Shown here one piece after another: positions 1 to 50,841 of a stretch of 50,841 bases of DNA. Location: the NCBI GenBank assembly GCA_029265435.1, contig JAJUJH010000004.1, positions 1 to 50,841 on the forward strand, given 5' to 3'. Every line of letters starts with the position of its first letter. Within the stretch, counting starts at the first letter, position 1. The notes beneath the pieces are model-generated. The model had not been told where the DNA came from, made no database searches, and saw nothing but the letters and a program-made list of their open reading frames with translations. This DNA is from Clostridiales bacterium. Its GTDB lineage: Bacteria > Bacillota > Clostridia > Christensenellales > SZUA-584. The translations under genes were made by a program, and so were the position numbers.

Positions 1-708
1 ACCGATGAACCCTGCCACGAATTTATTGGCAGGCCTGTGGAACACATCCTGCGGCGTTCCGATCTGCATGATGTACCCATCTTTCATGATGACGATGCGG
101 TCGCCCAGCGTCATGGCTTCAATTTGGTCGTGCGTCACGTATATGTACGTTGTGTCGATCCTTTGACGCAGCTTGATGATCTCGGCGCGCATCTGGTTTC
201 TGAGCTTCGCGTCAAGGTTAGACAGCGGCTCGTCCATCAGGAACACTTTTGGCTCACGAACGATCGCGCGTCCTATTGCGACACGCTGGCGCTGCCCGCC
301 TGATAGCGCTTTCGGCTTGCGGTCGAGCAAGTCTGTTATGCCGAGTATCTCGGCGGCCTGTGTCACCTTGCGCTTGATTTCGTCCTTTTTCTCCTTGCGA
401 AGCTTAAGAGCAAACGCGAGATTGTCATAAACGGTCATGTGCGGATAAAGCGCGTAGTTCTGGAAAACCATCGCGATATCCCTGTCTTTCGGGGGGACGG
501 CATTGACGAGCTTGTCGTCAATATACAGCTCACCTTCCGTGATCTCCTCGAGCCCCGCCACCATACGCAGCGTGGTCGATTTGCCGCAGCCCGAAGGCCC
601 GACGAGCACAACGAATTCTTTGTCTTTGATTTCAAGATTGAATTCGTGTACGGCTACGACGGATTTGTCGTAAACCTTTTTGATGTTTTTGAGTGTCACC
701 TGTGCCAT
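1..708 (-). CDS. msmX: Sugar ABC transporter ATP-binding subunit, MsmX/MalK/UgpC type (first 236 codons; 3' end lies beyond the left edge)
   Basis: Absent from the ORF track because it is open at the window edge. Manual minus-strand translation from ATG 708-706 gives [49 protein letters not shown]... Walker [10 protein letters not shown], signature LSGGQRQR and Walker [13 protein letters not shown] are present. The frame stays open to position 1. Confidence 0.9.
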
Positions 709-969
709 AGATACGGCTCTGCCGCGCACAGCCTCCGCTAACTGCGCAGCTCCCCACCGCCCGAAAAATGTGACGATGGAATTACAGCAGGTCTCCACAC
801 TGCTGCACCGCAAGCCGATGCGGATAATTTTAACCTCCTTTTTTAGCTTCCCGGATGAGCATAGGTGGAGTCATCCGGTATACTTTAATTTGGGCAGCGC
901 CCAAGTTGAGAATCGTACGTTGATTCGGCAGTCATCGCCGGTATAAACCGACGTTATTATATCATACAT

Positions 970-1623
970 TCATGATTCTTGCATCTCTTTTTCAGCCGCC
1001 GGCTCGCATTGCAAATCTTTCCGTAGTAATTTTGCCGTAAAATACAGCGGCATCGACGCGCCGAACAGTATCCAGAACCAGCCGATAAAAGCGAAAACGT
1101 CAAAGACCAGCATCGGAACCGCTATCACCGCCGCTTGCATCAGCATCGCAAGAAGCGTTCTTGGAAGCCGTGCCAGCGTCATCAGCATGGAATTTTTAAT
1201 GTGAGCGCCAAGCTTATTCTCAAACCGCGCCACAAGCGGATAAAACCATACCGACGTCAGCAAAACAACCACCGCAAGCAGACACGAAAATATCAGGAAA
1301 AACATGTTGTCCGGCTCCGAATAGAACACGGCAAACCATATATCCCCCGCGAGCAGCGCCAAACAGACAATTTCGAGCAGCCAGCCCAGCGTCGCCTTCT
1401 TAAAACAGCCTTTGAAATCGCTTATAAACCCTTTCAGCGAGAATCCAATCTTCTCTCCGCGCAATATCCGAATCAGGCTCATATAACAAGCGGCCTCTGC
1501 AGCACCCAGCGTGATAACCGGTATGCTGCAGAGGATGAAAAGAAAATTTAAGATAATTAAATCACTCGCCAAAGTGAGTTTTTGCTTAAGCCATTCCTTA
1601 AAAGCCGCTAATTGCTCTCCCAT
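970..1623 (-). CDS. YesL/DUF624-family integral membrane protein (accessory gene of sugar ABC operons)
   Basis: 217-aa ORF with multiple hydrophobic helices. The N-terminal pattern LIILNFLFILCSIPVITLGAAEAA is typical of DUF624. It sits directly downstream of the permease genes. Confidence 0.75.
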   Translation of the reverse strand: MGEQLAAFKEWLKQKLTLASDLIILNFLFILCSIPVITLGAAEAACYMSLIRILRGEKIGFSLKGFISDFKGCFKKATLGWLLEIVCLALLAGDIWFAVFYSEPDNMFFLIFSCLLAVVVLLTSVWFYPLVARFENKLGAHIKNSMLMTLARLPRTLLAMLMQAAVIAVPMLVFDVFAFIGWFWILFGASMPLYFTAKLLRKDLQCEPAAEKEMQES

Positions 1624-1634
1624 AAACGCTCAGC

Positions 1635-2468
1635 CTATTCTTTGACCGATCCAAGCGCGACGCCCGCTATGATATGCTTCGAAAGTATAAAATACACGAT
1701 CAGCAAAGGCAGCACAGACAGTGTGAGCGCGAGATAAACGGCGCCGTATTCCGTCTTGTATATATCGCCTTTGAGCAGGCTGACCATAATCGGCATCGTG
1801 TAATTCTCTTTTCTCGTCAGCAATATCATCGGAAGGAACAGACTGTTCCAGCTTGTGACGTATGTAAATATCGCCTGCGTCGCCATGGCCGGTTTCATAA
1901 TAGGCAGCACAATCCCGTTGAATATGCGGAATTCGCCCGCTCCGTCGATTCGCGCCGATGCCACAATGTCAAGATTCAAGGACGACATCATATACTGACG
2001 CATAAAGAATACCGTCATCGGCGCCGCAATGCTTGGCAAAATCAGCGCCAGGAAGTTGTTTGTCATGCCGATCTGATACATGAACTGGTAGAACCCGATA
2101 CTGACGACCTGCGTCGGTATCATCATGACCGCCAAAATCAGCGTAAAGAACGGCTGACGAAGCTTCCACCGATATGCAAACAGCGCGTACGCCGTCAGCG
2201 TCGAGAAATATATCGCCAGTATCGTGGCGCCGGTCGAAATAATCAAGGAATTGATAAACCCGGTGAACGGATTGAATGTTTTGCCGTTGAGCACTTGAAT
2301 ATTATTATCAATGTGCGTAGACGGTATCAGCGAAATCGCATGCTGCTGAATCTCCGGTGTGCTGCGCGTCGAGTTCACGATCATGATCCAAAACGGCAGA
2401 ATGCTCAGCAGCGCCAATATAATGCAGACAATATAAACCGGGACATTCGATTTGCTGCGTTTTTTCAT
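1635..2468 (-). CDS. Carbohydrate ABC transporter permease (MalG/AraQ-like)
   Basis: 277-aa polytopic protein with an EAA-loop-like ASARIDGAGEFRIFNGIVLP. Its start overlaps the stop of the upstream permease by 4 nt. Confidence 0.9.
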   Translation of the reverse strand: MKKRSKSNVPVYIVCIILALLSILPFWIMIVNSTRSTPEIQQHAISLIPSTHIDNNIQVLNGKTFNPFTGFINSLIISTGATILAIYFSTLTAYALFAYRWKLRQPFFTLILAVMMIPTQVVSIGFYQFMYQIGMTNNFLALILPSIAAPMTVFFMRQYMMSSLNLDIVASARIDGAGEFRIFNGIVLPIMKPAMATQAIFTYVTSWNSLFLPMILLTRKENYTMPIMVSLLKGDIYKTEYGAVYLALTLSVLPLLIVYFILSKHIIAGVALGSVKE

Positions 2469-3448
2469 GCGTGCGCCTCCTTTCTGGCCCGAAGCATCTC
2501 TCTGCGCGCACGTCTGGCCGCTTTCCTTAAGCGAACTTCATATCTGTCGCGCATCAGGAAAAAGATCAATCCGGATAAAAGCGCAATAATGACAAACATG
2601 ATCATGCTGGCCGCAGCCGCAGTATTGTAAAGATATGTGCCGCTGAACGCCTGCGAATAGATGAATACGCTCGTCGTCATTGTCGCGTTGGCCGGCCCGC
2701 CGTTCCAGATGAACAGCTTCGGTATGTCGAACATGTTGAGGCCGCCGATTAAGCTTGTGATCAGCGTAAAAATCATGATATTCCGCAGGCATGGAATCGT
2801 CACACGCCAGAAGGTCTGAGCGGAACTCGCACCGTCGATTTCCGCCGCTTCAAACAATTCGGGATTGATGCCCAGCACACCGGAAATCAGTATGATGGTC
2901 GTATAGCCGTACCACATCCAGAATTGGATAAATGCGACAATCAGCTTGGCCGCCAGAGCATCGTTTGTAAAATAGAATGCCTCTCCGCCAAACGTCTTGA
3001 TCAAATCGTTGACAGGCCCTACCGGATAACCGAAGATCGCGGCGAACAAAACAGCCACCGTCGCGGCTGTGATGATATTCGGCAGATAGAACATCACCTT
3101 AAATGCGCCTTGGCCGCGAATCCTCCGCCTGCTGCTTGTAAACCATGCCGTCAGCAGCATCGCAAGACCCAGCTGAGGTATAAAATTCATCAGCCATATG
3201 ATCACGGTATTGGCCAGAGCATTGAGAAATGTTTTGTTTTGCAGTATGCTTGCAAAATTTGCAAATGGTTCTTTAAGAAAATGATATGTCGTCGTTGCGA
3301 CACCTTTAAAATCCGTAAAGCCAAGAATGGCCGTAAATATCGTCGGATAGAGCATGAAGATCAGAAATGCGACAATGAACGGAATACTGAAATAGTAACC
3401 ATACTTGGCATAACTGACGCTCTTCAAAGCTTTGCTTTTCTGAAGCAT
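2465..3448 (-). CDS. Carbohydrate ABC transporter permease (MalF/AraP-like)
   Basis: The ORF 2465..3523 was trimmed to ATG 3448 (MLQKSKALK...), which follows the SD-like GGGGGAAA. EAA loop EAAEIDGASSAQTFWRVTIP is present. The C-terminus has a basic Arg/Lys-rich tail. Confidence 0.85.
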   Translation of the reverse strand: MLQKSKALKSVSYAKYGYYFSIPFIVAFLIFMLYPTIFTAILGFTDFKGVATTTYHFLKEPFANFASILQNKTFLNALANTVIIWLMNFIPQLGLAMLLTAWFTSSRRRIRGQGAFKVMFYLPNIITAATVAVLFAAIFGYPVGPVNDLIKTFGGEAFYFTNDALAAKLIVAFIQFWMWYGYTTIILISGVLGINPELFEAAEIDGASSAQTFWRVTIPCLRNIMIFTLITSLIGGLNMFDIPKLFIWNGGPANATMTTSVFIYSQAFSGTYLYNTAAAASMIMFVIIALLSGLIFFLMRDRYEVRLRKAARRARREMLRARKEAHA

Positions 3449-3555
3449 ATCGGTTTCCCCCAATGGCGAGATTTTGGCTGGAAATAACGGCTGTGGACGG
3501 ACGGAAGAATTCCGTCCGTCCACATACGCGTTTTACATAATCAGTTATCTGTTGA

Positions 3556-4992
3556 TTACTCAACAGCGAGGCCAAGCTGGTCAGCCACAGATTGCTTGAA
3601 CGCCTTGATCGCGTCGTCACGGCTGATTTTGCCTGCCGCATACTGGCGGACCTGGTCACGCCAGATGTTGTTGATCGTCTCGTCGTACTGCGTCAGGTTG
3701 GAGCCGTTCGCAGCAGCGTTCGCTTTGCCGAACACGTCGAACATATTCTGTCCGCCGAGGAAGTCCAGCTTGCCGTCGGACATCGCCATAACGGTGTTGG
3801 AAGCAACCGTATCCTTTGTGCCGGCCGTATCATAGAGTGTGCCGTTGGCCCAGGCATACTGGAGGCTGTCCTTGTCGCACTGGAGGGTAATCCAATCGAT
3901 CAGCGTTGCAACAGCTTCCTTCTTGTCGGAGTCCTTGTTGGCCAGCAGCCATGTGCCGCCCCAGAAGAATCCCACAGGAGCCTCGCAGACCGCCCAGTCG
4001 CCATAGGTGCCGCCCGGGGTCTTCACTGTTCCGTCGTCATTCATTTCGGAACCGCTGTTCTTGACCATGACATAGTTGATCAGCCAAGCGGGTCCCATGA
4101 ATCCGAATACCGGTTTCTCACCGATGCCCTGCATGTCGGCATACCAAGCGTCTGTCCAGTCCTGAGTAATGTTGGAATACTTTTTGTCCGTCAGCGTCTT
4201 AGAATAGTCTAAGAAGGCTTCGCGTTTCGGGTCGATATTGAGCTTGCCGTCAACCACCCACGGTGTGTCGGAGCTGTTCTCAATGGCGTGCCAGATGTCG
4301 CCGTCGCCGGAAACAATGGCATAACCCTTCTTCTTGAGCTCTTCGGCAGCGGCAAAGAACTTATCCCAGCCGGGGCCGATCTTTGATGTGATAGTAGCCG
4401 GATCGTCCGTTCCCCAAACATCCTTCGCGATGGAGCGGCGGTAAATAAACGCGCTGCCCGTCGCCTGGTAGCCTAGGCCGACCAGAGCGTTGTCGCTCGG
4501 GCGGGTTCCGATCTGAACGGTATACTGAGCGATGTCCGCAGCTTTGATCTCCGCGTCCACATCGATTCCGAGGTCAGCATACGGGCAGGCATAGCTCGAC
4601 ATATCGCCCTGTGTATACTTCAGAACGAAAGCGGATTCTGCGCAGTACATATCCGGAGCCTCGTCGCCGCCGGCCGTCAGAGCCTGGTCGAGAGCGGGCT
4701 GATACAGACCGTCCGTCGTCGCGATGATCGTCGCGTTTACAGTGTAACCGAAATCCGGATGGGTGTCGATATACCGCTGTACCATTTTCGGCACTTCATC
4801 GGTGAACGAATAAAGGTTGATGACCTTGTCACCAGCCGGTTCCGCGCTGGCCGATTCGCTGGGCGACTCGCTTGCCGGCGCCGACGCAGACGCGCTTTCA
4901 GACGGCGATTGAGAAGCGGCAGGCGCAGAGCATCCCGCAAACACAACCAAAACCATCACAAGACTCAATAAAACCGCGATTGTTTTTTTCAT
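3556..4992 (-). CDS. Extracellular sugar-binding lipoprotein of the ABC transporter
   Basis: Trimmed to ATG 4992. MKKTIAVLLSLVMVLVVFAGC is a lipoprotein signal with a lipobox Cys, followed by a Ser/Ala/Glu-rich linker. The size is typical of family-1 solute-binding proteins. Confidence 0.85.
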   Translation of the reverse strand: MKKTIAVLLSLVMVLVVFAGCSAPAASQSPSESASASAPASESPSESASAEPAGDKVINLYSFTDEVPKMVQRYIDTHPDFGYTVNATIIATTDGLYQPALDQALTAGGDEAPDMYCAESAFVLKYTQGDMSSYACPYADLGIDVDAEIKAADIAQYTVQIGTRPSDNALVGLGYQATGSAFIYRRSIAKDVWGTDDPATITSKIGPGWDKFFAAAEELKKKGYAIVSGDGDIWHAIENSSDTPWVVDGKLNIDPKREAFLDYSKTLTDKKYSNITQDWTDAWYADMQGIGEKPVFGFMGPAWLINYVMVKNSGSEMNDDGTVKTPGGTYGDWAVCEAPVGFFWGGTWLLANKDSDKKEAVATLIDWITLQCDKDSLQYAWANGTLYDTAGTKDTVASNTVMAMSDGKLDFLGGQNMFDVFGKANAAANGSNLTQYDETINNIWRDQVRQYAAGKISRDDAIKAFKQSVADQLGLAVE

Positions 4993-5082
4993 TGCTTCTA
5001 TGTTTCCTCCTTTTTTTATTGCACACGCGGTGAAGCGCATGCCAAACTGGAAATATGACAAGATTCCCGAGGAACCCAAGCT

Positions 5083-6117
5083 TCAAAAATCAGCAGCCGA
5101 TACCGACGCGTTCAGCTTTTTGACCGTTCTTCCCTCAACCAGATACGTCGGAACGGTCAGCTGCTGGGGAATATATGTTTTGGGTGAAACGATGGCCTCG
5201 ATCAGCTTTTCGGCCGCCTTTTTCCCCAGCGTCTCGGTGTCCTGCTTGAGCGTCGTCAGCCTTGGGCGCAGCACTTCGGAGAGATAAATTCCGTCGTGCC
5301 CCACAACGCTGATGTCGTCGGGGATCTCAAGCCCATGCCGCTCAATTTCATTCATGCCGCCGATGAATGAAAAATCATCGGGGTACATGATGCATGTGGG
5401 CCGGACCGGCAGGGAGAGAAGCTCCCGAGTGGCCAGCCCGCTCGCTTTCGGATCGTGATAAAACGCCTGTTTCACATATTCGTCCGGCGTTTCAATACCA
5501 AGCTCCGCGCATGTCCTGTGGAAGCTGGCAAGCCTCTTCTGAGTCACTGAAGTGTCTTCGCCGTGGATATAGGCGATCCTTCGATGCCCGCACTCATACA
5601 GATAATGCACAAGCTGCCGGATGCACTCGATGTTGTCGGACAGAATCGCCGTCCTGTTGTCAAACACGTGGTCAATCGTTACCGTGGGTATCTCGCTGCT
5701 GACCAGCTCGACCACGTCCGGGTCTTTGAAGTTGACGCTTGCAATCACCACGCCGTCGCAGTTGCGGTATTTGCAATGCTCGTAGTAGCTCATTTCAAAC
5801 CGGCCGATGTTCTTGCTGATAAATGTGACGTCGAACCCTCTGCTTTCCGCTTCCACCTTAAAGCTGTTGAGCACGGACGAGAAGTATTCATGCGTCAAAC
5901 CGCAATGCGTCTGATCCACAAACAGCACGCCGAGATTGTTCGAGCGGTTCGTTTTGAGCGCGCGCGCCGTCGCATTGGGCAGATACCCCATCTCTTTGGC
6001 CACACTGCGTATATATTCCGCCGTCTCTTCACCGATATCCGGATAGCCGTTGAGCGCTTTGCTGACGGTGGCGGCGGAAACGCCGCACCTTTTCGATATA
6101 TCCTTTATTGTGACCAT
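5083..6117 (-). CDS. LacI/GalR-family transcriptional regulator
   Basis: N-terminal HTH MVTIKDISKRCGVSAATVSKALNG followed by a periplasmic-binding-fold sugar-sensor domain, 344 aa in total. Confidence 0.9.
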   Translation of the reverse strand: MVTIKDISKRCGVSAATVSKALNGYPDIGEETAEYIRSVAKEMGYLPNATARALKTNRSNNLGVLFVDQTHCGLTHEYFSSVLNSFKVEAESRGFDVTFISKNIGRFEMSYYEHCKYRNCDGVVIASVNFKDPDVVELVSSEIPTVTIDHVFDNRTAILSDNIECIRQLVHYLYECGHRRIAYIHGEDTSVTQKRLASFHRTCAELGIETPDEYVKQAFYHDPKASGLATRELLSLPVRPTCIMYPDDFSFIGGMNEIERHGLEIPDDISVVGHDGIYLSEVLRPRLTTLKQDTETLGKKAAEKLIEAIVSPKTYIPQQLTVPTYLVEGRTVKKLNASVSAADF

Positions 6118-6387
6118 TCGACACCCCTTAGAAACGATTATAAAGGATTATACCTACTCATCGCGTCTAAATCATTTATCATACTTTCACATCAAATATG
6201 GCTTAATCGTTTTCGCGCTCTTATTATATAGCATCATTTTCCGATAAGTCAATAGGGTTAAACAATAAAAAATCGGCGCTCGCCGCTGTTTTTTCATCCA
6301 TATATTCGTTTTATACTCAATATTCTGTCTGTTTTTTTTAAAATATCTTTACTTTTTACACGCGGACGTATAGAATAATCCACGAAT

Positions 6388-6403
6388 ACGAAATCGTTAT
6401 CGT
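6388..6403. promoter_or_regulatory. Candidate LacI-type operator ACGAAATCGTTATCGT (12 of 16 positions palindromic, central CG)
   Basis: Lies 36 nt upstream of the GH94 start. Related TAATCGTTT copies occur at 6204-6215 and, inverted, at 6131-6140. Confidence 0.3.
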
Positions 6404-6438
6404 TTATTTTATCACACACGATACAGGAGATCACCGCA

Positions 6439-8862
6439 ATGAAATATGGTCATTTTGACGACGCAGCAAAGGAATATGTGATTGAAACGCCGGCCACGCC
6501 GATGCCCTGGATCAACTATCTTGGCAGCAGCGATTTTTTCAGCATCATTTCCAATACGGCGGGCGGATACTGTTTTTACAAAGACGCAAAGCTCCGCCGC
6601 ATCACGCGCTACCGCTACAACAACGTCCCTTACGATCAGGACGGGCGCCATTACTATATCAAGGAGAACGATACGGTATGGAACCCCGGCTTTTTGCCGT
6701 CCAAAACGGCTCTCGACAGCTACAGGTGCCGTCACGGCCTGAACTATACGATATTTGAAAGCGCCAAAAATGCGCTGGCCGTCAGGCTGACGTGTTTTGT
6801 GCCCCTCGGCGAAAGCTGCGAAATCAATATGCTGACGCTTAAGAACGAAGGTTCGGCTCAAAAAACGGTCCAGCTTTACAGCGCCGTCGAATGGTGCCTG
6901 TGGGACGCTTCCGACGACTCTCTCAATTTCCAGCGCAATTTGAGCATCGGCGAAGTGGAGATCGACGGCAGCGTGATCTACCACAAAACCGAATACCGCG
7001 AAAGGCGCGACCATTACGCTTTTTACAGCGTAAACGCCCCCGTAAACGGTTTCGATACCGACCGCGAAACATTCATCGGCCGCTTTTCCTCATGGGAAGC
7101 GCCGCAGATGGTTTGCGCGGGAAAAAGCGGCAACAGCGTGGCAAGCGGCTGGTCTCCCATCGGCAGCCACCGCATCGATATGACGCTTGACGCGGGAGAG
7201 GAAAAGACGTTCATATTTATGATCGGATATGCGGAAAACACGCCCGAAGATAAATGGGAAAGCAAAGGCGTTGTCAACAAGACGAAAGCCAAAGCGATGA
7301 TCAAGCGCTTTGCCCGCAGGGAGGACGTCGAATCCGCCTTTGACGCGCTGAAAGAGCACTGGGCGCGGCTTTTAAGCCGATTCACGCTTCAAAGCCCCAA
7401 CGAGAAGCTCAACCGCGCGGTAAACATATGGAACCAGTACCAGTGCATGATCACGTTTAATTTGAGCCGTAGCGCCAGCTATTTTGAAAGCGGCGTCGGC
7501 CGCGGAATGGGCTTCCGCGACAGCTGTCAGGACCTGCTCGGATTTGTCCATCTTGTGCCCGAACGCGCACGCGAGCGCATACTCGATATCGCCGCCGTCC
7601 AGTTTGAGGACGGAAGCACCTATCACCAGTATCAGCCGCTGACCAAGCGCGGCAACACCGATGTCGGCACGGGCTTTAACGACGACCCGCTGTGGCTTGT
7701 CGCCTGTACGGCCGCGTACATCCGCGAAACGGGCGATTACGGCATACTGGACGAGCCAGTTCCGTTCGACAACAAGCCGGGCAGCGAAAAGCCGCTTTTC
7801 GAGCATCTGCGCCGCAGCATCAATTATACCGTCACGCACAAAGGGCCTCACGGCCTGCCGCTCATCGGCCGGGCGGACTGGAACGATTGCTTGAACCTGA
7901 ACTGCTTTTCCGACAAGCCGGGCGAAAGTTTCCAGACCGTCGCCAACTTTGAAAGCGGAAAGGCGGAAAGCGTGCTGATAGCGGGCATGTTCGCCAAATA
8001 CGGCCGCGAATATGCGGAAATCTGCCGCCGATACGGCTCAAAAGAGGAGGCCGACGCCGTCATGCGCGAGGTGGAGCAGATGAGCGAGGCGGTCATCCAG
8101 CATGGCTGGGACGGCGAATGGTTCCTTCGTGCCTACAACGCCTTCGAAGAAAAAGTCGGCAGCCGCGAATGCGAGGAAGGCCAGATATTCATCGAGCCGC
8201 AGGGATTCTGCGTGATGGGAGGCATCGGCATAAAGGAAGGGCTCGCTGAGCGCGCGCTCAAATCCGTCAGGGAACGCCTTCTCAACGATTACGGCGTCGA
8301 GCTGCTCGCCCCCTGCTACACCGAATACCATAAGGAGCTTGGGGAGATTACAAGCTATCCGCCTTCGTATAAGGAAAACGGCTCGATATTCTGCCATAAC
8401 AACCCGTGGATCGCCATAGCCGAGGCGGAGCTTGGCCATGCCGAAGAAGCCTTCGATGTTTACAGGCGCACCTGCCCTGCTTATGTGGAAGAATTCAGCG
8501 ACGTGCACAGAACCGAGCCGTATGTATACAGCCAGATGATCGCGGGGCGCAGCGCCGCCCGTTACGGCGAAGCCAAAAACAGCTGGCTCACGGGAACCGC
8601 GGCATGGTCTTTCGTCTGCGTGAGCCAGGCGCTTCTCGGCATCACGCCCACCTTTGAAGGCCTCAAGATCAAGCCGTGCATACCGGCGGAGCTGACAAGC
8701 TATACGGTCAAGCGCGTGTTCCGCGGCGCGGAATATACGATCACCGTCCATAACAGCGGCAGAAAAAGCTTTGAAATGATCGTGGACGGAAAAGCGGTGG
8801 ACGGAAACGTCATTCCGTTTGAAAACGGCAAAAAAACGTATCGCGCAGAGGTGTATATCTGA
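6439..8862 (+). CDS. GH94 disaccharide phosphorylase (cellobiose-phosphorylase-like)
   Basis: 807 aa. The N-terminus [22 protein letters not shown] and the overall length match cellobiose/chitobiose phosphorylases of GH94 as I recall them. An exact substrate cannot be assigned. Confidence 0.85.
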
Positions 8863-10211
8863 TGGCTTTTCCCGAAGGATTCATTTGGGGCGCCGCCAGC
8901 AGCGCGTATCAAACGGAAGGCGCCGCCAAAGAAGATGGCAAAGGCTCAAGCGTGTGGGACGACTTCTGTCTGCGCAGCGGCGCGATCCCTTACGGCGAGA
9001 GCGGCGAGATCGCTTGCGACGCTTATCACCGCTATGAGGAGGATATCGGCCTCATGAAGCGGTTCGGCATACGGGCTTACCGGTTTTCATTGAGCTGGCC
9101 GCGCATACTGCCCGAAGGCCGGGGCGCGGTCAATGAGAAGGGGCTTGACTATTACGACGCGCTTGTCGACAAGCTGCTCGAAAACGGCATCGAGCCGATG
9201 CCGACGCTGTATCATTGGGATACGCCGTCTGCGCTCGGCGCAAAGGGCGGATGGGAAAACCGAGACATCATATATGCGTTCGAGGAATATTCGGCGCTCG
9301 TCGCGCGGCGTTTCGCGGGACGTGTGCGCACCTATATTCCCCTCAACGAACCGCAGTGTTTCCTGTCGCTGGGGCACGAACGCGGGCTGCATGCGCCGGG
9401 GCTCAAACTGCCCAAAAGCAGAATATTCGTCTGTATGCACAATGTGCTGCTGGCTCAGGGGCTGTCGATCAGGGCGCTGCGCGGTGAAAGTCCGGACGGT
9501 GTCGCTATCGGCACGGCCTCGACCGGACGCCTTTGCTATCCCGCTTCCGATGCGCCCGCCTTTTGCGATGCCGCCGAGAGATCGACATTCGTCGTTTCGG
9601 GAGAGGATTGGCTGTTTTCGCACAACCTGTTTCTTGACCCGCTGGTTTTTGGCCGTTATCCCGAATGCGATGTGCCCGGTATGGGCGAATTCGCATCGGC
9701 GGTTCGCCCCGAAGACTGGCAGATCATCCGGCAGAAAGTCGATTTTATCGGCCTCAATATCTACAACGGGCGCGAGGTGGATGAAGCCGGAAGGGATGTG
9801 GCGAAATATCCGGGCTATCCGCGCACGGCAATGAAATGGCCGGTGACGCCCAAGGTGCTGCGCTTCGGCCCTCGCTGGATATTCAAACGCTATGGCCTGC
9901 CCGTCATGATTACGGAAAACGGCCAGTCCTGCAACGACCGCATTTTTGTTGACGGACGGGTGCACGACCCCGACCGCATCGATTTTCTTGAGCGCTATCT
10001 GACGGAGCTTTGCAAGGCCTGTGGAGACGGCGTGCCTGTTCTTGGATACCTGCACTGGAGCCTGACGGACAACTTCGAATGGCATAACGGTTACGACGAG
10101 CGTTTCGGATTGATTTATATCGATTATGTCACTCAAAAACGGATACCCAAAGACTCGGCTGAATGGTATTCGAAACTGATATCAACCAACGGCAGCGAGC
10201 TGTCCTGTTGA
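8862..10211 (+). CDS. bglA: GH1 beta-glucosidase / 6-phospho-beta-glucosidase family
   Basis: 449 aa. GH1 motifs are present: FIWGAASSAYQTEGA, acid/base LNEP and nucleophile ITENG. The start overlaps the GH94 stop (TGATG). Confidence 0.9.
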   Translation: MAFPEGFIWGAASSAYQTEGAAKEDGKGSSVWDDFCLRSGAIPYGESGEIACDAYHRYEEDIGLMKRFGIRAYRFSLSWPRILPEGRGAVNEKGLDYYDALVDKLLENGIEPMPTLYHWDTPSALGAKGGWENRDIIYAFEEYSALVARRFAGRVRTYIPLNEPQCFLSLGHERGLHAPGLKLPKSRIFVCMHNVLLAQGLSIRALRGESPDGVAIGTASTGRLCYPASDAPAFCDAAERSTFVVSGEDWLFSHNLFLDPLVFGRYPECDVPGMGEFASAVRPEDWQIIRQKVDFIGLNIYNGREVDEAGRDVAKYPGYPRTAMKWPVTPKVLRFGPRWIFKRYGLPVMITENGQSCNDRIFVDGRVHDPDRIDFLERYLTELCKACGDGVPVLGYLHWSLTDNFEWHNGYDERFGLIYIDYVTQKRIPKDSAEWYSKLISTNGSELSC

Positions 10212-10285
10212 TCCAAAATGCACTCGGTGCGTTTTGTATATCTCTCAGTATCATTTTTCGTTTTTTGTTATGTCGATATGAAAAT

Positions 10286-10316
10286 GCCCGGAGACGTGAA
10301 CGCCCCGGGCTTTTTT
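10286..10316. terminator. Intrinsic terminator between convergent genes (bidirectional)
   Basis: GCCCGG-N12-CCGGGC hairpin followed by TTTTTTC on the plus strand, and preceded by an A-rich run for the minus-strand gene. Confidence 0.65.
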
Positions 10317-10364
10317 CTTTTCAAGCAGCCACCGCCAAAAATCGGCCCGACTGCAAGCCTTTTA

Positions 10365-10799
10365 TTATTGCTGCACCGGCGGCTGAACGGGCGCGACGGG
10401 CGGTTTTTCCTTGACGAGCGCAAATATGCCGCCCAGCGTAAACAGCGTCATCGACAGCCAGTTGAACGAGAGCACCAGGCTGATGCCCGCCGCCACGATC
10501 ATCAATATGCCGGCCGTGGTGCTGTTTTTCTGCACCATTGTGCCGCCCACCAATCCAAGCACGCCGCACGCGGCATTGATTACCCCCCAAATGATAAGCA
10601 CGATACCGGCGATGCTTGTTGAGAGATTGAAAATGTCATCGGTCAAAAAGAACGGCTTCACGTTAAAACTGCGGCATATGTCCATCACAAAGTTGGTATT
10701 GATCGAAAGTAAAAGAATGCCAAAAATGATGATGGCCAGCGCCGCCAGAAACGAAATCGCACCGCCGATGATACCCAAAACCATGCTTGCTTTTTTCAT
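10365..10799 (-). CDS. Small polytopic membrane protein (DUF4064-like), Pro/Val/Gln-rich C-terminus
   Basis: 144 aa. MKKASMVLGIIGGAISFLAALAIIIFG plus three further hydrophobic segments. Confidence 0.7.
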   Translation of the reverse strand: MKKASMVLGIIGGAISFLAALAIIIFGILLLSINTNFVMDICRSFNVKPFFLTDDIFNLSTSIAGIVLIIWGVINAACGVLGLVGGTMVQKNSTTAGILMIVAAGISLVLSFNWLSMTLFTLGGIFALVKEKPPVAPVQPPVQQ

Positions 10800-10968
10800 G
10801 TGACCCTCCTGCCCAAAATCGGGCTGTTCTTATAATATTATACCATTTTGATTATATACTATATGCCGTCACAGTACAATACATAACCTGAGTATATTTG
10901 AAAATCGCGGCGGATTTCCACACTGCCCAAAAAGCAGAGCGCCTCGGCACAGACTGGCGCCCTCCGCT

Positions 10969-12057
10969 TTAACAAACCCCGAACCTTCCGCCCGGCAAAC
11001 GTCTGATAAGGCCAGAAAGTTCCATCATTGTGAGCGCGACACCGGCCTCGTTCGGGTTCAGTCCCGAAAGCGCCGCCACGCCTTCGGCGCTCATGTCCTC
11101 ACGTTTCAGCAGTTCATAGATGCGCGCCTGCATCAGATCCATCGCCGGCAGCGCCTTTTCATCCGCACGTTTTTCTTCTTCTCCCTCTCCGTAGTACGCC
11201 GATATGTCGGCCGCGCTTGCGGCGGGAAAAGCGCCGTTTGATATCAGCGTGTTCGGCAGCTCGGCCACGCTTGACTGCGGCGTGCCGGGTACGGCGAACA
11301 CATCTCGCCCGTATTTGATGGCAAGCGACGCCGTGATGGCAGTGCCGCCCTTCATTTCCGATTCCACCACGAGCAGTCCGCGCGAAAGTCCCGCGATGAT
11401 CCGGTTGCGGACCGGAAAATTGCCCATGTACGGCTCCGAGCCTGGCGGCAGTTCGGATATGACCGCTCCGTTTTCGGCGATGCGGCTGTAAAGCTCGCCG
11501 TTTTCGGGCGGATACACCACGTCCGCGCCGCAGCCGAGCACAGCGACGGTCTTTTCGCCGGCGTCCAGCGCGCCGAGATGCGCGGCCGTATCGATGCCGC
11601 GCGCAAGGCCGGATACAACCGTCATTCCGCACAGCTCCGACGCAATGCGTCGCGTCAGCTCAAAACCGCGTCTCGTGCAGCGGCGTGTTCCCACAATGCC
11701 GATGCCGCGCTCCGTTCCGGCAAGAGTCCCCTTCACAAACAGCACGGGCGGCGGCCACGGTATGGACGCCAGCAAAGAGGGATACGCCGCGCCGAGCCTT
11801 GTCAGAGCGGTTATCCCTTTGAACGACAGCTCGCCCAGAAACTCCGCCAGACGCTGGCGCGAGCACGCCGCGCGCGCAGGCTGCACCGTTTCGGCCGGAA
11901 GCGTGTCCAAAACCGCCGAGCCTTTTTCAACGGCGTCGAAAAACGCCGCCGCGCTTCCGCAGGCCGCCAGCGCCTGATAATACGCTTTGGCGCCCAGCCC
12001 CAGCGACGCAAGCCATATCCAATATTTCTCCTCGTCCGTATAACCGTTCATGCTCAT
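10969..12057 (-). CDS. dprA: DNA-processing protein DprA (Smf)
   Basis: The ORF 10969..12231 was trimmed to ATG 12057, which overlaps the comM stop (ATGA). DprA Rossmann-like core GIVGTRRCT..G......L....GMTVVSGLARGIDTAAH is present, with a C-terminal winged-helix-like region. Confidence 0.85.
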   Translation of the reverse strand: MSMNGYTDEEKYWIWLASLGLGAKAYYQALAACGSAAAFFDAVEKGSAVLDTLPAETVQPARAACSRQRLAEFLGELSFKGITALTRLGAAYPSLLASIPWPPPVLFVKGTLAGTERGIGIVGTRRCTRRGFELTRRIASELCGMTVVSGLARGIDTAAHLGALDAGEKTVAVLGCGADVVYPPENGELYSRIAENGAVISELPPGSEPYMGNFPVRNRIIAGLSRGLLVVESEMKGGTAITASLAIKYGRDVFAVPGTPQSSVAELPNTLISNGAFPAASAADISAYYGEGEEEKRADEKALPAMDLMQARIYELLKREDMSAEGVAALSGLNPNEAGVALTMMELSGLIRRLPGGRFGVC

Positions 12058-13571
12058 CCCCAGTACCGTTCGTCCGGCGCGCGGTACTGCAGCGCCTCGG
12101 CGAGATGGTTCTCCTCGATATTCGCCGCCCCCGCAAGATCGGCAATGGTGCGCGCTACCTTGAGCACGCGCGCCCGCCCGCGCGGGCTTAAGCCGAACGC
12201 GCTGTACGCCGTTTCCATAAGCCTGCGGCACGGCGCCGACAGCGCGCAGTATGCCTCGAGCTGCTCGCCCGAAAGCGACGCGTTGCCGTATATGCCGGCG
12301 CCCTCATAGCGGCGGCGCTGCAACCGCCTTGCCGCGTTCACGCGCGCACGCACATCGCGCGAGCATTCGGCGGGCTTATCGTCCGAAAGCTCTCCGTATG
12401 TCACCGCGTCCATGCCCACATGCATGTCGATGCGGTCAAGCAGCGGACCGCTGATGCGCGACAGATACTGCCTAATTTCCCGCGGCGAACAGCGGCACGG
12501 CTTGTCGCTGCCATAGTGTCCGCACGGGCACGGGTTCATCGACGCAATCAGCATAAAGCCGGCGGGATATGTGATTTTGGCGTTGGCGCGCGCGATGCTG
12601 ATTTGTCTGTCTTCAAGCGGCTGACGCAGCGCTTCCAGCGCCTCGCGCTTGAATTCCGGAAGCTCGTCCAGAAACAGGACGCCGCCGTGGGCAAGGCTGA
12701 TTTCGCCCGGCATCACATTGTGCCCGCCTCCCGTGAGCGCCGCCGTCGAGAGCGTATGATGGGGGCTTCGGAAAGGCCTCTCCGTCGCAAGCCCGCCTGC
12801 GTTCAAACCACAAACCGATTGGATCTTGGATATTTCAAGCGCTTCTTCAAAGCATAGCTCAGGCAATATGCCGGGCAGCGCCCTTGCAAGCATTGTTTTG
12901 CCGGAACCGGGCGGCCCGATAAAAAGAAGGTTATGGCTGCCCGCCGCCGCGATTTCGAGCGCGCGGCGCGCCTGAAGCTGTCCGCGGATATGCGCCATGT
13001 CGTTTTGGCACAGCGCCGAATCGTCCGGATTGTATTTGAGCGTTTGATGCGGCTGTATCGGTTTTTCGCCCTTAAGGTGCCCGACAAGCTGCGACAGCGT
13101 TTCGACGGGATAAACGCAGAGCCCCTGAATATAGGCCGTTTCCGCCGCGTTATCGGGCGGAATGAACAGCTTTTCAAAACCGGCTTCCCGCGCGGATATC
13201 GCCATAGGCAGCGCGCCCGAAATGCCGCGCAGCCTGCCGTCCAGCGAAAGCTCGCCAAGGAATACGCTCTTTTCGTCCGGCTGGGGCGCCTGCGCGCTTG
13301 CGCACAAAAGCCCGAGCGCGATCGCAAGGTCGTAGATCGGCCCCTGTTTTTTTAAGTCGGCGGGAGCGAGATTGATGGTGATGCGCTGCTGCGGATAATT
13401 CAGCCCCGAATTTTTGATGGCCGCGCGGACGCGTTCCTTTGATTCGCGCACGGCCGCGCCGGGCAGCCCGACGGTCTCGCAAGACGGCATGCCGTAAGAA
13501 ATATCCGCTTCGACGACCACGGAAAATCCGTTGAGCCCCAGAAGGCCATAGCTTGAGATTTTGGAGAGCAA
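12054..13571 (-). CDS. comM: YifB/ComM-family Mg-chelatase-like AAA+ ATPase
   Basis: 505 aa. N-terminus MLSKISSYGLLGLNGFSVVVEADIS, Walker A GPPGSGKTM, and a C-terminal Mg_chelatase_C-like region. Confidence 0.9.
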   Translation of the reverse strand: MLSKISSYGLLGLNGFSVVVEADISYGMPSCETVGLPGAAVRESKERVRAAIKNSGLNYPQQRITINLAPADLKKQGPIYDLAIALGLLCASAQAPQPDEKSVFLGELSLDGRLRGISGALPMAISAREAGFEKLFIPPDNAAETAYIQGLCVYPVETLSQLVGHLKGEKPIQPHQTLKYNPDDSALCQNDMAHIRGQLQARRALEIAAAGSHNLLFIGPPGSGKTMLARALPGILPELCFEEALEISKIQSVCGLNAGGLATERPFRSPHHTLSTAALTGGGHNVMPGEISLAHGGVLFLDELPEFKREALEALRQPLEDRQISIARANAKITYPAGFMLIASMNPCPCGHYGSDKPCRCSPREIRQYLSRISGPLLDRIDMHVGMDAVTYGELSDDKPAECSRDVRARVNAARRLQRRRYEGAGIYGNASLSGEQLEAYCALSAPCRRLMETAYSAFGLSPRGRARVLKVARTIADLAGAANIEENHLAEALQYRAPDERYWG

Positions 13572-13596
13572 GGGATTTCTCCAATCGCTTTATTAC

Positions 13597-14094
13597 TCAG
13601 CGGGGCTTTTCGGTGAACACAAGCAGCTTGTTGCCCGCAAAGTTGACGGTAAACGAAAAGACGGTTGCGACAAGTTTTGCGACGATAGTGGGTAAACCGT
13701 ACAGATCGCCAAGAATATGCACCGAGAGCGTATTCACGCCCAGCGATACGAGATTGACGAATATGAACTTCATGAAATCGGGCGATACGAATACGGGGTG
13801 CAGCGAGCGCCCTTTGGGCAGCGTCAGATCATACCTTGAGAAGAACCTCAGCTTCATCTTGAACGTCCAGTAGCGGTTCAAAATAAAGCTGTTGATGACA
13901 CCGCACGAGTAGGAAATGATGTTGCTTATCACGAGCGGCCACCCGACGGCCTTATTGAGCAGCGTCAGCACGCCGTAATCCACAAGGAAATTGACGACGC
14001 CGACCACCATAAACTTGACAAAATGGCCGAGGTTTTTTCTGTTTTTGAGAACGAAATCTTTCAGCAAAGCAAAGCACCTCAATAAAACGGCCAT
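13597..14094 (-). CDS. GtrA-family membrane protein
   Basis: This is the C-terminal 165 codons of track ORF 13597..14730. FVKFMVVGVVNFLVDYGVLTLL and NRYWTF are GtrA hallmarks. ATG 14094 overlaps the upstream stop by 16 nt. An alternative TTG at 14067 follows GAGGTG. Confidence 0.75.
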   Translation of the reverse strand: MAVLLRCFALLKDFVLKNRKNLGHFVKFMVVGVVNFLVDYGVLTLLNKAVGWPLVISNIISYSCGVINSFILNRYWTFKMKLRFFSRYDLTLPKGRSLHPVFVSPDFMKFIFVNLVSLGVNTLSVHILGDLYGLPTIVAKLVATVFSFTVNFAGNKLLVFTEKPR

Positions 14095-15989
14095 GTCGGC
14101 AGCCAGCGCAGGAACGTATCCGAATACGCTTTGGATACCACCGTACCCGTGGTGACGGGATAGAACATCACGAACAGCACAAGGCACGCGCCGATGAATA
14201 TGAATACCGCCTTTTTGCCGTGCTTTGTCCGCTCGATCATGTATTTTGCGAGCACCGTCATCAGCAGTATCAGAAAAGGCACCGTCGCAAAATAATGGTA
14301 GATAAATGTTTCTCTTGTCACCAGTATCCACGGCAGGTACTGGGACAGCGCCGCAATCGTCAGAAAAAGCGTGCGTCTGCCGAGCCGGCCCTTGCGTATC
14401 CGAAGCACGATCAGCGCGATCACCGACGCGATCGCCCCCCACCAGATCAGCGGATTGCCCATTGTGGACATCGACGACATCGTGCCGTCCGTATACCCTT
14501 TGCCCTGGAAGAAGAACACGGGACGGATATCGAGCGGCCACGCGTACCACTGAGACGAGAACGGATGCACATGCTCCGGCTTCAGCGTGCTGTGGTAGTG
14601 AAACATATACTCCTGATTTTTCAGCACGTCCGCAAACGTATACGCGCCTTCCCCCTCCACCGTCATATACGGAATATACGACGCGATATAGATGATGAGC
14701 GGCACGACGATGAAAAACAGCACGCACCACAAAAGCGTGACGAACGTGTTTTTGACAAAGCCGCGGCTGACCGATTCCAGAAACTCCCGGCGGCCTTTAT
14801 CCATGCCCTCGGCGTCTTCGGCGGAAAGCGCAAGCCGCGCGTAAGCGTACTCGCGGTAACGCTTGAAAAGCTGCATGAACAGAATCACCGCAAGGCCCGC
14901 GCCCGCGTATATGCACAGCCATTTGGTGGCCGCGCCGAGCCCGAACGCCACGCCGCAAAGCGCCAGCGGCAGCAACGTCTTTTTGAGCGGCTGGCGGTTG
15001 AAGTTCGTCTCGGTATACATATACATGAAAAGATACATCAGCATGATGAAAAACACGCTGTAGCTGTCGATCGTGGCGATGCGCGTCTGCGTATAATGCA
15101 TGAAATCAAGCGCGAAAAGCGCCGTCGGTATAAACGCGTACAGCGTCTTATGGAACAGCTTTTTGGCAAGGTAATACATGAGCGGCAGCATGAGCACGCC
15201 GAACAGCGTCCCCATAAAGCGCCACCCCCACGGGTTCATGCCGAAAATGCGGATGCCGATGCCCAGTATGATCTTGCCGAGCGGCGGATGCGTGATCTCA
15301 TACGGCTTGATGTGGTTGATGTTCTCATAGGCCGTCCGCGCGTGATATACCTCGTCGAAATACATCTCGTTCATGTAGTAAGTGCGCTGCGGCACATACT
15401 GCTGCTCGTCGAACATGTACGACGGGGAATTGCCGCGCTCCGCATCGGGATTCGTATTCTTCACCGATTTGATGGCGACAGGCTTTCCGTCCGCGTCGCA
15501 GAACCCAAGCTCCAGCATCCGAAGCCCCGGCTCGTCCACGCTGATCGACACGTATTGGGCGGTAAAGCTCGTGTCATAAAACTCCCACTCGTACATGTTC
15601 GTGGCCTTGTGCTCCACCTTGAGCGGCTCCCGCTTCGTCTCTGTCGTCCCGTCTTCCGCCGTTTCCGTCACATCGGTCATCGCGGGCGTATAGCCCTCGC
15701 CGTCCATCGAATAGCTGAAAGAGAACGTGCCCATTCCAAGCGAGGAAAAATAGCGGATGCTCGATATATCCTCCGGCTGCTCAAACTCCACCACGATCTC
15801 GTCGCCGTCCATATTGTAGTACGTCTGCGGGATATTGGCCGAGCCCAGATTGATAAACGCAACCACCGCGTAGGCCAGCGTGACCGCCAGCATCACAAGC
15901 CAGTCCGTCCGGGTCATGCGCGTTTCTTCATGCTTGTCAAAAAGCCTTCTGCGTGCGTGCTTCTGCCATTCGTTTTTTCTGTCTCTCAT
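14079..15989 (-). CDS. GT39 (PMT-like) lipid-carrier-dependent protein/glycan glycosyltransferase with a discoidin-like insertion in loop 1
   Basis: Trimmed to ATG 15989, with AGGA 9 nt upstream and 17 nt after the previous stop. It has a polytopic GT-C topology, the loop-1 motif YFDEVYHARTA and HPPLGK. A soluble module of about 145 aa sits between TM1 and the DE motif. Confidence 0.8.
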   Translation of the reverse strand: MRDRKNEWQKHARRRLFDKHEETRMTRTDWLVMLAVTLAYAVVAFINLGSANIPQTYYNMDGDEIVVEFEQPEDISSIRYFSSLGMGTFSFSYSMDGEGYTPAMTDVTETAEDGTTETKREPLKVEHKATNMYEWEFYDTSFTAQYVSISVDEPGLRMLELGFCDADGKPVAIKSVKNTNPDAERGNSPSYMFDEQQYVPQRTYYMNEMYFDEVYHARTAYENINHIKPYEITHPPLGKIILGIGIRIFGMNPWGWRFMGTLFGVLMLPLMYYLAKKLFHKTLYAFIPTALFALDFMHYTQTRIATIDSYSVFFIMLMYLFMYMYTETNFNRQPLKKTLLPLALCGVAFGLGAATKWLCIYAGAGLAVILFMQLFKRYREYAYARLALSAEDAEGMDKGRREFLESVSRGFVKNTFVTLLWCVLFFIVVPLIIYIASYIPYMTVEGEGAYTFADVLKNQEYMFHYHSTLKPEHVHPFSSQWYAWPLDIRPVFFFQGKGYTDGTMSSMSTMGNPLIWWGAIASVIALIVLRIRKGRLGRRTLFLTIAALSQYLPWILVTRETFIYHYFATVPFLILLMTVLAKYMIERTKHGKKAVFIFIGACLVLFVMFYPVTTGTVVSKAYSDTFLRWLPTWPFY

Positions 15990-16005
15990 ATTTCTGCATC
16001 CTGTT

Positions 16006-17451
16006 TCATCCGCCATACGCGGGGCTTTTGATAAGCACCCGCCGGCTGGCAAGTTTTTTGACCGTCACCATGAAATAAGCGATATAAAGCGCCACATTGA
16101 CGCCCGAAATCAGCAGCGTCGGCAGTTCGGACGGCAGTACGGAATCCGCATAGAGCACAACCATTTGGTTGAGCAGCGCCGTCATTGAAAACGCCGCCGC
16201 AAAAAACAGCGTCGCGGCATCGCGCGAGTACACATAAGCGAATATCAGCAATATGCAGGCGGGCATGATATACCGCTCGTGCATCGCGTGGCCCAGCATA
16301 AATACGGAAATCACCACAAACCCGGCGAGGTCAAAAAGGTGCCCCTCGTCCCTTGAACGCCACTGCAGGAATACCGTCAGCGCACATATCAATACAATAA
16401 AAATGATGCCCCAAACCCGGTACGGAAGGAACCACAGCGTGGAATCGAACGATATCCAGTTGCCTCCCGTCAGCGCGAAAAAATTGAACGCGTTGATGGT
16501 GGCATACTGGTACGATTCCACCGTGCCCGCGTACTTATGCAATATCCAGTCCATGCTCTGCGCGCCCGTAAACGGCAGCACGCCCAAAGCGAACACGGAC
16601 GCGCCGATGGCCCCGCCGCCGAATATGCCGAGCAGGCCGCGCTTGAAATTGCCTTTTTTAAAAAGCGCATAGACATAATACAGCCCCACCACGGGCGCGA
16701 GTATGAGCGCCTGCGGTTTGATCAGCAGCGCGGCGGCAAAAAAAGCCGCGCCGAGCCACGGGTTGTCCTTTTTCAGCCAGCAGATGCACAATACGGCGAA
16801 CAGTGTAAAAAACGCATCCACCTGCCCCCATACGCTGCTGTTGAAGAAAAACGCGGGGTTGAACAGTACAAACGCGGCGCAAAGAAGCGCAAATGTTTTA
16901 CCGAGCTCTTTTCTGGCGGCGCGGAATACCACCGCGGCGGTCGCCACCTCCGCGATGACGGACGGCAGCTTGATGACCAGCGTGAACAAAGCGCTCGTCC
17001 AGTCGATGGAGAAAACGTCGCGCACCAGCCCCACCGCCCACAGCACATATATATAGCCCGGCGGATAGTCCACGAACAGTTCCGTGTCTGTATAAAAGCG
17101 CGCGGGGCCTTCCCCATATGCGGATAAAGCCCAGCCCTTGAAGCAGGCGATATCCGTCGCGTACCCCTCATAAACCAAAGCGGCGATAATGCGTATGGCC
17201 ACAGCGACCGCAGCCATCAGCGCAAACGCCGGCCACGGCGATTCGTCGCCGTCCGCCAGCGCCGAACGGACGTTCAGCAATACGCACGCCGCGATAAAAA
17301 TCACGGACATCACAATGGTGAGTATGGTTGCGAGCACGGTTTCCGAAGGCGTCGCGGACGACGGTTTGGCCGCGTCCTGCGCGAGCGCCGTCCCAAACGG
17401 CATCGAAGCCAGCAAAATCACAAATATGGCAAGAACAATGGCTCTTTTCAT
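16006..17451 (-). CDS. Polytopic GT-C-fold membrane glycosyltransferase (ALG6/8- or Gpi18/COG5542-like)
   Basis: 481 aa with a signal-like N-terminus and more than 10 hydrophobic segments. FVDYPPGYIYVLW and NSSVWGQVDAF resemble the first-loop motifs of GT-C enzymes. The start overlaps the yraN stop (ATGA). Confidence 0.7.
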   Translation of the reverse strand: MKRAIVLAIFVILLASMPFGTALAQDAAKPSSATPSETVLATILTIVMSVIFIAACVLLNVRSALADGDESPWPAFALMAAVAVAIRIIAALVYEGYATDIACFKGWALSAYGEGPARFYTDTELFVDYPPGYIYVLWAVGLVRDVFSIDWTSALFTLVIKLPSVIAEVATAAVVFRAARKELGKTFALLCAAFVLFNPAFFFNSSVWGQVDAFFTLFAVLCICWLKKDNPWLGAAFFAAALLIKPQALILAPVVGLYYVYALFKKGNFKRGLLGIFGGGAIGASVFALGVLPFTGAQSMDWILHKYAGTVESYQYATINAFNFFALTGGNWISFDSTLWFLPYRVWGIIFIVLICALTVFLQWRSRDEGHLFDLAGFVVISVFMLGHAMHERYIMPACILLIFAYVYSRDAATLFFAAAFSMTALLNQMVVLYADSVLPSELPTLLISGVNVALYIAYFMVTVKKLASRRVLIKSPAYGG

Positions 17452-17807
17452 CTTTCCTCTTCAGTATACTCAAAGGCGCCCTTTATTTGGTGAATTTTGT
17501 CGTTCACGATCTCTATTATATCAAATCTCATCTTTTCATCAACGCAATTTTTTGTGAACGCGTAATCGAGCGCCGCCCGGCAGATGCGCCTTTGCTTTTT
17601 CTTGCTTACAGCCTCGGCGGGCGAACCGAAACGGCTCTGGCTGCGCGTTTTTACCTCGCCGAATACCAGCGTATCGCCGTCCCTGAAAATGATATCGACT
17701 TCACCGCCGCGTATGCAGTGGTTCCTTTTGAGCACGGTGCAGCCCGTCCGCTCAAGATACGCCGCCGCAAGCGCCTCGCCGCGGTCTCCCCTCTCCCGCG
17801 TGTTCAT
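17448..17807 (-). CDS. yraN: YraN-family (UPF0102) endonuclease-like protein
   Basis: Trimmed to ATG 17807, which overlaps the rnhB stop as ATGA. The sequence is RGDRGEALAAAYLERTGCTVLKRNHCIRGGEVDIIFRDGDTLVFGEVKTR. Confidence 0.85.
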   Translation of the reverse strand: MNTRERGDRGEALAAAYLERTGCTVLKRNHCIRGGEVDIIFRDGDTLVFGEVKTRSQSRFGSPAEAVSKKKQRRICRAALDYAFTKNCVDEKMRFDIIEIVNDKIHQIKGAFEYTEEER

Positions 17808-18427
17808 CCGATCAGCTTCTTTAAAAACGACATGCGGTGAATCTCGCATGCGCCGAGTTCCCTTATGGAATCGAAGTGCCGTTTTGTGCCGTACCCTTTA
17901 TGCATCTCAAAGCCGTAGCCGGGATACCGCCTGCCGTAATCGCGCATGATGCGGTCCCGCGTGACTTTGGCGATGATGGACGCCGCCGCGATGCTGTAGC
18001 ACAGCGCATCGCCGTGCGTGATTTCTTCATACGGGCAGTCCGTCTCGATTCCGCCGATCCGGTCGGAAAATACGAAATCGGGTTTTACCGGCAGCCCTTC
18101 TATCGCCTGCGCGAACGCGCGTCTGGCCGCGTTCAGTATATTGATCTCGTCGATAAGGCTGCTTTCCGCAATACCGACGGCAAAACAGACCGCCTGCGCG
18201 GTCAACTGCTCATAAAGCGCCTCGCGTTTTTTTTCGCTGAGTTTTTTGGAGTCGTTGACGCCCTCGATCAGACAGCCGCGCGGCATGATGACCGCCGCCG
18301 CCACACACGGCCCCGCAAGCGGCCCGCGCCCCGCTTCGTCGATCCCCGCAACAAGCTTTCCCGCGTCCCAGAACGGCTTTTCAAAGCGGCTCATTTCCTT
18401 GAGCCTTATCAGTTCTTCATCGTTCAT
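17804..18427 (-). CDS. rnhB: Ribonuclease HII
   Basis: GIDEAGRGPLAGPCVAAAVIMP and DSKKL motifs are present. The start is set at MNDEELIRLKEM (18427); the alternative MSRFEKPFW start is at 18394. Confidence 0.88.
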   Translation of the reverse strand: MNDEELIRLKEMSRFEKPFWDAGKLVAGIDEAGRGPLAGPCVAAAVIMPRGCLIEGVNDSKKLSEKKREALYEQLTAQAVCFAVGIAESSLIDEINILNAARRAFAQAIEGLPVKPDFVFSDRIGGIETDCPYEEITHGDALCYSIAAASIIAKVTRDRIMRDYGRRYPGYGFEMHKGYGTKRHFDSIRELGACEIHRMSFLKKLIG

Positions 18428-19265
18428 CGTCCTCAAACCGCTCGAGCGTAATGCGCCCGAGGCGTCCTCCCCTGAATTCGTCCAGCAGTATTCTCGCGCC
18501 GCGGTCAAGATCCGCTTCGCCCTGCCTCAGCAGAAAACCGCGTTTACGGCATACGGCCTCCAGCACCTCGTGCGCCGCGCCCTCCTCCGCCGCGCCGTAC
18601 CTCGCAGCCAACGCGCCGGGCTTTGCGTCGCGCAGCATATCGATAAGCGCCAGCGCCAGCGCCGTTTCGTCGAGTATCTCCCGTTTTAGGCTGCCGATCG
18701 CCGCGATCTTTGCGGCAGCCTCCTGCGATTCGATTTTGGGCCAGAGAAGCCCCGGCGAATCCAGAAGCTCCAGATTGTCCGACAGCTTCACCCATTGAAG
18801 CCCCCGCGTCACGCCCGGCTTATCGCCCTCCTTGGCGCTCCTGCGCCCCGCAAGGCGGTTGATGATCGCCGATTTTCCCGCGTTGGGCACGCCCGCCACC
18901 AGCACACGGACCGTCTTTTTCACGCCTTTTTGCGCGTACCGCTCGATAACGGGCGCGGCGGCCCGGTTCACGGCGGAAAGGAGCGCGCCTTTGGGGTCGC
19001 GCATGGCGTTGAAGGAAACCGCGTTTCCGAACTTTTTTCCGTAATAGTCCGTCCAAAGCTTCGTCTGCCGCTCGTCCGCGAGATCGCTTTTGTTGAGCAC
19101 GATCACGCACGCCTTGCCCGACAGCAGCGTCAGCAAATCATCGCTGAGCGTGCTTTTGGGCGCGCGCGCGTCCACAGCGATGACCGCAACGTTGATAAGC
19201 TTCAGTTTTTCGGCGATCTGACGCCGCGATTTGGCCATATGGCCCGGGTACCACTGTATATCCAT
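18417..19265 (-). CDS. rbgA: Ribosome biogenesis GTPase A (YlqF/RbgA)
   Basis: MDIQWYPGHMAKSRRQI is the typical YlqF N-terminus. It is a circularly permuted GTPase with NKSDL preceding GVPNAGKS. Confidence 0.92.
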   Translation of the reverse strand: MDIQWYPGHMAKSRRQIAEKLKLINVAVIAVDARAPKSTLSDDLLTLLSGKACVIVLNKSDLADERQTKLWTDYYGKKFGNAVSFNAMRDPKGALLSAVNRAAAPVIERYAQKGVKKTVRVLVAGVPNAGKSAIINRLAGRRSAKEGDKPGVTRGLQWVKLSDNLELLDSPGLLWPKIESQEAAAKIAAIGSLKREILDETALALALIDMLRDAKPGALAARYGAAEEGAAHEVLEAVCRKRGFLLRQGEADLDRGARILLDEFRGGRLGRITLERFEDDER

Positions 19266-19303
19266 GTTTTATCCGTACGCTTTTCTTTCCGTATGCTTGT
19301 AAG

Positions 19304-19331
19304 AGTATATCACAAATCTCTTCCTTTTCAA
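19304..19331 (-). promoter_or_regulatory. Sigma-A-type promoter for the ylqF operon (TTGAAA-16-TGaTATACT)
   Basis: Minus-strand reading gives -35 TTGAAA (19331-19326) and an extended -10 TGATATACT ending at 19304. It lies about 40 nt upstream of the ylqF ATG. Confidence 0.45.
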
Positions 19332-19382
19332 AAAGAATAAAGCCTGCAAAAACGGAACACCCGGATATTTTTGCGGCAAAAC

Positions 19383-19405
19383 AAAAAAGAGCCGTAATCC
19401 GGCTC
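19383..19405 (-). terminator. Intrinsic terminator after rplS
   Basis: The minus-strand RNA forms GAGCCG-GAUUA-CGGCUC followed by UUUUUUG, starting 8 nt after the rplS stop. Confidence 0.8.
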
Positions 19406-19412
19406 CCTTGTT

Positions 19413-19760
19413 TCAAGCTTTTGCGTCCTTGAGTTTTGCGGCCTTGCCCGCCCGCTCGCGCAGGAAGTAAAGCTTCGACCGTCTGACCTTGCTGTGGCGC
19501 ACCACTTCGATTTCCGCGATCTTCGGCGAATGGAGCGGGAACGTCCTTTCCACGCCGATTCCGAAAGACACGCGGCGAACGGTGATTGTCTCCTTGAGGC
19601 CGCCGCCTTTTCTGGCGATCACATATCCCTCGAAAGCCTGAAGGCGCTCTCTTGTGCCTTCAATAACCTTAACGGACACCCTGACGACGTCGCCGATTTT
19701 GATCTCAGGAAGATCGGTGCGCATCTGTTCCTGTTCAATGGCTTTAATGATCTGGCTCAT
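19413..19760 (-). CDS. rplS: 50S ribosomal protein L19
   Basis: 115 aa: [50 protein letters not shown], a canonical L19 sequence. Confidence 0.97.
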
Positions 19761-19841
19761 GCTGATTCCTCCTCCCAGTATAGGCGTTCTTAACCGGCTT
19801 ACAAAAATGCGGACAGCGGACCGCCCTCAATCAACCATGCG

Positions 19842-19871
19842 ATTATAGCACAGCTTCACACGCTCTGACAA
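19842..19871 (-). promoter_or_regulatory. Sigma-A-type promoter for rplS (TTGTCA-18-TGCTATAAT)
   Basis: Minus-strand reading gives -35 TTGTCA (19871-19866) and an extended -10 TGCTATAAT with the hexamer at 19847-19842. The resulting 5' UTR is about 75 nt. Confidence 0.5.
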
Positions 19872-19984
19872 GACAAAAGTTCAAAGAAAACCGGCAAATC
19901 GCCTTAAAAATGCCGTTTATTGCGTCAATGAACCGAAACCCGGCGAAAAACCCGGCCTTTCTTTTCGCTTTTCGTATTTTTTCC

Positions 19985-20014
19985 TTGACGAAACGAAACG
20001 TCTTTGCATATAAT
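19985..20014 (+). promoter_or_regulatory. Sigma-A-type promoter of the aromatic amino acid operon (TTGACG-18-TATAAT)
   Basis: TTGACG at 19985-19990 and TATAAT at 20009-20014. The leader to the aroF ATG is about 260 nt. Confidence 0.55.
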
Positions 20015-20041
20015 AAGGCAAACCTTTTTTATGGAGCAGAC

Positions 20042-20155
20042 ATGAACGTAAAGCTGTCGAACCGTTATTTTTCGTTTAGCAGCCGGAGCTATTATGGCTT
20101 CGGATACTTTACGTTAAATCAATACGGACTGAAACGGTCATGGGCGGCTCAATAA
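20042..20155 (+). CDS. Candidate aromatic-rich leader peptide (37 aa) of the aro operon
   Basis: GGAG lies 5 nt before ATG 20042. The product is MNVKLSNRYFSFSSRSYYGFGYFTLNQYGLKRSWAAQ, with 5 Tyr, 4 Phe and 1 Trp in 37 codons. It lies downstream of the promoter and 25 nt upstream of a terminator hairpin. Confidence 0.45.
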   Translation: MNVKLSNRYFSFSSRSYYGFGYFTLNQYGLKRSWAAQ

Positions 20156-20177
20156 AAAAGCCATATCAATTGTCAGC

Positions 20178-20207
20178 AAAGGGAGCTCATTACCGGGCTC
20201 CCTTTTT
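20178..20207 (+). terminator. Intrinsic terminator (attenuator) inside the aro leader
   Basis: AAAGGGAGCUC-AUUACC-GGGCUCCCUUUUU forms an 8-bp GC-rich stem plus a U5 run, 75 nt upstream of the aroF start. Confidence 0.7.
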
Positions 20208-20281
20208 GAATACGCACTCATGTGCGAAAAATACCGGGAGCAGGCAAACTCCCTTTGCAGGACGGAAGGACGGAAAAAAGC

Positions 20282-21298
20282 ATGATCATTATTTTGAAAC
20301 CCGGCGCGGAAAAACAAAAGGTTGACGACCTGATCCGCTTTCTTCAAAGCGAGTATTCGCTGGAGGTGCAGCGTATGGACGGCGTCAATTATTCGATACT
20401 CGGACTCATCGGCGACACATCCGCGCTGGACACCGAGCCGATACAGGAACGCAGCGTCGTGAAAAAGGTGATGCGCGTGCAGGAGCCTTACAAAAAGGTG
20501 AACCGCGCGTTTCATCCGGACGACACGGTCGTGCAGGGCAGCGGCTTCACGATCGGCGCGGAGCGGCTCGCCGTAATGGCTGGGCCGTGCAGCGTGGAAA
20601 GCGAGGAGCAGATCGTGTCCCTTGCGCGCAAAGTGAAAGCCGCGGGAGCGAATTTTCTTCGCGGCGGCGCGTTCAAGCCGCGCACCAGCCCCTACAACTT
20701 TCAGGGCCTCGGCGAAGAAGGCCTTAAATACCTTGAGACCGCCAAGGCCGAAACGGGGCTGCCCATCGTGACGGAAATCACGAACGTGGAGCACGTCGAG
20801 CTGTTCGTGCGGAAGGTGGACGTGATCCAGGTGGGCGCCCGCAACATGCAGAACTTTGCGCTGCTGCGCGAGCTCGGCAAAACCAAAACGCCGGTGCTTT
20901 TGAAACGCGGCCTTTCCGCCACGATAGAGGAATGGCTGATGAGCGCCGAATACATCGCGGCGGGCGGCAACCCCAACGTGGTGCTCTGCGAGCGGGGCAT
21001 CCGCACTTTCGAAACGGCGACGCGCAACACGCTGGACCTGTCCGCTGTGCCTGTCGTCAAACGCATGAGCCATCTGCCCGTTATCGTGGACCCGAGCCAT
21101 GCGACAGGGCTGTGGTGGGCGGTGGAGCCGCTGGCCGTGGCCGCCGTATGCGCGGGCGCCGACGGCGTGATGATCGAAGTGCACGAAAGCCCCGCGGAAG
21201 CGCTTTCGGACGGCAAGCAGTCTCTGCTTCCCGAAAAATTCTCTTCCGTGACGCAAAAGCTGAAAGCCGCCGCAGAGCTGATGGGCAGGACGCTATGA
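20282..21298 (+). CDS. aroF: 3-deoxy-7-phosphoheptulonate (DAHP) synthase, type I-beta with an N-terminal ferredoxin-like regulatory domain
   Basis: Trimmed to ATG 20282 (MIIILKPGAEKQKVDDLIRFL...). A small N-terminal domain of about 70 aa precedes a KDO8PS-like TIM barrel (GPCSVES, LRGGAFKPRTSPY, DPSH). Confidence 0.9.
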   Translation: MIIILKPGAEKQKVDDLIRFLQSEYSLEVQRMDGVNYSILGLIGDTSALDTEPIQERSVVKKVMRVQEPYKKVNRAFHPDDTVVQGSGFTIGAERLAVMAGPCSVESEEQIVSLARKVKAAGANFLRGGAFKPRTSPYNFQGLGEEGLKYLETAKAETGLPIVTEITNVEHVELFVRKVDVIQVGARNMQNFALLRELGKTKTPVLLKRGLSATIEEWLMSAEYIAAGGNPNVVLCERGIRTFETATRNTLDLSAVPVVKRMSHLPVIVDPSHATGLWWAVEPLAVAAVCAGADGVMIEVHESPAEALSDGKQSLLPEKFSSVTQKLKAAAELMGRTL

Positions 21299-22131
21299 TA
21301 AAAGACCGATTTACAAACAGCCGCATCCTCGTTGCGGGGCTGGGGCTTATCGGCGGTTCCGCCGCCAAAGCGCTGAAAAAAACCGGCTGCGCGCATATCG
21401 ACGCGCTCGACAGCGACGTTCGGTCCGTTGAAGCGGCTATGGCCGACGGCGTGATCGAGTTCGGGTATACCGGCACCGGCGGTCCGTACGATATCGTCAT
21501 CTGCGCGCTGCCCCCAAGAGCCGTGCCCGATATCTACGGGCAGGTGAAGGACCGGCTTGCGGACGGCGGCGTGTTCGCCGAGCTTTCGGGGCTCAAGACC
21601 GCGCTTGTGGACGCGCTTTACGATGTGATGCAGCCTCGTCATTCGCTTCTGTGCCTCCACCCGATGGCGGGCAGCGAAAAGTCGGGGTACGCGCATTCGA
21701 GCGCGGCGCTTTTCGAAGGCGCGCATCTGATCGTGACGCCGACGGAGAAAACGACGGACTTATCGCTGGAATGGTCGGAATTCCTGTTTAAGGCGTTCGG
21801 GTGCGCGCGGAAATCGTCGCTCTCCCCCGCGCTTCACGACGCGGTGATTGCCGACATGAGCCATCTGCCCCACGTGGCCGCGCTTGCCGTATATGCGGTG
21901 GGAAAAGGGCTTGAGCGGTTCGCGGGCGGCAGCTTTCAGGCAATCACGCGCGTGGCCGATTTGAACGCGCCGCTGTGGGCGGGGCTGTTGACGGACAACG
22001 CGGAATATCTGCAGCGCAGCCTTGCGCGCCTGCGGCGCAACCTCGACATGATCGACGAGGCGCTGACCGAGCGCGACAGGGACAAGCTTGAAATCCTGCT
22101 CTCAAATATGGCCAAAGGAGCCGATATATGA
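21295..22131 (+). CDS. tyrA: Prephenate dehydrogenase
   Basis: Trimmed to ATG 21295, which overlaps the aroF stop as ATGA. The NAD-binding motif ILVAGLGLIGGSAAKAL and HPMAG are present; 278 aa. Confidence 0.85.
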   Translation: MIKDRFTNSRILVAGLGLIGGSAAKALKKTGCAHIDALDSDVRSVEAAMADGVIEFGYTGTGGPYDIVICALPPRAVPDIYGQVKDRLADGGVFAELSGLKTALVDALYDVMQPRHSLLCLHPMAGSEKSGYAHSSAALFEGAHLIVTPTEKTTDLSLEWSEFLFKAFGCARKSSLSPALHDAVIADMSHLPHVAALAVYAVGKGLERFAGGSFQAITRVADLNAPLWAGLLTDNAEYLQRSLARLRRNLDMIDEALTERDRDKLEILLSNMAKGADI

Positions 22132-23195
22132 ACATGCTGACCATGCGCGCGGGAAGCGCCGAATATTCCGTATATGTCGAAAGGGGACTGCTCAAAAGCG
22201 TGCCCGGACGGCTTAAAGAAATGTTTCCCGAAAGCCGGCTCGCCGTCATCACGGACGACAATGTCGGCAGTCTGTACGGGCAGTCCTTCGCCGCCGCGTG
22301 CGAAACGGCGGGGCTTCGCTGCGACCTTTTCAGCGTTGCGCCCGGCGAAGGCTCGAAAAGCGCCGGCACGTTCGCGCGGCTTTTGAGCGAGCTTGCGCAG
22401 CACGGCTACAACCGCGCCGATGTGGTTGCCGCGCTGGGCGGCGGCGTTGTGGGAGACCTCGCCGGCTTCGTGGCCGCGGTGTATCTTCGCGGCGTGAAGG
22501 CCGTGCAGATTCCCACCACGCTGCTCGCGCAAATCGACAGCTCCGTGGGCGGCAAAACCGGCATCAACCTGCCCGAGGGCAAAAACCTCGCGGGCGCGTT
22601 CCATCAGCCGAGCGCCGTGTTCGTGGACCCGTCGCTTCTGGGAACGCTTTCCGAAGCGGATTTTGCGGACGGCATGGCGGAGCTCGTCAAATACGCGCTC
22701 ATCCGCGACGCGGAAATGTTTGAACAGCTTGAGCGGTTCGGCGCGGCTCCGGCCGGTTCGGATATGCTCGATTCGTGGATCGTCCGCTGTCTTTCCATCA
22801 AGCGCGATATCGTCGCGGCGGATGAAAAAGACACGGGCGAACGCATGCTGCTGAACTTCGGCCACACCATCGGGCACGGCATCGAGCGGCTTTGCGCCGC
22901 AAAGAATCTGCCGATGACGCACGGGCGCGCCGTCGCGATCGGCATGACGGCCATCACATCGGCCGCGGAACGCATGGGGCTCGCCAAAGCGGGCACCGCG
23001 GAGCGCATCGCCTGCGTGCTGCATAAAACGGGCCTGCCTTACGACATATCGGCATATGACAAGGACGAGATATGGAAGGGTATAGTCGTGGACAAGAAAA
23101 CCCTTGCCGACAAGCTGACGCTTGTAATCGTATCCGAGCCGGGCCGCGCCATGCTTCACCGCGTCGCCGCCGCCGACGCCAGAAATTTTCTATGA
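22128..23195 (+). CDS. aroB: 3-dehydroquinate synthase
   Basis: 355 aa with GGGVVGDLAGFVAA, the D..VGGKTGIN motif and FGHT.GH metal ligands. AAAGGAG SD is present, and the start overlaps the tyrA stop (ATGA). Confidence 0.92.
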   Translation: MNMLTMRAGSAEYSVYVERGLLKSVPGRLKEMFPESRLAVITDDNVGSLYGQSFAAACETAGLRCDLFSVAPGEGSKSAGTFARLLSELAQHGYNRADVVAALGGGVVGDLAGFVAAVYLRGVKAVQIPTTLLAQIDSSVGGKTGINLPEGKNLAGAFHQPSAVFVDPSLLGTLSEADFADGMAELVKYALIRDAEMFEQLERFGAAPAGSDMLDSWIVRCLSIKRDIVAADEKDTGERMLLNFGHTIGHGIERLCAAKNLPMTHGRAVAIGMTAITSAAERMGLAKAGTAERIACVLHKTGLPYDISAYDKDEIWKGIVVDKKTLADKLTLVIVSEPGRAMLHRVAAADARNFL

Positions 23196-23205
23196 GGAGT
23201 CAGCC

Positions 23206-24474
23206 ATGCAGATAACCGTTTCATCCTCCGCCTATGGCGGCGCCGTCACCGCACCGCCCTCCAAAAGCGCGGCGCACCGCGCCGTACTCGCGGCGGCAAT
23301 GGCAAAAGGCCGCAGCGTCATACACAACGTCGATTTGTCGAGCGATCTTAACGCCACGGTCGGCGCCTGCCGCAGTCTCGGATGCGCAATAACCGTCCGG
23401 CAGTGCGGACGCTACCATACGCTCGTCATAGACGGCGGCCTCTCCCTTTCCGGAGAAGCCCTGATTGACTGCGCCGAATCCGGCTCTACGCTGCGCTTCT
23501 TCATTCCCGTGGCGTGCACGCTCGGCGGCGTCAAGACGTTTACCGGCCAAGGCCGCCTGCCGTTCCGCCCTATCGACGCGTATCTGGCCGTTTTTGACCG
23601 GCAAGGCATTGCCTATACCCGTCCCGAGGGCGCAAACCTGCCGCTGACGGTATCCGGCGCGCTTGAAGGCGGCCGATATGAGATCGACGGGCGCGTGAGC
23701 TCGCAGTTCGTCACGGGGCTTTTGTATGCGCTGCCCGTGCTCGCCGCCGATTCCGCCATCTGCGTGACCGGCGGCTTTGAATCCCGCGGATACGTCGATA
23801 TGACGGTGGATACGCTCCGCCGGTTCGGTATCGACATCGGCGTTTCCGGCGATACGTTCTTAATAAAGGGCGGCCAGCGGTATGCCCCGCAGGAGCTCAC
23901 CGTCGAAGGCGATTATTCTCAGGCCGCTTTTTTTCTCGTGGCGGGCGCACTCTCGGGCGGCGCGCGCATCGAAGGGCTCCGCGGCGGCTCCTTGCAGCCC
24001 GACGGCGCGATCGTGCCGATCATGCGGCGCATGGGCGCGGATATCCGGCGTGAGGAAGACGGCGCGCTGACCGTCAGGCAGTCGGCGCTGTCGGCGGCCG
24101 ATATCGACGCGTCGCAATGTCCCGACCTTGTGCCCCCGCTTGCCGTCGCGGCGGCGTTCGCAAAAGGGCGCACGCGCATCACGGGCGCGGCGCGGCTGCG
24201 CATCAAGGAATGCGACCGTCTGCACGCGCTGGCGGTCAACCTGAACGCGCTCGGCATCGGCGTCTGCGAAACGGACGACGGGCTCATCATTGAAGGCGGC
24301 GCGATGAAGGGCGGCATCGTCGATACCTACGGCGACCACCGCATCGCGATGGCGTTTGCCGTCGCGGCGGCGCGCGCATCCGGAAAAATCGTGATTCCGA
24401 ATGCGGAATGCGTCGGGAAATCGTACCCGAAGTTCTACGACGACTTGAAAGCACTGGGAGGAAACATACAATGA
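23206..24474 (+). CDS. aroA: 3-phosphoshikimate 1-carboxyvinyltransferase (EPSP synthase)
   Basis: 422 aa. PPSKSAAHRAVLAAAMA, ESGSTLRFF and GDHRIAMAFAVAA are typical EPSPS motifs. Confidence 0.93.
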   Translation: MQITVSSSAYGGAVTAPPSKSAAHRAVLAAAMAKGRSVIHNVDLSSDLNATVGACRSLGCAITVRQCGRYHTLVIDGGLSLSGEALIDCAESGSTLRFFIPVACTLGGVKTFTGQGRLPFRPIDAYLAVFDRQGIAYTRPEGANLPLTVSGALEGGRYEIDGRVSSQFVTGLLYALPVLAADSAICVTGGFESRGYVDMTVDTLRRFGIDIGVSGDTFLIKGGQRYAPQELTVEGDYSQAAFFLVAGALSGGARIEGLRGGSLQPDGAIVPIMRRMGADIRREEDGALTVRQSALSAADIDASQCPDLVPPLAVAAAFAKGRTRITGAARLRIKECDRLHALAVNLNALGIGVCETDDGLIIEGGAMKGGIVDTYGDHRIAMAFAVAAARASGKIVIPNAECVGKSYPKFYDDLKALGGNIQ

Positions 24475-25550
24475 GCAGCATATGGGGGCGCTTTTTCACC
24501 GTGGATATATTCGGAGAATCGCACGGGCCGAAGATCGGCGTTGTGCTGAACGGCCTTGCGCCGGGCACCGTACTGGATTTTCCGAAGATACGCGCGTTTT
24601 TGGACAGGCGGCGCGCGGGCGGCGAAGCATGGTCTACCAAGCGCCAAGAAACGGACGATTTTGAGCTGGTCAGCGGCTATGCAAACGGCTTTTCCACGGG
24701 CACGCCGCTCTGCGTGCTTTTCCACAACGCCGCACAGAGAAGCGCGGACTACGACGAGCGCGTGAACCGTCCGGGCCATGCCGATTATACGGGCCATGTG
24801 CGCTACGGCGGTTTCAACGACCCGCGCGGCGGCGGCCATTTTTCGGGCAGGCTGACCGCCCCGCTCGTATTCGCGGGCGCCGTGGCGGCTCAGGTGCTTG
24901 CGGCAAAGGGCGTTTACACCGCCGTTCATATCCGCCGCATCGCGGATATCGAGGACGCGGCTTTCGACCCGACGGACATTTCCCGCGAGCAGGCACAGCG
25001 CCTTTCCGCCTCGCGCTTTCCTCTGCTCGACGAATCAAAGCGCGAGGCGATGGAGGAACGCGTCAGGCAGGCCGCGGCCGAGGGCGATTCCGTGGGCGGC
25101 GTCGTTGAATGTGCGGTATGCGGCCTTCCCGCCGGGCTCGGCAGCCCGATGATGGACTCGGTGGAGAGCCGTCTTTCGTCTCTGCTTTTCGCGATCCCCG
25201 CCGTCAAGGGCGTATCGTTCGGCGCGGGTTTCCGTTTTGCCCATATGAGGGGCAGCGAAGCCAACGACGCCTACGCGCTGAGAGACGGCGCCGTCGTCAC
25301 GACAACCAACCACAACGGCGGCGTGCTCGGCGGTATCACAAACGGCATGCCCGTCGTGTTTGAAGCCGTTGTGAAGCCTACGCCTTCCATATCAAAGCCG
25401 CAGCGCACGGTGAACCTGAGTACGATGGAAGAGGAGACCGTCTGCGTCAAAGGCCGGCACGACGCGTGCATCGTGCCGCGGGCGGCGGCGGTGATCGATG
25501 CGGCGGCCAATATCTGCATGCTCGATCTGATGACGGAAAGGGGGCTTTAA
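24471..25550 (+). CDS. aroC: Chorismate synthase
   Basis: Trimmed to ATG 24471, which overlaps the aroA stop as ATGA. FGESHGP, RPGHADY and GGG.FSGR motifs are present. Confidence 0.92.
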   Translation: MSSIWGRFFTVDIFGESHGPKIGVVLNGLAPGTVLDFPKIRAFLDRRRAGGEAWSTKRQETDDFELVSGYANGFSTGTPLCVLFHNAAQRSADYDERVNRPGHADYTGHVRYGGFNDPRGGGHFSGRLTAPLVFAGAVAAQVLAAKGVYTAVHIRRIADIEDAAFDPTDISREQAQRLSASRFPLLDESKREAMEERVRQAAAEGDSVGGVVECAVCGLPAGLGSPMMDSVESRLSSLLFAIPAVKGVSFGAGFRFAHMRGSEANDAYALRDGAVVTTTNHNGGVLGGITNGMPVVFEAVVKPTPSISKPQRTVNLSTMEEETVCVKGRHDACIVPRAAAVIDAAANICMLDLMTERGL

Positions 25551-26669
25551 ATGGGTTACGAGGAAGACATCAAACGCCTGAGAGACGAAATAGACGGCAT
25601 CGACGCGCAGCTCGTGCCGCTTTTCGAAGCGCGCATGGCGGCGGCGGAGGCTGTCGCCGAAGTCAAAAGCCGCTACGGCATGCCGGTTTTCGACGCGGAG
25701 CGCGAAAATGCCGTGATCGGCCGAGCGCTTGAGCGGCTCCGGGACGCCAAAAACGGCGAAGCCGCGCGTCGGTTTTTCCGCGCGCTCATGGACCTCAGCA
25801 AACAGCGCCAGCATATTCAAATCAGACAAACCGGCGCAGCGCCCGCCGGCGATGGCATGCCGGTGGGATACCTCGGCCTTAAAGGGTCGTTCTCGCACAT
25901 CGCGGCGGTTGAAACCTTCGGGGAAGGCGCGCCGCTCCAAAGCTATGACACATTTGAAGACATGTTCGAGGCGCTGCGCCGCGGCGAAATAGGCCGAGCG
26001 ATATTGCCCGCGGAAAATACCGAGACGGGCAGCATCACCGCCGTGATCGATCTGCTCGCGAAATACGGCTATTTCATCGTCGCGGAAAAGCTTTTAAAGG
26101 TGGAGCACAGCCTTCTCGGTCTGCCGGACGCGGAACTTTCGGACATCAGAACGGTCTGCTCTCACCCCGAGCCCATTATGCAGTGCAGCCGTTTTCTGCA
26201 CGCGCATCCGGCCATCGCCGCATTTCCCGCGCTCAGCACGGCGCAGGCGGCTATGAGCGTCGCGGAAAAGAAGGACAAAACGCTCGGCTGCATCGCGTCC
26301 GAGCGGTGCGCAAAAGAATACGGCCTCAAAGTCATTGAAGCAAATATACAAAACAGCCAGGGAAACGCCACGCGCTTTGTGGTGGCGGCGAAAAGCCCCG
26401 TTTTAAGCCCCGCGTGCGACAAGACAAGCATCGTTTTCAAGGTGGAGCACCGCCCCGGCTCTCTCTGCGAGATGCTCAAATTATTTTCCGGCATCAACAT
26501 ACTGAAGCTGGAGTCGCGCCCGCTTAAAGACAGGCCTTTCGAATATCTGTTCCACCTCGATTTCGAGGGCAGCGCGGAGGATGAAAACGTCTCGCGCGTG
26601 CTCAGGCAGGCCGAAAAATGCGCGGCCGATCTCATATGGCTCGGTTCTTACCCGCGCATGACGCTGTAA
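25551..26669 (+). CDS. pheA: Bifunctional chorismate mutase / prephenate dehydratase (P-protein) with C-terminal ACT domain
   Basis: N-terminal CM type 2 (LRDEIDGIDAQLVPLFEARM), a PDT core (GYLGLKGSFSH ... TRF) and an ACT-like ESRP motif (LESRPLKDRPFEY.F). Confidence 0.9.
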   Translation: MGYEEDIKRLRDEIDGIDAQLVPLFEARMAAAEAVAEVKSRYGMPVFDAERENAVIGRALERLRDAKNGEAARRFFRALMDLSKQRQHIQIRQTGAAPAGDGMPVGYLGLKGSFSHIAAVETFGEGAPLQSYDTFEDMFEALRRGEIGRAILPAENTETGSITAVIDLLAKYGYFIVAEKLLKVEHSLLGLPDAELSDIRTVCSHPEPIMQCSRFLHAHPAIAAFPALSTAQAAMSVAEKKDKTLGCIASERCAKEYGLKVIEANIQNSQGNATRFVVAAKSPVLSPACDKTSIVFKVEHRPGSLCEMLKLFSGINILKLESRPLKDRPFEYLFHLDFEGSAEDENVSRVLRQAEKCAADLIWLGSYPRMTL

Positions 26670-26679
26670 AGGAGGCGGC

Positions 26680-27981
26680 ATGATCAAAGCCGGATTGATT
26701 GGCGGGAAGCTGTCTCACAGCCTTTCTCCGCAGATACATGAAAAATACTGGCGCCTTTCTGGCATGCTCGGGCGTTATGCGCTGATAGAAACCGACGAGC
26801 GGCATTTGAAGGAGCGCCTTGACGAGATTCAGGCACTGGGGTTTGCGGGCGTCAACGTGACGATACCGCACAAAACGGCGGTGATGCGCTGTCTGGATGT
26901 GATATCGCCCGAGGCCGACGCGATCGGGGCGGTCAACACGATTCATTTCCGCTCCGGCAAGCGAATCGGCCACAACACCGATTACTTCGGCTTAAAGTCT
27001 TTGCTGGACAGAAACGGCTTTACGCTGACGGGCAGCCGCGTGGCGATACTCGGCTCAGGCGGTGCGGCGCGATGCGCGCTCGCCCTTTGCCGCGACGAGC
27101 AGGCCGCCGAGGTTTTGGTGGTGAGCCGCTCTCCCGAAAAAGCCGACGCAATGCTGAACGCCGTCGGCTATGAAGCGCTTGACGCTTCGGACCGAATCGA
27201 CCTGCTCATCAACGCCACGCCTTCCGGCATGTTCCCCCATACGGGCGAATGCCCCGTTTCCGACGCGGTGATCCAAAAGTGCGAGAACATTGCCGATATG
27301 ATATACAACCCCGCGCGCACGCTGCTGCTGCAAAAAGCCGCCAAGCTCGGCAAGGGTGCCGTCAACGGGCTCTGGATGCTTTGCGCGCAGGCAATCAAAG
27401 CGCAGGAGATATGGACGGGCAGGCCGTTCGAGGAACCCATTTGCCGCACGATCTACGAGGGGCTCAAGGAGCCCGTGCCGCGTTCCAACATCGTGCTGAT
27501 CGGCATGCCGGGCAGCGGCAAATCCACGGTCGGGCAGATACTGGCCGAACGGCTGTTTTACCGTTTTGCGGATACCGACGCGATGATCGAGGCGCAGCAC
27601 GGCTTGATACAGACGATATTCGATACGCAGGGCGAAGCGGTTTTCCGTGATATGGAGCTCAAAGCGGCGCGGCAGGCTGCCTGCAGGCAAAACTGCGTCG
27701 TCTCCACAGGCGGGGGCATCGTCCAGACCGGCGCCGCGATGGATGCGCTTAAGGAAACGGGGATTGTGGTATACATCGACAGACCGCTCGAAAAGCTGCT
27801 CAACGAAGTGGACATATCGGGCAGGCCGCTGCTTGCGGGCGGACGGCAGCAGCTCATCGCGCTGTTTCAAAAGCGGCGCGCGCTTTATCGGCAATATGCG
27901 GACGTCGTCATCGATAACAGCGGCTCCGCGCGGCAATGCGCCGAACAAATCATACAAAAGCTGGAGGATATCCGAAAATGA
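26680..27981 (+). CDS. aroE: Fused shikimate dehydrogenase (AroE, N-terminal ~265 aa) and shikimate kinase (AroK, C-terminal ~165 aa)
   Basis: The SDH part shows SLSPQIH, NVTIPHK, NTDY.G and GSGGAAR. After residue ~270 comes a P-loop kinase with NIVLIGMPGSGKSTVG and FADTD. It is a single uninterrupted 433-codon frame. Confidence 0.88.
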   Translation: MIKAGLIGGKLSHSLSPQIHEKYWRLSGMLGRYALIETDERHLKERLDEIQALGFAGVNVTIPHKTAVMRCLDVISPEADAIGAVNTIHFRSGKRIGHNTDYFGLKSLLDRNGFTLTGSRVAILGSGGAARCALALCRDEQAAEVLVVSRSPEKADAMLNAVGYEALDASDRIDLLINATPSGMFPHTGECPVSDAVIQKCENIADMIYNPARTLLLQKAAKLGKGAVNGLWMLCAQAIKAQEIWTGRPFEEPICRTIYEGLKEPVPRSNIVLIGMPGSGKSTVGQILAERLFYRFADTDAMIEAQHGLIQTIFDTQGEAVFRDMELKAARQAACRQNCVVSTGGGIVQTGAAMDALKETGIVVYIDRPLEKLLNEVDISGRPLLAGGRQQLIALFQKRRALYRQYADVVIDNSGSARQCAEQIIQKLEDIRK

Positions 27982-28409
27982 AAATACTCGTCATCAACGG
28001 GCCGAACCTGAACCTTTTGGGCACGCGCGAGCCGGACGTATACGGCAGACAGGATTACGCGGCGCTGATAAACAAGCTTGACGGCTTCGCAAAAGAAAAA
28101 GGCGTCGTGATCGACGCGTTCCAGTCAAACGGCGAGGGCGCGATTATCGACCGAATCCACGCGGCGGCGGGAGAATACGACGGCATTGTGATCAATCCGG
28201 GCGCGTATACGCATTACAGCATCGCGATACACGACGCGCTGAAGGCGGTGAATGTGCCCGCCATCGAGGTGCATATAAGCAACATCGCCGCACGCGAGGA
28301 TTTCCGCCATGCGTCGGTGACGGCGGCGGCATGTGCCGGCCAGATTTCCGGCCTCGGCTTTAATTCGTATCTTCTCGCGGTTCAGGCGCTGATCGACATG
28401 CAGAATTGA
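27978..28409 (+). CDS. aroQ: Type II 3-dehydroquinate dehydratase
   Basis: Trimmed to ATG 27978, which overlaps the previous stop as ATGA. MKILVINGPNLNLLGTREP..YG and INPGAYTHYS are type II DHQase signatures. Confidence 0.93.
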   Translation: MKILVINGPNLNLLGTREPDVYGRQDYAALINKLDGFAKEKGVVIDAFQSNGEGAIIDRIHAAAGEYDGIVINPGAYTHYSIAIHDALKAVNVPAIEVHISNIAAREDFRHASVTAAACAGQISGLGFNSYLLAVQALIDMQN

Positions 28410-28433
28410 GCGGCGCTTTTTCCCGATGCCGTA

Positions 28434-29117
28434 TCAGCTTTTTGCGATCCTTCTCATCAACGGGTCAAAGCAAATCACGCTTGAAGCCAGTGAAAGAAGC
28501 GAGAAAATGCCAAGCACGATGAGCGGCGCGGTATACGGAAGGAAACACAGGAAGCACAAAGCGACGCCGCCCACAAAAACGACGAGAAGCAGGTCCGTTT
28601 TTGGCTCCAGAAAAATGAGCGAAAAGGCATTGCGCAAAATATCGCCGGCGCTTAATTGGCACAGCGCGAGCATTGAAAACGAATAGCTTCCCAGCAAGAC
28701 GCCCAGTATATAGAGTACGACGGATGCGGCATAAAGAATAAACCGCTGCGGCTGCGCGCCGCTCCTTTGCCCCGCAAAAAAGCAAAACGCGGCAAAAGCA
28801 AAGAATACCGCGTTAAAAAGAAAAACGGTGACCGATTTCAGAAAATCGGATTTAAACTCGGCAATAAAATCCGTCCATACAAAGCATACGCCGTCGCGCA
28901 CCAATAACATGCTCACTCGGTTCATCGCGCTCACAGCCGCAGGGATGGTCACCACGGGCAGGCAAAAAAGCAAAAACAGCGCGTTGAGCCGTATCAGCTT
29001 TGACAAATGCGTTGTCAGAAGAAAGAAAAAACGGGCCGCTCCTTTTTCGGGAGGCGGCTTAACAACGCCCTGCTTCGGCGCGTGCTTCATTTTCAAAAAC
29101 CTTTCCAATAAATCCAT
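28434..29117 (-). CDS. YesL/DUF624-family integral membrane protein (second copy)
   Basis: Trimmed to ATG 29117 (MDLLERFLKM...), 15 nt after the msmX stop. LNALFLLFCLPVVTIPAAVSAMN is the DUF624 pattern. Confidence 0.72.
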   Translation of the reverse strand: MDLLERFLKMKHAPKQGVVKPPPEKGAARFFFLLTTHLSKLIRLNALFLLFCLPVVTIPAAVSAMNRVSMLLVRDGVCFVWTDFIAEFKSDFLKSVTVFLFNAVFFAFAAFCFFAGQRSGAQPQRFILYAASVVLYILGVLLGSYSFSMLALCQLSAGDILRNAFSLIFLEPKTDLLLVVFVGGVALCFLCFLPYTAPLIVLGIFSLLSLASSVICFDPLMRRIAKS

Positions 29118-29131
29118 TGCCGGCTCCGGAT

Positions 29132-30253
29132 TCAGGTTAAAAGATTCTTTTCGCTTTCCGCATCGAACAGATGCATGTGCTGGCTGCTGAAAACCAGATC
29201 GATTCGGCTGCCGCTCGCAAACCATTCATTGCTTTCGATGGCAATATTGGAAGTCGAAATCCTTACCACACAATCCTTCCGCGCCACCTTTGCATGCAGA
29301 TAAATCTCGCTGCCCATCATTTCGGACACATCCACTTCGGCCGGTAATGCGCCCGGCTCGTCTTTTTTCGCCATCAATATGTGCTCCGGACGAATACCGA
29401 CGATAATATTCTTCGGTTCCTGCCCTTTTTCCTTCAATTTCTTCTGAATGCTTTCAGCGAGGCGGATCGCCGTGTTGCCGATCAGCACCTCATAAAAGCC
29501 GCCGCTGCATTCAAGCCGCGCATCGAAAAAATTCATTTGCGGAGAACCGATAAATCCGGCCACAAATATGTTCGCCGGCGATTCAAACACCTCCTGCGGC
29601 GTTCCGATCTGCTGGATAATGCCGTCCTTCATAATGACGATGCGATCGCCCAGCGTCATGGCCTCAATTTGGTCGTGGGTCACATACACAAAAGTGGTGT
29701 TAATCCTCTGCCTCAGTTTGATGATCTCGGCTCTCATCATGTTTCTGAGCTTCGCGTCAAGGTTCGAAAGAGGCTCGTCCATCAAAAAGACCTGCGGATT
29801 GCGCACAATGGCGCGGCCTATCGCCACTCTCTGGCGCTGCCCGCCGGAAAGAGCCTTGGGTTTCCTTTGCAGAAGATCGGTGATATTGAGTATCTCCGCC
29901 GCCTCACGGACCTTTTTGTCGATCTCGGCTTTCTTCTGCTTTCTGAGCTTTAAGGCAAACGCCATATTTTCATATACCGTCATATGAGGATACAGCGCAT
30001 AGTTTTGAAATACCATTGCGATGTCCCTGTCTTTCGGCGCGACCGAATTGACCAGCTTTTCGCCGATATACAGTTCTCCGCCGCTGATCTCCTCAAGCCC
30101 CGCGATCATCCTGAGCGTCGTGCTTTTGCCGCATCCCGAAGGCCCGACGAGCACGACAAACTCCTTGTCGTTTATTTCAAGGTTAAAATCGTCGACCGCA
30201 ACGATTCCCTTATCGTATACTTTTCTGATGTTTTTCAGACATACCTTCGCCAT
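29132..30253 (-). CDS. msmX: Sugar ABC transporter ATP-binding subunit, MsmX/MalK/UgpC type (full length, 373 aa)
   Basis: Trimmed to ATG 30253 ([16 protein letters not shown]...), preceded by GAAGGAG. Walker A, LSGGQRQR and Walker B are present, plus a C-terminal TOBE-like domain. Confidence 0.93.
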
Positions 30254-30275
30254 TCTTGACGACTCCTTCAACAGT

Positions 30276-31391
30276 TTATGATTGTATCCATGGCCTGAGC
30301 TGTGCAAAAAGCTCTTCACCCATTCTCCGATGCGTGATGAGCGACGGATGGTCGCCCGCACCGTAACCCTCCTCGATCGGGAAAATCCCGCCGAATTTAA
30401 AGCTGAATATCCGCTCGTCGGACGTTTCGTTTTTGTATTTTCGGACGACGCCGGCTATATTGTCATAAAGATAATAATCCATTGATCCAAGCGTGCAGCA
30501 GATCACAGGCTCCGCGCCGTTCAGACGCCTGACCAGCTTGATAAAGGCCAAATACCTCGATTCAAAATGGTCAATCTCCGCTTGCTTGTCTTTTGCCGCT
30601 TTTATCCGGTAAGAATCGTTTGTCCCCAGATTGATGACGATCGCGTCGGCCTTGAAGCGCCTAAAATCCCATTTTGTGAAATCTTCCCGTTTTCCGCGCG
30701 CCTCTTCATGCAGCCTGTCCGTGTATTCATAATAATCTTCCATGGCCTTGACTTTCACTCTGAGCCCCGGATATCCCGGCACTTCCAATGAAAAATCCGG
30801 ATCAATCGGATTGCACAGCGATATGCCGGATACGCTCACGCTGTGATATTCGGCGCCCAAAAGCCGGGCGGTCACAGCGCCGTACGCGGCCAATCCGTTT
30901 TCCTCTGCGGGTAAAAAACCGCCGTCCCGGTTTTTTGCCTCATTGCCATAACCGCAAGTGATGGAATCCCCGATAAGCTCCAGCCGCGGTTTTTTTGCCG
31001 GAGCGTTAAGCGGCAGCAGCTCTCCATCCATATCGATTCCCGCAATCCCGAATTTCCCTTTGTCGTTCTCTGAACGCTTGACGACTTTAATTTTATGCCT
31101 CTCAGGCTTTTGGCTTTCAAACAAAGGGCACGTTTGCATCGGGCGGTCAAGATGAACCTCTTTTACGGGAACATCCTCATCGTCGATGAATACCGAAACC
31201 ATAGGCCAAAGCGTTCCCTCCGGCTGAAAAACAGACTCGACCGCCACAAAGCACGCATCAACCCTTCTCCCCTCAAAAAACATTTCAAAGCCCGAACCCG
31301 TCCAGTTCATAAAAACGGCGCCGGTCTTCTCATCCTCGATTGTCCTTCTGAAGAAAGACAGCTTGTCTTGAATCATGTCTGTGCGCATCAT
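30276..31391 (-). CDS. SGNH/GDSL hydrolase, CE2-like carbohydrate acetyl esterase with N-terminal beta-sandwich
   Basis: 371 aa. An N-terminal module of about 140 aa precedes [15 protein letters not shown] (catalytic Ser block) and a C-terminal DHPS.. His block. No signal peptide is present. Confidence 0.7.
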
Positions 31392-32210
31392 CTATTTAAT
31401 CGCCCCCTGAACAACGCCCTTCACAATATGCTTCTGGCAGAATAAATAAACGATAAGCACCGGAAGAATCGTCAGAACGATTCCCGCCATCAAAGGCGCA
31501 AAATCAACGCTGTACGAATTGAAGAAATTATACGTGGACAGCGGCAGCGTTCTTTCCGCAGGCGACAGAAGCACAAGGCTCGGCAGCAGATAGTCGTTCC
31601 AAATCCAAAGCACATCGAGTATCAATACGGTTATGATAACCGGTTTTAAGAGCGGAAAAACAATTCTGAAAAAAGACTGCATTTTATTGCATCCGTCAAT
31701 CAAAGCCGCTTCTTCCATCTCCAGCGGGATATTCTTGATAAACCCGTGGAAAATGAAAATGGCAAACGCCTGGCCGAAACCCATATACATGAACATCAGC
31801 ACCCACTTGCTGTTCATCAGATCAAGGTTTCCGTATATGCTGACAAGAGGAATCATCACCGCCTGAAACGGCACGATCATAGACGCCACCAGTATCGCGA
31901 AAATGATCTTGTTGATTTTCCATTTATGCCTGACAAGGAAATAAGCGGCCATCGATGAGGAGAAAATGATCAGTATCACGCTTACGACCATAATGATCAG
32001 GCTGTTGGTGAACGCTCCCATAAAATTCATTTTCTTAAACGCATCGACATAGTTCTTAAAATCGATGCCGTTTGGCAATGAGAATGGGCTGTCAACAAAC
32101 TGCTGCGTCGTTTTGAACGAATTAATGACCATCAGATAGAACGGCACAATAAACAAAATCAGCAAAACCACGGTGAGTATGTATTTTCCGATGCCGTATT
32201 TCTTCTTCAT
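31392..32210 (-). CDS. Carbohydrate ABC transporter permease (MalG-like)
   Basis: 272 aa, polytopic, with EAA loop EEAALIDGCNKMQSFFRIVFPLLKP. Confidence 0.9.
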   Translation of the reverse strand: MKKKYGIGKYILTVVLLILFIVPFYLMVINSFKTTQQFVDSPFSLPNGIDFKNYVDAFKKMNFMGAFTNSLIIMVVSVILIIFSSSMAAYFLVRHKWKINKIIFAILVASMIVPFQAVMIPLVSIYGNLDLMNSKWVLMFMYMGFGQAFAIFIFHGFIKNIPLEMEEAALIDGCNKMQSFFRIVFPLLKPVIITVLILDVLWIWNDYLLPSLVLLSPAERTLPLSTYNFFNSYSVDFAPLMAGIVLTILPVLIVYLFCQKHIVKGVVQGAIK

Positions 32211-33091
32211 GCTTCCACCTCATACCGTTTCGTGAGAAGCACCTGTGTCACAGCCACAACTGCCACCACGATAAACAACATAATCGCTTCCGCTTGTCCA
32301 AGGCCGTATTGGCTTGCCTGGAAAGCCTTTTGATAAATATGCATCGACGCCAGCCTCGTGGAACCGTAAGGCGCGCCGTTGGTGAGCGCAAGGTTAAGGT
32401 CGTACGCCATAAATCCTCTTGAAATCGTAATAAAGAAACAAATGATAAACGACGGCACCATCAGCGGAATCGTCACCTTAAACAGCTTTTTCAAGCCCGT
32501 CGCACCGTCGAGGCTGGCCGCTTCCTGAACGTCTCTGGGGATGCTGACAAAACCGGCCACGTAGATCATCATCAGATAACCCGCATATTGCCATACGGTC
32601 ACAACGATCATCGCAAATATGGCGCTGTCCGGATTGGTCAGCAGCGACGTGGTTAACGGCGCATATTCGAGGCTCTTTCCAATCTGCGTTACCACATTGG
32701 CGAATATAAACTTCCATATGTAACCCAAAACGATACCGCCGATAAGGTTCGGGGTGAAAAACCCGGCGCGGAAAAAGTTTTGAGCCTTCAGGTTGCTGGT
32801 AAGCAGATATGCCAGCAGAAACGCCACAAGATTGCACAAAACGGCCGAGAAAAAGACGTAACTCAGCGTTTTCAAAAGCGAATCGAGAAAAGCCTTGTCG
32901 GTAAAAGCCGCCGCAAAATTGCCGAACCCGATAAAGTCGCTTGTTCTTGTGATCGGGCTGTAATTCGTAAAAGTCAAATAAACACCGTATAAAAACGGTA
33001 TGAGCAGCACACAGGTAAACGCAATCAGCGAAGGCCCCATAAAAGCGATGAACGATCCCGTGTTGCGCAATGCTTTTGCTTTTTTCTTCAT
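32207..33091 (-). CDS. Carbohydrate ABC transporter permease (MalF-like)
   Basis: Trimmed to ATG 33091 (MKKKAKALRNTGSFIAF...). EAA loop QEAASLDGATGLKKLFKVTIP is present. Confidence 0.88.
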   Translation of the reverse strand: MKKKAKALRNTGSFIAFMGPSLIAFTCVLLIPFLYGVYLTFTNYSPITRTSDFIGFGNFAAAFTDKAFLDSLLKTLSYVFFSAVLCNLVAFLLAYLLTSNLKAQNFFRAGFFTPNLIGGIVLGYIWKFIFANVVTQIGKSLEYAPLTTSLLTNPDSAIFAMIVVTVWQYAGYLMMIYVAGFVSIPRDVQEAASLDGATGLKKLFKVTIPLMVPSFIICFFITISRGFMAYDLNLALTNGAPYGSTRLASMHIYQKAFQASQYGLGQAEAIMLFIVVAVVAVTQVLLTKRYEVEA

Positions 33092-33164
33092 AATCTGCAC
33101 CCCTATTGACGAGGCGGATAACGGGTGTCCGCTATCCGCCTCCATCCTTATTCCGATACTGAGT

Positions 33165-34541
33165 TTACTTGATTGACTGCCAGTACGCGTCGATTCCTTC
33201 AGCCAAGCCTTTTCTGTCAATGGCGCCGCTGATATACTGGAGCATCAGGTTGCCCGTCTGCGTCCAAGCGTCGCCCGTGATGTACGAGAAGCAGCCCAGG
33301 TTGATTGTTTTGCCTTTGCTTGCGTATTCGGCGATCGACTGTGTCATCGTGTTGTATTCCACATCCGTTCTGACGTTCTTGTAAGGCATGCAGAATCCCG
33401 CATCGATGAAGAACTGCTGGCCTTCCGGATCGGTGAGCATCCATTCGAGCGCGTCAAGAGCCGCCTTTTGCTGTTCGGGTGTGCTCTGGGATTTGTCGAT
33501 GGCGTTGAACTTGGGCAGCACCATGACAACCTGCGTGTTGCCGTAATCGTCCGGGTTGTTGCTCCACGGCACCGGAATAAAGCCGTAATCCGTGTCGATG
33601 TTCTCAAGAGATGTCATAGACGTCCACGCCCAGTCTCCCATGAAGAATGTGGCGCATTTGCCCTGCGCAAAAGCCTGCACGTCCTTGTTATAGTCTCCGA
33701 CCAGCGGATCAGCCTTGTTGTAGTTGTGCTCCACCAGAATATCGAGCGTATCCATATACCCTTGGAAGATCGGGCTGTCTTCGATTTTCTGCGTGCCGGC
33801 CTTCAGACCGTCGATGAATCCCGTACCGTCGGATGTGGCCGGGCCCTGAACCGCATAGCTCAGCGTGAGATAGTGGCCGCCAAGAGACCAGTTTGCACCG
33901 TGAAGCATCGTGGCAGGTATGCCGGCCGCTTCAATCTTCTCGAGGAAAGCCTTCAACGCATCCTGCGTGTTGATCGTCGAGGGATCAAACGAACCTCCGT
34001 ACACCTCGTTCACGACACGCTTGTTGTAGAGGAGACCGTACCCCTGAACGCTGAAAGGCACGCCCAGGATCTTTCCGTCAAATGTGCCCGCGTCAATAAC
34101 GCCGTCGTTGGCCTGCTCAAGCCACGGAGACGTTTCGACCGACAGCTCGAGCAGATTGTCCTGATACTCGATCACGTTAGCCGGGTCAACATTCATAAAT
34201 GTCGGCGCATTTCCCGATGCGTAAAGCGACTGCAGCTTTTCCTGCTGCCCTTCGCCGACGCCCGTCGGTATAAGCTCAATCGTCACATTCGGATGAAGCT
34301 CATGGTATCTCGCAAACATTTTTTCAAACATTGCGTTGACTTCGGCGGAAGTGTTAAAATAAGTGATTGTAACGGGTTCTTCGCTGCCAGCTGAAGACTC
34401 TGTTTCCGTTGCTGCCGGGCTCTCGCTTGCAGTGTTCGATGCGCCAGAATCGGCTGCAGGCGACTGCTCGGCACATGCTGCGAACATCATAACAGTCATG
34501 AGAACTGCAAGGATCATCGCTAATGTTTTTCCCTTTTTCAT
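33165..34541 (-). CDS. Extracellular sugar-binding lipoprotein of the second ABC transporter
   Basis: MKKGKTLAMILAVLMTVMMFAAC is a lipoprotein signal, followed by a Ser/Glu/Ala-rich linker; 458 aa. Confidence 0.88.
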   Translation of the reverse strand: MKKGKTLAMILAVLMTVMMFAACAEQSPAADSGASNTASESPAATETESSAGSEEPVTITYFNTSAEVNAMFEKMFARYHELHPNVTIELIPTGVGEGQQEKLQSLYASGNAPTFMNVDPANVIEYQDNLLELSVETSPWLEQANDGVIDAGTFDGKILGVPFSVQGYGLLYNKRVVNEVYGGSFDPSTINTQDALKAFLEKIEAAGIPATMLHGANWSLGGHYLTLSYAVQGPATSDGTGFIDGLKAGTQKIEDSPIFQGYMDTLDILVEHNYNKADPLVGDYNKDVQAFAQGKCATFFMGDWAWTSMTSLENIDTDYGFIPVPWSNNPDDYGNTQVVMVLPKFNAIDKSQSTPEQQKAALDALEWMLTDPEGQQFFIDAGFCMPYKNVRTDVEYNTMTQSIAEYASKGKTINLGCFSYITGDAWTQTGNLMLQYISGAIDRKGLAEGIDAYWQSIK

Positions 34542-34613
34542 TGGTGACCTCCTGATTAATAATTATTGTGTCCATACAAGGTTTAAATAACCCCATATGC
34601 GTATCACATTTTG

Positions 34614-34642
34614 ATATTAATCGAGCCGGCCAGAAATGTCAA
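34614..34642 (-). promoter_or_regulatory. Sigma-A promoter of the second ABC operon (TTGACA-17-TAATAT)
   Basis: Minus-strand reading gives -35 TTGACA at 34642-34637, inside the palindrome 34636-34653. The -10 TAATAT is at 34619-34614, about 70 nt upstream of the SBP ATG. Confidence 0.55.
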
Positions 34643-34653
34643 CCCTTTGACAT
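34636..34653. promoter_or_regulatory. 18-bp palindromic operator candidate ATGTCAA-CCCT-TTGACAT
   Basis: The 7-nt arms are perfect inverted repeats, and the site overlaps the -35 box. The same 7-4-7 architecture recurs at 34786 and 39847. Confidence 0.5.
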
Positions 34654-34785
34654 GCCTTCCGTTCCCCATTCGATCTTGTTTTATGGTTGAACACGCATTA
34701 TTTCGAAAGATAAACAGCAATTATTAATTAATTCTTGTTATAATTACCATATATATCTCATTTTCCATGTTCGTCTTCGATATTT

Positions 34786-34803
34786 ATGTCATACGTTTGA
34801 CAT
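34786..34803. promoter_or_regulatory. 18-bp palindromic operator candidate ATGTCAT-ACGT-TTGACAT
   Basis: Arms match in 6 of 7 positions around a central ACGT. The site lies between the lacI stop and the SBP gene. Confidence 0.45.
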
Positions 34804-34857
34804 TATTCCGCGTTTCTGCTATGCTGTAACCGCCCGAACAAAAAGGCCGCTCATTCG

Positions 34858-35832
34858 TCAGGTGCTCTCTCTTTGGATGAGCTTAACAGGGAAAATCGTA
34901 TTGACCGGTATGCTCTTCTCTTTGTAATTGATGATGCTTTCAACCGCAAAGCGGCAGTTGTCATCAATCGGCTGGCTGATCGTGGTCAGCGCCGGCGTAT
35001 AAAAATCGGCGAGGTCGGTATCGTCATATCCGATCACCTTGATGCGTTCGGGAACGGCAATCGCGTTCTTTGCACAGAAGCGAAGAATCTGAGCCGCAAT
35101 GATGTCGTTTGATGCAAATATCGAATCCACATCGGGATGGTGATGAAAAAAATCCTCTATGCTTTCCATATATTTCATAGTTATAAAGCATTCGCTCGGA
35201 GCCGAATGGAGAACCGGCTCAATGCCCAGCTCTTTGAACGTATCCGCAAAGCCGTCATATCTCAGGTTGGCGTGCATGCCCGTTCTCAAAGCGTCCATAA
35301 AATAGGCCGGGCGCTTGCAGCCCTTCTCGATCAGATGTTTTGCCGCAAGCACGCCGCCGTTATAGTTATCCGAGCAGACCGAAGGGATATGAGGAGACAG
35401 CGTTCTGTCGAAAGTGATGATTGGCGCACTGAAGTTCAGATACTTTTCGAGGTCTTGGGTATGGCTGGCCAGAATCACGCCGGCCACCTTATGCGCTTTG
35501 AGCATATTGAAATAATCAATCTCCTTTTCCGTTTCATGGTTGGAAATGCAGAGAAGAAGCTTGTAGCCGTACATGGCCGAATACCGCTCAATGCAGTTTA
35601 TGACCTTGCAGAAAAAGTAGTTATTGGCGGATGCAACGATCAGCCCGATCATATGGCTGCTTTTCTTTGAGAGCGAGCGTGCAAGTTCATTCGGCTGATA
35701 GTCCAGTTCTTTCATTGCCTTGTTGATCTTGTCACGTGTCTTCTGACTGACCTGCACCCGGTTGTTCAGCATTCTTGAAACGGTCGTCACCGTCACGCCG
35801 GCGCGTTCGGCAACATCTTTAAGGGTGGCCAT
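34858..35832 (-). CDS. LacI/GalR-family transcriptional regulator (second copy)
   Basis: HTH MATLKDVAERAGVTVTTVSRMLNN followed by a sugar-binding-fold effector domain; 324 aa. Confidence 0.9.
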   Translation of the reverse strand: MATLKDVAERAGVTVTTVSRMLNNRVQVSQKTRDKINKAMKELDYQPNELARSLSKKSSHMIGLIVASANNYFFCKVINCIERYSAMYGYKLLLCISNHETEKEIDYFNMLKAHKVAGVILASHTQDLEKYLNFSAPIITFDRTLSPHIPSVCSDNYNGGVLAAKHLIEKGCKRPAYFMDALRTGMHANLRYDGFADTFKELGIEPVLHSAPSECFITMKYMESIEDFFHHHPDVDSIFASNDIIAAQILRFCAKNAIAVPERIKVIGYDDTDLADFYTPALTTISQPIDDNCRFAVESIINYKEKSIPVNTIFPVKLIQREST

Positions 35833-35896
35833 TATGATTTCTCCTTCAATGATGATGGGTATTATATCGGCTTTAATATATCATCCGGATAAATGA

Positions 35897-35914
35897 GTGT
35901 CAAACGCATAACAT
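35897..35914. promoter_or_regulatory. Degenerate copy of the 7-4-7 palindrome (GTGTCAA-ACGC-ATAACAT)
   Basis: Lies in the divergent intergenic region between lacI (35832) and the serine hydrolase gene (35963). The left arm matches 6 of 7 positions and the right arm 5 of 7. Confidence 0.3.
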
Positions 35915-35962
35915 TTGTGAGCAAGGCAGTATTGCAATTATATACAGCAAAGGAATGATCAT

Positions 35963-37486
35963 ATGTACAGAAAAGAGTTTTTACGCACAACGCCCGAATC
36001 TGTCGGAATCTCAAGCGGTTCGGTCCAGAGCCTTATCGACAGGCTGGAAAGCGGTTTTACCGAGATGCACGGCATCCAGATCATGCGGCACGGCAAAATA
36101 TGCGCCGAGGGCTGGTGGGCTCCTTACTCGCCGCACCTCCGGCACAACTTAATGTCCGTAACGAAAACCTATACCGGAACGGCCATTGGCATTGCATATA
36201 CCGAAGGCCTTCTCAAACTGACGGACAGAATCGTTGATATTTTCCCCGAAGAATCTCCGAAGCATCCGGATGCGTTTTTGGCTTCGCTGACGGTGCGCGA
36301 CCTGCTCTGTATGGGCTGCGGCATGGACAGCGAGCCTGTGCCGACGCGCAGCTGGATCCGCGACTTTATTTCAACGCCCGTGATATATAAACCCGGAACA
36401 CGGTTCCGATACAACAGCGTCAGTTCTTCTTTTCTGGGCGCCGTTATCACGAAAATAACCGGACAGGGATTGATTGAATTTCTGACGCCGCGACTGTTCC
36501 ATAAGATCGGCATCCGTGCGGACAATCTGCTTTGCGGCAAAATGCCCGACGGCATCGACGCCGGCGGCGCGGGGCTTTACGCCACCACGGAGGACAATCT
36601 GAGGCTGATGAAGCTTTACCTCGACGGAGGCGTATGGGAGGGACAAAGGATACTCGCCGAAGACTATGTCCGGCTTGCCACGACTGCGCAAATCGATACC
36701 TCCGGAGAAGCGGAAATGTATCCTTTCGCCAAAGACAATTTCTGCGGATACGGCTTTCAGATTTGGATGTGCCGTCCCGAAGGCGTGTACCGTGCCGACG
36801 GCGCGATGGGACAGTTTTCGGTTGTCAGCCCAAAGCTGGATATGGTCATATCCGTTACCGAAACCGGCCGCGGCATTGACGGCCCCCAAAAAACGCTCGA
36901 CGCCATATGGGATTTTCTGAAGGATATCGGTCCTGAACCGCTGCCCGAAGATCCGCCGGCCGCTGCAGCGCTCAAAAAACGGCTCTCTGCACTCGCGCTG
37001 AAAAGTCCCGCGCGTCGGCCATGCAGTGCTGTTCTGCCGCTTATTGACGGACGGGTCTTTGATGTGACGGAAGGGATTCTGTGTTTTGAGAATCAAACGC
37101 TTGCGTCGTTCTGCGGACTGAAGCTGTCGTCTGGGATATCCCAGTTCTGCTTTCAGTTTTCATCGGACTCCTGCATCATGTATTTTGTGCAGGATTGCAT
37201 TGAATATACCGCAAACATCGCGCTGGACGGCACAAGAACGCTGAACGATCTGTCTTTCCAAGACAGCATCGCCACGCTTGTCTGCATGAGCGGCGCATGG
37301 ACAGCGGAAAACGTCTTTACGGTCACAGCGCGCTGGATCGAAACGTCCTTTGAAAAAGAAGTCCATTTCAGCTTTCATGACAGCCAATGTGTCATCACAA
37401 CAAGCGACCCGCTGGAAAGTGTCGGCCCGACAGGCGAGCTGAACGAGCCTCCGTCAAAAGCGATCATGCGGCGGTTTCATTCATAA
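35963..37486 (+). CDS. Serine hydrolase of the beta-lactamase/class C esterase (EstB-like) fold with an extra C-terminal domain
   Basis: 507 aa. An S-x-x-K motif SVTK lies near residue 66, in the context LMSVTKTYTGTAIG. About 150 residues extend beyond the usual core of roughly 350 aa. No signal peptide is present. Confidence 0.75.
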   Translation: MYRKEFLRTTPESVGISSGSVQSLIDRLESGFTEMHGIQIMRHGKICAEGWWAPYSPHLRHNLMSVTKTYTGTAIGIAYTEGLLKLTDRIVDIFPEESPKHPDAFLASLTVRDLLCMGCGMDSEPVPTRSWIRDFISTPVIYKPGTRFRYNSVSSSFLGAVITKITGQGLIEFLTPRLFHKIGIRADNLLCGKMPDGIDAGGAGLYATTEDNLRLMKLYLDGGVWEGQRILAEDYVRLATTAQIDTSGEAEMYPFAKDNFCGYGFQIWMCRPEGVYRADGAMGQFSVVSPKLDMVISVTETGRGIDGPQKTLDAIWDFLKDIGPEPLPEDPPAAAALKKRLSALALKSPARRPCSAVLPLIDGRVFDVTEGILCFENQTLASFCGLKLSSGISQFCFQFSSDSCIMYFVQDCIEYTANIALDGTRTLNDLSFQDSIATLVCMSGAWTAENVFTVTARWIETSFEKEVHFSFHDSQCVITTSDPLESVGPTGELNEPPSKAIMRRFHS

Positions 37487-37538
37487 GCCGGTATATCCGG
37501 CCTCCCGTTTTCTCCTTGACGATCCCGTTTTTCGGGCA

Positions 37539-37581
37539 TGAACGAAGCCCCTGCCGCCATTCGCAGCAGGGGCTTCGTTCA
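37539..37581. terminator. Long perfect hairpin between convergent genes (16-bp stem, 11-nt loop)
   Basis: TGAACGAAGCCCCTGC (37539-37554) pairs perfectly with GCAGGGGCTTCGTTCA (37566-37581). No clean U-tract follows immediately on either strand. Confidence 0.5.
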
Positions 37582-37606
37582 CTCATCTCCGCTTATTTTT
37601 TTCGGC

Positions 37607-39070
37607 TTAAATTTGATACCTTTCAAGCTTTCCGTCAACGCTGTATTCGATGTATGCGGTATTTTCCTTAAAGCTTGCAACTAAACGGCTTTTCTCATCC
37701 CCGTTGACCCAGCTCATCGCCAGTTCGTTCTCCGAAGCATGATCCATATAAAATGTTCCGTCGAAGCTCGGATGCTGATTTCTGAATCGTATCAGCCGGA
37801 TCAGCCGCTTCACAACGCCGCGCTGAGTCTCCTTTCCGATTTCTTCAAGCGAGTAATTATATCGGTTGATCTCCCTTCCGTCCCCCGTTTTTTCAGCCAG
37901 ATCATATTGATTGACGCCCGCAAGCAGCCCTACATAATAGACCTGCGGGATTCCGGGTGTGAAAAACTGTATGGCTCTGGCAAGGATATAGTCGTCATCG
38001 TTTTCACCCAGCATGGAATAGATCGTGCCGCGTATCTGGTGAACATCGAATCCGCCTTCCAGCTTATGCGCATCGGAATAGACTTTGCTCAGGTTTGACC
38101 CTCTTTCCATGCAGATATCAACAATTTTTGCGGCGTCCTTCACCTCAACCAAATCATTGAGATCGGGCATCACCGGCAGACCGTCATGACAGTCCAGCAT
38201 TGTGAACTGATTCCACGGCCGCTCTTTCAGATACTGGCCGAGTCTGTCGAAGCGTTTCAGCAACAAAGCCTCAAGAATCCGAAACGGCAGTATGAAATCG
38301 TATATCCAGTATCCCCTTTCGGCCAGCTTATATTGAATGGAATAATGCGCGTGAACCTCCGGCAGCAAAGCAAGGCCGTATTTCGCGGCGAGTCCCGATA
38401 TCCAGTTCAAAAAATCATATATTTCGGGTTCGACGAAGAAGCACGAGGTTCCCGGCTTCTTTATCACATAGCCCACCGCGTCAAGCCGCACGATCTTCAC
38501 GCCGTGGCTGCTGAAATTTTTCAGTATGCTTTCGAACATCGCCTTGGCTTCATCCGAATAGATATCGATGTCGATTTGCTCGGAAGGCTCTGTCTTGCCG
38601 AAAGTCGTCCAGACTTTGACCTTGCCGTAACCCTTCGCTTCATATTCGGAGTATGGCCGCTCGCGGCGCAGGAATATCCGGTCGATATCCTTTTGGACAG
38701 GCCGGCCGTCCTCCCAAATTTTATCCAGCGTGATAAAAAGGTTCTTGTATTTGGATTCCGGTCCGTTGCGCAAAAAATCCTGGAAGGGCTCTGACTGTCT
38801 GGAGATATGGTTGACCATGAGATCGATGACGATGTCATGGCTGCGGCTGACAGCCTCAATGTCTTCCCACGTCCCGAATTCCTTTTCGATCTCGAAATAG
38901 CTGATCGGCGCAAAGCCGCGGTCTCCCGACGACGGAAACGGCGGCAGGATGTGGACGCCGCCTTCAAAAACACCGTCAAAATATGTGTTCAGCGCAATAT
39001 CCAGTTCCTTTAAGTCTTTCCCCAGCGAATTCGGGTATGTGATAAGCTGCACTTTGTTCTTGATGCCCAT
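37607..39070 (-). CDS. GH13 subfamily 18 alpha-glucoside phosphorylase (sucrose-phosphorylase family; specificity unresolved)
   Basis: 487 aa. KNKVQLITY, VNH, nucleophile block RLDAVGY, acid/base EVH, LDCHDG and GIPQVYYVGLLAG are collinear with sucrose phosphorylases as I recall them. Confidence 0.88.
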   Translation of the reverse strand: MGIKNKVQLITYPNSLGKDLKELDIALNTYFDGVFEGGVHILPPFPSSGDRGFAPISYFEIEKEFGTWEDIEAVSRSHDIVIDLMVNHISRQSEPFQDFLRNGPESKYKNLFITLDKIWEDGRPVQKDIDRIFLRRERPYSEYEAKGYGKVKVWTTFGKTEPSEQIDIDIYSDEAKAMFESILKNFSSHGVKIVRLDAVGYVIKKPGTSCFFVEPEIYDFLNWISGLAAKYGLALLPEVHAHYSIQYKLAERGYWIYDFILPFRILEALLLKRFDRLGQYLKERPWNQFTMLDCHDGLPVMPDLNDLVEVKDAAKIVDICMERGSNLSKVYSDAHKLEGGFDVHQIRGTIYSMLGENDDDYILARAIQFFTPGIPQVYYVGLLAGVNQYDLAEKTGDGREINRYNYSLEEIGKETQRGVVKRLIRLIRFRNQHPSFDGTFYMDHASENELAMSWVNGDEKSRLVASFKENTAYIEYSVDGKLERYQI

Positions 39071-39092
39071 TTTCGTCTCCTTGCCGATTGCG

Positions 39093-39743
39093 TTACGCCT
39101 GAAAACTCACATCATAATCCTTCGATATGATGATATCCGCCAAAAAACGATGCCCCGCTATAATCTTGTGCTCGGTTTTCAAAACATCCTCAATAAAAGG
39201 ATCGCTGGCCTCGCTGCCCCTGTTCCTCTTTTTCCTGTGCGCCAGTGTGTCCAGCCTGTTTCTGTTTATGAAGATTTTGCAGTCCACATGCCTTAACAGC
39301 GATGTATACGTTCCTTCCGCGATCACAACCTGTATGCCGTCCAAAACAATATCCTCATGCCCCACGCTGTTTTCGTCATAGCTGATAAGCGGCTTGCGTA
39401 TCACGTGCGCGCCGTTGATGGCCTCACGAATGTGCTGATTCAAAAGGTCTATGTTAACCTCCACATGCGGCCCGAGCCATTCGTCGTCCTCTCTCCTTTT
39501 CGCGTCGTTGGATTTCGGCGGCAGGAAGAAATAATCATCCTGGCCCAGTATTACTGAAGCCACTTGATGCTTTGCCAGTTCGTCGCTGATCGCCTTGGCC
39601 GTTTCCGACTTGCCGCTTCCCGATTCTCCCGACACCGTTATGATATATTTTCTTTCACGGGATATTTTCGGCAGAATGTGAGAAACAATCTTTTGGCCCG
39701 CTTCAATATGACACTTTTCCAATACGATAATATCGCCCTTCAT
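39093..39743 (-). CDS. P-loop kinase of the uridine kinase / phosphoribulokinase (PRK) family, substrate unknown
   Basis: Trimmed to ATG 39743, preceded by GAGGGGGG. Walker A VSGESGSGKSE, GQDDYF, VIAEG and KIFINRNRLDTLAHRKKRN are arranged as in Udk-like kinases; 216 aa. Confidence 0.7.
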   Translation of the reverse strand: MKGDIIVLEKCHIEAGQKIVSHILPKISRERKYIITVSGESGSGKSETAKAISDELAKHQVASVILGQDDYFFLPPKSNDAKRREDDEWLGPHVEVNIDLLNQHIREAINGAHVIRKPLISYDENSVGHEDIVLDGIQVVIAEGTYTSLLRHVDCKIFINRNRLDTLAHRKKRNRGSEASDPFIEDVLKTEHKIIAGHRFLADIIISKDYDVSFQA

Positions 39744-39824
39744 GAATACGCCCCCCTCAAAATCAATCTGCGGTTTTCCGAGGCTGCCGCCCCATGCCAT
39801 CCTTCAGCAGCTATTTTGTTTTAT

Positions 39825-39853
39825 ATTATATTGAAAAACCCGCTTCATGTCAA
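39825..39853 (-). promoter_or_regulatory. Consensus sigma-A promoter for the kinase/GH13_18 operon (TTGACA-17-TATAAT)
   Basis: Minus-strand reading gives -35 at 39853-39848, inside the palindrome 39847-39864, and -10 TATAAT at 39830-39825. Confidence 0.6.
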
Positions 39854-39864
39854 TCGCTTGACAT
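39847..39864. promoter_or_regulatory. 18-bp palindromic operator candidate ATGTCAA-TCGC-TTGACAT
   Basis: The 7-nt arms are perfect inverted repeats and overlap the -35 box, the same motif as at 34636. Confidence 0.5.
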
Positions 39865-40156
39865 TTCAAAAATTCCATTTTAACTGCTCATCGCACGGCC
39901 AATTCTCTTGTTTTACACTCACCGCAATCCACAAAACCGTAATTTGCATTCAAATTGCGTATTTTTTTGTCTCAACAAGCCGAATCCATATATGTTTACG
40001 CCGGTAATTATATCAAAAATATGTCATGCGCTTTACATTTTTTCCCGCGGTCATGCCGCCTTTTGTTCCAGCGCCGCAGTCCCCTTATCCTGTCACGGTT
40101 TGCTCCGGTTCGTTCTCAGCATGAAATTTCGTCAGGATTATATCGATATTTTTATA

Positions 40157-40185
40157 TTGACATTAAATTCACAATCTTGTATGAT
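40157..40185 (+). promoter_or_regulatory. Sigma-A promoter of adhE (TTGACA-17-TATGAT)
   Basis: TTGACA at 40157-40162 and TATGAT at 40180-40185, about 100 nt upstream of the adhE ATG. Confidence 0.55.
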
Positions 40186-40189
40186 TATA

Positions 40190-40207
40190 TTGTGAAATGG
40201 TTCACAA
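40190..40207. promoter_or_regulatory. Rex (redox-sensing repressor) operator TTGTGAA-ATGG-TTCACAA
   Basis: A perfect 18-bp palindrome matching the TTGTGAAnnnnTTCACAA Rex box. It lies immediately downstream of the -10 element of the adhE promoter. Confidence 0.75.
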
Positions 40208-40284
40208 ACATTTCTTTCGGCAGGCAGGGTAAATTAAGCCGTAAAGGTTTAATATAAAAATTTTAAATTAAGGAGAACCAAACG

Positions 40285-42879
40285 ATGGCTACCGAGAAAA
40301 AAGCGGAAGATTTGGCCGCCGTGATCGACGGTCTCGTAAAAAACGCGAACGAAGCGCTCAAAGCGTATATGACAATGGATCAGAAACAGGTGGACAGCAT
40401 GGTTCACGCCATGACGCTCGCCGGCCTTGACAACCATATGCGCCTTGCCAAGTTGGCCGTGGAGGAAACGGGGCGCGGTATTTTTGAAGACAAGGTCATC
40501 AAAAACATTTTTGCGACCGAATACATCTGGCACAGCATCAAAGACCAGAAAACCGTGGGCATCATCGACGAAAGCGAGCTTGAAGGTTATGTGGAAGTCG
40601 CGGAACCCGTCGGCATCATTGCAGGCGTCACTCCCGTGACCAACCCGACCTCCACCACGATGTTCAAGGCGCTGATCGCCGCGAAAACGCGCAACCCGAT
40701 CATATTCGCGTTCCATCCATCCGCACAGAAATGCTCCGTGGAATCCGCGAAGGTTTTGCGCGACGCCGCCGAAAAGCACGGCGGGCCGAAAAACCTGATT
40801 CAGTGGATCGAAACGCCTTCGATCGAGGCGACAAACGCGCTGATGAACCACCCGAATGTGTCTCTGATACTCGCCACAGGCGGCGCCGGCATGGTGAGAA
40901 GCGCGTACAGCGCCGGCAAGCCCGCGCTTGGCGTCGGGCCCGGCAACGTGCCATGCTACATCCATAAAGATGTGGATATCGAGCGGGCCTGCACCGACCT
41001 CGTCATATCCAAAACGTTCGACAACGGCATGATATGCGCGTCCGAACAGGCCGCGATCGTCCATAAGGATATCGCACCCGCCTTTGAAGCCGTCATGAAA
41101 AAACTCGGCTGCGTGTTTCTCGGTGAAGAGGACACGGCAAAGCTGACGAACTACATGATCAACACGGCAAAAATGGCGGTCAATCCCGATGTCGTCGGCA
41201 AATCGGCGGTATGGATCGCCGAAAAAGCGGGGATTAAGGTGCCCGCCGATACCAAAATACTGCTGGCAAAGCTTCCGAAGCCGGATATCGCCTATCCGCT
41301 CTCACTCGAAAAGCTGTCCCCCGTTCTCGCATACTTTATCGCGAAGGACGAAAAGCAGGGCTTTGAATACGCGAGCAGGATGCTGGAGCTCGGCGGACTT
41401 GGCCACAGCGCCGTGATTCACGCAAACGACGAGGCGCTGACAGTGAACTACGGCGAGTCCATGAAGGTGGGCCGCGTCATCGTCAACTCCCCCTCATCAC
41501 AGGGTGCAATCGGCGATATCTACAACACGAACACCCCGTCTCTGACGCTTGGATGCGGAAGCTTCGGACGAAACTCCACGACGTCCAACATTTCTTCCAT
41601 CAATCTGCTCAATAAAAAGCGCATCGCGCAGAGGAGAGTGAACATGCAGTGGTTCAAGATTCCGCCGAAAATCTACTTTGAAAACAATTCGGTGCAATAT
41701 CTCGCATCAATGCCGAATATCAGCCGTGCGTTTATTGTGACGGATCCGATGATGGTGAAGCTCGGTTATATCGACAAGGTGCTCCATTACCTGAGAAAGC
41801 GCGAGGTATACTGCCACAGCGAGATATTTGCCGATGTGGAGCCGGACCCGTCCGTCGAAACCATCATGCGGGGCGTGGAGGCGATGAACAAATTCAACCC
41901 CGACGTCATCATCGCGCTCGGCGGCGGCAGCGCCATCGACGCGGCAAAAGGCATGTGGCTGTTCTACGAGCACCCCGATACGGACTTTGAGGGTCTGAGG
42001 CTCAAGTTCCTCGATATCCGCAAGCGCGCGTTCCTGTTCCCGAACCTCGGCAAAAAGGCGCAGCTCGTCGCGATACCCACGACATCGGGCACAGGCTCCG
42101 AAGTGACGTCGTTCTCCGTCATTACCGACAAAAAGAACGGCAACGTGAAATACCCGCTTGCCGACTACGAGCTGACGCCCGACGTGGCGATCATCGATCC
42201 TCAGTTCGTGCGCACAATGCCGAAATCCATCACAGCGGATACCGGCATGGACGTATTGACGCACGCAATTGAGGCATATGTGTCGATACTCGCGTCCGAC
42301 TATACCAACGGCCTCGCAATGAAGGCGATCGAGCTCGTGTTCAAATATCTGCGGCGTTCGTATCACGACCCGGAAGATACGGTGGCGCGCGAGAAGATGC
42401 ATAACGCGTCTTGCATCGCGGGTATGGCGTTCACCAACGCGTTTCTCGGCATCAACCACTCGCTCGCGCACAAGCTGGGCGGCGAATACCACATTCCGCA
42501 CGGCCGCGCCAACGCGATACTCCTGCCTCATGTGATCGCTTACAACGCGCAGATGCCAACCAAGTTCGCGATATTCCCGAAGTACGGCAAATTTGTCGCG
42601 GACGAGCGCTACGCGCAGATCGCACGGTATCTGGGCTTCGGCGGCGCGACGAAGGAGGAGCAGGTCTCGAATCTCATCAAAGAGATCGTGAAGCTCATGA
42701 AAGACCTGAATATGCCGCTGACGATCGCCGAAACGGGCGTGGATGAAAAAGAGTTCCTGAGCAAGCTCGACGCGCTTTCGGAACGCGCGTTTGAAGACCA
42801 GTGCACCACGGCCAACCCGCGTTATCCGCTCGTCACCGAGCTTGCGGACATATACAAAAAGGCATACTACGGCAAATAA
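40285..42879 (+). CDS. adhE: Bifunctional acetaldehyde-CoA / alcohol dehydrogenase
   Basis: 864 aa. An N-terminal ALDH domain (catalytic Cys context FDNGMICASEQ) is fused to a C-terminal iron-containing ADH domain (GGGSAIDAAK, and His-rich ligands around AFLGINHSLAHKLGGEYHIPHG). Confidence 0.96.
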   Translation: MATEKKAEDLAAVIDGLVKNANEALKAYMTMDQKQVDSMVHAMTLAGLDNHMRLAKLAVEETGRGIFEDKVIKNIFATEYIWHSIKDQKTVGIIDESELEGYVEVAEPVGIIAGVTPVTNPTSTTMFKALIAAKTRNPIIFAFHPSAQKCSVESAKVLRDAAEKHGGPKNLIQWIETPSIEATNALMNHPNVSLILATGGAGMVRSAYSAGKPALGVGPGNVPCYIHKDVDIERACTDLVISKTFDNGMICASEQAAIVHKDIAPAFEAVMKKLGCVFLGEEDTAKLTNYMINTAKMAVNPDVVGKSAVWIAEKAGIKVPADTKILLAKLPKPDIAYPLSLEKLSPVLAYFIAKDEKQGFEYASRMLELGGLGHSAVIHANDEALTVNYGESMKVGRVIVNSPSSQGAIGDIYNTNTPSLTLGCGSFGRNSTTSNISSINLLNKKRIAQRRVNMQWFKIPPKIYFENNSVQYLASMPNISRAFIVTDPMMVKLGYIDKVLHYLRKREVYCHSEIFADVEPDPSVETIMRGVEAMNKFNPDVIIALGGGSAIDAAKGMWLFYEHPDTDFEGLRLKFLDIRKRAFLFPNLGKKAQLVAIPTTSGTGSEVTSFSVITDKKNGNVKYPLADYELTPDVAIIDPQFVRTMPKSITADTGMDVLTHAIEAYVSILASDYTNGLAMKAIELVFKYLRRSYHDPEDTVAREKMHNASCIAGMAFTNAFLGINHSLAHKLGGEYHIPHGRANAILLPHVIAYNAQMPTKFAIFPKYGKFVADERYAQIARYLGFGGATKEEQVSNLIKEIVKLMKDLNMPLTIAETGVDEKEFLSKLDALSERAFEDQCTTANPRYPLVTELADIYKKAYYGK

Positions 42880-42904
42880 ACAAATGCGTCATATTTCTCG
42901 GAAC

Positions 42905-42937
42905 GGCAAAGAGACGGCCGAATGCCGCCTCTTTGCC
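42905..42937 (+). terminator. Strong hairpin 25 nt after adhE (GGCAAAGAGACGGC-CGAAT-GCCGCCTCTTTGCC)
   Basis: 13 of 14 stem positions pair, with one A/C mismatch. No U-tract follows. The same arms recur at 43091-43123. Confidence 0.5.
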
Positions 42938-43050
42938 TCAGACTGTCAATAAATCTATAAATATCATTTGTGGGCAAGACGGGCTTTGCCCGCGCCGCCC
43001 ACACCTTGCGGTTTTGCGCCGTTTCGAGCTTGCGAGGAACAAGCAAAACC

Positions 43051-43089
43051 GGAAAACTGTCGGAAAACCGAAGGTTTTTCGACAAGCTG
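43051..43089. repeat. 39-nt dispersed repeat, copy A (contains mini-hairpin GAAAACC-GAA-GGTTTTC)
   Basis: GGAAAACTGTCGGAAAACCGAAGGTTTTTCGACAAGCTG. Its reverse complement matches 49820-49858 apart from 2-3 differences. Confidence 0.7.
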
Positions 43090-43090
43090 C

Positions 43091-43123
43091 GGCAAAGAGA
43101 CGGCGGAAAGCCGCCTCTTTGCC
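43091..43123. terminator. Second copy of the adhE-type hairpin, 7 nt beyond the stop of the minus-strand desulfurase gene
   Basis: GGCAAAGAGACGGC-GGAAA-GCCGCCTCTTTGCC, followed by TTTAT on the plus strand. Confidence 0.45.
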
Positions 43124-43129
43124 TTTATG

Positions 43130-44503
43130 TCAACGAGCGGCCAGTTCGCGCAGTGCGCAAACAAGCGCGTCGATATCCTCATACGTGTTATACATTCCGA
43201 TTGAAGCGCGAGCAGCGCTTGCAAGGCCGTAATGCGCGAGCGCGGGCTGCGCGCAGTGGCAGCCCGCACGCACCGCGATGCCGTGATCGTTGAGATGCCG
43301 CGCGATTGCCATCGGCTCCGCGTTGTCCATCACGAACGCCGCGACACTCGTTCGGCTCTCCGACGCGCCGATCAGCGTCAGCCCCGGTATGCGCGACAGG
43401 CCCTCCGTCATGTACCGCGTAAGCGCGTGCTCAAACGCGGCGATCCTGCCCATGCCCACTTCGTTTATATAATCGATGGCTGCGCCCAGCCCCACCGCGT
43501 CCGCAATATTGCCCGTGCCCGCTTCGAATTTCGCGGGAATCGGCTGATACTCCGTTTTTTCAAAGCTCACTTTTCTTATCATGCCGCCGCCGCTCTGATA
43601 CGGCGGCATGCTTTCAAGCAGCGCCTTTTTGCCATACAGCACGCCGATGCCCGTCGGCGCGTACACCTTGTGCCCCGAAAACACAAAAAAATCCGCGTCC
43701 ATCTCCCGCACGTCCACAGGCAGGTGCGGTGCGGACTGCGCGCCGTCCACGAGTATCAGCGCGCCGTGCCGGTGGGCGGCGTCCGCAATGATTTTCACCG
43801 GATTCACCGTTCCGAGCACGTTGGATACATGCGTCACGGCGCAAAGCCGCGTTCGCGGCGTGATCAGCCGTTCAAACGCATACGGATCGAGTTCTCCCGA
43901 CCAATCAAACGGCATGACCTTGATGACCGCGCCCGTTTTTTCGGCGGCGCGCTGCCAGGGCACGATGTTGGAATGATGCTCCATCTCGGTGAGCAGTATC
44001 TCGTCGCCGGGGTGAAGATTTGCGGCGCCCCAGCTCTCCGCCGCAAGATTGATGCCCTCCGTCGTGCCGCGCACGAAAATGATCTCTTCAGCCGACGCCG
44101 CGCCCAGAAAGGCGCGCACCTTCTCCCTCGCTTCCTCATAGCAAAGTGTGGCCCGCTGTGCGAGCGTGTGCGCGCCGCGATGCACGTTGGCGTTGCTTGC
44201 GCTGTAATAGCGGCTCACCGCGTCGATTACGCATTGAGGCTTCTGCGTGGTCGCCGCGTTGTCGAGCCAGACGAGCGGCTTGCCGTTCACCTTCGTTTTA
44301 AGTATCGGAAAATCATCGCGGACGAACGGCGCCGCAGGCGAAGGCTCCCGGCCCGCATTAACGGCCGGCGTAACGCTTTGCCGCATAAAAGGCATATCCT
44401 TGGGCATCTCTGCGTTTGGCCTTGCGGGCATTATGTCGCCTCGCAGAAAGCTTTCCGTCATTGCCTGCCGGACCCGCCATGGCGTATTGCTTGTCATCAT
44501 CAT
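43130..44503 (-). CDS. SufS/CsdA-type (group II) cysteine desulfurase with an N-terminal extension of about 60 aa; no suf/isc partners nearby
   Basis: DNAATTQKP, a PLP-lysine block SGHKVYAPTGIGVLYGK and the active-site RAGCHCAQP are present. The start is set at ATG 44503 (MMMTSN...), 5 nt after GGAGAGGAG. Confidence 0.85.
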   Translation of the reverse strand: MMMTSNTPWRVRQAMTESFLRGDIMPARPNAEMPKDMPFMRQSVTPAVNAGREPSPAAPFVRDDFPILKTKVNGKPLVWLDNAATTQKPQCVIDAVSRYYSASNANVHRGAHTLAQRATLCYEEAREKVRAFLGAASAEEIIFVRGTTEGINLAAESWGAANLHPGDEILLTEMEHHSNIVPWQRAAEKTGAVIKVMPFDWSGELDPYAFERLITPRTRLCAVTHVSNVLGTVNPVKIIADAAHRHGALILVDGAQSAPHLPVDVREMDADFFVFSGHKVYAPTGIGVLYGKKALLESMPPYQSGGGMIRKVSFEKTEYQPIPAKFEAGTGNIADAVGLGAAIDYINEVGMGRIAAFEHALTRYMTEGLSRIPGLTLIGASESRTSVAAFVMDNAEPMAIARHLNDHGIAVRAGCHCAQPALAHYGLASAARASIGMYNTYEDIDALVCALRELAAR

Positions 44504-44670
44504 ACCTGCTCCTCTCCGCATAATCGGGAACGCCGGAAATATTGTCCGCTGGCACTGCAGAGAAATAAAGGCTCGGAATATGCAAAACGATCCGCCCGAT
44601 ACCGCCGGGTCTCATCGTCATTCTCAAATACGGGCTTATCCATGCCATAGACGGGGCCGTATTGATTCAT
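44500..44670 (-). CDS. Hypothetical 56-aa ORF translationally coupled to the desulfurase gene
   Basis: Not in the ORF track (under 60 aa). The manual translation is MNQYGPVYGMDKPVFENDDETRRYRADRFAYSEPLFLCSASGQYFRRSRLCGEEQV. GAAGGGAAG lies upstream, and its TGA overlaps the desulfurase ATG (ATGA). Confidence 0.35.
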   Translation of the reverse strand: MNQYGPVYGMDKPVFENDDETRRYRADRFAYSEPLFLCSASGQYFRRSRLCGEEQV

Positions 44671-44921
44671 CGTTCTTCCCTTCTTACCCCAAAGCCGATA
44701 TGGCCTTGCGATTACTATATGAGCATGCCCTTTGCGCTGTGCGGCGCGCGTCCAGCCGTTCCGCCGACGAACACACCGCCCTGCATGAAACAGGCTTCAC
44801 ACAGGGCGGTTTGAAAAGAGGGTGGACACAGAAGCAAAGAGGGGGGCAAATGCGAACCGTTTGAATGTAAGGCCCGCCGCCTTGGCGAGCCTGCTCTCTA
44901 GGCTTCACAAAGAACGATCCG

Positions 44922-45131
44922 TCAGCACCACCAGCAGCGGCGGCAGACACAGCAGCACCAGCAGCGCTTCCTGCAGCCATAAGGCTTGTAATGGAAGCCC
45001 CGGATACCGTCTTTATCTTCCCACGGAACATATCCGCCGAATTCGGCGTTGTCCCGATCCGCGCCGTCAATTTCGCCGAAGCCTTGGGGCTCGTTCTTCG
45101 CATCAGGCCATTGAGGATATCCATCCGGCAT
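44922..45131 (-). CDS. Hypothetical 69-aa protein: acidic/aromatic N-terminal part plus a cationic Cys/Trp-rich C-terminal tail
   Basis: Track ORF 44922..45140 was trimmed to ATG 45131 after the SD-like GGGGGGTGA. The product is MPDGYPQWPDAKNEPQGFGEIDGADRDNAEFGGYVPWEDKDGIRGFHYKPYGCRKRCWCCCVCRRCWWC. Its upstream motif is shared with the 45659 micro-ORF. Confidence 0.5.
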   Translation of the reverse strand: MPDGYPQWPDAKNEPQGFGEIDGADRDNAEFGGYVPWEDKDGIRGFHYKPYGCRKRCWCCCVCRRCWWC

Positions 45132-45560
45132 AAGTGTCACCCCCCTCTATGCATATTGTATTCACAGAAAAAAAAAAGTGCGCTTATAATTCTTCATGTT
45201 CTTTCTCAGCGCTTCATTGCCGTTTTGTCTGTGATATTTCTCACTCCAATCTGCATAGAGTATACAAGCATATCAAACGAGGGTTTTGTATGAAGCGCGA
45301 AGAAGAAGATGATGAGATTATCATAAAAAAGATCACCGAAAAGCAAAAGCTCTCGGCTTATATCGGGCTTCAGAACGTACCGCTCAGAGAGGACGACCCC
45401 CGTATCAGCATCAGGTTTCCCATCAGCCTCCGGTTGTTCTGCGCCGCTTTTGCCGTATCGCGCATGGAAAAAAACAAAAACGAAGGGTGAGCCTGCGCCT
45501 CATGTATGGCCCGCCGCAGCGGCGAGCCGTTTGGGGAACTCGGTCTTTTGCCGCCGGGCT

Positions 45561-45659
45561 TTACCAGCGCCAGCCGCCGCGGTTCCAGCCGCAGCAGCGG
45601 TTCCAGCCGCAGCCCCAGCCGCGGTTCCAGCCGCAGCCCCAATTACACCTGCAGCACAT
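45561..45659 (-). CDS. Hypothetical 32-aa Cys/Trp/Gly/Arg-rich micro-protein with three CGWNR repeats
   Basis: Not in the ORF track (under 60 aa). The codon-by-codon manual translation is MCCRCNWGCGWNRGWGCGWNRCCGWNRGGWRW followed by a stop. The SD-like GGGGGGGTGA ends 4 nt before the ATG. An in-frame TAA lies 8 codons upstream, so this is the only possible start. Confidence 0.5.
   Translation of the reverse strand: MCCRCNWGCGWNRGWGCGWNRCCGWNRGGWRW
45579..45637. repeat. Three copies of the 17-nt unit GCGGTTCCAGCCGCAGC (periods 18 and 24 nt) underlying the CGWNR peptide repeats
   Basis: Perfect copies at 45579-45595, 45597-45613 and 45621-45637. The spacing is a multiple of 3, consistent with a coding repeat. 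Confidence 0.85.
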
Positions 45660-45775
45660 TATCTCACCCCCCCTATTGATATATTATTCGCAGGGCTGCG
45701 TATTGTCACGTTCCCGCTCTTTCGTCACATTTTATACAAACGAATATTTTTCCGTCTGCGGCCAATAATAGGCTT

Positions 45776-47338
45776 ATGAAACCGAAGAAAAACGTTTTTT
45801 TTCGTTTATCGTCAAACAAAAAGCAGGCGGTCATTGATAACGCCGTCAATGAGATCGATCAGGACCTGCAAAACGCTGTGCTTTCCGATTCGCTCGAGCA
45901 AAACACGGCAATTTTGAACGGCCTCTTTCAGGATGTGGATATTTTCATCACGAAGACGGTCACAACCCAAAACGATACGCTGAAGATCGCGGTCGCATAC
46001 TGCGCGGGCGTAACAAGCAAAGAGATAATCGCCGAAAACATCATTGAGCCGCTCACCGTCTGCAGCGATTTAACAAACGGCACGGATATGCTTTCCCATA
46101 TTATGGAGTCCGTGATACAGATCGGCGATGTCAAAAAAACGGGCAGCATAAGCGCGATCGTGGAAGCCGTCTGCTATGGAGATACCGCTGTGCTCCTCGA
46201 CGGGTCGGCGGAAGCCCTGATCGTCAATACCAAGAATTTTTCGACGCGCGCAATCACCGAGCCGGAAAATGAACGGGCGCTCAGCGGCCCGCGCGAAGGC
46301 TTTACCGAAACGCTGATGGTCAATATCTCCATGCTCCGCCGCCGTGTGCGTTCCCATAAACTCAAGCTGAAAATACGGATAATCGGCAGCCAGACAAAAA
46401 CGCAGGTCTGCATCTGCTATATGGACGGTCTTGTCAACGAAAAGATACTTACGGAGCTGTATAAACGGCTCGACAAAATCAATATCGACGCCGTTCTCGA
46501 TACCAATTACATCTCGGAGCTGATCAAGGACGGCCCCTATTCCCCTTTCCGCACCATCGGATACACGGAGCGGCCCGATACCGTGATCGGGCGGCTGCTT
46601 GAAGGCCGCATCGCGCTCATTGCGGACGGAAGCCCGTCTGCGCTGACGCTGCCCTATTTGTTTATCGAGAACTTCCAGAGCAGCGAAGATTATTATATGA
46701 ACTACTACTATACGTCGTTTTCAAGGATACTGCGCATATTCGGCTTCACACTCACGCTGATCGTTCCGGCGCTTTATATCGCCATCGTCGCGTATCATCA
46801 TGAGATGCTGCCCACGCAGCTTCTCATCAACATCGCAATCGCGCGCCAGAACGTGCCGCTGCCCGCCTCCGTCGAAGCGTTTCTGATGCTCATCGTTTTT
46901 GATATACTGCGCGAAACAGGCGTGCGCATGCCTTCCAACGTGGGCCAGGCGCTCAGCATTGTGGGCGCGCTCGTCATCGGCCAGGCCGCCGTGGACGCCA
47001 AAATGGTGGCGGCGCCCATGATCATCATCGTGGCGCTCACCGGCATCACCAATCTTCTTGTGCCGAGGCTCAGCGGCCCTGTAATCTACATCCGGTATTT
47101 TTTTCTTCTCGCGAGCTCGCTTTTCGGCTTTTACGGCCTTGTGCTTGGCATGTCTTCAGTCGTCATCCATATACTCAATCTGCGCTCGTTCGGCATACCT
47201 CAGGTCTCCGCCGCCGGCAACGTCCGTTTTCAGGATGTCAAGGATACGGTTTTCCGCACCCCGTGGCGCAGCATGAAAACGAGGCCGAAATGGAGCCGCA
47301 ACAAAACACGCTTGAATGCAAAGGGCAAAAGCTCATGA
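45776..47338 (+). CDS. Spore germinant receptor, A subunit (GerA/GerAA family)
   Basis: 520 aa. A soluble N-terminal domain is followed by 4-5 TM helices, in typical GerA-family order (…REGFTE.L..N..MLRRR…). Confidence 0.9.
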   Translation: MKPKKNVFFRLSSNKKQAVIDNAVNEIDQDLQNAVLSDSLEQNTAILNGLFQDVDIFITKTVTTQNDTLKIAVAYCAGVTSKEIIAENIIEPLTVCSDLTNGTDMLSHIMESVIQIGDVKKTGSISAIVEAVCYGDTAVLLDGSAEALIVNTKNFSTRAITEPENERALSGPREGFTETLMVNISMLRRRVRSHKLKLKIRIIGSQTKTQVCICYMDGLVNEKILTELYKRLDKINIDAVLDTNYISELIKDGPYSPFRTIGYTERPDTVIGRLLEGRIALIADGSPSALTLPYLFIENFQSSEDYYMNYYYTSFSRILRIFGFTLTLIVPALYIAIVAYHHEMLPTQLLINIAIARQNVPLPASVEAFLMLIVFDILRETGVRMPSNVGQALSIVGALVIGQAAVDAKMVAAPMIIIVALTGITNLLVPRLSGPVIYIRYFFLLASSLFGFYGLVLGMSSVVIHILNLRSFGIPQVSAAGNVRFQDVKDTVFRTPWRSMKTRPKWSRNKTRLNAKGKSS

Positions 47339-48471
47339 AAAAGAAGGCGGCGGCATGTATTCTGATACTATTGATACTCTTTTTCGGCGGCTGCTGGAAC
47401 TACCGCGGCCTTGACGAAATGTCCATCGTATCAGGGCTGGCGATTGACAAAGGCACGGAGGAAAACCCCTATAGAGTTTCGTATCAGATCATCGATCTGA
47501 TGGGCAATGTGGATGTGGAGGGCATCAACGGCAAGCTCCTTGAATCGGACGGCAAAACGCTGTTCGACGCTTGCCGGAACGCAAAAAAAAGCATCGTCGG
47601 GAAGCTCTATTTCGGCCACACACAGGTGGTGGTCATCAGCGAGCAGATGGCGCGCGAAAACGATCTGCTGAACACCGTCAATTGGCTGCTGCACGACAGT
47701 GAACCGCGGGAAACGCTCAAGTTCGTGATTTCCCGGGAAGAAAACGCAAAGGATATTCTGGCCAACGAAACGCTGACCGGACCGATCGCCGCTTTGGAAA
47801 TCAGCAAATACATCGAGGAAGATAACAAGATCACGGCGTCCACATCTTATAAGCAGCTTTATGAAGTATATAACACGCTGATAGAATCCGGCTGCGAATT
47901 AACGCTGCCCGCTATACGCAACATACGGGATAAAGACAGAACCATACCGCAGATCTGCGGCACGGCCGTCTTTAAGGGGCAGCGGCTGATCGGTTATTTG
48001 ACACCCGACGAATCCAAGTATTATCTCTTTGCCGTCGGCGAGATCAACGGCGGCCTTTTCACCTTTCCGGCGGACGGAAGCGGCCCCGACGATATCACGC
48101 TGGAGATAAGCGCAAACCGGACTTCACGCTCGGTTTCTTATGAAAACGGCAAGCCTGTCATTCTCATCAAAACGGAGACCGATGCGTTTCTGGCGGAAAA
48201 CAATGTGCCGGTTGACGCGACGGACAAGCGTCAAGTCGATGAGCTTGAAAAGACGGCCGCCAAAACGCTTGCTCAAAGAATGGTGCAGACCATTCAATAC
48301 GTGCAAACGAAATTTGGATCTGACATTTTCGGATTCGGGAAAACGATCCATAAGACGGAGCCCGCGCTTTGGGATAAATTTGAAAAAGACTGGGATTCCA
48401 TTTTTGCCGCTCTGGAAGTGCGGGTCAGCGTCCGGATCAATATCGTCAACTCGGGGCTGACCCGACAATGA
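47335..48471 (+). CDS. Spore germinant receptor, C subunit lipoprotein (GerAC family)
   Basis: Trimmed to ATG 47335, which overlaps the previous stop as ATGA. MKKKAAACILILLILFFGGCWNYRGLDEMSIV shows a lipobox plus the conserved start of Ger(x)C. Confidence 0.88.
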   Translation: MKKKAAACILILLILFFGGCWNYRGLDEMSIVSGLAIDKGTEENPYRVSYQIIDLMGNVDVEGINGKLLESDGKTLFDACRNAKKSIVGKLYFGHTQVVVISEQMARENDLLNTVNWLLHDSEPRETLKFVISREENAKDILANETLTGPIAALEISKYIEEDNKITASTSYKQLYEVYNTLIESGCELTLPAIRNIRDKDRTIPQICGTAVFKGQRLIGYLTPDESKYYLFAVGEINGGLFTFPADGSGPDDITLEISANRTSRSVSYENGKPVILIKTETDAFLAENNVPVDATDKRQVDELEKTAAKTLAQRMVQTIQYVQTKFGSDIFGFGKTIHKTEPALWDKFEKDWDSIFAALEVRVSVRINIVNSGLTRQ

Positions 48472-48484
48472 AGGGAAACGCGTG

Positions 48485-48700
48485 ATGCTGACGGGTATCG
48501 TGATCGCCTTGTTTGCCGGGCTCGTACTGTTTGGCTACGTCCCCGGCAGAAAAAAGCGCAGGAGAAAAGAAAACATATTTTATGCCGCTGCTCTGGCCGT
48601 CAGCTTTGCGGTGCTGATATTGTACAGCCTGAGCATCACACTGCCCAGCCCCACTAAAGCAATCGACGGCATTGTCAGAATGGTGGTCCCCATCAAATAA
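48485..48700 (+). CDS. Small two-TM protein inside the ger operon (germinant-receptor D-subunit-like)
   Basis: 71 aa: MLTGIVIALFAGLVLFGYVPGRKKRRRKENIFYAAALAVSFAVLILYSL... It has two hydrophobic helices separated by a basic loop. GAAGGGAAA SD is present. It sits between the C and B subunit genes. Confidence 0.55.
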   Translation: MLTGIVIALFAGLVLFGYVPGRKKRRRKENIFYAAALAVSFAVLILYSLSITLPSPTKAIDGIVRMVVPIK

Positions 48701-48715
48701 GAAAGGATAAGCGTC

Positions 48716-49810
48716 ATGCCGAAAGAAATGATATCCGCGCGCCAGGCTTTTTGCATCATCGCGATTTTTATATGGGGCAGCAGCGTCGTGATTGGGGGAA
48801 ACTCCGAAGCCGGTCATGACGCGTGGATCACCCTCGTATTCGGGTTCGCGCTTGCGGTCCCGATGCTGCTGGTTTATGCGCGCATCATGCGGCTCTATCC
48901 GGAGAAAAACCTGTTCGACATCATGGAGGCCATACTCGGCAAAGCCGGCGCGAAAATACTGATCGCGTTTGTCAGCTTTTATGCGCTGCACCTTTGCGCG
49001 ATTGTGCTGTGCAACTTCTCGGAGTTTATTGAAGTCGTCGCCATGCCGGAAACGCCGCAGCTTCCGCTGATGATCATCATGATGGCCGTCACCTCTTATC
49101 TTGCGATCAGCGGCGTGGAGACGCTTGGAAGGTGGGCCGTCGTGACGATGCCTGTCATCATTTTCGTTGTACTGTTCACCGTTATCGCCGCGCTGAATTA
49201 CATGGACTTCACCAACATACTGCCGCTCATGGGTCACGATCTGCCTGTTATTGCCGGAGGCTCGTTCAAGCTCTTTTCGTTTCCGTTTGCCGAGCTTGTG
49301 CTTTTCCTTGGCGTGGCGGACGCCGTCAAAAAGCAGACAAGCCCCTACAAGCTGTTGCTGGGCGCCGGCGCTTTCGGCGCGCTTGTAATGCTGATTGTGA
49401 TGCTCCGCAATGTCGAGCTGCTGGGCTCAATGATTTTCGTCGAATACTTCTCTTCATATATCGCCGCGCGCATCATTTCCGTCGGCGATTTCTTTGCGCG
49501 TATCGAAGGCTCCATTTCGATGAACTTCGTGATCTCCGGCATTACAAAGATCACCTTATGCCTGTTTGTCGCCGCCAGGGGCATATCGTATCTGTTCGGT
49601 TTCTCCGGCGGCAGGCGCATCACGGTGGCCGTGGCGGCGCTCACATTGGCGCTGGCCGTCACACTATACGGCAGCGTCGGCGAGATGTTCAGTTTTATCA
49701 ACGTCTATCCATACTACGCGATGCCGTTCGAGGTTTTTATACCCGTTGTCATCTGGCTGATGGCCGAGATCAAAACAGCGAGGCAAAAAAAACTGGCGGC
49801 CGGCCGTTAG
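48716..49810 (+). CDS. Spore germinant receptor, B subunit (GerAB / spore permease family)
   Basis: 364 aa with about 10 TM helices. The N-terminus ISARQAFCIIAIFIWGSSVV is typical of Spore_permease proteins. Confidence 0.88.
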   Translation: MPKEMISARQAFCIIAIFIWGSSVVIGGNSEAGHDAWITLVFGFALAVPMLLVYARIMRLYPEKNLFDIMEAILGKAGAKILIAFVSFYALHLCAIVLCNFSEFIEVVAMPETPQLPLMIIMMAVTSYLAISGVETLGRWAVVTMPVIIFVVLFTVIAALNYMDFTNILPLMGHDLPVIAGGSFKLFSFPFAELVLFLGVADAVKKQTSPYKLLLGAGAFGALVMLIVMLRNVELLGSMIFVEYFSSYIAARIISVGDFFARIEGSISMNFVISGITKITLCLFVAARGISYLFGFSGGRRITVAVAALTLALAVTLYGSVGEMFSFINVYPYYAMPFEVFIPVVIWLMAEIKTARQKKLAAGR

Positions 49811-49819
49811 CCGCCGCCT

Positions 49820-49858
49820 CAGCTTGTCCAAAAAACCTTCGGTTTTCCGACAGTTTCC
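49820..49858. repeat. 39-nt dispersed repeat, copy B (inverted relative to 43051-43089)
   Basis: CAGCTTGTCCAAAAAACCTTCGGTTTTCCGACAGTTTCC, starting 10 nt after the gerAB stop. Confidence 0.7.
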
Positions 49859-49876
49859 AACGTCGGAGCCTTTGAT

Positions 49877-50158
49877 TTATTCCGTACCGTCTTCTTCGTA
49901 TCCGATCAGCCTCTGCGCTTCCGCCTGCGAAATCATCTCGCACCGTCCGACGTCTTCGCCGTCGGTTTCAAGCAGTCTGTCGGTCAGTAAACGGTTCATG
50001 TCCACATCCCACTCTCCCGTTTCATTGTTGAAAACATACGTTGTTTGTCCGTCGTATTTGGCCACCATGTTGAGATCCCGAAGCTTATAGTATGCCGTCA
50101 ATTTTCCGCACCTCTTTGTTTTTTTGATATTCTGCCCCGTCATCCGGTTTTCATGCAT
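49877..50158 (-). CDS. Hypothetical small acidic protein (start uncertain)
   Basis: 93-aa ORF overlapping the upstream stop by 8 nt. An alternative TTG at 50101 follows AAAGAGGTG. I recognise no motif. Confidence 0.4.
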   Translation of the reverse strand: MHENRMTGQNIKKTKRCGKLTAYYKLRDLNMVAKYDGQTTYVFNNETGEWDVDMNRLLTDRLLETDGEDVGRCEMISQAEAQRLIGYEEDGTE

Positions 50159-50645
50159 CGTTCACGCAAGAGAGAACAGGCCCGCCGGACGTATCGTGCG
50201 CGTCCAGAACGCGCTCGATTTTTCTGAGCGCCGATACGCGCAGCCTCCCGCACGTGGCGACAGAGCAATAGAGCCGCTGTGCCGCCGCTTCCACGCTCCG
50301 CGCTTCAAAATAGCGCATCCGCACATAACTGGCTTCGGGCGCCGTGAGGCCGGCGTTTTTAACCGTCTGCTCAATCAGCGCGATCGTCCGGCGTTCGTCG
50401 AGCAGACGTTTTTCAATGCTGAGCATCTCCGCGTGAAACTGGTCCGATGCGATGATTGCGGCGCGCTCCACAGGGCTGCTCACAGAGCGCCGGCGCCCCT
50501 GCGCCTTCACGTACCCTTCCGTTACGGGCAGGCTTGTCAGGCTTTGTTCATACGCCTGCTTCGCCGCCGACAGATCGAGCATCAGCCGGCCGATGCTTCG
50601 CGTCGCGTACCAGTAGTCCTTTAAAAACCGTTCCGTCTCTTTCAT
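50151..50645 (-). CDS. Sigma-70 region-4-type HTH regulator, phage-like (ArpU/RinA/DUF1492-like)
   Basis: 164 aa. The C-terminal ASYVRMRYFEARSVEAAAQRLYCSVATCGRLRVSALRKIERVL resembles sigma region 4.2. AAAGAGGGGAAG SD is present. Confidence 0.6.
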   Translation of the reverse strand: MKETERFLKDYWYATRSIGRLMLDLSAAKQAYEQSLTSLPVTEGYVKAQGRRRSVSSPVERAAIIASDQFHAEMLSIEKRLLDERRTIALIEQTVKNAGLTAPEASYVRMRYFEARSVEAAAQRLYCSVATCGRLRVSALRKIERVLDAHDTSGGPVLSCVNDA

Positions 50646-50724
50646 CTTCTTCCCCTCTTTAACCGCAAAAGCGTTGTCTGCGCTCGTTTTTCAAATGCCG
50701 CCGAAAAAGCATCGGCGGGCCGTT

Positions 50725-50841
50725 TCACCGCTGAACCGGTTCATTTCCTTGATCCTTTCGCCATATCCTTTCGGTTTCGTCCATTGCAAGCTGCGCCAGC
50801 ACAAACGCCGTCTGAGCGAGGCGGCCGTCCTTTGTTTTCGC
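50725..50841 (-). CDS. 3' end of an unidentified ORF entering from the right edge
   Basis: The manual translation ...AKTKDGRLAQTAFVLAQLAMDETERIWRKDQGNEPVQR ends in a stop. A hairpin GCCCGCCGA-N7-TCGGCGGC follows. Confidence 0.25.
   Translation of the reverse strand, partial: AKTKDGRLAQTAFVLAQLAMDETERIWRKDQGNEPVQR

Follow-up and report, generated by a model that had tools for sequence, protein, structure and literature searches.

In Escherichia coli, the pheL-pheA, trpL, thrL and ilvL leaders encode peptides rich in the cognate codons, and the position of the ribosome decides between alternative antiterminator and terminator structures. Leaders of the thr and ilv type each respond to several amino acids. 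In teaching, leader-peptide attenuation is usually presented as a mechanism of Proteobacteria and Actinobacteria, with Bacillota represented by T-boxes, TRAP and riboswitches; for aromatic operons of the latter group, T-boxes and TRAP are the textbook case.

Leader peptides have been described at aroF itself. In Corynebacterium glutamicum, stalling of ribosomes on aroR when Phe is limiting leads to higher transcription of the aroF operon (Neshat et al. 2014), according to the part of PMC11802643 that deals with aroR. In the section of Brewer et al. (2021; PMC8632094) on this motif, uORFC-13-1 is given as an untested candidate with 24 representatives, from Acholeplasma and environmental sequences only. 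For histidine, leader-peptide attenuators have been predicted in the B. cereus group, Peptostreptococcaceae (including C. difficile) and Erysipelotrichales (PMC9413887, PMC2965389).

We analyzed a stretch of 50,841 nucleotides from a Clostridiales bacterium (contig JAJUJH010000004.1; the window), in which an aromatic leader ORF and an intrinsic terminator precede aroF. As in C. glutamicum aroR, a short ORF in which Phe and Tyr codons are mixed (Phe-Tyr-Phe in aroR) lies directly upstream of aroF. However, the actinobacterial aroR is described as having a short F-Y-F motif, whereas the window leader has nine dispersed Tyr/Phe codons, and aroR, as far as that part of PMC11802643 describes it, has neither a co-varying hairpin inside the ORF nor a helix sequestering the SD. 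The candidate uORFC-13-1 likewise has a uORF with promoter, RBS, start codon and U-rich Phe codons; an intrinsic terminator directly downstream separates it from aroF, and an additional base-paired substructure is described (PMC8632094, section on this motif). In its text description the emphasis is on Phe only, in contrast to the Phe and Tyr of the window. The His attenuators share with the present locus a "regular" leader-peptide attenuation that replaces T-boxes in Bacillota, but they carry 3-5 consecutive His codons, act on another operon and occur in narrow lineages (PMC9413887, PMC2965389).

When compared with pheL, trpL, thrL and ilvL, the window leader shares the codon-rich peptide and, in the model proposed below, the ribosome-decided choice of structure. 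Unlike in pheL, its regulatory codons are distributed across a stretch of ~20 codons that wraps around a hairpin, and the Rfam leader models were not matched. The antiterminator strand is the 3' end of the ORF itself, the partner of the anti-antiterminator is the leader RBS, and the element controls the common pathway and both the Phe and Tyr branches. With T-boxes and TRAP it would have in common the signal (tRNA charging, or Trp) and the output, a choice between antiterminator and terminator in the 5' leader. It differs from them in having no Stem I, T-box sequence or (G/U)AG array and in sensing via translation. A preliminary description of this locus had called such a leader unusual in Firmicutes. 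We could not uphold this, as analogous aroF leader peptides have been published (C. glutamicum aroR) or proposed (Acholeplasma), and the element occurs at about half of the aroF loci sampled from Clostridia and Negativicutes, if not more.

The leader ORF, its operon and its relatives

All elements listed in the preliminary description were recovered by reading the sequence, position for position (Table 1). The promoter matched the consensus at 11 of 12 positions in a consensus scan, and TTGAC-N17/18-(GCA)TATAAT was also found, at equal distance from the leader ORF, in the related loci L001-L003. Judged from the sequence, transcription would start at ~20021. The reading frame of the leader stays open upstream to an ATG at 19910 (81 aa). 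This ATG, however, precedes the promoter, and no counterpart of it is conserved. A protein database search with the 81-aa in-frame extension gave no match.

Table 1 Features of the aroF leader region and operon (window coordinates)
Feature	Position	Strand	Details
Sigma-A type promoter	19985..20014	+	TTGACG 19985-19990, 18-nt spacer, TATAAT 20009-20014
P0 5' strand	20024..20049	+	U-run, SD GGAG (20033-20036; 5 nt before ATG), AUG 20042; pairs with 20134-20160
Leader ORF	20042..20155	+	37 codons + TAA (20153-20155), peptide MNVKLSNRYFSFSSRSYYGFGYFTLNQYGLKRSWAAQ
Putative regulatory Tyr/Phe codons (n = 9)	20066-20125	+	inside leader ORF
P1 intra-ORF hairpin	20083..20103	+	CCGGAGCUA / UAGCUUCGG-type stem; 20083-20091 pairs with 20095-20103
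P0 3' strand	20134..20160	+	spans antiterminator strand, stop codon and A-run; pairs with initiation region
Antiterminator (AT) 5' strand	20135..20150	+	CGGUCAUGGGCGGCUC; overlaps codons 32-37 including UGG (W34)
Intrinsic terminator	20178..20207	+	AAAGGGAGCUC-AUUACC-GGGCUCCCUUU + U5; arms 20178-20188 with 20195-20205, loop AUUACC 20189-20194, U5 20203-20207
Extra hairpins	20213..20253	+	CGCACUCAUGUGCG (~20213-20226); GGGAG-N8-CUCCC 20236-20253
Operon	20282..28409	+	aroF (ATG 20282), tyrA, aroB, aroA, aroC, pheA (CM+PDT), aroE-aroK fusion, aroQ; Pfam scan

The leader ORF contains five Tyr, four Phe and one Trp codons (Y9, F10, F12, Y17, Y18, F20, Y22, F23, Y28 and W34), that is, 10 of 37, compared with 6.2 % aromatic residues in the operon's own proteins (binomial P = 6e-5). 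The product of aroF is a DAHP synthase with DAHP_synth_1 and FXD domains. Sugar ABC-transporter genes neighbor the operon. No trp operon or second leader was found nearby within the window. Since the operon includes tyrA and pheA and trp genes are absent, sensing of Phe and Tyr would fit the genes controlled.

Six close relatives (L001-L003, L082, L090 and L157) were compared with the window. The SD, the ATG and the frame were kept in all six, with leaders of 34-39 aa. They share a peptide core (YFSF..RSYY(Y)GFGYF), while the N- and C-termini diverge. Synonymous changes were found at F, G, Y and L codons, as well as one whole-codon indel (TAT). When the comparison was widened to 80 AroF loci of Clostridia and Negativicutes, about 50 had the same layout, an ORF with SD and ATG followed by a strong intrinsic terminator. 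These include C. difficile, Acetobacterium, Blautia, Roseburia, Megasphaera and Pelosinus. The leader ORFs of the family range from 16 to 58 aa, and a terminator follows the ORF in 50 of 51 leaders, at a median of 33 nt past the stop codon. Aromatic enrichment reached p<0.01 at 24 of the 80 loci (0.8 expected). Many of the hits of a pattern scan of metagenomes fell in coding regions and were due to chance or unrelated, and only hits in leader context were kept. Thus, both the ORF and the aromatic enrichment that the preliminary description had proposed to look for in relatives are present ahead of aroF, and its central idea, that a translated aromatic leader ORF and a terminator together form an attenuator, is strongly supported by them.

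The composition of 58 family leaders (28.5 % F+Y+W; F 14.6 %, Y 12.3 %) suggests which amino acids are sensed. F and Y both occur in every one of the 58. In the case of W, no evident enrichment was observed, as it makes up 1.6 % of residues and is missing from 28 of the 58 leaders. The sole UGG of the window lies within the AT strand, where a stalled ribosome would favor termination, and the single Trp codon is probably structural because of this position. Of the mixed F/Y/W sensing first suggested, the Phe/Tyr part is therefore retained and the Trp part is not; the element looks like a sensor of Phe and Tyr.

Helices P1 and P0, antiterminator and terminator

Three paired elements, P1, AT and P0, co-vary across the family. 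The hairpin P1 was as previously described, with the codons for Tyr17 and Tyr18 in and around its loop (-12.5 kcal/mol), and it was seen in nearly all leaders of the family. Its outer stem co-varies (position o3, UA/CG/UG/AU; positions o4 and o5, GC/GU/UA/AU/CG). P1 is probably a pause or coupling hairpin. P0 was found in the minimum free energy (MFE) fold of the window, with a duplex of -23.2 kcal/mol (z = -3.3). Family-wide, the own-locus mean was -17.5 kcal/mol and the cross-locus mean -13.2 kcal/mol (sd 0.42; Stouffer Z -9.7). From its pairing partners, P0 is the predicted anti-antiterminator, which would also sequester the SD of the leader.

The 5' strand of the AT ends 3 nt ahead of the leader stop codon, and its partner (20181-20195) is made of the 5' arm and loop of the terminator. 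The duplex was calculated at -17.7 kcal/mol and the folded segment 20134-20196 at -16.0 kcal/mol. In the clade of the window, 89 % of cells were paired (37-52 % in slid controls) and compensatory changes were observed at three pairs; this clade-level co-variation comes from 7 sequences, and 18-27 of 500 shuffles reached the observed values. Across the family, own-locus pairing (mean -13.7 kcal/mol) was stronger than cross-locus pairing (mean -9.9 kcal/mol; p<1e-4, >10 sd), with a pooled Stouffer Z of -13.5 against shuffles. In ~90 % of loci, the terminator 5' arm had its best pairing partner at or adjoining the leader stop codon. When whole regions were shuffled, the per-locus signal was weak (median z -0.9), and it became clear only after the search was limited to the neighborhood of the stop codon and the loci were pooled.

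The preliminary description had placed the antiterminator elsewhere, between the 5' half of the intra-ORF hairpin and AGCUC...CCGG in the terminator. This pairing was weak (-10.2 kcal/mol), did not show own- versus cross-locus co-variation in the family (p = 0.14) and would be covered by any ribosome that stalls on the Tyr/Phe codons. Pairing of the hairpin 3' arm with the terminator 5' arm was also considered and rejected (-8.5 kcal/mol in the window; no family co-variation, p = 0.36). The structure supported by the pairing analyses is the stop-proximal candidate, 20135-20150 with 20181-20195.

The terminator was found where it had been placed, with a stem of 11 bp in which the 8 G/C-rich pairs are extended by 3 A-U pairs (fold -18.2 kcal/mol). 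Among the seven members of the clade, 97 % of its cells were paired and the stem sequence was nearly invariant. Downstream, the extra hairpins echo the sequence of the terminator arms and are able to pair with both arms in the full-length RNA, and in the full-length MFE fold the terminator was replaced by pairing with this region. The weaker hairpin noted earlier (GGGAG-N8-CUCCC) is present in the window, but the whole 20213-20253 region was not found in the closest relatives, L001-L003. The extra hairpins are thus not a conserved part of the switch.

Proposed attenuation by charged tRNA and the alternatives

We propose, with a probability of about 0.8, that a ribosome-mediated leader-peptide attenuator adjusts expression of the operon from aroF to aroQ to the available charged tRNA-Tyr and tRNA-Phe. 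Transcription would proceed from ~20021, and a ribosome would load on GGAG/AUG 20042 before transcription of the leader is complete. P1 would probably pause the polymerase or slow the ribosome, so that coupling is kept. With ample Phe and Tyr, the ribosome would reach the TAA at 20153 and cover ~20138-20168, including the AT strand. After its release, the initiation region would capture the AT strand in P0. With this strand captured, the terminator would fold and the polymerase would stop before aroF. During a shortage of Phe-tRNA or Tyr-tRNA, the ribosome would stall at the nine Tyr/Phe codons, and following ribosomes would keep the initiation region occupied. The free strand 20135-20150 would then pair with 20181-20195 before the 3' arm of the terminator emerges, and the polymerase would read through into the operon.

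Constrained folds of the window gave the terminator with no ribosome or with a ribosome at the stop codon. With a ribosome stalled at Tyr17/18 and the initiation region occupied, they gave the AT, before the 3' arm exists. When the stalled ribosome alone was masked, P0 was still part of the MFE fold; the AT appeared only when the initiation region was blocked as well. The AT of the window (-16.0 kcal/mol) is also slightly weaker than the terminator (-18.2 kcal/mol). The AT would have to act kinetically, because the terminator always wins at equilibrium. In some relatives, including C. difficile, 25-45 nt separate the AT strand from the stop codon downstream of it, and simple occlusion by a terminating ribosome does not explain these cases.

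RNA-seq runs screened for the organism of the window contained at most 10 % of the sampled words and were left out. The C. difficile aroF gene carries a homologous leader (L043), and premature termination 5' of aroF has been mapped experimentally in this species, as given in the part of PMC8237595 that covers this gene. RNA reads on L043, from a strain 90-99 % identical, start ~26-29 nt upstream of the leader ATG and indicate that the leader ORF is co-transcribed with aroF. One RNA-seq run had flat coverage over the C. difficile-type terminator, which is compatible with a read-through condition and gives no sign of attenuation.

The peptide core itself could be read in another way. The core YYGFGYF (WGFYFSAGYF in relatives) is longer and more patterned than a plain codon run, and the interspersed G, S and A are conserved as amino acids with third-position variation. 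These features would suit a nascent-peptide arrest of the TnaC or SecM kind, in which the core senses a free aromatic amino acid or another ligand and not tRNA charging. However, the conserved non-aromatic codons are exactly those of the P1 arms, where they co-vary as RNA, and Ser in the 3' arm of P1 is always encoded by AGY, never by UCN. Other subfamilies have very different peptides (FAFTFTFP in L056, L053, L012, L014 and L007, which we take to resemble E. coli PheL; NFSFFFSFTAF) in the same layout. Given the geometry of the AT and the terminator, stalling on an abundant free amino acid would also have the wrong sign for a biosynthetic operon. Peptide arrest is for these reasons considered improbable.

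Among the RNA features, P1 shows the highest conservation as well as co-variation, and the whole leader folds unusually well (z = -4.7), as could be the case for a protein- or ligand-binding RNA switch composed of P1 and the terminator, with an incidental ORF. This would leave aside that the SD and ATG, the frame, the whole-codon indels, the synonymous variation of aromatic codons and the tracking of the AT strand by the stop codon are all conserved between lineages whose flanks cannot be aligned. The constant presence of F and Y and the empty Rfam result (see below) also speak against such a switch, which we regard as quite unlikely.

For the window alone, a stricter scan statistic for aromatic content (dinucleotide shuffles, 300 nt upstream) gave a p of only ~0.017, and the C. 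difficile leader is occasionally annotated as a protein; its matches in a protein database search were all "hypothetical protein". A chance ORF, or a small aromatic or hydrophobic peptide without regulatory function before an ordinary hairpin, is nevertheless very hard to reconcile with the recurrence of the layout ahead of aroF, with the terminator that follows almost every leader and with the co-evolution of the ORF 3' end and the terminator arm. The N- and C-termini of the peptide are also unconserved. When six representative leaders were searched at E<=10, NCBIfam gave no match; Pfam gave only a chance DHHW match in one of the six (E = 0.12; 12 bits against a cutoff of 25).

With Rfam 15, no family was matched in 19750-20350 at E<=10, T-box (RF00230) and the Phe_leader, Trp_leader and leu-phe leader models included. 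At gathering thresholds, the whole window gave only malK-I, elsewhere in the window, and 16 related loci gave no family over the leader. The T-box core GGUGG.ACC was not found in the leader, in line with the earlier remark that no T-box consensus was visible. A TRAP site would consist of ~9-11 (G/U)AG triplets with 2-3 nt spacing, overlapping the antiterminator; only five scattered triplets were present, and the longest correctly spaced chain had one member. Thus, although a T-box, a TRAP leader or a catalogued riboswitch is what the textbook controls of Bacillota would lead one to expect, it is scarcely credible that one was missed by eye.

Reach and meaning of the family

The family is apparently undescribed and widespread in Clostridia and Negativicutes, and the type of mechanism is itself classic. 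A broader joint reading, which we offer tentatively and hold to be doubtful as a whole, is that of a large, ancient and uncatalogued family of Phe/Tyr attenuators that constitutes the main aro control in Clostridia and Negativicutes, C. difficile and major gut commensals included, with a distinctive three-helix design. If so, the first helix would be a co-varying intra-ORF hairpin that presents regulatory codons in its loop, the second an antiterminator made from the ORF's own 3' end, and the third a lock of the leader RBS onto the AT strand. Through this lock, ribosomes would read each transcript in essentially a single pioneering round. Should P1 also be a pause signal, it would be an independently arisen Gram-positive counterpart of the 1:2 pause hairpin of E. 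coli trp.

If confirmed, the attenuator would explain the premature termination mapped at C. difficile aroF and would improve the annotation of such ORFs, which are now missed or named as hypothetical proteins. It would also offer a compact Phe/Tyr-responsive switch for the engineering of anaerobes and a clean case of recurrent, possibly convergent, attenuator evolution. Our results suggest that in a substantial fraction of Clostridia and Negativicutes, C. difficile and abundant gut genera among them, the control of aromatic supply appears to rest on a translated sensor of Phe and Tyr.

Composition of the aroF leader and its surroundings

Every element listed in the preliminary description (promoter, SD, leader ORF, stop codon, both hairpins and aroF start) was confirmed in the reading of 19700-20500. 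The ORF contains ten aromatic codons among its 37 (Y9, F10, F12, Y17, Y18, F20, Y22, F23, Y28 and W34) versus 6.2 % in the operon's own proteins (binomial P = 6e-5), and a stricter scan statistic (dinucleotide shuffles, 300 nt upstream) gave p ~0.017. The folding z of the leader RNA was -4.7. The leader frame is open further 5' to ATG 19910, and a gene caller could pick this longer ORF; that start lies upstream of the promoter and has no conserved counterpart in relatives.

Features of the aroF leader, its operon and neighbouring sites
Feature	Position	Strand	Remarks
Promoter	TTGACG 19985-19990, TATAAT 20009-20014	+	18-nt spacer; 11/12 consensus positions
SD GGAG	20033-20036	+	5 nt ahead of ATG
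Leader ORF, MNVKLSNRYFSFSSRSYYGFGYFTLNQYGLKRSWAAQ	ATG 20042 to TAA 20153-20155	+	37 codons
Longer open frame	19910-20155	+	81 aa
P0 (helix of initiation region and ORF 3' end)	20024-20049 (U-run, SD, AUG) with 20134-20160 (AT strand, stop codon, A-run)	+	duplex -23.2 kcal/mol, z = -3.3
P1 (hairpin within ORF)	20083-20091 with 20095-20103	+	Tyr17/Tyr18 codons in and around loop
AT (predicted antiterminator)	CGGUCAUGGGCGGCUC 20135-20150 with GGGAGCUCAUUACCG 20181-20195	+	duplex -17.7 kcal/mol; folded 20134-20196, -16.0 kcal/mol
T (terminator), AAAGGGAGCUC/GGGCUCCCUUU + U5	20178-20207	+	11-bp stem, -18.2 kcal/mol
Additional hairpins	20213-20253	+	CGCACUCAUGUGCG and GGGAGC-AGGCAAAC-UCCCUUUG
Second of these (weaker hairpin)	20236-20253	+	
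aroF ATG	20282	+	
aroF (DAHP synthase + ferredoxin-like domain), tyrA, aroB, aroA, aroC, pheA, aroE-aroK fusion, aroQ	20282-28409	+	from domain content
DAHP synthase	20282-21298	+	N-terminal ferredoxin-like (FXD) regulatory domain
Shikimate dehydrogenase-kinase fusion	26680-27981	+	single 433-aa ORF
rplS promoter and 5' leader region	19777-19871	-	good promoter-like site TTGTCA-18-TATAAT with TG, 19871 to 19842
rplS 5' leader hairpin + U-run	19826 to 19811	-	ahead of start codon 19760
malK-I RNA (RF03069)	703-888	-	full-length; 125 bits, E = 2e-23

No Rfam family was detected in 19750-20350, even at E<=10, and both a T-box core and a TRAP-type triplet array are absent from the leader, so the earlier statement that no T-box is present was upheld. 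The operon holds the Tyr and Phe branches (the pheA product combines chorismate mutase and prephenate dehydratase) and no trp genes. Since DAHP synthase carries the FXD domain, allosteric feedback probably acts on it in addition to attenuation.

The rplS gene lies upstream of the leader and is transcribed divergently. The hairpin in its 5' leader could represent an r-protein leader or attenuator; Rfam L19_leader gave no match there. The malK-I RNA, the sole Rfam family in the whole window, is consistent with the sugar ABC-transporter genes elsewhere in it. The two hairpins at 20213-20253, between the terminator and aroF, reuse terminator-arm sequence (CUCAU, GGGAGC and CUCCCUUU); L001-L003, the closest relatives, lack them. 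The full-length MFE shows them paired with both terminator arms in place of the terminator hairpin, and the second, read on the minus strand, is scored as terminator-like. They may represent a decayed terminator duplicate or a post-read-through structure.

Distribution among AroF loci

When one genome per GTDB species was scanned with the AroF protein, 80 loci were obtained. Three of these (Christensenellaceae or Bacillota MAGs; AroF 82 % identical) carry the same leader as the window, with the promoter at equal distance, an SD and ATG, an ORF of 37-39 codons, a nearly invariant terminator stem and the peptide core YFSF..(RS/PG)YY(Y)GFGY(F/L)(T/A)L. L082, L090 and L157 joined this clade through a pattern scan of metagenomes, which in addition recovered a large group from the human gut with MAYDVFGWSYYYGFGYFCC... 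Members of the clade retain the aromatic positions with synonymous changes (TTT/TTC, TAT/TAC, GGA/GGG/GGT and TTA/TTG), an additional Tyr takes the form of one entire TAT codon, and the N- and C-termini diverge while frame, length and stop position are kept. Such variation is what would be expected from a translated ORF.

The same arrangement was observed far afield (C. difficile, Clostridium, Haloimpatiens, Acetobacterium, Alkalibacter, Gracilibacter, Blautia, Roseburia, Monoglobus, Oscillospiraceae, Phascolarctobacterium, Megasphaera and Pelosinus). Of the 80 loci, about 50 have an F/Y-rich ORF with SD and ATG (16-58 aa, median 38) and then a strong intrinsic terminator, the median distance from the stop being 33 nt. 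The ORF and its aromatic enrichment thus occur both in the clade and well beyond it, and the view that such a leader would be unusual was overstated. Aromatic enrichment reached p<0.01 in 24 of all 80 loci, versus 0.8 expected. In 58 non-redundant leaders, F (14.6 %) and Y (12.3 %) both occur in every member, and W (1.6 %) in 30. Peptide subtypes include FWGFYFSAGYFF (C. difficile), YYGFGYF (window clade), FAFTFTFP and NFSFFFSFTAFTSGRV. Some 30 loci (L016, L020, L025, L027-L031 and others, mostly Ruminococcus/Oscillospiraceae MAGs) lack an aromatic leader ORF ahead of aroF; in the three of them scanned (L016, L020 and L025), neither a T-box nor another Rfam family was found at this position.

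In C. difficile, aroF is among the genes with a mapped premature-termination event, for which no mechanism was given (Fuchs et al., PMC8237595). Public RNA reads from a 90-99 % identical strain, placed on the C. difficile locus (L043), indicate transcripts that start ~26-29 nt ahead of the leader ATG, span its ORF and, in one sample, extend into aroF. Another run gave very deep short contigs limited to 3696-3831 (5' UTR through P1 and a U-rich tail), with an adapter junction at ~3818. The leader is transcribed; regulation is not measured by such reads.

Helices and the proposed attenuation mechanism

An equivalent of P1 was detected in almost all leaders. Conserved non-aromatic codons make up its arms (5' arm W/R/Q-G/S, 3' arm S-x-G), and the outer stem co-varies (CCGGAGCU/GGCUUCGG, CCAAAGCU/AGCUUUGG and CUUGGGCU/AGCGCAAG; UA, CG, UG and AU at one position). 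Residues other than F and Y therefore look conserved because their codons form these arms, the Ser codon of the 3' arm being AGY without exception. Taking the E. coli trp 1:2 pause hairpin as a model, we infer that P1 could serve as a polymerase pause or ribosome slowdown holding transcription and translation coupled. Many members of the family carry UAUUUUUGC or UAUUUCUUUU after P1, which is scored there as a weak terminator; in these species P1 may generate a genuine 3' end or a strong pause, but the window P1 has no U-tract.

The terminator 5' arm and loop find their best partner over or beside the leader stop codon in ~90 % of loci. The mean pairing energy of AT was -13.7 kcal/mol within loci versus -9.9 kcal/mol across loci (permutation sd 0.36, p<1e-4), with a pooled Stouffer Z of -13.5 against shuffles and a mean of -10.4 kcal/mol for reversed-sequence controls. 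In the seven-sequence clade alignment, 89 % of AT cells are paired versus 37-52 % with the partner slid, and compensatory changes are seen at three pairs (U-A to C-G in two, C-G/U-G to U-A in the third); the terminator is 97 % paired. The antiterminator suggested earlier, P1's 5' half with the terminator, is feasible (-10.2 kcal/mol) but was not borne out. It is because this strand would lie beneath the stalled ribosome and shows no family co-variation that the stop-proximal strand was taken instead. Pairing of the P1 3' arm with the terminator likewise lacks family co-variation. In the case of P0, own-locus and cross-locus means were -17.5 and -13.2 kcal/mol (sd 0.42; Stouffer Z -9.7); as P0 sequences differ between loci, this signal is co-variation at the helix level.

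When the window leader was folded under constraints, P0, P1 and T were obtained with no ribosome, and T with a ribosome on the stop codon (20138-20168 masked). With a stall at Tyr17/18, AT appeared once 20181-20194 was made, before the terminator 3' arm exists. The anticipated mutually exclusive states were thus recovered, AT only with the initiation region occupied as well. These folds and the relatives support the earlier interpretation in kind, and classical attenuation of the aro operon by leader-peptide translation is the likely reading (probability about 0.8). Without a ribosome, P0, P1 and T would form and the operon would be off. A ribosome stalled at the Tyr/Phe codons (20066-20125) would leave 20135-20150 free to capture the terminator 5' arm, and translation running unhindered to the stop, or none at all, would let the terminator form.

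The sole Trp codon (20141-20143) lies inside the AT strand, where a stall would favour termination; therefore it is probably structural (AUGGG) and not sensory, which fits an operon that lacks trp genes and holds both the Tyr and the Phe branch. Together with the low W content of the family, this speaks against the Trp sensing proposed before. There are also weak points in the model. AT is slightly weaker than T and must therefore work through kinetics; masking the stalled ribosome alone leaves P0 in the MFE; and the AT strand of some relatives, C. difficile among them, is positioned 25-45 nt ahead of the stop, requiring further steps in those cases.

Relation to known leader-peptide attenuators

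E. coli trpL, pheL, thrL and ilvL are well-known examples of this mechanism class, to which the window element probably belongs. One subfamily upstream of aroF (...FAFTFTFP... or FTFTIP; L056, L053, L012, L014 and L007) closely resembles E. coli PheL, including the following Pro; this likeness could have arisen by convergence or go back to an ancient relationship. In Corynebacterium glutamicum, experiments demonstrated a mixed Phe/Tyr leader peptide (AroR, Phe-Tyr-Phe) ahead of aroF (Neshat et al. 2014, reviewed in PMC11802643). The Acholeplasma uORFC-13-1 motif is reported as a candidate Phe uORF with a terminator upstream of aroF (PMC8632094), and His leader peptides were predicted in a few Firmicute lineages, C. 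difficile included (PMC2965389, PMC9413887).

No model in Rfam, Pfam or NCBIfam covers the Clostridia/Negativicutes aro leader, and database proteins of this kind are named solely 'hypothetical protein'. The full-text literature searched contained no description of it; an earlier one is possible in subscription-only literature, which was outside this scope. The significance lies mainly in the breadth of this apparently uncatalogued family and in its three co-varying helices.

Follow-up and report, generated by a model that had tools for sequence, protein, structure and literature searches.

The region described here lies between adhE on one side and a gerA/gerAC/spore-permease operon on the other, as a preliminary description had it, in a 50.8-kb window, by which we mean the whole stretch of DNA that was analysed. 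Four minus-strand ORFs were found where that description placed them, the desulfurase frame running from 43130 to 44521 or 44503 (Table 1). Its statement that every ORF lies on the minus strand fails, as it overlooked a conserved plus-strand gene for a 66-aa protein. The 32-aa peptide contains 7 Cys (8 had been counted), 7 Trp as claimed and 8 Gly; the 69-aa protein ends in CRKRCWCCCVCRRCWWC as claimed, and neither Cys/Trp peptide, read directly, contains a hydrophobic stretch. The likeness of the segments preceding these two genes stands and their sizes do not: the segment upstream of the 32-aa gene contains 7 G where 8 had been given, and therefore 28 nt compare with 29 nt at ~23 identities, not ~24/29. 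We consider it likely that the stretch comprises two unrelated units, neighbours by descent, namely a decayed encapsulin operon and two small-gene cassettes.

Table 1 Features of the stretch, in order of position
Feature	Position	Strand	Remarks
Terminator-like hairpin 3' of desulfurase	43102..43115	-	computed
Cysteine desulfurase, 457 aa	43130..44503	-	assigned as former family 2A encapsulin cargo (NF041166, structure match, synteny)
Shell gene 3' remnant	44480..44622	-	frame differs from 56-codon ORF; encodes ...MTMRPGGIGRIVLHIPSLYFSAVPADNISGVPDYAERSRYDDDK, corresponding to shell residues 282-328
56-codon ORF, read as chimeric shell-gene remnant	44500..44670	-	shell ribosome-binding site, start and first ~14 codons (MNQYGP...), then shell 3' end out of frame
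Small 5'-UTR hairpin of operon	44691..44707	-	AAGGCC..GGCTTT in window; AAGACC..GGTCTT in relatives
Putative sigma-K-type promoter of former shell-desulfurase operon	44713..44740	-	AC-N17-CATATAGTA
3' UTR segment predicted to pair with SD region of 69-aa gene	44814..44850	-	GCCCCCCUCU and GUGUCCACCCUCU
Invariant hairpin after 69-aa gene	44871..44891	-	GGCTCGCC-AAGGC-GGCGGGCC, then TTACAT
69-aa protein	44922..45131	-	acidic N-terminal part (MPDGYPQWP...), basic Cys/Trp-rich tail; micro-ORF paralogue in a like cassette
5' module of 69-aa gene	45137..45168	-	GAATACAATATGCATAGAGGGGGGTGA; -10-like region and long SD
Promoter-like site of 66-aa gene	45161-45190	+	TTCACA-18-TATAAT, 11/12 positions matched
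66-aa protein gene	45290..45490	+	JGI-called; convergent to 32-aa gene, overlaps its 3' UTR
3' UTR segment predicted to pair with SD and start codon of 32-aa gene	45464..45500	-	GCGCAGGCUCACCCUUCG, then U-run
Invariant hairpin after 32-aa gene	45508..45528	-	GGCTCGCC-GCTGC-GGCGGGCC, then ATACAT
32-aa micro-protein	45561..45659	-	MCCRCNWGCGWNRGWGCGWNRCCGWNRGGWRW; member of Gly/Cys/Trp/Arg family
Promoter and SD of 32-aa gene	45661..45709	-	GTGACA-17-TAATAT, then GGGGGGGTGAGAT

The desulfurase, the 56-codon ORF and their promoter

The true desulfurase start is MMMTSN (457 aa), because the TGA of the 56-codon ORF overlaps the ATG at 44503 as ATGA, an overlap already recorded in the preliminary description, behind the ribosome-binding site GGAGAGGAG; the JGI gene call uses the same start. 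The catalytic domain is intact, with the SGHK PLP lysine and the AGCHCAQ catalytic Cys loop, and the ~60 additional N-terminal residues reported ahead of the Aminotran_5 domain are indeed there. The best NCBIfam family for the enzyme is NF041166 (encapsulin cargo desulfurase), matched with 670.8 bits over profile positions 219-623 only and below the 800-bit cut-off, and it passes TIGR01979 (sufS) with 557.2 bits (cut-off 475.1). The intact cargo of lineage L002 reaches 683.8 bits against NF041166, about equal to the window enzyme; the model was not built for the Bacillota relatives, since all of them have short N-terminal domains (60-90 aa vs about 220). Among solved structures 8KG1 comes closest (518 bits), which we take to be the desulfurase of the mycobacterial Enc-CD study, while SufS entries score ~435.

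Relatives of the desulfurase at 69-78% identity all stand behind a shell gene, and the enzyme falls, by descent, within a clade whose every member adjoins one. This gene lies directly upstream of the cargo gene and is intact, 328 aa and SrpI-type in 11/11 closest lineages; it was found beside the cargo gene in L002, L003, L085, L091-L100 and L005-L012, and the pair of shell and cargo genes in every relative looked up. The 328-aa upstream ORFs of L002 and L003 pass both NF041162 (441-442 bits, cut-off 380) and PF19307. Within the 50.8-kb window, the only part of the genome seen, there is no intact copy of an SrpI-like shell gene (NF041162/PF19307) and no match beyond its remnant, which retains ~58 nt from the 5' end and ~143 nt from the 3' end of the gene. 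The window DNA aligns to these ends at 44686-44629 and 44622-44480, respectively, in different frames. The 3' remnant shows 45% identity over 47 aa (tblastn, E 3e-5), blastn against L002 and L003 agrees, and the start of the 56-codon ORF resembles the MNQYDPS of the L002, L003 and L085 shells.

Comparison of the window with strain L001 revealed 6 differences in the 171 nt of the 56-codon ORF, most of which fall on codon positions 1 and 2, and 12 differences in the 1374 nt of the desulfurase gene, with 9 on third positions. As judged from these substitutions, the 56-codon ORF evolves neutrally, and the desulfurase is still under purifying selection and survives as a free enzyme. The published cargo-loading motifs are LARLANEFFS and AASPYYFLDG (PMC8049743). 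Most shell-bearing relatives keep ..ANRFYRG.. and ..PYYFM.., with YYF present in all and the ANRxY motif weaker or missing in P0013, P0014, P0016 and L005/L007/L008. The window enzyme reads QAMTESFLRG and DMP--FMRQ at these places, and by these residues both of its shell-binding motifs are eroded. On the sequence evidence, the desulfurase is a surviving family 2A encapsulin cargo enzyme whose shell gene was deleted. The preliminary description had taken the arrangement for no described system; this does not hold for the desulfurase and the 56-codon ORF, which represent a decayed form of a known operon, and does hold for the micro-protein family.

In the ancestor, shell and cargo genes with a 14-nt overlap would have stood behind a sigma-K-type promoter, and ~805 bp of the shell gene were lost in this lineage. 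After the deletion, the shell's ribosome-binding site, start and first ~14 codons lead out of frame through its last ~140 nt, to a stop on the desulfurase ATG. The resulting 56-codon ORF would have no function as a protein and may still hand ribosomes to the desulfurase start.

The operon promoter is assigned as sigma-K-type only by its match to the consensus, AC plus CATATAAT (PMC3789822), a pattern with a background of 5 matches per 101.7 kb. It is kept at -72 to -81 before the shell start in 8 clade loci, and the Christensenellaceae loci L005, L007 and L008 have a version of it, AC-N17-CATATCATA. A sigma-A site, GGCACA-18-TATAGT, is a weak but possible alternative. The putative sigma-K-type promoter belongs to the encapsulin operon and not to the micro-gene cassettes. 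The small hairpin in the operon's 5' UTR carries an A-T to G-C change, as read from the alignment.

The two small-gene cassettes

The 32-aa peptide belongs to a family with members in 13 lineages (32-44 aa), all of which begin with MC and end in (W/R)RW or CW. G, C, W, R, N or F account for 96% of residues (20% Cys, 19% aromatic W/F, 12% Arg), and 88% of codons carry G at position 2. Each member has 6-11 Cys codons; the Cys positions vary among orthologues, composition alone being kept, and Trp is replaced by Phe, also aromatic, in L003, L085 and L099. The 69-aa type was found in three lineages, with orthologues in L085 (1366-1686, 106 aa) and L099 (3583-3801, 72 aa) that share the N-terminus M-x-x-G-[YC]-x-x-WP and the tail ..KP.C.K..CC..C..W. 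Between strains this gene shows a single difference, which is synonymous, and searches with the protein against 5.8 billion and 1.84 billion proteins returned chance repeats only.

Both genes lie in a cassette whose order is always the same: promoter, very strong SD (9-10 nt), tiny ORF, invariant 8-bp GC hairpin and terminator. The 5' region of the 32-aa gene reads TTGTGACA-N17-TATATA...GGGGGGTGAGAT-nn-ATGTGT in 9 other loci. The hairpin pattern GGCTCGCC-N5-GGCGGGCC-nTACAT occurs exactly twice in the 50.8 kb and in 0 of 100 shuffles; almost no covariation is seen in it (U.G to U-A alone), because the stem is invariant. With the -10/SD module, the 3' hairpin and an anti-SD tail in common, and orthologues in 13 (micro-ORF) and 3 (69-aa type) lineages, the earlier proposal that the two are true paralogues with shared expression signals was borne out, and by these sequence features the 32-aa and 69-aa genes are genuine members of a hitherto undescribed family of small proteins.

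It could be argued that the micro-ORFs are untranslated and that what is conserved is a non-coding RNA or a mere GC-rich repeat: conservation is higher in the hairpin than in the peptide sequence, other reading frames are also open across the repeat, gene callers passed over the micro-ORF, and a protein profile search with it gave no match. We hold this to be highly improbable, as the 9-10-nt SD is ideally spaced, ATG and stop are invariant in the 13 lineages, and length changes only in frame with synonymous variation at third codon positions, in keeping with the frame conservation that the preliminary description would expect of real genes. The composition and codon pattern of the micro-ORF fit a translated peptide. 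Moreover, the element described below, which is predicted to pair with SD and AUG, makes sense only if translation initiation is controlled.

The SD and AUG of each cassette have complementary sequence within that cassette, in the loop and 3' arm of the terminator together with a CACAU upstream. The duplexes between 5' and 3' segments reach -26.9 kcal/mol for the 32-aa cassette (duplexfold; equalled by 1/200 shuffles) and -33.3 kcal/mol for the 69-aa cassette (2/200). Across the clade, values range from -20 to -33 kcal/mol and are equalled by 0-12/200 shuffles; the complementarity is not significant against shuffles in L088, L089 and the L099 paralogue, and helix B of the pairing is lost in L091. 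Whole-transcript folds bring both ends together (z -4.7 and -8.7). Compensatory changes were found between the base before AUG and the base after CACAU (C:G, A:U or U:A) and in the L085 paralogue, where GGGUGAGA:UCUCACCC becomes GGGUGACACUC:GAGUGUCACCC. Seven pairs are changed on both sides, a number reached by 0/500 shuffles, with segments that were hand-spliced in a way favouring structure.

Some complementarity to an SD is, however, a property of every terminator arm rich in pyrimidines.

In these folding models, the micro-gene mRNAs seem to loop back on themselves so that their ribosome-binding site is concealed. The full-length mRNA would then shut on itself and be untranslatable, and it could be opened by trimming from the 3' end back to the stable hairpin or by pairing with a convergent transcript, a logic that would be that of the hok and aapA1 toxin mRNAs. 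Whether such a self-closing mechanism, with either way of opening, operates here seems to us evenly poised. The cassettes would be independent of the desulfurase and would encode a cationic Gly/Cys/Trp/Arg peptide.

Candidate roles of the micro-proteins

One reading, raised in the preliminary description, is a single functional cluster with the peptides serviced by an orphan SufS, so that the extended SufS, a coupled 56-aa protein and two Cys-rich peptides would form one sulfur/persulfide relay or peptide-modification system. All four genes are indeed on the same strand and adjoin in the window, and in 11 lineages of the clade the micro-ORF precedes the shell-desulfurase operon. However, these lineages form one syntenic clade and thus are not independent observations. 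Co-occurrence with an extended SufS breaks down in L088 and L089, where the micro-ORF has no desulfurase, shell or ger gene beside it, and the Christensenellaceae relatives L005-L010 carry the shell-desulfurase operon without the micro-ORF. Promoter and terminator are separate for each unit, a plus-strand gene lies in between, and the 56-aa ORF appears to evolve neutrally. A micro-protein family that is also found where desulfurase, shell and ger genes are all absent lends no support to a sulfur-relay cluster, and we judge a relay very unlikely. The idea of modified-peptide precursors fared no better, with no maturase gene nearby: the Pfam-annotated neighbours in L001 and 7 clade lineages include no modifying enzyme (radical SAM, lanthipeptide synthetase, YcaO etc.).

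The same neighbourhood bears on whether the 32-aa ORF, as a leader peptide rich in Cys codons, could attenuate transcription into a sulfur-related operon downstream. Its 6-11 Cys codons, a terminator about 90 nt past the stop codon and the induction of family 2A encapsulins by sulfur starvation in other phyla would suit such a role. Yet the operon is served by a promoter of its own, conserved 72-81 nt ahead of the shell start, and is separated from the micro-ORF by the plus-strand gene and in some lineages also by a second cassette; the cassette occurs beside unrelated genes as well, the micro-ORF has its own terminator, and no alternative terminator or antiterminator was found at the locus. 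Since the replacement of Trp by Phe also points to selection at the level of the peptide, a leader is scarcely credible.

The convergent 66-aa gene has homologues in 8 lineages and is absent in L003, L099, L088 and L089. Its variation at codon positions 1/2/3 is 16/12/41 (43 codons), and two helices are predicted for the protein (AlphaFold2, single sequence, pLDDT 73). By its position, its transcript probably overlaps the 3' UTR of the micro-gene in the 8 lineages. This raises the question of a type I toxin-antitoxin-like cassette, with the peptide as toxin and the convergent plus-strand transcript as antitoxin RNA over the 3' UTR, a layout known from txpA/RatA and bsrG/SR4, two 3'-overlapping modules of Bacillus subtilis. 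The peptides are shorter than 50 aa, the SD and AUG are predicted to be sequestered by long-range pairing, and the cassette is duplicated and patchily distributed; the hok and aapA1 mRNAs, too, are activated for translation by 3' processing. In contrast, hydrophobic helices are absent from all the peptides, the partner transcript is not a small RNA but codes for a conserved protein, and where the partner is missing (L003, L099, L088, L089 and the paralogue cassettes) the ORFs are intact. No conserved antisense promoter was found across the cassette loci, and such a module is in our view unlikely. A broader reading, a tightly gated peptide that is toxin-like in being harmful if unchecked, is a tentative possibility.

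Metallothionein-like buffering of thiols, metals or sulfide seems somewhat doubtful. The 20% Cys with Gly spacers (GCGCG, CGGC) resembles small fungal Cu-thioneins, and the peptides are small and cytosolic with strong expression signals, but 19% aromatic residues and 12% Arg are unusual among metallothioneins and the Cys positions vary between orthologues. No metallothionein family in Pfam or NCBIfam was matched, and the neighbourhoods looked up, in L001 and the clade lineages, contain no gene for a metal sensor or transporter. On the spore-coat idea of the preliminary description, the adjoining encapsulin operon has the putative sigma-K-type promoter and the cassettes have none; a cross-linkable matrix or spore component is rather improbable, and a role of some other kind is about as conceivable as the toxin-like one.

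Comparison with known systems

The hok/Sok and aapA1/IsoA1 toxin mRNAs are self-silenced, and 3' processing activates their translation (PMC5416894). The cassettes share with them a small ORF, an SD and AUG predicted to be hidden by the 3' end, and a stable hairpin where trimming could stop. They differ in that the candidate peptides are Gly/Cys/Trp/Arg-rich whereas known type I toxins are hydrophobic, and no antisense small RNA was identified at the cassettes.

In composition, the micro-proteins recall the high-glycine/tyrosine and high-sulfur keratin-associated proteins (KRTAP, PF11759), with low-complexity Gly/Cys/aromatic sequence and fast repeat turnover; the match to PF11759 (E 0.018) is below threshold, and the likeness is one of composition, not homology. 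KRTAPs are eukaryotic and cross-linked outside the reducing cytosol. Small metallothioneins are similar in size, Cys content and Gly spacers, whereas the micro-proteins are Trp/Phe- and Arg-rich with variable Cys spacing and have no family match among them.

Like SufS, the window desulfurase passes TIGR01979 and has the PLP lysine and catalytic cysteine loop. Unlike SufS, it scores higher with the encapsulin-cargo model and structure, and sufE, sufU and sufBCD are absent from the 50.8-kb window and from beside the relatives; as the preliminary description had noted, the window contains no suf or isc scaffold gene.

Family 2A desulfurase encapsulins are known from SrpI/CyD of Synechococcus elongatus (PMC8049743), the sulfur-storage compartment of Acinetobacter baumannii (PMC10836720) and the mycobacterial Enc-CD system; they are induced by sulfur starvation and store sulfur inside the shell (PMC8049743, PMC10836720). 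The window departs from them in that its shell gene is reduced to a remnant and its loading motifs have decayed. The whole Bacillota clade has a loading domain of 60-90 aa instead of about 220 aa, and the operon lacks a rhodanese or serine acetyltransferase gene and has a putative sigma-K-type promoter. What the window shares with these systems is a catalytic domain of the cargo subfamily, and its relatives have the shell-then-cargo order and versions of both loading motifs.

The decaying encapsulin system

The preliminary description of this stretch, one unexplained cluster of minus-strand genes, was largely correct as an observation. All four minus-strand ORFs were found where it had placed them and, as it had reported, no suf or isc scaffold gene is found in the 50.8-kb window. 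The cluster does not hold as a single unit, however, and splits in two: it is a known system in decay next to a small-gene family undescribed in every library searched, the two being neighbours by synteny. Nor is the stretch purely minus-strand, as had been stated, since a plus-strand gene for a 66-aa protein sits between the two micro-genes. The JGI metagenome contig 3300001682 SAHD_10001411 (L001) is 98.8% identical to the window across 15.9 kb and represents a strain variant; the nearest genomes are uncultured Bacillota MAGs, followed by Christensenellaceae/Christensenellales.

Features of the window with their coordinates
Feature	Position	Strand	Detail
malK-I RNA	703-888	-	Rfam RF03069, 125 bits
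Shikimate/aromatic amino-acid operon	20932-28409	+	complete
Desulfurase (cyd)	43130-44503	-	457 aa
56-codon ORF	44500-44670	-	shell gene remnant
Encapsulin operon 5'-UTR hairpin	44691-44707	-	AAGGCC..GGCTTT
Encapsulin operon promoter	44740-44713	-	sigma-K-type
Cassette hairpin 3' of the 69-aa gene	44871-44891		
69-aa paralogue	44922-45131	-	
Promoter-like site of the 66-aa gene	45161-45190	+	
66-aa protein gene	45290-45490	+	
32-aa micro-ORF	45561-45659	-	

Elsewhere in the window, the malK-I RNA belongs to a sugar utilisation region with a LacI regulator and GH94/GH1 genes, where it closely follows two ABC permease genes and a DUF624 gene. The shikimate operon comprises genes for prephenate dehydrogenase, DHQ synthase, EPSP synthase, chorismate synthase, chorismate mutase/prephenate dehydratase, a shikimate dehydrogenase-kinase fusion and type II dehydroquinase.

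For the desulfurase, the ATG at 44503 (MMMTSN) is the most likely start codon; it is preceded by the RBS GGAGAGGAG and shares bases with the stop codon TGA of the 56-codon ORF (ATGA), and the JGI gene call on the near-identical contig uses the same start. The enzyme scores highest with the NCBIfam model for family 2A encapsulin cargo cysteine desulfurases (670.8 bits over profile positions 219-623), compared with 557 bits for the SufS subfamily model, and among solved structures 8KG1 scores best with 518 bits versus ~435 bits for SufS entries. In the nearest genomes, L002 (72% desulfurase identity) and L003 (78%), a 328-aa ORF lies directly 5' of the desulfurase, overlaps its start by 14 nt, and passes both the family 2A shell model NF041162 (441-442 bits, cut-off 380) and PF19307 SrpI-like. 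Further relatives found via cyd homologues (69-76% identity) all have the identical layout of ger operon, small genes, intact shell, desulfurase and then adhE, the last missing only in L099; in L085 the layout agrees across the available 3.2 kb.

The window retains two pieces of the shell gene, with ~805 bp missing. The first consists of the RBS, the start and ~14 codons (MNQYGP vs MNQYDP), and the second of the last ~143 nt in another frame, encoding ...SLYFSAVPAD...YDDDK with 45% identity to shell residues 282-328. Because the pieces lie in different frames, the 56-codon ORF is a chimera in which the shell start runs out of frame into the shell 3' end. Compared with L001, 6 of the 171 nt of this ORF differ, most of them at codon positions 1 and 2, whereas in the desulfurase 12 of 1374 nt differ, 9 at the third position; this contrast argues that the desulfurase is kept by selection and the shell remnant is not. 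Another shell gene may lie outside the 50.8-kb window. The proposed orphan extended SufS with its coupled ORF is a false lead now removed, being a known system caught in decay.

According to Nichols et al. (PMC8049743), the desulfurase is loaded into the shell by its disordered N-terminal domain, which carries the motifs LARLANEFFS (motif 1) and AASPYYFLDG (motif 2). Motif 1 is recognisable (e.g. ELxxLANRFYRG) in most shell-bearing Bacillota relatives, and the YYF of motif 2 is kept in all of them (e.g. PYYFMxQ). The window desulfurase has QAMTESFLRG and DMP--FMRQ at these sites, with the YY pair deleted. Relaxed selection on shell binding after shell loss would produce such motif decay as its expected outcome. 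The enzyme would then be a natural case of a cargo outliving its encapsulin shell, with loading motifs eroded and catalysis predicted to be kept, and such an ex-cargo enzyme helps define the N-terminal residues important for loading.

The promoter of the encapsulin operon

Across the clade, GCAC-N17-CATATAGTA is conserved ~72-81 nt 5' of the shell start, and the window retains this promoter. Three Christensenellaceae loci (L005, L007, L008) carry AC-N17-CATATCATA with unrelated spacers, and the near-match CATATAGTG occurs in L006, L010 and L099; as background, the window sequence (101.7 kb, two strands counted) has 5 such sites. In Bacillus subtilis and Clostridioides difficile the sigma-K consensus has AC at -35 and CATATAAT at -10, and sigma-E has ATA at -35 (PMC3789822). 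The conserved operon promoter, AC-N17-CATAnnnTA, agrees with the sigma-K consensus. The agreement points to expression of family 2A encapsulin operons late in the mother cell of spore-forming Bacillota, which would make the sulfur compartment a sporulation gene in spore-formers, an easily testable proposal that, as far as we found, has not been made before. The 5'-UTR hairpin of the operon differs from that of the clade (AAGACC..GGTCTT) by a compensatory A-T to G-C change, seen in the alignment of the operon upstream region (A6).

A family of Gly/Cys/Trp/Arg micro-proteins

By our count the 32-aa peptide contains 7 Cys, 7 Trp and 8 Gly, rather than the 8 Cys first described, and the segment 5' of its gene has 7 G instead of 8. 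L002 and L003 carry a 38-43-aa ORF at the same position, between divergent gerA and shell. A metagenome scan with the post-ORF hairpin yielded three more lineages (L085, L088, L089), and loci recovered via cyd homologues yielded six more. The other 6 of the 9 metagenome hairpin matches (L082, L083, L084, L086, L087, L090) have no such ORF and were set aside as chance or another element. An identical 30-nt element, GCGGCTCGCCTCAGAAGGCGGGCCCTACAT, is present in three unrelated soil metagenome contigs, L083 (~564-591), L087 (~1160-1187) and L090 (657-684), with stem and tail as in the cassette hairpin and no nearby Cys-rich ORF; candidate explanations are a repeat element and a chance match.

The resulting 13 micro-proteins span 32-44 aa. 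All start with MC(C/N) and end with (W/R)RW, or CW in L088 and L089, and G, C, W, R, N or F make up 96% of residues. The second codon position is G in 88% of cases, and the third varies among synonymous choices. In L003, L085 and L099, Phe stands in place of the internal Trp residues; the aromatic is kept although each exchange takes two base changes in the codon, an argument that the peptide itself is under selection. The window peptide differs from that of L001 by Gly to Cys and Cys to Trp, and since both changes stay within the family residues, the composition is kept between strains. A putative metallothionein-like role would address the Cys content, but the aromatic content and the unconserved Cys spacing speak against it.

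Searches of Pfam and NCBIfam gave no match for ten family members except a sub-threshold KRTAP, and Rfam returned nothing in the stretch at gathering or E-value thresholds. Likewise, a profile of four micro-peptides found no protein match, and the pattern SD...ORF...stop gave 0 matches in a metagenome collection without the window's own contig. The 32-aa type was never called as a gene. The micro-proteins escape gene callers and protein databases, yet their expression apparatus is strictly conserved: the 5' signals are strikingly constant (TTGTGACA-N17-TATATA, then TAGATAAGGGGGGTGAGAT-nn-ATGTGT), and the stop is followed by the invariant stem GGCTCGCC/GGCG(G/A)GCC, a free loop and nTACAT(TC). 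In L088 the -35 block lies ~9 nt nearer the SD. Compared by eye, none of sigma-K, E, G, F or H fits the cassette promoter, which reads best as a sigma-A-like GTGACA-17-TATATA. A spore-matrix role, also putative, is disfavoured by this absence of the sigma-K-type promoter that is so clear in the neighbouring operon. On inspection, SECIS-like and integron-attC-like readings of the hairpin were rejected for its wrong position and the cassettes' own promoter; a Cys leader-peptide attenuator was rejected as well, since the operon is preceded by a conserved promoter of its own, a plus-strand gene separates it from the 32-aa gene, and in L088 and L089 the micro-ORF adjoins unrelated genes. A second cassette-type terminator in L085 (863-878, plus strand; AAGGGTTCTCGCCCTT and a T-run), ~165 nt past the first, hints at more partial duplications of the cassette 3' module.

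The suggested paralogy of the two Cys/Trp genes is strengthened, as the 69-aa gene has the -10/SD module and the 3' hairpin in common with the 32-aa gene; this hairpin has exactly 2 copies in the window versus 0 in 100 shuffles. The 69-aa protein matched only itself among 5.8 billion proteins, gave two chance matches to repetitive proteins among 1.84 billion representatives, and is a type without a relative in the protein databases searched. DNA searches recovered orthologues at the same position in L085 (106 aa) and L099 (72 aa), which begin alike (M-x-x-G-Y/C-x-x-WP), continue with an acidic Trp/Asp stretch that varies in length, and end in a basic tail rich in Cys. AlphaFold2 was uninformative (pLDDT 54).

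The 66-aa ORF is conserved in eight lineages and, because its variation concentrates at codon position 3 (16/12/41 at positions 1/2/3 over 43 codons), is a real gene. Its product, with a charged N-terminus and the core ITAYIGLQNEPLGEEPNISISFxISLRLFCVAFAISRMEK, has no family match, and AlphaFold2 predicts only two helices. The gene converges with the micro-ORF and diverges from the 69-aa gene, an orientation by which it could act on the cassettes as a regulator or an RNA partner.

The idea of one functional cluster with the desulfurase finds no support, as micro-ORF and operon each occur alone. The micro-ORF lies between a 238-aa gene and adhE in L088 and precedes a TetR/FMN-reductase gene pair in L089, with no ger, shell or desulfurase genes beside it in either; the Christensenellaceae loci have the shell-desulfurase operon without a micro-ORF. 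Cassettes and operon each have a separate promoter and terminator, and the 11 co-occurrences count as a single event because they form one syntenic clade. In the main clade, adhE and TetR/FMN reductase lie just past the desulfurase; from this match, an older micro-ORF-adhE-TetR neighbourhood may have gained the encapsulin operon by insertion, or may have lost it.

A proposed fold-back of the cassette mRNA

Two elements after the micro-ORF, the terminator (AAGGGU-UCUC-ACCCUU and a U-run) and a conserved CACAU just 5' of it, show complementarity to the SD (GGGUGAGA) and start codon (AUGUG) of the same cassette, so that UCUCACCC/CACAU would form the anti-SD side and the SD and AUG context its partners. 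The predicted 5'-3' duplexes reach -20 to -33 kcal/mol. Equally stable duplexes arise in 0-12 of 200 shuffles for the clade and for the window and L085 paralogues; in L088, L089 and the L099 paralogue the duplex is not significant against shuffles. Whole-transcript folds are predicted with closed ends (z -4.7 and -8.7). The base preceding AUG and that following CACAU covary, being C:G in L002 and L097, A:U in L095, L098 and L100, and U:A in L085. The paralogues would pair as GGGUGACACUCAUG vs CAUaGAGUGUCACCC (L085) and AGAGGGGGG vs CCCCCCUCU (window 69-aa gene). In a hand-spliced alignment, 82.8% of cells pair, versus 45-72% with the partners slid, and seven pairs are changed in both partners, a number that none of 500 shuffles attains; since hand splicing favours structure, this counts as supporting evidence only.

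We infer fold-back control, in which the mRNA would be made closed, its 3' UTR paired with its own SD and AUG. It would open by 3' trimming to the invariant GC hairpin, which sits exactly where trimming would halt, or by pairing with a convergent transcript; that of the 66-aa gene should overlap the cassette 3' UTR in eight lineages. The open mRNA would yield a non-hydrophobic cationic Gly/Cys/Trp/Arg peptide, an effector or toxin. That the peptide is gated and harmful if unchecked is consistent with the fold-back, the cationic Trp/Arg-rich composition, and the duplication and patchy distribution, although for a classical type I toxin it lacks a hydrophobic helix and a dependable antisense partner. 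The joint reading, a self-silenced small-peptide module of a new kind together with family 2A desulfurase encapsulins as sigma-K genes, is put forward tentatively, and we consider it rather unlikely to be right. If true, sigma-K encapsulins would be late mother-cell genes in spore-forming Bacillota, tying sulfur storage to spore formation.

For the toxin mRNAs hok and aapA1, translation of the full-length form requires prior processing of the 3' end (PMC5416894). Like them, the cassette mRNA, known from sequence alone, is apparently self-silenced until 3' processing, and a fold-back of the 3' UTR onto the SD would carry the control logic of type I toxins over to chemically very different peptides.

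Follow-up and report, generated by a model that had tools for sequence, protein, structure and literature searches.

ORF69, a probable lineage-restricted small-protein gene with an acidic front and a Cys/Trp/Arg tail, as a candidate derived copy of a micro-peptide cassette beside a shell-less encapsulin operon

ORF69 is a frame of 69 codons followed by a TGA stop at 44922..45131, on the minus strand of the window (the whole stretch of 50,841 nucleotides that was analysed). It is probably a real protein-coding gene, as judged from its coding signals and from the comparison of two strains, and as far as sequence collections reach it appears confined to one uncultured lineage of spore-forming anaerobic-digester bacteria. 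The reading favoured here, which we hold with rather more belief than doubt, is that ORF69 is a real, lineage-restricted small-protein gene which originated as a copy of a neighbouring micro-peptide cassette, and whose product consists of a cationic, Cys-rich tail masked by an acidic front.

The original prediction had described a 69-residue frame at these positions, and the translation agrees with it letter for letter. On the minus strand, the ATG is placed at 45131 and the stop codon at 44924-44922. The ORF listing opens the same frame at an upstream GTG (45140), but this start was rejected, as it directly abuts the G-run of the Shine-Dalgarno (SD) sequence. The SD, GAGGGGGG (45147-45140), is G-rich and intact, and it ends 8 nt 5' of the ATG, which is the optimal spacing. 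The product, MPDGYPQWPDAKNEPQGFGEIDGADRDNAEFGGYVPWEDKDGIRGFHYKPYG-CRKRCWCCCVCRRCWWC, starts with MPDGYP and has a molecular mass of 8.1 kDa and a pI of 5.7. Codons 1-52 (44976-45131, minus strand) encode an acidic part with 11 Asp/Glu against 5 Lys/Arg (net charge -6, pI 4.3), which also contains 9 Gly, 6 Pro and 9 aromatic residues and is devoid of Cys. Codons 53-69 (44925-44975, minus strand) encode a Cys/Trp/Arg tail composed of 8 Cys, 3 Trp and 5 Lys/Arg with zero acidic residues (pI 9.0), and the charge of this tail (+5) is nearly cancelled by that of the N-terminal part. The division into an acidic segment of 52 residues and a basic tail of 17, which had been drawn before, holds after recomputing. 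Neither a signal peptide nor another export signal is found in the protein. The front is predicted to be mostly disordered. In an AlphaFold2 model built without an alignment (pLDDT 54, pTM 0.25), a β-hairpin at residues 34-48 is the only folded element, and the model was too poor for a fold search.

The main evidence in favour of a gene comes from a second strain (L090), an independent assembly represented by a JGI metagenome contig of 43.8 kb, which matches the window at 98.6% identity along 6.2 kb and in which the 69-residue protein is unchanged. ORF69 differs between both strains at one of its 210 positions, a CGC to CGT change at 44940 that is synonymous at Arg64 (dN 0, dS 0.025), whereas the spacers on its 5' and 3' sides carry 4 differences in 158 nt and 8 in 251 nt, respectively. 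The fastest-evolving stretch is the remnant of an encapsulin shell gene, described below (6/149), and the chimeric remnant ORF (orf56) shows 6 differences in 171 nt, with dN 0.037 and dS 0.027, and gains a stop in L090. The SufS, GerA, GerAC and adhE genes have dN values of 0-0.007 and dS values of 0.02-0.046. If ORF69 evolved at the non-coding rate of 2.6-3.2%, the probability of finding one difference or none would be 0.009-0.027, and that of finding no nonsynonymous change 0.004-0.012. It had been named beforehand as a possible refutation that the overlapping frame of 146 codons (44684-45124) is the conserved one. This frame shows 8 differences in 441 nt, six of them nonsynonymous and two synonymous, with dN and dS both at 0.018, and it is rejected in favour of the 69-codon frame with its single synonymous change. 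Besides, read in either of the long overlapping frames (the one of 146 codons and another of 103 on the opposite strand), that change would alter an amino acid.

Codon usage points in the same direction. The N-terminal part scores 0.289 bits per codon, more than any of the other five frames, and ranks at the 30th percentile of true genes; as a reference, true genes have a mean of 0.331 and open wrong frames a mean of -0.119, with 5% of the latter exceeding 0.289. We infer that ORF69 is translated. Its conservation is read from two close strains that differ by few substitutions, because the N-terminal part has no homologue in the collections searched, and a recombination tract or local variation in rate could mimic the constraint. 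Transcription is not assured either: the -35 hexamer conserved in the related cassettes (GTGACA) is missing 5' of ORF69, there is a terminator-like hairpin upstream of it (45357-45335), and a strong plus-strand promoter-like site overlaps its 5' block. Assignment by eye to sigma E, K or G was ambiguous beyond the -10-like hexamer, the one element considered secure.

The surroundings of ORF69 were compared with those of relatives whose SufS is 70-78% identical, taken from GTDB genomes and from ENA, Logan and NCBI contigs. In the layout common to these relatives, gerAB, gerAC and gerAA lie on one strand; on the other strand there is a tiny Gly/Cys/Trp peptide gene, then an ORF of 64-79 aa on the strand opposite to it, and further on a 328-aa SrpI-like shell gene (PF19307, E = 2.5e-105), SufS and later adhE. 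The flanks of the window are arranged in the same way, with adhE at 40285-42879 and the ger genes from 45776, but the shell gene is gone. What is left of this family-2A encapsulin gene lies at 44490..44745 (minus strand), with codons ~15-281 deleted. Its 5' end is represented by the conserved upstream region and codons 1-14 (44745-44628, start MNQYGP at 44670), and its 3' end by the final ~47 codons (44621-44490), which stand in another frame, while a 56-codon ORF at 44670-44500 is a chimeric shell remnant. The C-terminal remnant is matched by tblastn at E = 0.025, and blastn finds matches at both ends; a search of the window with the shell protein of one relative (L001) matched only the remnant at 44621-44490.

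Next to this remnant, a SufS-type cysteine desulfurase that used to be encapsulin cargo is encoded at 43130..44521 (minus strand; likely start 44503, giving 457 aa). Its best NCBIfam match is the family-2A cargo desulfurase NF041166, at 670.8 bits for a cut-off of 800; the shortfall is due to the missing profile positions 1-218, the match being limited to 219-623. Desulfurases of family 2A carry the cargo-loading motifs LARLANEFFS and AASPYYFLDG (PMC8049743). In the short N-terminal domains of the relatives' SufS the motifs read EL..(L/M)ANxxYR and (E/Q)xPYYF(M/I), and in the window they have decayed to MTESFLRGD and DMP--FMRQ. The active-site loop has changed from RAGHHC in the relatives to RAGCHC in the lineage of the window, and dN/dS of the enzyme between strains is ~0.1. 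Since the shell codons are deleted and the loading motifs decayed within flanks of the same layout, the operon is, on this comparative evidence, a shell-less relic with a still-constrained enzyme, in which no compartment would be formed. Related to this neighbourhood, a conserved ORF of 66 aa is located at 45290..45490 on the plus strand, between the two cassettes described in the next paragraph. Its strong, plus-strand promoter-like site (TTCACA-18-TATAAT, 45161-45190) overlaps the 5' block of ORF69. Homologues of 64-79 aa are found in four relatives (L083, L087, L089 and L001), the DNA homology covering 45489-45325, and between the two strains there are three conservative changes and one synonymous change.

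The tail of ORF69 had been considered similar in composition to the neighbouring 32-aa peptide. This is right, and the likeness extends to the 5' and 3' signals that flank both genes. The micro-peptide gene (MCCRCNWGCGWNRGWGCGWNRCCGWNRGGWRW) is located at 45561..45659 (minus strand), with a promoter GTGACA-17-TAATAT (45709-45681) and a hairpin at 45508-45528, and its product is rich in Gly, Cys and Trp. Orthologues of 38-43 aa, with a conserved start MC(C)NR and a conserved end RW before the stop, are present in L001, L002, L083, L087 and L089. Upstream of ORF69, the block CTGTGAA-TACAAT-ATGCATAGA-GGGGGG-TGA (45137..45167, minus strand) is common to the micro-peptide genes and contains a -10-like TACAAT (45160-45155) and the GGGGGG of the SD (45145-45140). 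The corresponding motif, CTG(C/T)GAATA..ATAT..ATAG(A)GGGGGGTGA, stands directly 5' of both ATGs with an identity of 25/31; it has exactly two sites in the 50.8-kb window, those of ORF69 and of the 32-aa gene (0.00 expected), and in L001 and L002, too, the peptide gene has this block in front of it. Within the coding regions, the block of Cys codons is identical at 34 of 46 positions and read in the same frame, (G/T)GC TGC AGG. Downstream, the 3'-UTR contains an RNA hairpin, GGCUCGCC-AAGGC-GGCGGGCC, followed by UUACAUUC (44871..44891, minus strand). The shared form of this element, GGCTCGCC-N5-GGCGGGCC-(A/T)TACAT, is found 33 nt past the stop of the 32-aa gene and 31 nt past that of ORF69, with 23 of 27 positions identical between the two blocks. 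It is matched exactly twice in the window (0.00 expected), and every relative has one copy 3' of its peptide gene. The hairpin folds as predicted, and in L087 a G.U (U.G) pair is replaced by A-U (U-A), a change that fits an element acting at the RNA level on the sense strand.

Four features define the cassette, and ORF69 shows two of them: an AT-rich -10 followed by the SD GGGGGTGA directly 5' of the ATG, and a hairpin of the type GGCTCGCC-N5-7-GGCGRGCC some 30-55 nt past the stop. The other two are absent. The typical product has 32-43 aa made of G, C, W, R and N (F) only, in the format MC(C)(N/R)R...RW, whereas ORF69 encodes 69 aa in the format MPDGYP...WWC; the typical promoter is GTGACA-17-TAWAWT, of which ORF69 keeps only the -10-like TACAAT, its -35 position reading GCGCAC after a run of ten T. 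Moreover, the tail of ORF69 lacks Gly and Asn and ends in WWC rather than in the WRW of the peptide family. For these reasons ORF69 would be a derived paralogue and not a typical member: it shares with the micro-peptide genes the -10/SD block, the hairpin, the Cys frame, the strand, the neighbourhood and a cationic, Trp-rich character, and it differs from them by 52 additional acidic N-terminal residues, by the loss of the -35 hexamer and by its occurrence in this lineage only. Each of the seven related loci (SufS 70-78% identical) contains a single short peptide gene (38-43 aa) and lacks a 69-aa counterpart; at the DNA level, the homology of segment 45325-44746 of the window to these loci is limited to the hairpin. 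As the relatives have a single copy and no ORF69, parsimony suggests that the cassette was duplicated, in the lineage of the window, into the spacer that preceded the shell gene. A profile built from seven micro-peptides found zero matches in the protein collection; the micro-peptide genes have therefore never been called. A role of the peptide as a cysteine-sensing attenuator, that is, an operon leader peptide, was provisionally set aside: in the relatives an opposite-strand gene and several hundred nucleotides intervene between the peptide and the shell gene, and an attenuator leaves the richness in Gly and Trp unexplained.

Homologues of ORF69 itself were searched for widely. A word-indexed search of 5.8 billion clustered proteins returned only the protein itself, and HMMER, run over all 1.84 billion representatives, returned only two spurious repeat proteins (E = 1e-4 and 7e-4), each matched in several stretches and of unrelated architecture. 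Scanning metagenome contigs gave only 11-residue matches to the low-complexity tail (L081, L082). There were zero matches in Pfam and NCBIfam (threshold E <= 0.1), PHROGs, PADLOC and PDB, and the acidic N-terminal part has no homologue in any collection searched. Comparing the 156 nt that encode this part by tblastn and blastn with the window, with shell genes and with every related locus, in any frame, gave nothing above noise; an origin from the deleted shell gene is rejected at detectable levels. One DNA sequencing run from a digester contains a contig of 197 nt identical to 44375-44571, at a depth of ~2, which does not cover ORF69. It had been foreseen that a lack of homologues with a conserved frame would speak against the gene. 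Beyond the species none is found, and this is offset by the conservation within the species seen in L090.

The origin and function proposed for ORF69 can be outlined as follows. The peptide cassette, with its -10/SD block, Cys-rich coding repeat and 3' hairpin, would have been duplicated into the spacer ahead of the encapsulin operon, and the copy would then have been extended, behind its ATG and ahead of the Cys codons, by ~150 nt of new sequence that keeps the frame (50 codons). The working end of the protein would be the thiol-rich, cationic, Trp-containing tail of 17 residues, a module that the relatives make as a free peptide of 32-43 aa; since the Cys-rich module is free in the relatives, the tail may be regarded as the functional part and the acidic front as an addition specific to the lineage. 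The front, with its charge of -6, would offset the +5 of the tail and keep a sticky segment soluble or masked inside the cell. We infer that the front serves as a counter-ion within the molecule, and a self-neutralising or solubilising function in cis is a plausible and reasonable reading of it. The original prediction had described the protein as a leader plus core or as a neutralising pro-piece. The two-module layout and the opposite charges (-6 and +5) agree with the second of these, while a leader of the RiPP type is not supported, the sister peptides being leaderless and the neighbourhood devoid of a maturase. As for the tail, we would tentatively prefer a part in cross-linking by disulfides, or in thiol chemistry, within a layer of the spore or of the cell surface. 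It is suggested by the constant position of the family beside the ger operon of spore-formers and by the lack of export signals and maturases, and it is a guess from neighbourhood and composition only. A more specific version appears unlikely, namely that ~150 nt of previously non-coding or unknown-origin sequence was turned into an acidic pro-domain, making a free-standing micro-peptide gene into one for a self-neutralised precursor of a cationic Cys/Trp/Arg peptide, which could take over the handling of sulfur or thiols for the newly shell-less desulfurase or be a masked membrane-active peptide.

The origin of ORF69 as a functional cassette copy has to be weighed against another explanation, which we regard as doubtful: the rearrangements that removed the shell left behind a decaying duplicate of the cassette, whose frame is open by luck and does not give rise to a useful protein. 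The gene is an orphan in every database searched and is known from two strains only, its -35 element is missing, and the locus is degraded (shell deleted, cargo motifs lost), the duplicate possibly resulting from the same rearrangements. In this GC-rich DNA, 37% of windows of 52 codons are open. However, the ~150 nt inserted are not only stop-free but also in frame with the Cys codons; 11% of the shuffles of the N-terminal part stay open, which multiplied by 1/3 for the Cys frame leaves a chance of ~4%. A true pseudogene lies next door, the shell remnant with orf56, and it is this stretch that evolves fastest and gains a stop, whereas ORF69 has accumulated one synonymous change in 210 nt against ~3% in its flanks, keeps its SD at optimal spacing and has a gene-like codon usage in its own frame only. 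It is barely credible that another frame is the real one (146 aa at 44684-45124, minus strand, or 103 aa at 44822-45133, plus strand) or that the locus acts as RNA only. Both alternative frames are open, and constraint between two strains cannot by itself separate a role of the RNA from one of the protein. Nevertheless, dN is close to dS in the 146-aa frame (6 nonsynonymous against 2 synonymous changes), codon scores are poor in both alternatives and neither matches a family, while Rfam recognised no riboswitch or leader in 42800-45900, its two matches being far below the gathering score.

Two further explanations concern the function of the tail. It seems quite unlikely that its 8 Cys accept persulfide sulfur from the adjacent shell-less desulfurase or buffer metal for it. 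ORF69 is located directly upstream of this orphan cargo enzyme on the same strand, it is seen only in the shell-less lineage, in which the active-site loop also changed from RAGHHC to RAGCHC, and encapsulins loaded with desulfurase store elemental sulfur (PMC10836720). On the other hand, the short peptides co-occur with intact shells in the relatives, more distant encapsulin/desulfurase loci (L003-L009) lack them, ~250 nt with a hairpin lie between ORF69 and what remains of the operon, and no similarity to the SufE, SufU, CsdE, TusA, rhodanese or metallothionein families was detected. The link between ORF69 and the desulfurase is one of genomic neighbourhood only, the enzyme being the cargo of a decayed encapsulin operon rather than a dedicated partner of ORF69; unless experiments show it, this desulfurase should not be assumed to serve the adjoining Cys-rich proteins as a dedicated partner. 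Even less probable is a RiPP, bacteriocin or pro-antimicrobial precursor, from which cleavage at YG/C would free a cationic Cys/Trp/Arg hairpin peptide to be modified or exported. The charge layout does resemble that of a leader and core, and antimicrobial peptides of 17-18 residues which form Cys/Arg/aromatic hairpins exist and are similar to the tail in composition. Anionic pro-pieces are known for defensins (PMC2803202). Against this, the genes at 33-50.8 kb of the window (solute-binding protein, LacI, beta-lactamase-like protein, GH13, kinase, AdhE, SufS and GerA/C/B) include no maturase (YcaO, radical SAM or Lan), peptidase or ABC exporter. Neither NCBIfam nor Pfam gave a precursor match, a signal peptide is absent, and known leader motifs are lacking, a double glycine in register among them: by reading, the residues before G32-G33 do not fit the hydrophobic pattern at -4/-7/-12. 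The paralogue and all orthologues are leaderless.

If ORF69 is expressed, it would represent a dated and traceable duplication of a micro-protein that gained a charge-complementary N-terminal domain without detectable ancestor, which would be useful for studies on small-protein evolution and on how bacterial coding sequence arises de novo. A further gain would be a handle on a family of Gly/Cys/Trp micro-peptides that was never annotated and has no entry in the family databases, ORF69 being the sole member long enough for gene finders. If the unlikely pro-domain version were true, the birth of a domain would have been caught in the act. Apart from ORF69, the locus presents a natural loss of a family-2A encapsulin shell in which the cargo desulfurase is retained, its loading motifs decayed and its HHC changed to CHC, and it can be taken as a natural experiment on the need for the shell.

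Several known systems can be compared with ORF69. RiPP precursors with Cys-rich cores include microcin B17, the heterocycloanthracin TOMMs and the SCIFF ranthipeptides. They are similar to ORF69 in having a short, Cys-rich, C-terminal core behind a longer N-terminal part; they differ in that ORF69 has no cyclodehydratase or radical SAM enzyme nearby, has leaderless sister peptides and does not match the precursor models (SCIFF, heterocycloanthracin and others) at E <= 0.1. Protegrin/cathelicidin precursors are examples of cationic, disulfide-rich antimicrobial peptides with an anionic pro-piece. Alpha-defensin precursors (e.g. PMC2803202) likewise place an acidic segment of matching opposite charge before a short Cys/Arg/aromatic segment; precursors of the defensin and protegrin type are, however, eukaryotic, secreted by a signal peptide and cleaved by known proteases, whereas a signal peptide is absent from ORF69. 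In metallothioneins a Trp-rich tail is atypical. The bacterial ones (SmtA/BmtA, MymT) have Cys-X-Cys clusters without aromatics, in contrast to the 3 Trp in the 17 residues of the ORF69 tail, for which there is no Pfam match.

The desulfurase encapsulin operons of family 2A (SrpI-like, PF19307; Nichols 2021, PMC8049743; Benisch 2024, PMC10836720) are the genomic frame of ORF69. The relatives have a 328-aa shell gene and then SufS with both loading motifs, of which the window retains the enzyme plus the two ends of the shell gene. ORF69 itself is not a component of such a system, be it shell or cargo, and resembles neither: Pfam does not match it to the HK97-fold, SrpI-like shell (PF19307), and LARLANEFFS and AASPYYFLDG are both absent from its sequence on reading. 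Cys-rich proteins of the spore surface, such as CotY and CotZ in B. subtilis, make up the last group. CdeC and CdeM of C. difficile (PMC6101409, PMC7677010) are, like ORF69, rich in Cys, free of export signals and often lineage-specific, and ORF69 belongs to a spore-former in which its gene lies beside a germinant-receptor operon. It is much smaller than these proteins and has no assigned sporulation-sigma promoter, and Pfam, NCBIfam and HMMER detected no homology to CdeC, CdeM, CotY or CotZ. By these comparisons, ORF69 falls outside the RiPPs, encapsulins, metallothioneins and known spore-coat proteins, and in its proposed way of working it resembles a cationic Cys-rich peptide masked by a pro-peptide.

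The 32-aa micro-peptide gene (window 45561-45659, minus strand) was compared with its counterpart in L090 (2451-2570), a metagenome contig from a second strain, and two nonsynonymous changes were found, G14C and C17W, which jointly shift a Cys. Because this displacement leaves both the composition and the Cys count unchanged, the comparison suggests that selection on the peptide targets its composition rather than its exact sequence. All seven micro-peptide genes are missing from a collection of 5.8 billion protein clusters (0/7), and gene callers have never reported them; ORF69, the 69-codon derived paralogue at 44922-45131 (minus strand), is the only cassette product that has been called.

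In their 3' UTRs the micro-peptide genes carry a conserved RNA hairpin of 8 bp, GGCUCGCC-loop-GGCGRGCC, with YUACAUUC after it. The hairpin is found on the minus strand of the window at 45508-45528 and 44871-44891 and in one copy per relative. Its loop varies and a U-run is absent, so the element does not qualify as a plain terminator.

The interval separating the peptide gene from the shell gene contains, on the opposite strand, a small conserved ORF of 64-79 aa (window 45290-45490, plus strand; in the relatives' loci, L001 2411-2689, minus strand, L083 3478-3705, L087 3463-3657 and L089 3579-3785). Its product (...IGLQN.PL....ISI.F.ISLRLFC.AFA.SRMEK...) has no family match. The two strains differ in this ORF by one synonymous and three conservative changes, and the window copy has a near-consensus promoter (TTCACA-18-TATAAT, 45161-45190).

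The shell gene is gone from the family-2A encapsulin operon of the window, codons ~15-281 having been deleted, and the remnant (44490-44745, minus strand) evolves neutrally. Purifying selection is still acting on the cargo desulfurase SufS (43130-44521, minus strand). Both cargo-loading motifs are kept in seven relatives but lost in the window enzyme. In addition, SufS from the window (RAGCHCAQP, ~43200, minus strand) and from L090 carries RAGCHC, in which the Cys is the residue preceding the catalytic Cys loop, a change that coincides with shell loss, whereas the other desulfurases inspected have RAGHHC (13/13).

What the first reader, a model, noticed from the sequence alone, without database searches (positions are those of the whole stretch)
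45561..45659. 32-aa micro-ORF MCCRCNWGCGWNRGWGCGWNRCCGWNRGGWRW built on a triplicated coding repeat
The ORF is too short for the ORF track. It has a single possible ATG, because an in-frame TAA lies 8 codons upstream, and a strong purine-rich SD (GGGGGGGTGA). A stop follows directly after the repeat region. Its composition is extreme: 8 Cys, 7 Trp, 8 Gly, 5 Arg and 4 Asn in 32 residues. Three perfect 17-nt DNA repeats spaced 18 and 24 nt apart encode CGWNR three times. Repeated Trp-x-x triplets recall the motifs cross-linked by radical SAM enzymes in cyclophane-type RiPPs. Dense Cys runs recall thioether or thiazole RiPPs and metallothionein-like peptides. No maturase is encoded in this window.
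Basis: seen in the sequence. Interest (0 to 1): 0.7.

Follow-up and report, generated by a model that had tools for sequence, protein, structure and literature searches.

The report
Unannotated Gly/Cys/Trp-rich micro-protein gene
A real but never-annotated 32-codon gene sits beside a spore-germination operon in one group of uncultured Clostridia and encodes a tiny, positively charged peptide made almost entirely of glycine, cysteine, tryptophan, arginine and asparagine; its job is still unknown.

Summary
Window 45659..45561 (minus) is a 32-codon ORF with a strong SD, one possible start and three perfect 17-nt repeats encoding CGWNR. It has 7 Cys, not 8.

It is a real gene. Ten other loci from one uncultured Clostridia clade (every locus with GerA at least 64% identical) carry the same micro-ORF at the same place. 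All share the SD, the ATG and a C-terminal ...R-W-stop (one locus ends ...W-R-stop) in one frame. Seven different lengths occur (99-132 nt). Third-position variation dominates, and pS exceeds pN in most pairs. Two lineages replace Trp with Phe.

No family member is in a 15-billion-protein collection. Pfam, NCBIfam, PDB and Rfam gave no significant match.

The unit is monocistronic and leaderless. No maturase lies in the 50.8-kb window or in the sequenced flanks of the relatives examined. The W-x-R motif and the Cys positions are not conserved, so the RiPP and metallothionein readings are not supported.

The gene always lies back-to-back with a gerA-type germinant-receptor operon. On its other side is an encapsulin/cysteine-desulfurase operon with a sigma-K-like promoter.

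Best guess (about 0.35): a spore-associated, self-associating, disulfide-crosslinkable matrix peptide. Main rival: a Trp/Arg-rich membrane-active peptide. Function remains untested.

The parts
45681..45709 (-). Promoter-like element: GTGACA (45709-45704), 17-nt spacer, TAATAT (45686-45681). The family-wide conserved form is GTGACA-N14-GAATA(T/A)AT.
   Evidence: The sigma-70-type scan gives 9/12 matches. The block is conserved in 10 of 11 loci; L031 keeps only the GAATAT part. It does not match a strict sigma-K pattern. The sigma factor is not assigned.
45663..45673 (-). Shine-Dalgarno GGGGGGGTGAG, 3 nt upstream of the ATG
   Evidence: Read. GGGGGTGA(G/A)A is present at the same distance in all 11 loci.
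45561..45659 (-). Coding sequence: 32 codons plus TAA, encoding MCCRCNWGCGWNRGWGCGWNRCCGWNRGGWRW. Net charge +5, pI 9.1, monoisotopic mass 3865.52 Da reduced with Met and 3734.48 Da without Met.
   Evidence: Orthologues appear.
45579..45637 (-). Three perfect 17-nt direct repeats (45579-45595, 45597-45613, 45621-45637), each encoding (G)CGWNR
   Evidence: 0 expected by chance.
45508..45528 (-). 3'-UTR hairpin GGCTCGCC-GCTGC-GGCGGGCC followed by ATACAT. On the plus strand it is a hairpin followed by GTTT (TTTT in relatives), so it could terminate the convergent 66-aa gene.
   Evidence: The 8-bp stem is invariant in 8 of 8 aligned loci, with one G-U to A-U change. It is present in all 11 loci, including L006 and L031, which lack the convergent gene.
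45468..45501 (-). Terminator-like end of the unit: GAGGCGCAGGCTCACCCTTCG followed by TTTTTGTTTTTTT. Relatives have a cleaner GAAGGGT-TCTC-ACCCTTC stem plus T7-8.
   Evidence: The simple terminator scan did not flag the window copy, and its stem is weaker than in the relatives.
45290..45490 (+). Context: a convergent 66-aa gene of unknown function. Its 3' end overlaps the micro-ORF 3' UTR.
   Evidence: tblastn finds it conserved in L001-L005 at 54-95% identity. A 68-aa gene is called at the same position in L030 and L039. It is absent in L006 and L031. Pfam gives no hit. A strong sigma-70-like promoter lies at 45161-45190.
45776..49810 (+). Context: a divergent gerA-type germinant-receptor operon, comprising GerA 45776-47338, Ger(x)C 47263-48471, a 72-aa membrane gene 48482-48700 and GerB/spore permease 48716-49810
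   Evidence: Pfam and NCBIfam hits. The gene is back-to-back with the micro-ORF in all 11 loci.

Best explanation
Shown (confidence about 0.93): window 45659..45561 is a genuine, previously unannotated protein-coding gene. It forms a self-contained monocistronic unit with a conserved promoter-like element, a very strong SD, an ATG, 32 codons, a TAA and a T-rich terminator. It founds a small-protein family of 32-43 aa (10 distinct sequences in 11 loci) restricted to one uncultured Clostridia clade. The product is leaderless and cationic (+3 to +5), and no confident fold is predicted. It is a tandem-repeat peptide built almost only from Gly, Cys, an aromatic residue (Trp, or Phe in two lineages), Arg and Asn. 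The N-terminus (MC[CN]..) and C-terminus (..G[WR]RW) are conserved.

Inferred (about 0.35): the peptide acts as made, without a maturase, as a spore-associated matrix or 'glue' component. Aromatic and Arg residues on Gly spacers would drive self-association or binding to other spore-layer proteins. The 5-10 thiols would then lock the assembly through disulfides once the spore leaves the reducing cell. This is how Cys-rich exosporium and crust proteins, and high-Gly/aromatic, high-sulfur keratin-associated proteins, are thought to work.
For: Gene reality:
- SD, ATG and CGN-TGG-TAA are kept in one frame across seven different lengths, 99-132 nt.
- Frame-blind nucleotide alignments give mismatches by codon position of 210/106/294. 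Gap lengths are mostly multiples of 3 (141 against 66).
- Protein-guided pairs show purifying selection, for example L006-L031 pS 0.69 against pN 0.07, and L004-L005 0.45 against 0.07.
- Synonymous codons are used freely: 4 Gly, 2 Cys and 6 Arg codons.
- Each member has 11-15 TGY/TGG codons one step from a stop. The only nonsense change in the family removes the last residue, in L038.
- Trp is replaced by Phe at the aromatic positions in L006 and L031.

Stand-alone and unmodified:
- The unit has its own promoter-like element and terminator.
- There is no leader.
- No maturase is found in the window or the relatives' flanks.

Spore context:
- The gene is always back-to-back with a gerA operon. 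That operon's upstream region carries a sigma-G/F-like motif in 7 of 11 loci.
- The next operon on the gene's own strand, encapsulin plus cysteine desulfurase, carries AC-N17-CATATAGTA, a sigma-K/E-type -10.
- The gerA adjacency survives rearrangements on the other side: encapsulin deleted in the window, the 66-aa gene lost in L006, and two genes inserted in L031.

Composition analogy:
- The Phe-type member gives a sub-threshold hit to Pfam KRTAP, 15.1 bits against a 21.1 cut-off.
- AlphaFold2 gives no confident fold, pLDDT 52.

Precedents:
- The lineage-restricted Cys-rich exosporium proteins CdeC and CdeM in an anaerobe (PMC9542656).
- The ~3 kDa coat protein SscA (PMC13417171).
- The sigma-K-dependent tiny protein YjcZ (PMC517825).
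Against: There are no expression, proteomic or localisation data of any kind.

The micro-ORF's own promoter best fits a housekeeping sigma-70 pattern. It does not match the strict sigma-K pattern that its neighbour matches.

The link to sporulation rests on adjacency within a single clade, so conserved synteny may simply reflect shared ancestry.

Gly, Cys, Trp and Arg all use NGN codons. Part of the compositional conservation could therefore reflect mutational neighbourhood rather than selection for a sticker-spacer design.

Net positive charge with Trp and Arg is equally typical of membrane-active peptides.

The KRTAP hit is below threshold and reflects composition only.
Confidence: 0.35

Rival explanations
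1. A membrane-active or antimicrobial cationic Trp/Arg/Cys peptide. It would be made without a leader, like leaderless bacteriocins, and would act on competitors after cell or mother-cell lysis, or as an endogenous lytic or toxic peptide.
For: Net charge of +3 to +5 with almost no acidic residues in all 10 members, and a conserved C-terminal WRW/RRW. The composition and the 5-mer RCCGW are shared with the plant peptide Ib-AMP1, QWGRRCCGWGPGRRYCVRWC, charge +5 (PMC10136942). There is no leader. The gene stands alone and has a very strong SD. Its 3' end overlaps a convergent transcript, an arrangement that, from my own knowledge, is seen in some type I toxin-antitoxin loci.
Against: No immunity, ABC-transporter or other export gene lies next to it in any of the 11 loci. 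It behaves as a stable syntenic core gene across lineages whose GerA is only 64-72% identical. That is atypical for bacteriocins. Gly content is 25-50%, and no amphipathic helix or hydrophobic segment is evident. The Ib-AMP cysteine pattern CCX8CX3C is absent. The convergent partner is a conserved protein-coding gene rather than an sRNA, and it is missing in L006 and L031.
Confidence: 0.2
2. A cytoplasmic thiol-rich peptide that binds metals or carries sulfur (metallothionein-like, or a persulfide or polysulfide acceptor). It would be functionally tied to the neighbouring SufS-type cysteine desulfurase and family-2A encapsulin operon.
For: Members have 5-10 Cys in 32-43 residues. A SufS-type cysteine desulfurase lies 1-2.7 kb downstream on the same strand in the 10 loci whose sequence extends that far; L038 is cut short. 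A family-2A encapsulin shell gene accompanies it in 8 of them. In L006 and L031 no opposing gene lies between them.
Against: Cys number and positions are not conserved, no His is present, and neither Pfam metallothionein nor any other model matches. The window lineage lost the encapsulin shell but kept the micro-ORF. Four encapsulin/cysteine-desulfurase operons in other lineages have no such micro-ORF within 6 kb. The unit has its own terminator, and in the other 9 loci a convergent gene separates it from that operon.
Confidence: 0.12
3. A RiPP precursor, for example a radical-SAM cyclophane on W-x-R, or azole or thioether formation on Cys, whose maturase is encoded elsewhere in the genome.
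For: Three WNR triplets in the window peptide resemble the three WPR motifs cross-linked Trp-C5 to Arg-C-gamma by WprB. That paper also describes a second precursor group with a single WxR/K motif (PMC11851443). G-C-G contexts resemble azole-forming sites (own knowledge).
Against: There is no leader or follower: conservation begins at Met1, and the whole peptide is 32-43 aa. No radical SAM, YcaO or Lan enzyme is found in the 50.8-kb window, in the +/-8 kb around L030 and L031, or in the +/-3 kb around L038 and L039. W-x-R is not conserved: there are 0 in L002, and L031 has F-R-G and F-H-G. The window peptide has no Ser or Thr, so lanthionine is impossible. NCBIfam RiPP-precursor models, including SCIFF, do not match.
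Confidence: 0.05
4. A regulatory leader peptide. Translation of a Cys/Trp/Gly-codon-rich uORF would sense charged-tRNA or amino-acid supply. It would control read-through of the downstream terminator into the encapsulin/cysteine-desulfurase operon, or antisense transcription of the 66-aa gene.
For: The ORF is short, rich in Cys and Trp codons, and followed by hairpins and a terminator. It lies on the same strand as, and upstream of, a cysteine-consuming operon.
Against: RNAalifold on eight 3' UTRs finds only two invariant, independent hairpins and no conserved alternative (antiterminator) pairing. The stop codon is 35-59 nt from the first conserved hairpin. A convergent gene intervenes in 9 of 11 loci. 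The downstream operon has its own conserved sigma-K-like promoter. Conserved peptide termini, purifying selection on non-regulatory residues and the Trp-to-Phe switch are not expected of a leader peptide.
Confidence: 0.05
5. Not a functional protein: a chance open frame in a GC-rich trinucleotide-periodic repeat that is conserved for a DNA- or RNA-level reason.
For: Several other frames across the repeat are also free of stops. No gene caller has ever called it. All protein-database searches were empty.
Against: The SD, ATG and stop are conserved in phase across seven lengths. Third-position variation dominates, the second position is most constrained, and pS is well above pN in several pairs. 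The nucleotide sequence of the repeat itself is poorly conserved while the residue alphabet is kept. The absence from databases is explained by its size and by competing longer ORFs on the opposite strand.
Confidence: 0.03

Closest known systems
Cys-rich and very small spore-surface proteins (C. difficile CdeC/CdeM; B. subtilis SscA ~3 kDa, YjcZ, CotY/CotZ)
   Same: They are small or Cys-rich, lineage-restricted and found in endospore formers. Their proposed action is self-assembly plus disulfide cross-linking (PMC9542656, PMC13417171, PMC517825). The gene here sits among sporulation operons.
   Different: There is no sequence similarity, and the YjcZ model TIGR01732 does not match. The peptide has no hydrophobic core segment. 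Sporulation-specific expression has not been shown, and the promoter is not sigma-K-like.
High-glycine/tyrosine and high-sulfur keratin-associated proteins (Pfam PF11759 KRTAP)
   Same: Repeats of G-C-G-aromatic. The matrix role of these proteins is attributed to aromatic contacts and disulfides (own knowledge). The Phe-type member L006 gives a weak hit.
   Different: These are eukaryotic, and the hit is below threshold (15.1 against 21.1 bits) and compositional. The other members do not hit. This is convergence at most, not homology.
Ib-AMP1-4 of Impatiens balsamina
   Same: Similar size class (20 aa), charge +5, Trp/Arg/Cys/Gly-rich and non-helical. They share the RCCGW 5-mer with window residues 21-25 (PMC10136942).
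   Different: They are plant peptides, secreted and cut from a polyprotein with a signal peptide. Their fixed CCX8CX3C pattern with two disulfides is absent here.
Radical-SAM cyclophane RiPP precursors (WprA with three WPR motifs; WgkA)
   Same: Repeated Trp-x-Arg/Lys triplets (PMC11851443).
   Different: Those precursors are encoded next to the rSAM enzyme, with or without an RRE or chaperone. Here there is no maturase and no leader, and the triplet is not conserved in the family.
Leaderless (class IId) bacteriocins such as aureocin A53 and lacticin Q (own knowledge)
   Same: They are made without a leader and are cationic, Trp-rich and 40-50 aa.
   Different: Those are helical and lack Cys/Gly repeats. 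They are encoded with immunity and ABC-transporter genes on accessory elements. Here there are no such neighbours, and the gene is a stable syntenic chromosomal locus.
Bacterial metallothioneins (SmtA/BmtA, MymT; own knowledge)
   Same: Small and Cys-rich.
   Different: Those have fixed Cys/His ligand patterns. Here Cys number and positions drift, there is no His, aromatic content is high, and no Pfam match is found.

Membership tests
RiPP precursor (rSAM cyclophane/triceptide, e.g. WprA/WgkA) | N-terminal leader (or follower) distinct from a modified core | tested here: not met
   The peptide is 32-43 aa in total. Conservation starts at Met1 (MC[CN]..), and the repeats begin at residue 7-9.
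RiPP precursor (rSAM cyclophane/triceptide, e.g. WprA/WgkA) | Maturase (radical SAM/SPASM, with or without an RRE) encoded next to the precursor | tested here: not met
   No PF04055-type or other maturase is found among Pfam hits for the 50.8-kb window. None is found in +/-8 kb of L030 and L031 or +/-3 kb of L038 and L039. The rest of the genomes was not searchable.
RiPP precursor (rSAM cyclophane/triceptide, e.g. WprA/WgkA) | Conserved three-residue aromatic-x-x modification motif | tested here: not met
   There are 3 W-x-R in the window, 0 in L002, 1 each in L004 and L030, F-N-R in L006, and F-R-G and F-H-G in L031.
Lanthipeptide | Ser/Thr for dehydration plus Cys; LanB/C/M/KC/L enzyme | tested here: not met
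   The window peptide has no Ser or Thr, and no Lan enzyme is found.
SCIFF/ranthipeptide and other NCBIfam RiPP precursor models | Match to the curated precursor HMM and an adjacent rSAM | tested here: not met
   NCBIfam returns 0 families at E up to 10 for the 7 members scanned (L030, L031 and L038 were scanned against Pfam only).
Metallothionein (bacterial) | Conserved Cys/His ligand pattern; Pfam metallothionein model | tested here: not met
   Cys count is 5-10 with shifting positions and no His, apart from one in L031. Pfam gives no hit. Metal binding itself is not testable here.
YjcZ family sporulation protein (TIGR01732) | HMM match; central hydrophobic segment flanked by Gly-rich ends | tested here: not met
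   No NCBIfam hit. The sequence has no hydrophobic segment.
Keratin-associated matrix protein (PF11759) | Pfam score at or above the gathering threshold | tested here: not met
   Only L006 hits, at 15.1 bits against a 21.1 cut-off, E 0.034. The other members give none.
Leaderless bacteriocin | No leader; cationic and Trp-rich | tested here: met
Leaderless bacteriocin | Linked immunity and ABC-transporter genes; helical fold | tested here: not met
   The neighbours are gerA, the 66-aa gene, and encapsulin/SufS. AlphaFold2 predicts no helix, at low confidence.
Ib-AMP | CCX8CX3C cysteine pattern; secreted polyprotein precursor | tested here: not met
   CC at residues 22-23 is followed by no further Cys. 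There is no signal peptide (PMC10136942).
Type I toxin | Hydrophobic transmembrane peptide with an overlapping antisense sRNA | tested here: not met
   There is no hydrophobic stretch. The convergent overlapping transcript encodes a conserved 66-aa protein and is absent in L006 and L031.
Attenuation leader peptide | Mutually exclusive terminator and antiterminator structures adjacent to the uORF stop | tested here: not met
   RNAalifold finds two independent invariant hairpins and no conserved alternative pairing. The stop lies 35-59 nt from the first hairpin.
Spore coat/exosporium structural protein (functional class) | Expression from a sporulation sigma factor and presence in spore layers | tested here: inconclusive
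   The flanking operons carry sigma-G/F-like and sigma-K-like motifs, but the gene's own promoter fits neither strictly. Localisation is not testable with these tools.

The most novel reading that the evidence does not exclude
The peptide is a new kind of spore micro-protein. It would be a redox- or sulfur-responsive Gly/Cys/aromatic/Arg repeat peptide that is functionally coupled to the GerA-type germinant receptor it is always paired with, or to the sporulation-expressed encapsulin/cysteine-desulfurase system. For example, it could tune germination or spore-layer assembly through thiol state.
Probability: 0.15. Interest if true: 0.75.

Novelty: new variant of a known kind. Interest (0 to 1): 0.5.

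Why it matters
The finding shows that a strongly conserved gene under purifying selection can be missed by every annotation pipeline. No family member is present in a 15-billion-protein collection. The likely reasons are its length (32-43 codons), its low complexity, and longer spurious ORFs on the opposite strand.

The peptide's residue alphabet is extreme. Its fixed position between a germinant-receptor operon and a putatively sporulation-controlled encapsulin operon gives a concrete, testable candidate for an unknown component of anaerobe spores. Alternatively, it is a new leaderless Trp/Arg/Cys peptide with membrane activity.

Its reach is limited by the narrow, uncultured host range and by the complete lack of functional data.

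Tried and rejected
Searches that found nothing:
- phmmer of the peptide against 1.84 billion representative proteins returned 0 hits.
- An HMM of six members against 5.8 billion proteins scored nothing at E up to 10 among 8000 candidates. The 32-aa query itself was too short for that tool.
- Exact look-ups of all 10 peptides and two GTG-extended forms found none in the collection.
- Pfam and NCBIfam returned nothing except one sub-threshold KRTAP hit.
- PDB sequence search returned 0, and Rfam returned 0.
- tblastn against plasmids and phages returned 0.
- The first metagenome scan found nothing. The second found 8 chance matches, L022-L029, none of them family members.

Tests that gave no useful result:
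- AlphaFold2 on the single sequence gave pLDDT 52 and pTM 0.14, which is uninformative.
- Folding of the 3' UTR was not more stable than shuffles, z = 0.66.

Ideas tested and rejected:
- Companion of family-2A encapsulin operons in general: four other encapsulin loci (L034-L037) have no Gly/Cys/aromatic micro-ORF.
- Sigma-K promoter for the micro-ORF: the strict pattern finds the neighbouring encapsulin promoter but not this one. Fits by eye to sigma-E/F/G/H and ECF consensus sequences, recalled from memory, were inconsistent across loci.
- The 72/69-aa ORF with a Cys/Trp-rich tail as a paralogue: it occurs only in the window and L001 and shows no detectable similarity.
Full report
OBSERVATION. 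The minus strand of window 45659..45561 encodes MCCRCNWGCGWNRGWGCGWNRCCGWNRGGWRW followed by TAA. An in-frame TAA at 45686-45684 is followed by eight sense codons that contain no alternative start, so the ATG is the only possible start. GGGGGGGTGAG at 45673-45663 is a near-perfect Firmicute Shine-Dalgarno sequence, 3 nt from the ATG. The 17-mer GCTGCGGCTGGAACCGC occurs three times, at 45579-45595, 45597-45613 and 45621-45637. The spacing is 18 and 24 nt, and no shuffle produced a match (searches agree). An open frame is not evidence in itself here, because several other frames across this GC-rich repeat also lack stops.

ANATOMY. The ORF is a self-contained unit.
- Upstream lies GTGACA-17 nt-TAATAT (45709-45681), scored 9/12 by the sigma-70 scan.
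- Downstream lie an 8-bp hairpin GGCTCGCC/GGCGGGCC (45528-45508) and a hairpin plus T-run (45501-45468).
- On the plus strand a conserved 66-aa gene (45290-45490) converges on it. That gene has its own 11/12 sigma-70-like promoter at 45161-45190.
- The first hairpin, read on the plus strand, is followed by a T-run, so it could serve as that gene's terminator. The two transcripts would then overlap at their 3' ends.

HOMOLOGOUS LOCI AND CODING EVIDENCE. The peptide was too short or too biased for the protein search tools, so I used the neighbouring GerA protein to fetch related loci.
- A 99%-identical JGI contig (L001) has two substitutions in the ORF, both nonsynonymous and both within the same alphabet (G14C, C17W).
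- Five GTDB MAGs (L002-L006; GerA 67-69% identical) and four further assemblies (L030, L039, L031, L038; GerA 64-72%) carry a micro-ORF at the same position and in the same orientation.
- The sequences are:
  L002 MCNRCNWGCCGGNRWGGCCGGWGGGCGGWGGGCGWRGGCGCRW
  L003 MCCNRSNWDGCGWGCGGGWGRGGGWGRGCGWGCGGGWGGWRW
  L004 MCCNRWNWGGGCGGWGGCGGWGGCGWGRGCGGWGGWRW
  L005 MCNRCNWGCGGGWRRGGCGWNRGWGCGWGGGWRW
  L006 MCNRCFGGGCGFGCGFNRGCGCGCGFNRGCGCGFGCGRRW
  L030 and L039 MCNRWNWGGGCGWGGGCGGGCGWGGGCGWGRGCGGWRW
  L031 MCCGFSRWGRGCGCGFRGCGFHGCGCGFRGCGCGFGWRW
  L038 MCCRCNWGGYWGRGRGCRRGCGWNRGWGCGWGGWR
- Every locus whose GerA is at least 64% identical and whose upstream region is present has the micro-ORF. Every locus at 61% or below lacks it.
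- The SD, the ATG and the final CGN-TGG-TAA stay in one reading frame across seven different lengths, 99-132 nt. The chance of that phase agreement is about (1/3)^6.
- Frame-blind nucleotide alignments place nearly all aligned bases in the same codon phase. Mismatches by codon position are 210/106/294, and most gaps are multiples of 3.
- Protein-guided comparisons give pS well above pN. L006-L031 is 0.69 against 0.07, L004-L005 is 0.45 against 0.07, and window-L038 shows 3 synonymous and 0 nonsynonymous differences in 23 aligned codons. That alignment is fitted to this frame, so one search is the fairer control.
- All synonymous codons of Gly, Cys, Arg, Asn and Phe are used.
- Each member carries 11-15 TGY/TGG codons that are one mutation from a stop. 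The only nonsense change in the family trims the last residue, in L038.
- In L006 and L031 the aromatic positions are Phe instead of Trp, so the residue class is kept while the codons change.
I put the probability that this is a real protein-coding gene at about 0.93.

WHY IT WAS NEVER SEEN. None of the ten peptides, nor two GTG-extended versions, is present in the 15-billion-protein collection. In L001, L030, L031 and L039 no gene is called at this position. Consistently, phmmer against 1.84 billion representatives and a family HMM against 5.8 billion proteins found nothing. So did Pfam, NCBIfam, PDB, Rfam, plasmids and phages. Two metagenome pattern scans gave only chance matches. The family appears confined to one uncultured Clostridia lineage. 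The nearest named GerA relatives, at 55-64% identity, are MAGs and isolates labelled Christensenellaceae, Oscillospiraceae, Caproiciproducens or Clostridiales.

CONTEXT. The gene lies back-to-back, about 116-150 nt away, with a gerA-type germinant-receptor operon. That operon comprises GerA (PF03323), Ger(x)C, a 72-aa membrane gene and GerB/spore permease.
- The region upstream of gerA contains G[CA]ATA-N16-18-[CA]ATnnTA in 7 of 11 loci. As I recall the consensus, this is the forespore sigma-G/F type.
- On the micro-ORF's own strand, further downstream, relatives have a family-2A encapsulin shell gene (PF19307, E 1.7e-104) followed by a SufS-type cysteine desulfurase.
- That operon is preceded in every locus, and also in the unrelated Clostridia loci L034-L036, by AC-N16/17-CATATAGTA. 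This matches the B. subtilis sigma-K/E -10 consensus CATAnnnTA as I recall it.
- In the window and L001 the shell gene has been deleted. Only this promoter (44740-44713) and the first codons MNQY remain ahead of sufS.
- The side of the micro-ORF facing the encapsulin operon is plastic: the shell gene is deleted in the window, the 66-aa gene is lost in L006, and two genes are inserted in L031. The gerA side never changes.
- Four encapsulin operons from other lineages have no comparable micro-ORF.
- The stable partner is therefore the germinant-receptor operon, and both flanks look sporulation-controlled.
- The micro-ORF's own promoter (GTGACA-N14-GAATA[T/A]AT, conserved in 10 of 11 loci) fits neither sporulation pattern strictly. 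It is best described as sigma-70-like. I could not assign its sigma factor.

- RiPP. The closest concrete analogue is WprA, whose three WPR motifs are cross-linked Trp-C5 to Arg-C-gamma by the radical SAM enzyme WprB encoded beside it (PMC11851443). Here there is no leader. No radical SAM, YcaO or Lan gene lies in the 50.8-kb window or in the sequenced flanks of L030, L031, L038 and L039. W-x-R is not a family feature, with 0 copies in L002. Lanthionine formation is impossible without Ser or Thr.
- Metallothionein. Cys number (5-10) and positions drift, there is no His pattern, and no model matches.
- Attenuation leader peptide. RNAalifold finds two independent invariant hairpins and no conserved alternative pairing. 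The downstream operon has its own promoter, and a convergent gene usually intervenes.

MECHANISM. What is shown: the product is a leaderless, cationic (+3 to +5, pI 8.6-10.0) peptide for which no confident fold is predicted (AlphaFold2 pLDDT 52). It has conserved termini and a variable number of G-C-G-aromatic-x-R/G repeats. What is conserved is composition and residue class rather than exact sequence.

What is inferred: aromatic and Arg 'stickers' on Gly 'spacers', combined with many thiols, is a design attributed to self-associating, disulfide-locked matrix proteins. The Phe-type member weakly resembles keratin-associated matrix proteins (PF11759, sub-threshold). Lineage-restricted Cys-rich proteins build the exosporium of an anaerobe (CdeC and CdeM; PMC9542656). 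Very small coat-associated proteins also exist (SscA, ~3 kDa, PMC13417171; YjcZ, sigma-K-dependent, PMC517825). Together with the sporulation neighbourhood, this makes a spore-associated structural peptide my best single explanation, at about 0.35.

The main rival, at about 0.2, is a membrane-active Trp/Arg/Cys peptide. Ib-AMP1 (QWGRRCCGWGPGRRYCVRWC, +5; PMC10136942) shares the composition and the RCCGW 5-mer. However, no immunity or export genes are present, and the gene behaves as a stable chromosomal core gene. The remaining rivals are a thiol/metal/sulfur-carrier role (0.12), a RiPP with a distant maturase (0.05), a leader peptide (0.05) and a non-functional ORF (0.03). The remaining probability is reserved for functions not considered.

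One caveat applies. Gly, Cys, Trp and Arg all have G at the second codon position, so part of the restricted alphabet may reflect mutational neighbourhood within an (NGN)n repeat.

NOVELTY AND VALUE. This is a new small-protein family that belongs to no curated family. In kind it resembles known low-complexity Cys-rich peptides, so I rate it a new variant of a known kind. It is a clear example of a conserved gene missed by all annotation, and a concrete candidate for targeted MS and heterologous tests. Its narrow, uncultured distribution and the absence of any functional data keep the interest moderate (0.5).

Noticed in passing
window 44500-44740 (minus); L002 2069-3128; L003-L006, L030, L031, L039: Relatives carry a family-2A encapsulin shell gene (328 aa, PF19307) directly upstream of the SufS-type cysteine desulfurase. 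In the window and L001 the shell gene is deleted, leaving only its promoter and a remnant ORF starting MNQY. The window SufS N-terminus also lacks the L-A-D-L-A-N-R-F-Y stretch seen in L002. From memory, that stretch resembles the cargo-loading motif LARLANEFFS.
   Followed up: partly
window 44713-44740 (minus); L002 3101-3128; L034 5920-5947; L035 5931-5958; L036 5909-5935: Every encapsulin/cysteine-desulfurase operon examined in endospore-forming Clostridia is preceded by AC-N16/17-CATATAGTA (CATATATTA in L036). This matches the sigma-K/E-type -10 consensus CATAnnnTA as I recall it. It suggests that family-2A encapsulins are mother-cell sporulation genes in these bacteria.
   Followed up: partly
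window 44922-45131 (minus): A 69-aa ORF (MPDGYPQW...GCRKRCWCCCVCRRCWWC) has the same strong SD (GGGGGGTGA) and a Cys/Trp/Arg-rich C-terminal tail. It is present only in the window and L001, is called as a gene in L001, and has no Pfam hit.
   Followed up: partly
window 45290-45490 (plus): A conserved 66-aa gene of unknown function converges on the micro-ORF with interleaved terminators. It is conserved in L001-L005, and a 68-aa gene sits at the same position in L030 and L039. It is absent in L006 and L031. It has no Pfam hit and an 11/12 sigma-70-like promoter at 45161-45190.
   Followed up: partly
window 45508-45528 and the equivalent position in all 11 loci: The hairpin GGCTCGCC-loop-GGCGRGCC followed by TACAT(T) is invariant even in the two loci that lack the convergent gene it would terminate. 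Its role there is unexplained.
   Followed up: partly
window 48482-48700 (plus): A 72-aa gene with two hydrophobic segments lies between gerC and gerB and is conserved in all relatives. It resembles the small 'D' subunits described for some Bacillus Ger receptor operons (own knowledge).
   Followed up: no
window 45740-45776 (plus): The sigma-G/F-like motif upstream of gerA (GAATA-N17-CAATAATA) ends only 6 nt before the ATG at 45776. The true gerA start in this genome may therefore lie downstream of the longest-ORF start.
   Followed up: no
L003 about 3000-3400; L037 about 5600-5950: Tandem copies of a repeat unit of roughly 140 nt (..GTTGTCATACTGAGC..CGAAGTATACCATAGC..) lie downstream of the micro-ORF in L003. 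Similar elements lie upstream of the encapsulin gene in L037. The element was not identified.
   Followed up: no
L038 (minus strand, about 130 nt upstream of the gerA start at 620): In this orthologue the last Trp codon is TAG instead of TGG, so the peptide ends ...GGWR. The terminal Trp is therefore dispensable, or this copy is starting to decay.
   Followed up: no
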